From an uncultured archaeon (GTDB taxonomy: Archaea > Asgardarchaeota > Jordiarchaeia > Jordiarchaeales > Jordiarchaeaceae), in assembly GCA_964510585.1 (NCBI GenBank), contig CAZECW010000067.1, positions 1 to 9,297 on the forward strand: 9,297 bases of DNA, written 5' to 3'. Within the stretch, counting starts at the first letter, position 1. Every line of letters starts with the position of its first letter. Shown in pieces: positions 1 through 9,297 of this stretch. Both the position numbers and the translations under genes were made by a program. The notes beneath the pieces were generated by a model, which saw only the letters and a list, made by a program, of their open reading frames with translations, had not been told where the DNA came from and did no database searches.

Positions 1-135
1 TGCGTCTTGTTTAGCCTCTTAAGCCCAAGCCAAACCCTTCAGCTACCAACAACTATTTATATACCATACTTTCAAATAAACTTTCTGGCGATTCATCCCC
101 ACGACTAAAGTCGGGGGCTTTCTCGCCAAGGTTTT
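1..135 (-). mobile_element. Partial copy (left-end half, cut by window start) of non-autonomous IS200/IS605-family element
   Basis: 1-139 aligns with 6263-6404 with about 6-7 differences. On the minus strand: TTAC (139-136), then AAAACCTTGGCGAG-AAAG-CCCCCGACT-TT-AGTCGTGGGG-ATGAATCGCC (hairpin 97-117), then TATATAAATA (63-54). Similarity stops just outside TTAC. Confidence 0.9.
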
Positions 136-159
136 GTAAAAGTAGACCCACAAAAGAGA

Positions 160-205
160 TTCTGGCCACAAAAAATAGAGTAAAAAAGGAAGGTAAAGAA
201 TAGAA
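160..205 (-). terminator. Putative oligo-T archaeal terminator of the S8 gene
   Basis: T-rich tracts on the minus strand directly after the stop at 209 (TTCCTTTTTACTCTATTTTTTGT). Confidence 0.4.
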
Positions 206-208
206 TAA

Positions 209-2731
209 TTAAAGATAATTCACCAAGTATTGGAACGAAGTTAAGGCGTTAGCCCTACCGAATCCGTAAAAAATATCCCAGCCAGGAGGGCCCAAATCAT
301 ATTCTTGAGCTCCAGCAATAAGTGACCAACGAATAACTGCAGCCTTAAGAATAGATGGCACTCCTTGTTTATCACATTGCTGTGCCAAAAGAAGAGTGAT
401 TCCAGCGACCATGGGAACAGAACCACTGGTATATGGACCCGGGCCAGTCAGTTCTGGTTTTGGAAGGTACCAGTGAGGTGAGGGACCAATTGGACTTACA
501 GGAGACCACACTTCATTATTCAAACCCATGGTGGCTGCCACAGTTATCCCCCAGTCTGCGATTCCGGGTAATAATATTCCTCCCACACGGTTTTTGGAGA
601 AATCCAAGTATCCCCCAGCAGCCACAATTACCACTATGCCATTTAGAAAAGCCCTGTCCACCGCATCAGTGAGAAACCCATAAATCTGGTCTCTGCTCCC
701 CAAAGCCAGCGCAATCACAGTAATGTTGAAGCGATCCTTATTCCTAACACACCAATCAATGGCTTCAGCCATGTAAACACAGTTCATGTAGAAGCACTCC
801 TCGCTCCCCGACTTAATCTTGAGATCTATAATGTTAGCCTCTGGCGCTATTCCCTTCACACCTGCCACAAGTTCAGCCACCTCTGTTCCATGCTTTAAGG
901 GGCTTTCCGGAGTCAACTCACCCACTATTCTTGGATCCCCCTCCTGCCCCGTAAGAAAGTTAACCTGGTAGACAACTCTGCCCCCTATATTACTGCTAAA
1001 ATCGTTCACTCCAGAATCAACTACCGCCACCGTAGTACCCCTCCCCGTAATGTTCCAAGCCCTCAATATATCCGCCCCAACAAAGAAGTAATAGGAATAG
1101 TGAGAATCAATGTCCGGAGGAACAAGAGGCTGCTCACTAAACAATACATAAGCCAAATCAAAGTCCCTAACCAATTCTACCAATTTTTGTCTCAAATCCG
1201 TATTATTATCAGCGCTAACATTACCGTAAATCGCATAGTAAGCCTTCTTATCGTAAACAGCGTGCCGACCGTCGTGTGTCTCAAAAGTGAAGTATTCGTT
1301 GTAAGGAGGGTTGTTTAGTTGTGACACGTAGCCTTGCGGTGAAGCTTTAAACCTCAGTATGACTGGAACACTCTGGGGGAAGCTCCCGTTTAGGTTAAGT
1401 AGGGTGGGATCTATCCTGTCTTCGGGAGTCAAGCTTTTCGGCGCCACCCCCACCTGTGTTAATGGTGCAGAGTTCACCCAAATATTTAGAGCCAGGATGG
1501 GCGCAACTAAAGCCAATATCACAAGCAAAAGCACCATGGTTCTAGCAGAAGGCTTAATTATCCCCCTTATAGTGCCTACTATGTCCCAGCCGGACTTCTT
1601 GGCAACCAGGGGCGTCGACACCACACTCGCCACCACTGCCAAGCCCAAATAAACCAGGATGGGAACCGTAGGGGTGTAGGCGGGAATATAATAATTGGAC
1701 AGCACAAGTCTGGAAAGTCCAGGGTAAAAGTAAATATAGACCAAGAAAAGCATTAAAACCACTGTTTTAGATTTTGAGTTCTGCACATACACAGTTACCC
1801 CAATTGTGAAAAGAGTCATTGAGACGAACGTGTAAAAGTTGAAGTTAAGAGGAAAAATGCCATGGATGCGCCCCAAATCCAAGGAGGCGAGGATCGGAGA
1901 ATACAGAACATATCGCTCCACCCATATTTGGAAAGGCACAAAGACCAACGGAAGGGCCAACAATATAAGAATAGTTCCCCCCACAAGCTGGTATCCTCTA
2001 ATAAGGGGCGGACTCTTCCTAAAGCATACAGTAACACAGCCCAGAATAGCAAAGTAAATCCCCACCAGCTCAAATGAATCAACCATGTCCAGTGAAACCC
2101 CCTGAGTATAAAAATAGCCGAACCCCGGAAAAACGTAAAAAGAATAAAATGGGACAGTAAGCATCGTCGAGAAAATCATCACCAACCCAAAGACCACTGT
2201 TACCATTCCAGAAGACAAATAAAATTTTTCACTGGGTCTTTCAACCATCCTGCCCCTCAAAAACAAATCCGCAGCCAACACCAGCGACAGCGTGATAAAA
2301 ACTGAAGCCAAAACAGTAAGCTGAGCCATACCCGTATACCCATTATCCAAATAAAAGGAAGCGTTAAGCAAAGCCGTATTAAAAGCGTAATAGCCACCAC
2401 TCCTCTGCACCACCGACACACAAGCAACCAAGAAAACCACAACTTTACCCACATAGAGTAACCATGCTTCCCTCATCCTAAATTTTCCAATCAAAAACAC
2501 AAACGAAGCAAAAAAGCAAACATCACCAATAGTAAAAACCAGAAACCCAAAAGTCCAAACCACCTCCCCAGTAACCGACACGGAAACGGGGGGCCCTCCA
2601 AGAAAAGAGCAGAACAAAAGTCGCCCCTCACCCAGAGACAAACCCACCAAAGACACAAAAACCCCCACAAAACACCCCACAAAATACTTATCCCTCAAAG
2701 AAGGCTCGGCTCGCTCAATTAATGCAATCAC
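209..2731 (-). CDS. Polytopic membrane protein with C-terminal S8 (subtilisin-like) serine peptidase domain
   Basis: 840-aa ORF, GTG start. Residues ~17-418 contain about 11-12 hydrophobic helices. Residues ~453-535 resemble an I9-like propeptide. Triad motifs: VAVVDSG (D572), HGTEVA (H614), TSGSVPMVAG (S769). C-terminal GWDIFYGFGRANA is typical of subtilases. Confidence 0.9.
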   Translation of the reverse strand: MIALIERAEPSLRDKYFVGCFVGVFVSLVGLSLGEGRLLFCSFLGGPPVSVSVTGEVVWTFGFLVFTIGDVCFFASFVFLIGKFRMREAWLLYVGKVVVFLVACVSVVQRSGGYYAFNTALLNASFYLDNGYTGMAQLTVLASVFITLSLVLAADLFLRGRMVERPSEKFYLSSGMVTVVFGLVMIFSTMLTVPFYSFYVFPGFGYFYTQGVSLDMVDSFELVGIYFAILGCVTVCFRKSPPLIRGYQLVGGTILILLALPLVFVPFQIWVERYVLYSPILASLDLGRIHGIFPLNFNFYTFVSMTLFTIGVTVYVQNSKSKTVVLMLFLVYIYFYPGLSRLVLSNYYIPAYTPTVPILVYLGLAVVASVVSTPLVAKKSGWDIVGTIRGIIKPSARTMVLLLVILALVAPILALNIWVNSAPLTQVGVAPKSLTPEDRIDPTLLNLNGSFPQSVPVILRFKASPQGYVSQLNNPPYNEYFTFETHDGRHAVYDKKAYYAIYGNVSADNNTDLRQKLVELVRDFDLAYVLFSEQPLVPPDIDSHYSYYFFVGADILRAWNITGRGTTVAVVDSGVNDFSSNIGGRVVYQVNFLTGQEGDPRIVGELTPESPLKHGTEVAELVAGVKGIAPEANIIDLKIKSGSEECFYMNCVYMAEAIDWCVRNKDRFNITVIALALGSRDQIYGFLTDAVDRAFLNGIVVIVAAGGYLDFSKNRVGGILLPGIADWGITVAATMGLNNEVWSPVSPIGPSPHWYLPKPELTGPGPYTSGSVPMVAGITLLLAQQCDKQGVPSILKAAVIRWSLIAGAQEYDLGPPGWDIFYGFGRANALTSFQYLVNYL

Positions 2732-3080
2732 CCCACTACTCGGTCAATTACAGAACTCTTAAAAAAACTTTACCATAGAGGAAAACCAACAAACAAAAGT
2801 AAACAGCCACCACACCCCATAAATTTCAGTTACCGACCCCTCCACAGCCCATCCAGTTCAGAAAGCACCCCCACAACCATCATATTTAATTCCTCAGCTT
2901 CATCCATACATGAAGCCCTCTCCCCCCCATATTCTCCAGGAAACAGAAGTTTCTTCAAACGAAAAACAATCCGGAGGGAGAGCAAACAAAAAATACGCTA
3001 GGAACAACAAGCACACAGCACCCAGTTAACTTTCCCCCACAAGATCCAAAAATGTTCTACACCCCACTACTGCAGATAAG

Positions 3081-3102
3081 CAATGAGTCTACCTTTTATA
3101 AT
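3081..3102 (-). promoter_or_regulatory. TATA-like box plus conserved 12-bp motif, oriented toward the S8 gene
   Basis: Minus strand reads ATTATAAAAG-GTAGACTCATTG; the 12-mer is identical to the copies at 3298-3309 and 6064-6075. Confidence 0.6.
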
Positions 3103-3285
3103 GTTCTGATTTTTATATTCTTTTGTGTTAACTTTACGTGGTGGTTTTTGCGGAGGGAAAAACGGGTTTAAACCCCCTGTTTTACGGGGATTTCACGCCT
3201 GGCAGGGTTGGAATCACCAAAAAGTGGTTCCTGTAGGGGAAAGGAAAGCGGGATTTAAAAGTTAACAGAACTGAAACAAATCACC

Positions 3286-3309
3286 ATATAATAAATAGTA
3301 GACTCATTG
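3286..3309 (+). promoter_or_regulatory. TATA-like box plus conserved motif upstream of the ligase pair
   Basis: ATATAATAAATAGTAGACTCATTG; 23/24 identical to 6052-6075. Confidence 0.65.
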
Positions 3310-3330
3310 AGATAAGCGTCCCAAAAATGG

Positions 3331-3362
3331 AAGTAAAAACTTATATACAACATTATATACAA
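3331..3362 (+). promoter_or_regulatory. Alternative BRE/TATA-like region with 10-bp direct repeat
   Basis: AAGTAAAAAC followed by TTATATACAA at 3341-3350 and again at 3353-3362, about 50 nt before the likely TTG start at 3409. Confidence 0.4.
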
Positions 3363-3408
3363 ATAATAATAAAACTCAGGGTAAGTGTGGTGTGGAGGAA
3401 TTTTTATC

Positions 3409-4449
3409 TTGAAAAATGACACAAACTTCTTCAACCCAAAAGTGGAAATGATGCCCAGAAAAGAACTTGAAAAACTACAATTTGACAACCTAAAAAGACA
3501 ACTACAATACGTCTACCAAAAATCAGAATTCTACCACCAAAAACTCAAACAAGCAAACATCAAACCCGAGGACATAAAAGCACAAAAAGACCTCGACAAA
3601 ATACCCGTAACCACCAGAGAAGAAATCCAACAAAAAATAAAAGAAACCAAAGACCCCCACGGCGGCAGACTCTGCCAAACCAGAAACGAACCCCTAATAG
3701 CCTTCTCACCAGAATTTCCCCCAGAAGGGGAACCCATCTACCTAGTCATAAACTTCAAAGACGCCCAATTCGCAGTTGAAACCCTAACCAGACAACTAGT
3801 AATGATAGGCGTAAACAAAAACGACAGAATACTACACATGTCCTGGTCATGGAATCCCCTAAACTCCTTCCTCTCCCCCGTCTACAACAACTACACAAAC
3901 CAATCAGTAGGAGACATACTAAACTGCACAATACTCCACACAGAAGAAGTGGGGCCAGACGCCCCCCGAGCACTATTCACCTCCAAATTCTTCAAACCCA
4001 GCACAGTCATAGCCCCCCACCTAGCACTACTAGGAGTGAAAATGGAAGCCGAAAAACAGAAAATCCCCATAGACACCCTAGGCTACAAAATAATAGTCTT
4101 CAGAGATCGCAAAACTCTACCCAAAGCCGAAGACAAAAAAACCGCCGAAAAGGAATGGGGCGCACGCACCCAATCTATGCTAGACATCCAAGACAACCTC
4201 TTCTACGCCATGGACTGCCCACAACACAAAGGGCTACACGTCTGGGAAGACATGTACCTAGTCGAAGCAACCGATCCCAAAACGGGAAAAACCCTACCAC
4301 CAGGAAACACTGGAAAACTCACAATAACAAACCTATTCGCAGAAGCAGTACCCCTCATAAGATACCAAACCACCATCGACTGCAAAATAGAAACAGAAAC
4401 CTGCCCCTGCGGAAGAACACACGCCCGAATAATACCCACAGACTACTAA
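3409..4449 (+). CDS. Degenerate PaaK/F390-synthetase-like adenylate-forming protein, N-terminal domain only
   Basis: ORF track gives 3385; TTG at 3409 has GGAGG about 10 nt upstream and aligns with the start of the downstream paralog (KNDTNFFNPKVEMMP vs KESEYWNPQVETMP). PaaK hallmarks: FY..KL..A.IKPEDI, GLHVWED.YLVE..DP.TG, G.L.ITNL..EA.PLIRY, CPCGRTH. P-loop is replaced by SPEFPPEGEP and the protein stops at the hinge. Confidence 0.85.
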   Translation: MKNDTNFFNPKVEMMPRKELEKLQFDNLKRQLQYVYQKSEFYHQKLKQANIKPEDIKAQKDLDKIPVTTREEIQQKIKETKDPHGGRLCQTRNEPLIAFSPEFPPEGEPIYLVINFKDAQFAVETLTRQLVMIGVNKNDRILHMSWSWNPLNSFLSPVYNNYTNQSVGDILNCTILHTEEVGPDAPRALFTSKFFKPSTVIAPHLALLGVKMEAEKQKIPIDTLGYKIIVFRDRKTLPKAEDKKTAEKEWGARTQSMLDIQDNLFYAMDCPQHKGLHVWEDMYLVEATDPKTGKTLPPGNTGKLTITNLFAEAVPLIRYQTTIDCKIETETCPCGRTHARIIPTDY

Positions 4450-4467
4450 AAAATGGAGGGAGAAAAA

Positions 4468-5796
4468 ATGAAAGAAAGCGAATATTGGAACCCTCAAGTA
4501 GAAACCATGCCCCTAAACCAACTTAAAGAAATCCAACTCAAAAAAATAAAATACCTTACTAACTACGCCTACCAAAACTCCAAATGGTACCACAAACTCT
4601 ACGACGAAGCAAACATAAAACCTGAAGACATAAAAACCTTAGATGACTTCAAAAAAATCCCCTTCTTCCGAAAAGACGACATGAGACACGAAACCGAAAA
4701 AACAGGAGACCCATTTGCAGGAATCCTAACCGTCCCCTTGGAACGCATAGTGAGCATACACCCCTCAACAGGAACCACAGGAGTCCCCACATTTATGCCC
4801 TACACCTTAGACGACCTCAAAATCATGAGTGACGTCGCCCTAAGAAACCTTTGGATGATGAAACTAAGACCAGGAATGAAAATGATAGCCAACCCCATGA
4901 ACTGGCATTGGTTCGCTTGTGCCTACAATATGGGTTTTCAGAGGTTGAATTTGTCTTGGGGTATTAATGCTTGTATTCCGCATCCTGTGACGGCTCCTCA
5001 CATGTATAATGCCATTGTGAGGCTTAAACCAGACTTCGGAGTCATAGTACTTGACTTGATGCTGGGTTTGAATGATTTGTGTAGGAGGTTAGGTGTGGAG
5101 CCTAAGGAGGCATTCTCCTCCCTTAAATATGTCTTTGATGGGATGGGTGAACCTGTGACGCCGGAGCTGAGGAAGACTCTTGTTGACATGTGGGGTTTGG
5201 AGGATCTCTGGGATGCTGGTGGCGTCGGTGATGGTTTATTACCGGTTGCGGATTGTTATGCGCATCTTGGTCAGCATGTTTGGGACGACTATTACTACAT
5301 TGAGCTTATTGACATGGAAACTGAGGAGATTTTGGGTCCGGAGGAGAAAGGAGAATATTTGGTTACCAACTTTTTTGTGATGGGGCATCCCTATGTGAGG
5401 TTTGCCACGGAAGATTTTGCCTACATGTCAGAGAAGACATGTGATTGTGGAAGGACTCATCTCAGGCTCAGAGTCTTCTCAAGGACTGGTTGGGTGTTTA
5501 ACATTGCGGGACGTAAGATTAATCCTTATGATGTGCGGTTGGTGCTTGAGAAGTTTCCAGAGACTAGGGAGGCCTCTTTCACCATGTACAAAACTAAGGG
5601 TAAGATGGACAAGTTGAAGTTAAAAGTTGCCTACGACAAGGGGCTAACCAAGGATTTGGATGATTTGACCATGCGTGTAAAGGAGGGTATCAAAAAGGAT
5701 TTGGGTGTGGATTCCGAGATTGAATGGGCTACCTGGGAGGAGATTCCGAAGATTTTCCACAAGATTCAGAGAATAACAGACCTTTCAAAGGAGTAG
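4468..5796 (+). CDS. paaK: Phenylacetate-CoA ligase family (PaaK-like) aryl/acyl-CoA ligase; substrate not determinable
   Basis: ORF track gives 4453; ATG at 4468 follows GGAGGG (4455-4460). P-loop HPSTGTTGVP, GQHVWDDYYYIE, HPYVRFATED, CDCGRTH and a complete C-terminal domain ending in HKIQRI with the catalytic-Lys position retained. The symbol marks family membership only. Confidence 0.85.
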   Translation: MKESEYWNPQVETMPLNQLKEIQLKKIKYLTNYAYQNSKWYHKLYDEANIKPEDIKTLDDFKKIPFFRKDDMRHETEKTGDPFAGILTVPLERIVSIHPSTGTTGVPTFMPYTLDDLKIMSDVALRNLWMMKLRPGMKMIANPMNWHWFACAYNMGFQRLNLSWGINACIPHPVTAPHMYNAIVRLKPDFGVIVLDLMLGLNDLCRRLGVEPKEAFSSLKYVFDGMGEPVTPELRKTLVDMWGLEDLWDAGGVGDGLLPVADCYAHLGQHVWDDYYYIELIDMETEEILGPEEKGEYLVTNFFVMGHPYVRFATEDFAYMSEKTCDCGRTHLRLRVFSRTGWVFNIAGRKINPYDVRLVLEKFPETREASFTMYKTKGKMDKLKLKVAYDKGLTKDLDDLTMRVKEGIKKDLGVDSEIEWATWEEIPKIFHKIQRITDLSKE

Positions 5797-5801
5797 CACC
5801 A

Positions 5802-5831
5802 TTCCCCTTTTTCTTCCTCCTTTTTTGTTTT
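5802..5831 (+). terminator. Putative oligo-T terminator of the ligase pair
   Basis: Pyrimidine/T tract TTCCCCTTTTTCTTCCTCCTTTTTTGTTTT directly after the stop at 5796. Confidence 0.55.
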
Positions 5832-6051
5832 GGCCCTTTGGTTTTGTGGTTTATGCGATGGGTCTATGACTTTCCCATTTGTATATTTATTCTTGGCTTT
5901 CACGCGGCTATTTTTTTTGGGAAACATCGTTTCAAACTGACTTTGAGGGCGGTAACGCCCCTTCCCTAAAAAGATAAGGGGGCACAAAATATCCCGCAAG
6001 TGGGTAGTAGGGGGAAGCAAGCAATTAAAAAGGGACAATGAAAAAATCGCT

Positions 6052-6075
6052 ATATGATAAATAGTAGACTCATTG
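6052..6075 (+). promoter_or_regulatory. Third copy of TATA-like box plus GTAGACTCATTG motif, no convincing downstream gene
   Basis: ATATGATAAATAGTAGACTCATTG; 23/24 identical to 3286-3309. Confidence 0.55.
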
Positions 6076-6106
6076 GTTTATGGGGCTGTGTGAAGATTTA
6101 TCTATT

Positions 6107-6313
6107 TTATGCTACTCTTTGATTGACACTCTCCGCGACTAAAGTCGGGAGATTCTTGCTTCTGGCTCATCGGGAGCCTTCGAAGCAATGGGTGTGCCAT
6201 CACCCAGTTAACACGCCCTTCCCTCAAGGGAACGGCGTCTATGTTGGTACCCTCATGGGGGCTGCGTCTTGTTTAGCCTCCTTGAGCCCAAGCCAAACCC
6301 TTCAGCTACCAAC
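6107..6313 (-). ncRNA. Putative TnpB omegaRNA (reRNA)-like structured RNA plus flank-derived 3' guide
   Basis: Consecutive stems on the minus strand: GTTGGTA/TACCAAC (6313-6307 with 6249-6243), GCTG/CAGC, GTTTGGC/GCTAAAC, hairpin 6238-6213, TGGGTG/CACCCA (6206-6189), TTGCTTC/GAAGCAA enclosing GGCTC/GAGCC (6188-6156), and the RE hairpin. It abuts the right end as TnpB omegaRNAs do. Expression is inferred, not shown. Confidence 0.6.
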
Positions 6314-6400
6314 AACTATTTATATACCCTACTTTCAAATAAACTTTTTTGGCGATTCATCCCCACGACTTGAAGTCGGGGGCTTTCTCGCCAAGGTTTT
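6123..6400 (-). mobile_element. Complete ~278-bp non-autonomous IS200/IS605-family element (PATE/MITE-like) with IS608-type ends
   Basis: Left end on the minus strand: TTAC (6404-6401), AAAG guide, hairpin 6382-6361. Right end: GAAT (6155-6152), hairpin CTCCCGACT-TT-AGTCGCGGAG (6151-6131), AGTG, TCAA (6126-6123). No transposase or TnpB coding body. A second TCAA at 6122-6119 makes the right boundary ambiguous by 4 nt. Confidence 0.9.
6317..6326 (-). promoter_or_regulatory. TATA box inside the non-autonomous element
   Basis: TATATAAATA on the minus strand (TTTATATA on plus, so direction is ambiguous); conserved in the copy at 54-63. Confidence 0.5.
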
Positions 6401-6536
6401 GTAATTTAGTTCTATTTACATTTGATAGGTTTGTTTGTTGTTTTGAGTGTCGCAGAAAAAGGTTGAAAAACCTGTGGGGATGGGAGGAATTGTAGATAGC
6501 AATAAGGGGGTGGATAAAGGAAAAGGGGTGTTTAAT

Positions 6537-7170
6537 TTACGGTTTTCTAACTTTTTGTTGCCTTTCCCTAATTCTTTAGAGGGCGTATTTTGCGGCACTT
6601 CTTATGTCCTTGCTGGACCACTCGTAGTCGTCTTCGTCGGAGGCCAATCGTAGTTTGGGATTGAGGTTATGACTTCCACTGCTCCCAGCTCCTATCTCTC
6701 CCAGCGCACCTATTGCGTAAAATTATGGGTAAAAGTGGGTGTCATGGTTGTCGAGATGGTGGATGAGGGGCTCCACCGCCCGCTCATATTTTAATCCCTC
6801 CAGTACACTTATTACCCGGATTAGAATCCTAGGATCTTTTCTTTTTGTAGTAATTCTATGAGGGCTCTACTGCCCTCAAGTCCTTCGTTTTGTTAATTGC
6901 TATCACAGTTGAGTGCCGGACGAATCTATGCTTGTCCTTAGTGCTTTTATTAGTGGTTCTACTGCTTCCCTGTCGCCTATTTTTTCCGGGGAGTTTGCTG
7001 CGGTTCTTCTGACGCTCCAGTGCTTGGCCTTTGGCAGTGCTTCTATGAGTGGTTCCTCTGCTCTTTTGTCTCCTGTCTCTCTGAGAGCCAAAGCTGCATT
7101 TTCCCGAACTTTGGGGTCTTCGTGTCTCAGGTCTTATAATTGGGGAGTTAATTGAATCTCCCACTTATTT
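6537..7170 (-). pseudogene. HEAT-repeat (PBS lyase-type) protein pseudogene
   Basis: Stitched translation: [33 protein letters not shown]...[28 protein letters not shown] / [25 protein letters not shown] / LIELLQKEKDPRILIRVISVLEGLKYERAVEPLIHHL / FYAIGALGEIG...KDIRSAAKYAL. In-frame stops at 7136-7134, ~6725 and 6578-6576; frameshifts near 6938, 6862, 6722 and further downstream. Start position uncertain. Confidence 0.85.
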
Positions 7171-7583
7171 GAGCCATTCCCATTGGATAACAGCCTTTCT
7201 GTTGGAGAATACTGTTCACCCTAACTTATATGGATAAGAGAAAAGATGGGGTTCTGCTTGTGGTGTGGTTTTTGGGTTTTGATAGGTTCCCATGAAAATC
7301 TTAGACGCTTCAAGTGTATGAATGTTTGTCTTATTTTTGTTAATTTTTTGTGTTTCTTTCGCATTTGCTGGTCCGTAGTGTAGACTTACAGTGCTTCATT
7401 GGTGCAAGTGGCGTACCCATTTTAGTTGGGTTGGATAAATTCGTTTAATCATATTATACGATGGTGATAAATTTAGTTATTTTAGTGTGTTTAAAGTTTG
7501 GCCAGAACTGTGGAAAATTTAAAAATAAAAATTGGGGGGAATGGTTTGGTATTTTTTGTGTTTACTGTTTGTGGTTTCAGTTT

Positions 7584-8081
7584 TTATGGCTTTTTGCTTG
7601 TTAGTATTGCTGCGATTATGTAGATGGGTATACGTGCAATGAAGGTGTAGAAGGCGATTTTTGGGTCAATGAACATTAGGATTGTAAAGATGATGCCTAT
7701 AGCTCCTAAAGCTGCGGAGATTAGAGGGCGTCCGCCCACCTTTCTCAGAGTTATTTGCATTATGTCAGCTATTAAAAGTAGTATTGCTGCCACTGCTAGG
7801 CCTGAGTACCATAGTAGTATCATGAGTTCTCTTGAGGAACTGTAGAGTATGAGTTGGAAGAGAACGTAGAGTGATGCGAAGAGGCTGACGTTAAGGTAGG
7901 GGAGCATGTATGGCAGGAAAAACGCGAAGAGCATCATGTTTACCATGTAGCCTTCCAAGTAGTGTATGTAGAAGTTGCTCCAAAAAAGCCATACAACCGC
8001 CACAGGCAAACCGAATACAGCAATTATAGCACCTAGAGGTCCGGTTTCCTCACCACTTTGCTTTCCCTGTTCCTCAGTCAT
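7584..8081 (-). CDS. Hypothetical membrane protein, about 5 TM helices
   Basis: 165-aa ORF; ATG preceded by GAGGTG SD; charged N-terminus followed by hydrophobic helices and a basic C-terminus. No family recognised. Confidence 0.8.
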   Translation of the reverse strand: MTEEQGKQSGEETGPLGAIIAVFGLPVAVVWLFWSNFYIHYLEGYMVNMMLFAFFLPYMLPYLNVSLFASLYVLFQLILYSSSRELMILLWYSGLAVAAILLLIADIMQITLRKVGGRPLISAALGAIGIIFTILMFIDPKIAFYTFIARIPIYIIAAILTSKKP

Positions 8082-8196
8082 TGTAACACCTCTATATTTC
8101 TTATAAGCTTAAAATATTAATAAACTTGCCTTGCCATCCAGGGATGAGAAAACCTAAAAACAAAATGTTTGGTATTAAAGCGAGTTGAAAAAGGTG

Positions 8197-8943
8197 TTAG
8201 TTTAGGGCCTTCTTTTTGTGCTCCTGGAAAAATACTAGGTTTGCTATTGTGAATGTTGCAGAAAGTGTTATGAATGCTAACCATAGGATCAGTAAACCCG
8301 CAAATAGTATAGTTCCAGTAACTATGGCTAGTAGTCCTACAGCGAAACTTAGTTTTGGGCCTGCCAGTAGATCCCTCAAATTTATGAATGTGGCTCCAAA
8401 TGTGATTATTACAATGCCTGTTAGTATGAAGCCTAGCCACAATTGGAGTGTGTTAATGTTGGGCACTCCACCCATAAGGATAGCGAATTGGGTGGGATAC
8501 TTTGAAATGAGTAGTGGGGAGATTAGCGACGTGTATGTTTGTGTGTTGCCTCCCGCCGTCACACCCAAAAGTAGTAATGCAGCGGTAGGTATGGGTGTTA
8601 TGGTTCCAACCACTGGGCCTATTACTCCTAACTTTTTCTTTCCCCCACTTACTCCATAGAGTCCTATACCTGTTAATACTAGGGATAGAGCTAAAGCTAT
8701 TGCTAGAATAAGGGTCAGCCACGTTAAACTGTCTCGTAAATTCTCCATGTGAACGTTTAATGAGGCTGGGATGCAAGGATGTTCAAGAATTCCTGGGAAT
8801 ATGATCGGAATATTTTGGGTGAGAACTGTAAGCTCGTACATTCTGGCAAAATCATAGTACATAACACTCCAAACAATTCCCACCAGAGTAGCCTCTACTC
8901 CCAGAACCGAACCTAAAACTCCCAAAGTAACTGCCTTACTCAT
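8197..8943 (-). CDS. Hypothetical membrane protein, about 6 TM helices
   Basis: ORF track start 8952; ATG at 8943 has a GGGTGA SD just upstream. Gly-rich hydrophobic helices, basic C-terminal tail (HKKKALN), T-rich region after the stop. No family recognised. Confidence 0.8.
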   Translation of the reverse strand: MSKAVTLGVLGSVLGVEATLVGIVWSVMYYDFARMYELTVLTQNIPIIFPGILEHPCIPASLNVHMENLRDSLTWLTLILAIALALSLVLTGIGLYGVSGGKKKLGVIGPVVGTITPIPTAALLLLGVTAGGNTQTYTSLISPLLISKYPTQFAILMGGVPNINTLQLWLGFILTGIVIITFGATFINLRDLLAGPKLSFAVGLLAIVTGTILFAGLLILWLAFITLSATFTIANLVFFQEHKKKALN

Positions 8944-9148
8944 AAATTTCACCCAACACCATAAACAATTTTTTCCTTTTAAAATGTAGCAAACACACCT
9001 TTTTTAGCTCAATGGGAGCTGATCTTATGTTAGATGCTCCCTTTTCACTATATAGTTTTAGGTTCTTTTCGCCGGTCGATGGTGTTTTCAAAAAATCAGG
9101 GAAAAAAAATACGCCAAGCGCCTCGGTGCACAATTTTAATGCATTTAC

Positions 9149-9297
9149 AACCCTTTGCGAGAAAGCCCCCGACTTCAAGTCGTGGGGATGAATCGCCAAA
9201 AAGGCTTATAGGCTTGTGTGTTGATGAATTTATGGGTATCAACAGATGGAATACCGGCATTCTCGAAACCAGGTCTATCTCATCAACTACCACCTCG
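9149..9297 (+). mobile_element. Left end of an IS200/IS605-family element carrying tnpA (runs off the window)
   Basis: TTAC at 9145-9148, then AACCCTTTGCGAG-AAAG-CCCCCGACTTCAAGTCGTGGGG-ATGAATCGCCAAAAA, nearly identical to the left ends at 135-85 and 6400-6346; it diverges from them after ~9202 and leads into a TnpA-like N-terminus. Confidence 0.85.
9246..9297 (+). CDS. tnpA: IS200/IS605 Y1 (HUH) transposase, first 17 codons only
   Basis: ATG at 9246 gives MEYRHSRNQVYLINYHL(V), matching the characteristic TnpA N-terminus (Y.H....VY.INYH.VW). It lies ~45 nt downstream of an IS605-type left end. Too short for the ORF track. Confidence 0.75.
   Translation, partial: MEYRHSRNQVYLINYHL

Follow-up and report, generated by a model that had tools for sequence, protein, structure and literature searches.

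The window, i.e. the whole 9,297-nucleotide stretch of Asgard archaeal DNA analysed here, carries on its minus strand a 278-bp mini-element that occupies positions 6400–6123, directly follows TTAC (6404–6401) and ends with GTGTCAA at position 6123 (Table 1). The interval 6107–6345 given in the original prediction covers the RNA-like part and the presumed guide, whereas the element itself spans 6400–6123. An A-run lies between the left end and two TATA-like boxes, and about 190 nt of GC-rich hairpins follow the boxes. The longest internal frame is a 93-aa antisense ORF (6123–6404, plus strand), which was rejected as a gene, as a frame of at least 90 aa is found in only eight of the 29 full-length copies of the element and is broken by stops or 1-nt indels in the rest. 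The ends of the element are shared with a tnpA-bearing element and its only long frame is not conserved, in agreement with the original description of a protein-free, non-autonomous IS200/IS605 derivative. The window also holds the left half of a second copy, which lies within the repeat families D1, D2 and D9, and the start of an autonomous element.

Table 1 Features of the mini-element and of related sequences in the window
Feature	Position	Strand	Remarks
TTAC target tetranucleotide	6401–6404	−	Directly 5′ of left end; presumed TAM of the reconstituted empty site
Left end	6344–6400	−	AAAG 6386–6383; imperfect hairpin CCCCCGAC-TTCA-AGTCGTGGGG 6382–6361; outer stem TTGGCGA/TCGCCAA
Upstream TATA-like box TTTATTTG	6336–6343	−	Candidate promoter; same position as CTTATAGG upstream of tnpA in the autonomous element
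Second box TATATAAA	6319–6326	−	Promoter of the original prediction
5′ leader or extra domain	6245–6314	−	From about 6293 on, of tnpB coding origin (zinc-finger/RuvC-III part)
OmegaRNA-type scaffold, 122 nt	6123–6244	−	Match to covariance model R1
Scaffold: start ACAUAG, then two-part stem B	6238–6213 (stem B)	−	
Scaffold: hairpin C	6206–6189	−	
Scaffold: stem D	6188–6156	−	
Scaffold, 3′ part: GAAU; right-end hairpin; GUGUCAA	6155–6152; 6152–6130; 6129–6123	−	
Flank, putative 16-nt guide UCAAAGAGUAGCAUAA	6107–6122	−	Guide use inferred from TnpB literature (PMC10097598, PMC10055086)
Second mini-element copy, left half (element positions 1–142)	1–139	−	Cut by contig start; 95% identity
Start of autonomous element	9145–9297	+	TTAC 9145–9148, left end and first 17 tnpA codons (ATG 9246); cut by contig end

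The element has no terminal inverted repeats but two subterminal imperfect hairpins, which are conserved in the full copies, and AAAG and GAAT form the 5′ foot of the left and the right hairpin, respectively. Between genomes, compensatory changes affect helices 5 and 6, which form the right-end hairpin. IS608 (ISHp608) of Helicobacter pylori reportedly uses TTAC as its target, is cleaved at TCAA at its right end, carries AAAG and GAAT at the feet of its hairpins and is moved by a Y1 HUH TnpA. The element in the window is likened to IS608 by these features, though it is a gene-less derivative in an archaeon.

The sequence common to the 29 full-length copies runs from TTAC to GAGAGTGTCAA, and the flanks diverge from the next base. 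A genome-wide search with a pattern comprising the right-end hairpin and GTGTCAA, allowing up to two mismatches, returned 80 junctions, all of which stop at GTGTCAA and have flanks that differ from the next base. The flank of the window copy by chance opens with another TCAA, and the original prediction had left two options for the start of the guide. Since the sequence shared by all copies stops at the first TCAA, this TCAA is the end of the element, and the guide would thus be UCAAAGAGUAGCAUAA, the first of the two options. At the left end, TTAC precedes 80 of the 90 junctions found in the genome and 27 of the 29 full copies, as expected from its predicted role as a target or TAM-type motif. 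At the other 10 of the 90 junctions, the four bases that precede the search pattern are TACA, TTTA or ATTA, which looks like a one-base register shift similar to that of autonomous copies reading TTACAAAACCG. The flanks on the two sides of the insertions are unrelated to each other.

A BLAST search of the element against its own genome (3.78 Mb, 217 contigs, 41.7% G+C) recovered the 29 full-length copies, with identities of 89–98% and mostly of 94–98%, besides about 100 partial matches, most of which are halves of about 140 bp at contig ends. The pattern counts, i.e. 90 left-end and 80 right-end junctions, indicate about 80 copies. The runs that contain the sequence are metagenomes from hot springs, and in two of the DNA runs contig depth was about 50–60 times higher in the interior of the element than in its flanks (562 compared to 9–11, and 465–900 compared to 11). 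As many contigs end inside the element, it is a main cause of the fragmented assembly. The mini copies outnumber tnpB copies by about 10–20 to 1. The dispersal of about 80 copies over different TTAC sites implies past mobility. No contig joining 6122 to 6401, as at an empty site, was present in three DNA runs, in which contigs drop rare variants, and the flank at 6405–7200 was not conserved beside the insertion point in five congeneric genomes searched for an orthologous empty site.

The parent of the mini-element can be traced through its left end. Positions 6339–6399 are 93% complementary over 61 nt to 9149–9209, the left end of the tnpA-bearing element in the window, bearing out the predicted common left end. 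The first 60–66 nt or so of the mini-element (TTAC and left end) recur before tnpA on contigs C169 and C162 with 97% identity, and on contig C7 and at the end of the window with 92% identity. On C169, C7 and C162, the tnpA matches Pfam Y1_Tnp (PF01797; E values from 3e-34 to 3e-37) and is followed by the start of a tnpB (MKRTNTFALAP...). The TnpA of C169 is encoded in an open 129-aa frame with the Pfam Y1_Tnp match, in which the motifs HLH and SYLFS were read from the DNA. The 3′ ends of the tnpB that shares this left end lie on C8, C54, C152 and C45, and its right end stops at GAGTGTCAA. No complete tnpB of this type is assembled in the genome; the middle part of about 90 codons is missing, and the copy on C7 is frameshifted by a 2-nt deletion. 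A protein search, however, found an intact 393-aa TnpB (P0002) that is 95% identical to the C8 fragment and is encoded after tnpA on a 2.5-kb JGI metagenome contig (L120). The DNA of L120 is 94–100% identical to the fragments in the genome of the window (G000), and an autonomous element with an open tnpB thus exists in the same or a very close population. Furthermore, contig C81 carries a second, complete tnpB (P0001, 424 aa), the right end of which is 93% identical to the last 42 nt of the mini-element. Candidates for the cognate tnpB anticipated in the original prediction are thus intact on L120 and C81, whereas the left-end-sharing tnpB in the genome itself is partial.

The TnpB proteins concerned belong to a distinctive clade. 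In all six homologues of this clade examined in the genus, the RuvC-II glutamate is replaced by glycine (IVVGNL, IVCGDL or IVLGRL), while the unrelated TnpB of contig C204 reads LALEDL at this site. The clade has a glutamate 48 residues downstream (VDERGTSS or SEYKTSS) and keeps the aspartates of RuvC-I and RuvC-III. By these residues it matches the published 'RuvC-II rearranged' type (PMC10691335). The same study predicted such clades, which are partly archaea-specific, to be active via an alternative glutamate.

The interior of the mini-element originates from the 3′ end of tnpB. Its last 170 nt or so are homologous to the tnpB 3′ end and right end; in a local alignment, positions from about 112 to 279 of the family consensus align with the last 151 nt of tnpB and the right end on C8. 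The homologous module is found at tnpB 3′ ends on C8, C54, C152, C45 and C81. When each lineage was folded separately, the hairpins came in the same order: two-part stem B, hairpin C, stem D and the right-end hairpin. Between C8 and the mini-element, stem B changes from GUGCC/GGCAC to ACGCC/GGCGU, and stem D from UGGAGGUUC/GAGCUUCCA to UGCUUC..GGCUC/GAGCC..GAAGCA, with pairing kept in both. The 212-nt minus-strand sequence 6318–6107 folds at −85.7 kcal/mol, compared to −64.5 ± 4.6 kcal/mol for its shuffles (z = −4.65), and none of 200 shuffles was as good.

A covariance model (R1; 114 positions, 32 pairs) was built exclusively from 12 sequences, either tnpB-linked or from a congeneric species (G004), and it matched the window copy at 6123–6244 with 92.9 bits (E = 7.7e-22). 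The module was found in 28 of 151 genomes sampled across the phylum and in 13 of 52 genera. Among the 30 best matches examined, comprising the best one per genome, a further match in G004 and, from G000, the C81 copy, 16 lie under an open frame with a TnpB profile match that terminates within the module, which is the known position of omegaRNAs. Covariation was assessed with 43 sequences from these 28 genomes in an alignment fitted to the model's own structure, and the observed values were compared with those of 500 shuffles and of controls with slid pairings. A standard pair was present in 90.8% of cells, compared to 70.0% in the shuffles and 44–56% in the slid controls. Changes on both sides affected 28 of the 32 pairs, compared to 21.5 in the shuffles and 10–16 in the slid controls. 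The covariation score was 0.472, compared to 0.176 in the shuffles, none of the 500 of which reached it, and at most 0.126 in the slid controls. The hairpin required by TnpA does not include helices 1–4 (stems B, C and D), the conservation of which points to an RNA. The homology to the tnpB 3′ end, the covariation and the position under TnpB frames together bear out the predicted omegaRNA-type interior that ends at the right-end TCAA.

A candidate pseudoknot between UGGCA in the loop of hairpin C and UGUCA at positions −6 to −2 pairs in 98.5% of cells, with one-sided, pairing-compatible changes only, and an alternative register, ACAU/GUGU, is possible. The variation among the 29 copies is clustered in the loop of the left hairpin, the A-run, the TATA box and the scaffold loops. 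Within the scaffold, the minor-allele load was 0.46 per paired site and 1.2 per unpaired site, i.e. 2.6 times denser at unpaired sites, a weak excess (Fisher p = 0.08). A scan of the window against Rfam 15 with E values up to 1 returned no family, HgcC (RF00062) included.

The original prediction had described the RNA-like region as almost fully base-paired, for which comparative support is obtained in the last 122 nt, whereas pairing in the 5′ part of about 70 nt comes from one energy-minimised fold. For this 5′ domain (6314–6245), the folds of G000 and of G038, a genome from another family, disagree, and RNAalifold gave no shared structure. As no structure is common to G000 and G038, the outer stem UGUUGGUA/UACCAACA rests on a single fold. 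TnpB reportedly processes its own transcript, and on this basis the 5′ part of about 70 nt may represent a leader removed by trimming. A C/T difference between the two copies in the window (6284 compared to 21), to which a role in keeping a G–U pair had been ascribed, is real and travels with a 1-nt indel (TCAAGGAGG in five copies, TTAA-GAGG in 24), but such a role lacks structural support. The corresponding 4-bp hairpin, CUUG-GGCU-YAAG, was rejected, being absent from the energy-minimised folds and having no comparative or covariation support.

Mini-elements of other genomes bear on the question of whether the scaffold has a function. G004 carries at least seven mini-elements of about 210 bp that consist of TTAC, the left end, a stretch from upstream of tnpA and then the last 112 nt or so, starting from A(A/C)AUAG. 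The mini-elements of G038 are about 330 bp long and have their own ends and a TATA-like box, and their interior is related to positions 99–189 of the window element. Three separately derived lineages (278 bp in G000, about 210 bp in G004 and about 330 bp in G038) thus keep at least the full scaffold of about 112–122 nt. It could be argued that the element is only a relic, i.e. a recent deletion derivative mobilised by TnpA via its two ends, with an interior that is carried along and has no RNA function. The youth of the copies, most of which are 94–98% identical, and the weak excess of variation at unpaired sites are compatible with such a relic. However, TnpA needs only the subterminal hairpins, and yet all three lineages keep the scaffold. 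Moreover, the mini and the tnpB-linked versions differ by compensatory changes that preserve stems B–D, none of which belongs to the right-end hairpin. No element with a left and a right end but without the scaffold was seen among the BLAST and pattern matches in the genome, an incidental observation outside any dedicated search. We therefore regard a mere relic as unlikely. As the copies are young, retention of the scaffold could partly reflect recency.

The TATA box on which the claim of self-promotion had been based, TATATAAA, is indeed intact in the window copy, but about half of the 29 full copies deviate from it. The box reads TATGTAAA, TACATAAA, TATACTAA or TATACCAA in variants, is absent from the copies on C98 and C64, and falls in a 20-nt segment that is among the two most variable ones of the element. 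This free decay would suit a relic. The upstream box, TTTATTTG, is better conserved, as most copies keep it, and it reads CTTATAAG in both copies without the second box. Its centre lies about 26 nt 5′ of position 6314, the foot of the outer stem. Archaeal TATA boxes are usually centred about 26 nt upstream of the transcription start. Judged from sequence and position, the upstream box appears to be an equally good promoter candidate as TATATAAA. With this box and the usual archaeal spacing, transcription would begin close to 6314, where the outer stem starts, which would remove the caveat of the original prediction that the stem begins only 4 nt past the TATA box. Homology of TATATAAA to the promoter region of tnpA was considered and rejected, since two alignments are possible, neither of them is convincing, and only the start, AAAAAG-YTTAT, is clearly shared.

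The sole RNA-labelled run that contains sequence of the family (X10) yielded a 217-nt contig that matches 6123–6274 between foreign flanks and indicates neither strand nor ends. This contig thus stems from a different copy or from a relative, and it may be due to carry-over of DNA. A second X10 contig is from a C81-like relative. Neither contig supports transcription of the window copy, which would be compatible with a relic. Self-promotion and function in trans are plausible.

The original prediction further took the dispersed copies for independent guide genes, each programming a TnpB in trans with a different guide. Such a repertoire would direct TnpB to many sites on behalf of the host or of the TnpB system as a whole. 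The 80 right-end flanks are all different, with G at the first position in one of them, and the genome would accordingly contain about 80 different flank-derived guides. With up to two mismatches in 16 nt allowed, TTAC-flanked matches elsewhere in the genome were found for three of the 80 guides, compared to one of 80 shuffled guides; a search for targets in trans thus gave no excess over shuffled guides. The single exact match in trans, which could be taken as a point in favour of such a repertoire, is that of the guide of the C12 copy, which extends over 37 nt, is flanked by TTAC and lies on C154. The C12 flank is the start of a gene, which recurs after TTAC on C154 with a different upstream side, and the match is a paralogous or allelic site. 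As the 80 guides are the flanks of the 80 insertions, the idea of a guide repertoire is unsupported. A guide is determined by the landing site and finds its match only in its own donor joint. No connection to viruses or plasmids was seen, and cleavage of a site without an element-bearing homologue would be detrimental to the host. We thus consider a distributed guide repertoire very unlikely. Each guide matches the joint that excision of its own element would create, and Geobacillus elements were shown to home and to be retained in this way (PMC10055086). It is more economical to assume that the element retains its own site.

The excess of mini-elements over tnpB copies could also be read as that of a decoy or regulator, in which the RNA or single-stranded DNA of the copies titrates TnpA or TnpB via the right-end-like hairpin and damps transposition with no guiding involved. 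Such a role was proposed for haloarchaeal PATE-derived RNAs and sotRNAs, the overexpression of which changed growth (PMC4615843). A complete scaffold that ends exactly at the guide boundary would, however, be unnecessary for titration, and we consider this role very unlikely.

Considering these results, we propose the following scenario. The mini-element, a protein-free IS200/IS605 PATE with IS608-type ends that was derived from a tnpA–tnpB element by internal deletion, probably uses the TnpA of the parent and TnpB homing in trans. It has kept the left end, a short promoter-like stretch and the last 170 nt or so of tnpB and right end, including the whole scaffold of about 122 nt. TnpA supplied by the few autonomous copies would cleave the top strand behind both TTAC and TCAA and then reinsert the element 3′ of another TTAC. 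Transcription would probably begin in the left part and proceed through the scaffold into the flank, so that the last 16 nt or so of the RNA, UCAAAGAGUAGCAUAA in the window copy, would match the DNA beside the element. With this RNA as its guide, a TnpB provided in trans would cut the joint of TTAC and flank left by excision, and recombination with a sister copy would then restore the element, which would in this way profit from two enzymes of its parent, the transposase and the homing nuclease. For the window element, we infer transcription, promoter use, TnpB binding, cleavage and homing. The scaffold of the mini-element is only 77% identical to that of the left-end-sharing tnpB, and stems B and D differ; recognition of the mini RNA by the left-end-sharing TnpB is thus not assured. 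A more far-reaching scenario, which we put forward as a doubtful but conceivable one, is that an element reduced to a guide RNA has outgrown its parent about 10–20 fold, and depends on a RuvC-II-rearranged TnpB, supplied in trans, to retain each of its about 80 sites; the element would be a hyperparasite of transposase and nuclease, and the decay of the TATA box would record selection by host or element on the number of guides expressed.

The idea of mobile guide RNA genes that act in trans had already been published before the present prediction (PMC10055086, PMC10691335, PMC4615843). PATEs that encode omegaRNAs for use in trans were described in Geobacillus stearothermophilus (Meers et al. 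2023, PMC10055086). Like the present element, they are protein-free, share their ends with tnpA or tnpB elements of the same genome and would need TnpB and TnpA in trans. They differ in number, with few PATE-like elements among 47 IS elements compared to about 80 copies in the present Asgard archaeon, in the cognate TnpB, which is RuvC-II-rearranged here, and in that expression and activity are predicted for the present element. As summarised in PMC10691335, mobilised standalone omegaRNAs of OMEGA systems (Altae-Tran et al. 2021) are functional in trans and are said to 'provide for targeting additional sites'. These loci likewise have no nuclease or transposase gene, occur in genomes with effector-bearing loci and take their guide from the flank; according to the summary, they were shown to act in trans, which is predicted from sequence for the present element.

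PATEs were first named in Haloquadratum walsbyi (PMC3119063), and Gomes-Filho et al. reported a transcribed PATE-derived RNA, VNG_R0052, in Halobacterium salinarum and found fused left and right ends to be common in haloarchaea (PMC4615843). The element in the window resembles the haloarchaeal PATEs in being an archaeal, gene-less fusion of IS200/IS605 left and right ends, and as VNG_R0052 is transcribed, a transcribed archaeal cassette has precedent. The haloarchaeal PATEs were described before TnpB guide RNAs were understood, whereas a complete 122-nt scaffold with covariation is present here. In the omegaRNA of ISDra2, a four-stem scaffold of 116 nt that includes a pseudoknot precedes a guide of 16 nt (Nakagawa et al. 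2023, PMC10097598). The scaffold of about 122 nt found here also has four stems, ends at the right end, is followed by a putative 16-nt guide and may form a pseudoknot before the guide; it has no sequence similarity to that of ISDra2, and its pseudoknot partner would be either UGGCA in the loop of hairpin C or the 5′ ACAU.

The element in the window is thus a well-preserved, very high-copy Asgard archaeal example of an already described type of element and introduces no new principle. It provides a clean natural example of the modularity of TnpA, TnpB and omegaRNA in Asgard archaea, in which the guide-RNA module has spread far more than the nuclease gene within the genome of the window. With about 80 natural pairs of guide and target, a TTAC motif and a compact 393-aa TnpB of a little-studied type, it offers a convenient system for establishing whether gene-less elements truly rely on TnpB homing in trans.

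Other genomes of the phylum carry their own gene-less derivatives of related elements, and the scaffold, the omegaRNA-type RNA region at the element's 3' end, is kept in each. In the derivatives of the congeneric genome G004, the joint left by the deletion coincides exactly with the 5' edge of the 112-nt module.

The first flank base after GTGTCAA was A in 45, T in 19, C in 15 and G in only one of 80 right ends. As G is thus nearly excluded at this position, the real insertion target is suggested to be TTAC followed by a non-G base. In the copy of the mini-element on contig C12, the flank that would serve as the guide corresponds to the beginning of a gene (ATGGATCAGGG...). This flank is repeated after TTAC on contig C154 of the same genome, with 37 identical bases and a differing upstream side. 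Provided that TnpB is active, no guide other than that of C12 has another perfect target in the assembly.

A 93-aa stop-free antisense frame extends across the entire element in the window, but it was rejected as a gene because at least 90 aa is attained in only eight of the 29 full copies. The antisense strand of the element is unusually stop-poor, with a median frame of 79 aa. The TATATAAA box is changed in approximately half of the 29 full copies, and its variants TACATAAA, TATGTAAA and TATACTAA recur among them, reflecting either subfamilies or a promoter element that was lost repeatedly. Three loci in the window and approximately ten more elsewhere in the genome have the motif CAATGAGTCTAC with a TATA-like box after it (TTTATAAT, TATTTATTATATGG or TATTTATCATATAG in the window). 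One CAATGAGTCTAC copy lies approximately 48 bp past the right end of the element, upstream of an ORF. The motif and the box may represent an operator and promoter common to these loci.

In every TnpB of the clade, the RuvC-II catalytic Glu is replaced by Gly and a Glu 48 residues downstream is kept (DERGTSS), consistent with a published RuvC-II-rearranged TnpB type (PMC10691335). The unrelated TnpB on contig C204 retains the canonical LALEDL.

Positions of the features, with G000 denoting the genome of the window
Feature	Location	Strand
CAATGAGTCTAC + TATA-like box	window 3081-3112	+
CAATGAGTCTAC + TATA-like box	window 3278-3309	-
CAATGAGTCTAC + TATA-like box	window 6041-6075	-
ORF past right end	window 6038-5766	-
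Antisense frame	window 6123-6404	+
TATATAAA box	window 6319-6326 and homologous positions	
C12 flank (guide)	C12:8956-8992	
Repeat of C12 flank	C154:2123-2160 (G000)	
Gene-less derivatives, ~210 bp	G004 L054-L058, L064, L065	
Gene-less derivatives, ~330 bp	G038 (another family) L062, L063	
571-aa open frame	C81:5075-6787 (G000)	minus
Clade TnpB, G000	C81:5075-6346 (= L038:1318-2589)	minus
Clade TnpB, other genomes	G004 L073; G005 L075, L077; G002 L079, L082	
End of tnpA-tnpB copy	L120 (2484 nt), ~1985	

On contig C81, a degenerate tnpA remnant is fused to an intact 424-aa tnpB in a single 571-aa open frame; the tnpB frame continues across the right-end hairpin to a stop codon that overlaps with the TCAA boundary. 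The tnpA-tnpB copy on the JGI metagenome contig L120 stops at ...GTCGCGGGGAGT, followed by unrelated sequence, and this junction is present as a loose end in the DNA sequencing run X1. The copy is otherwise complete. Since the absent terminal GTCAA contains the TnpA cleavage site, the L120 copy may be immobile yet still be a source of TnpA and TnpB.
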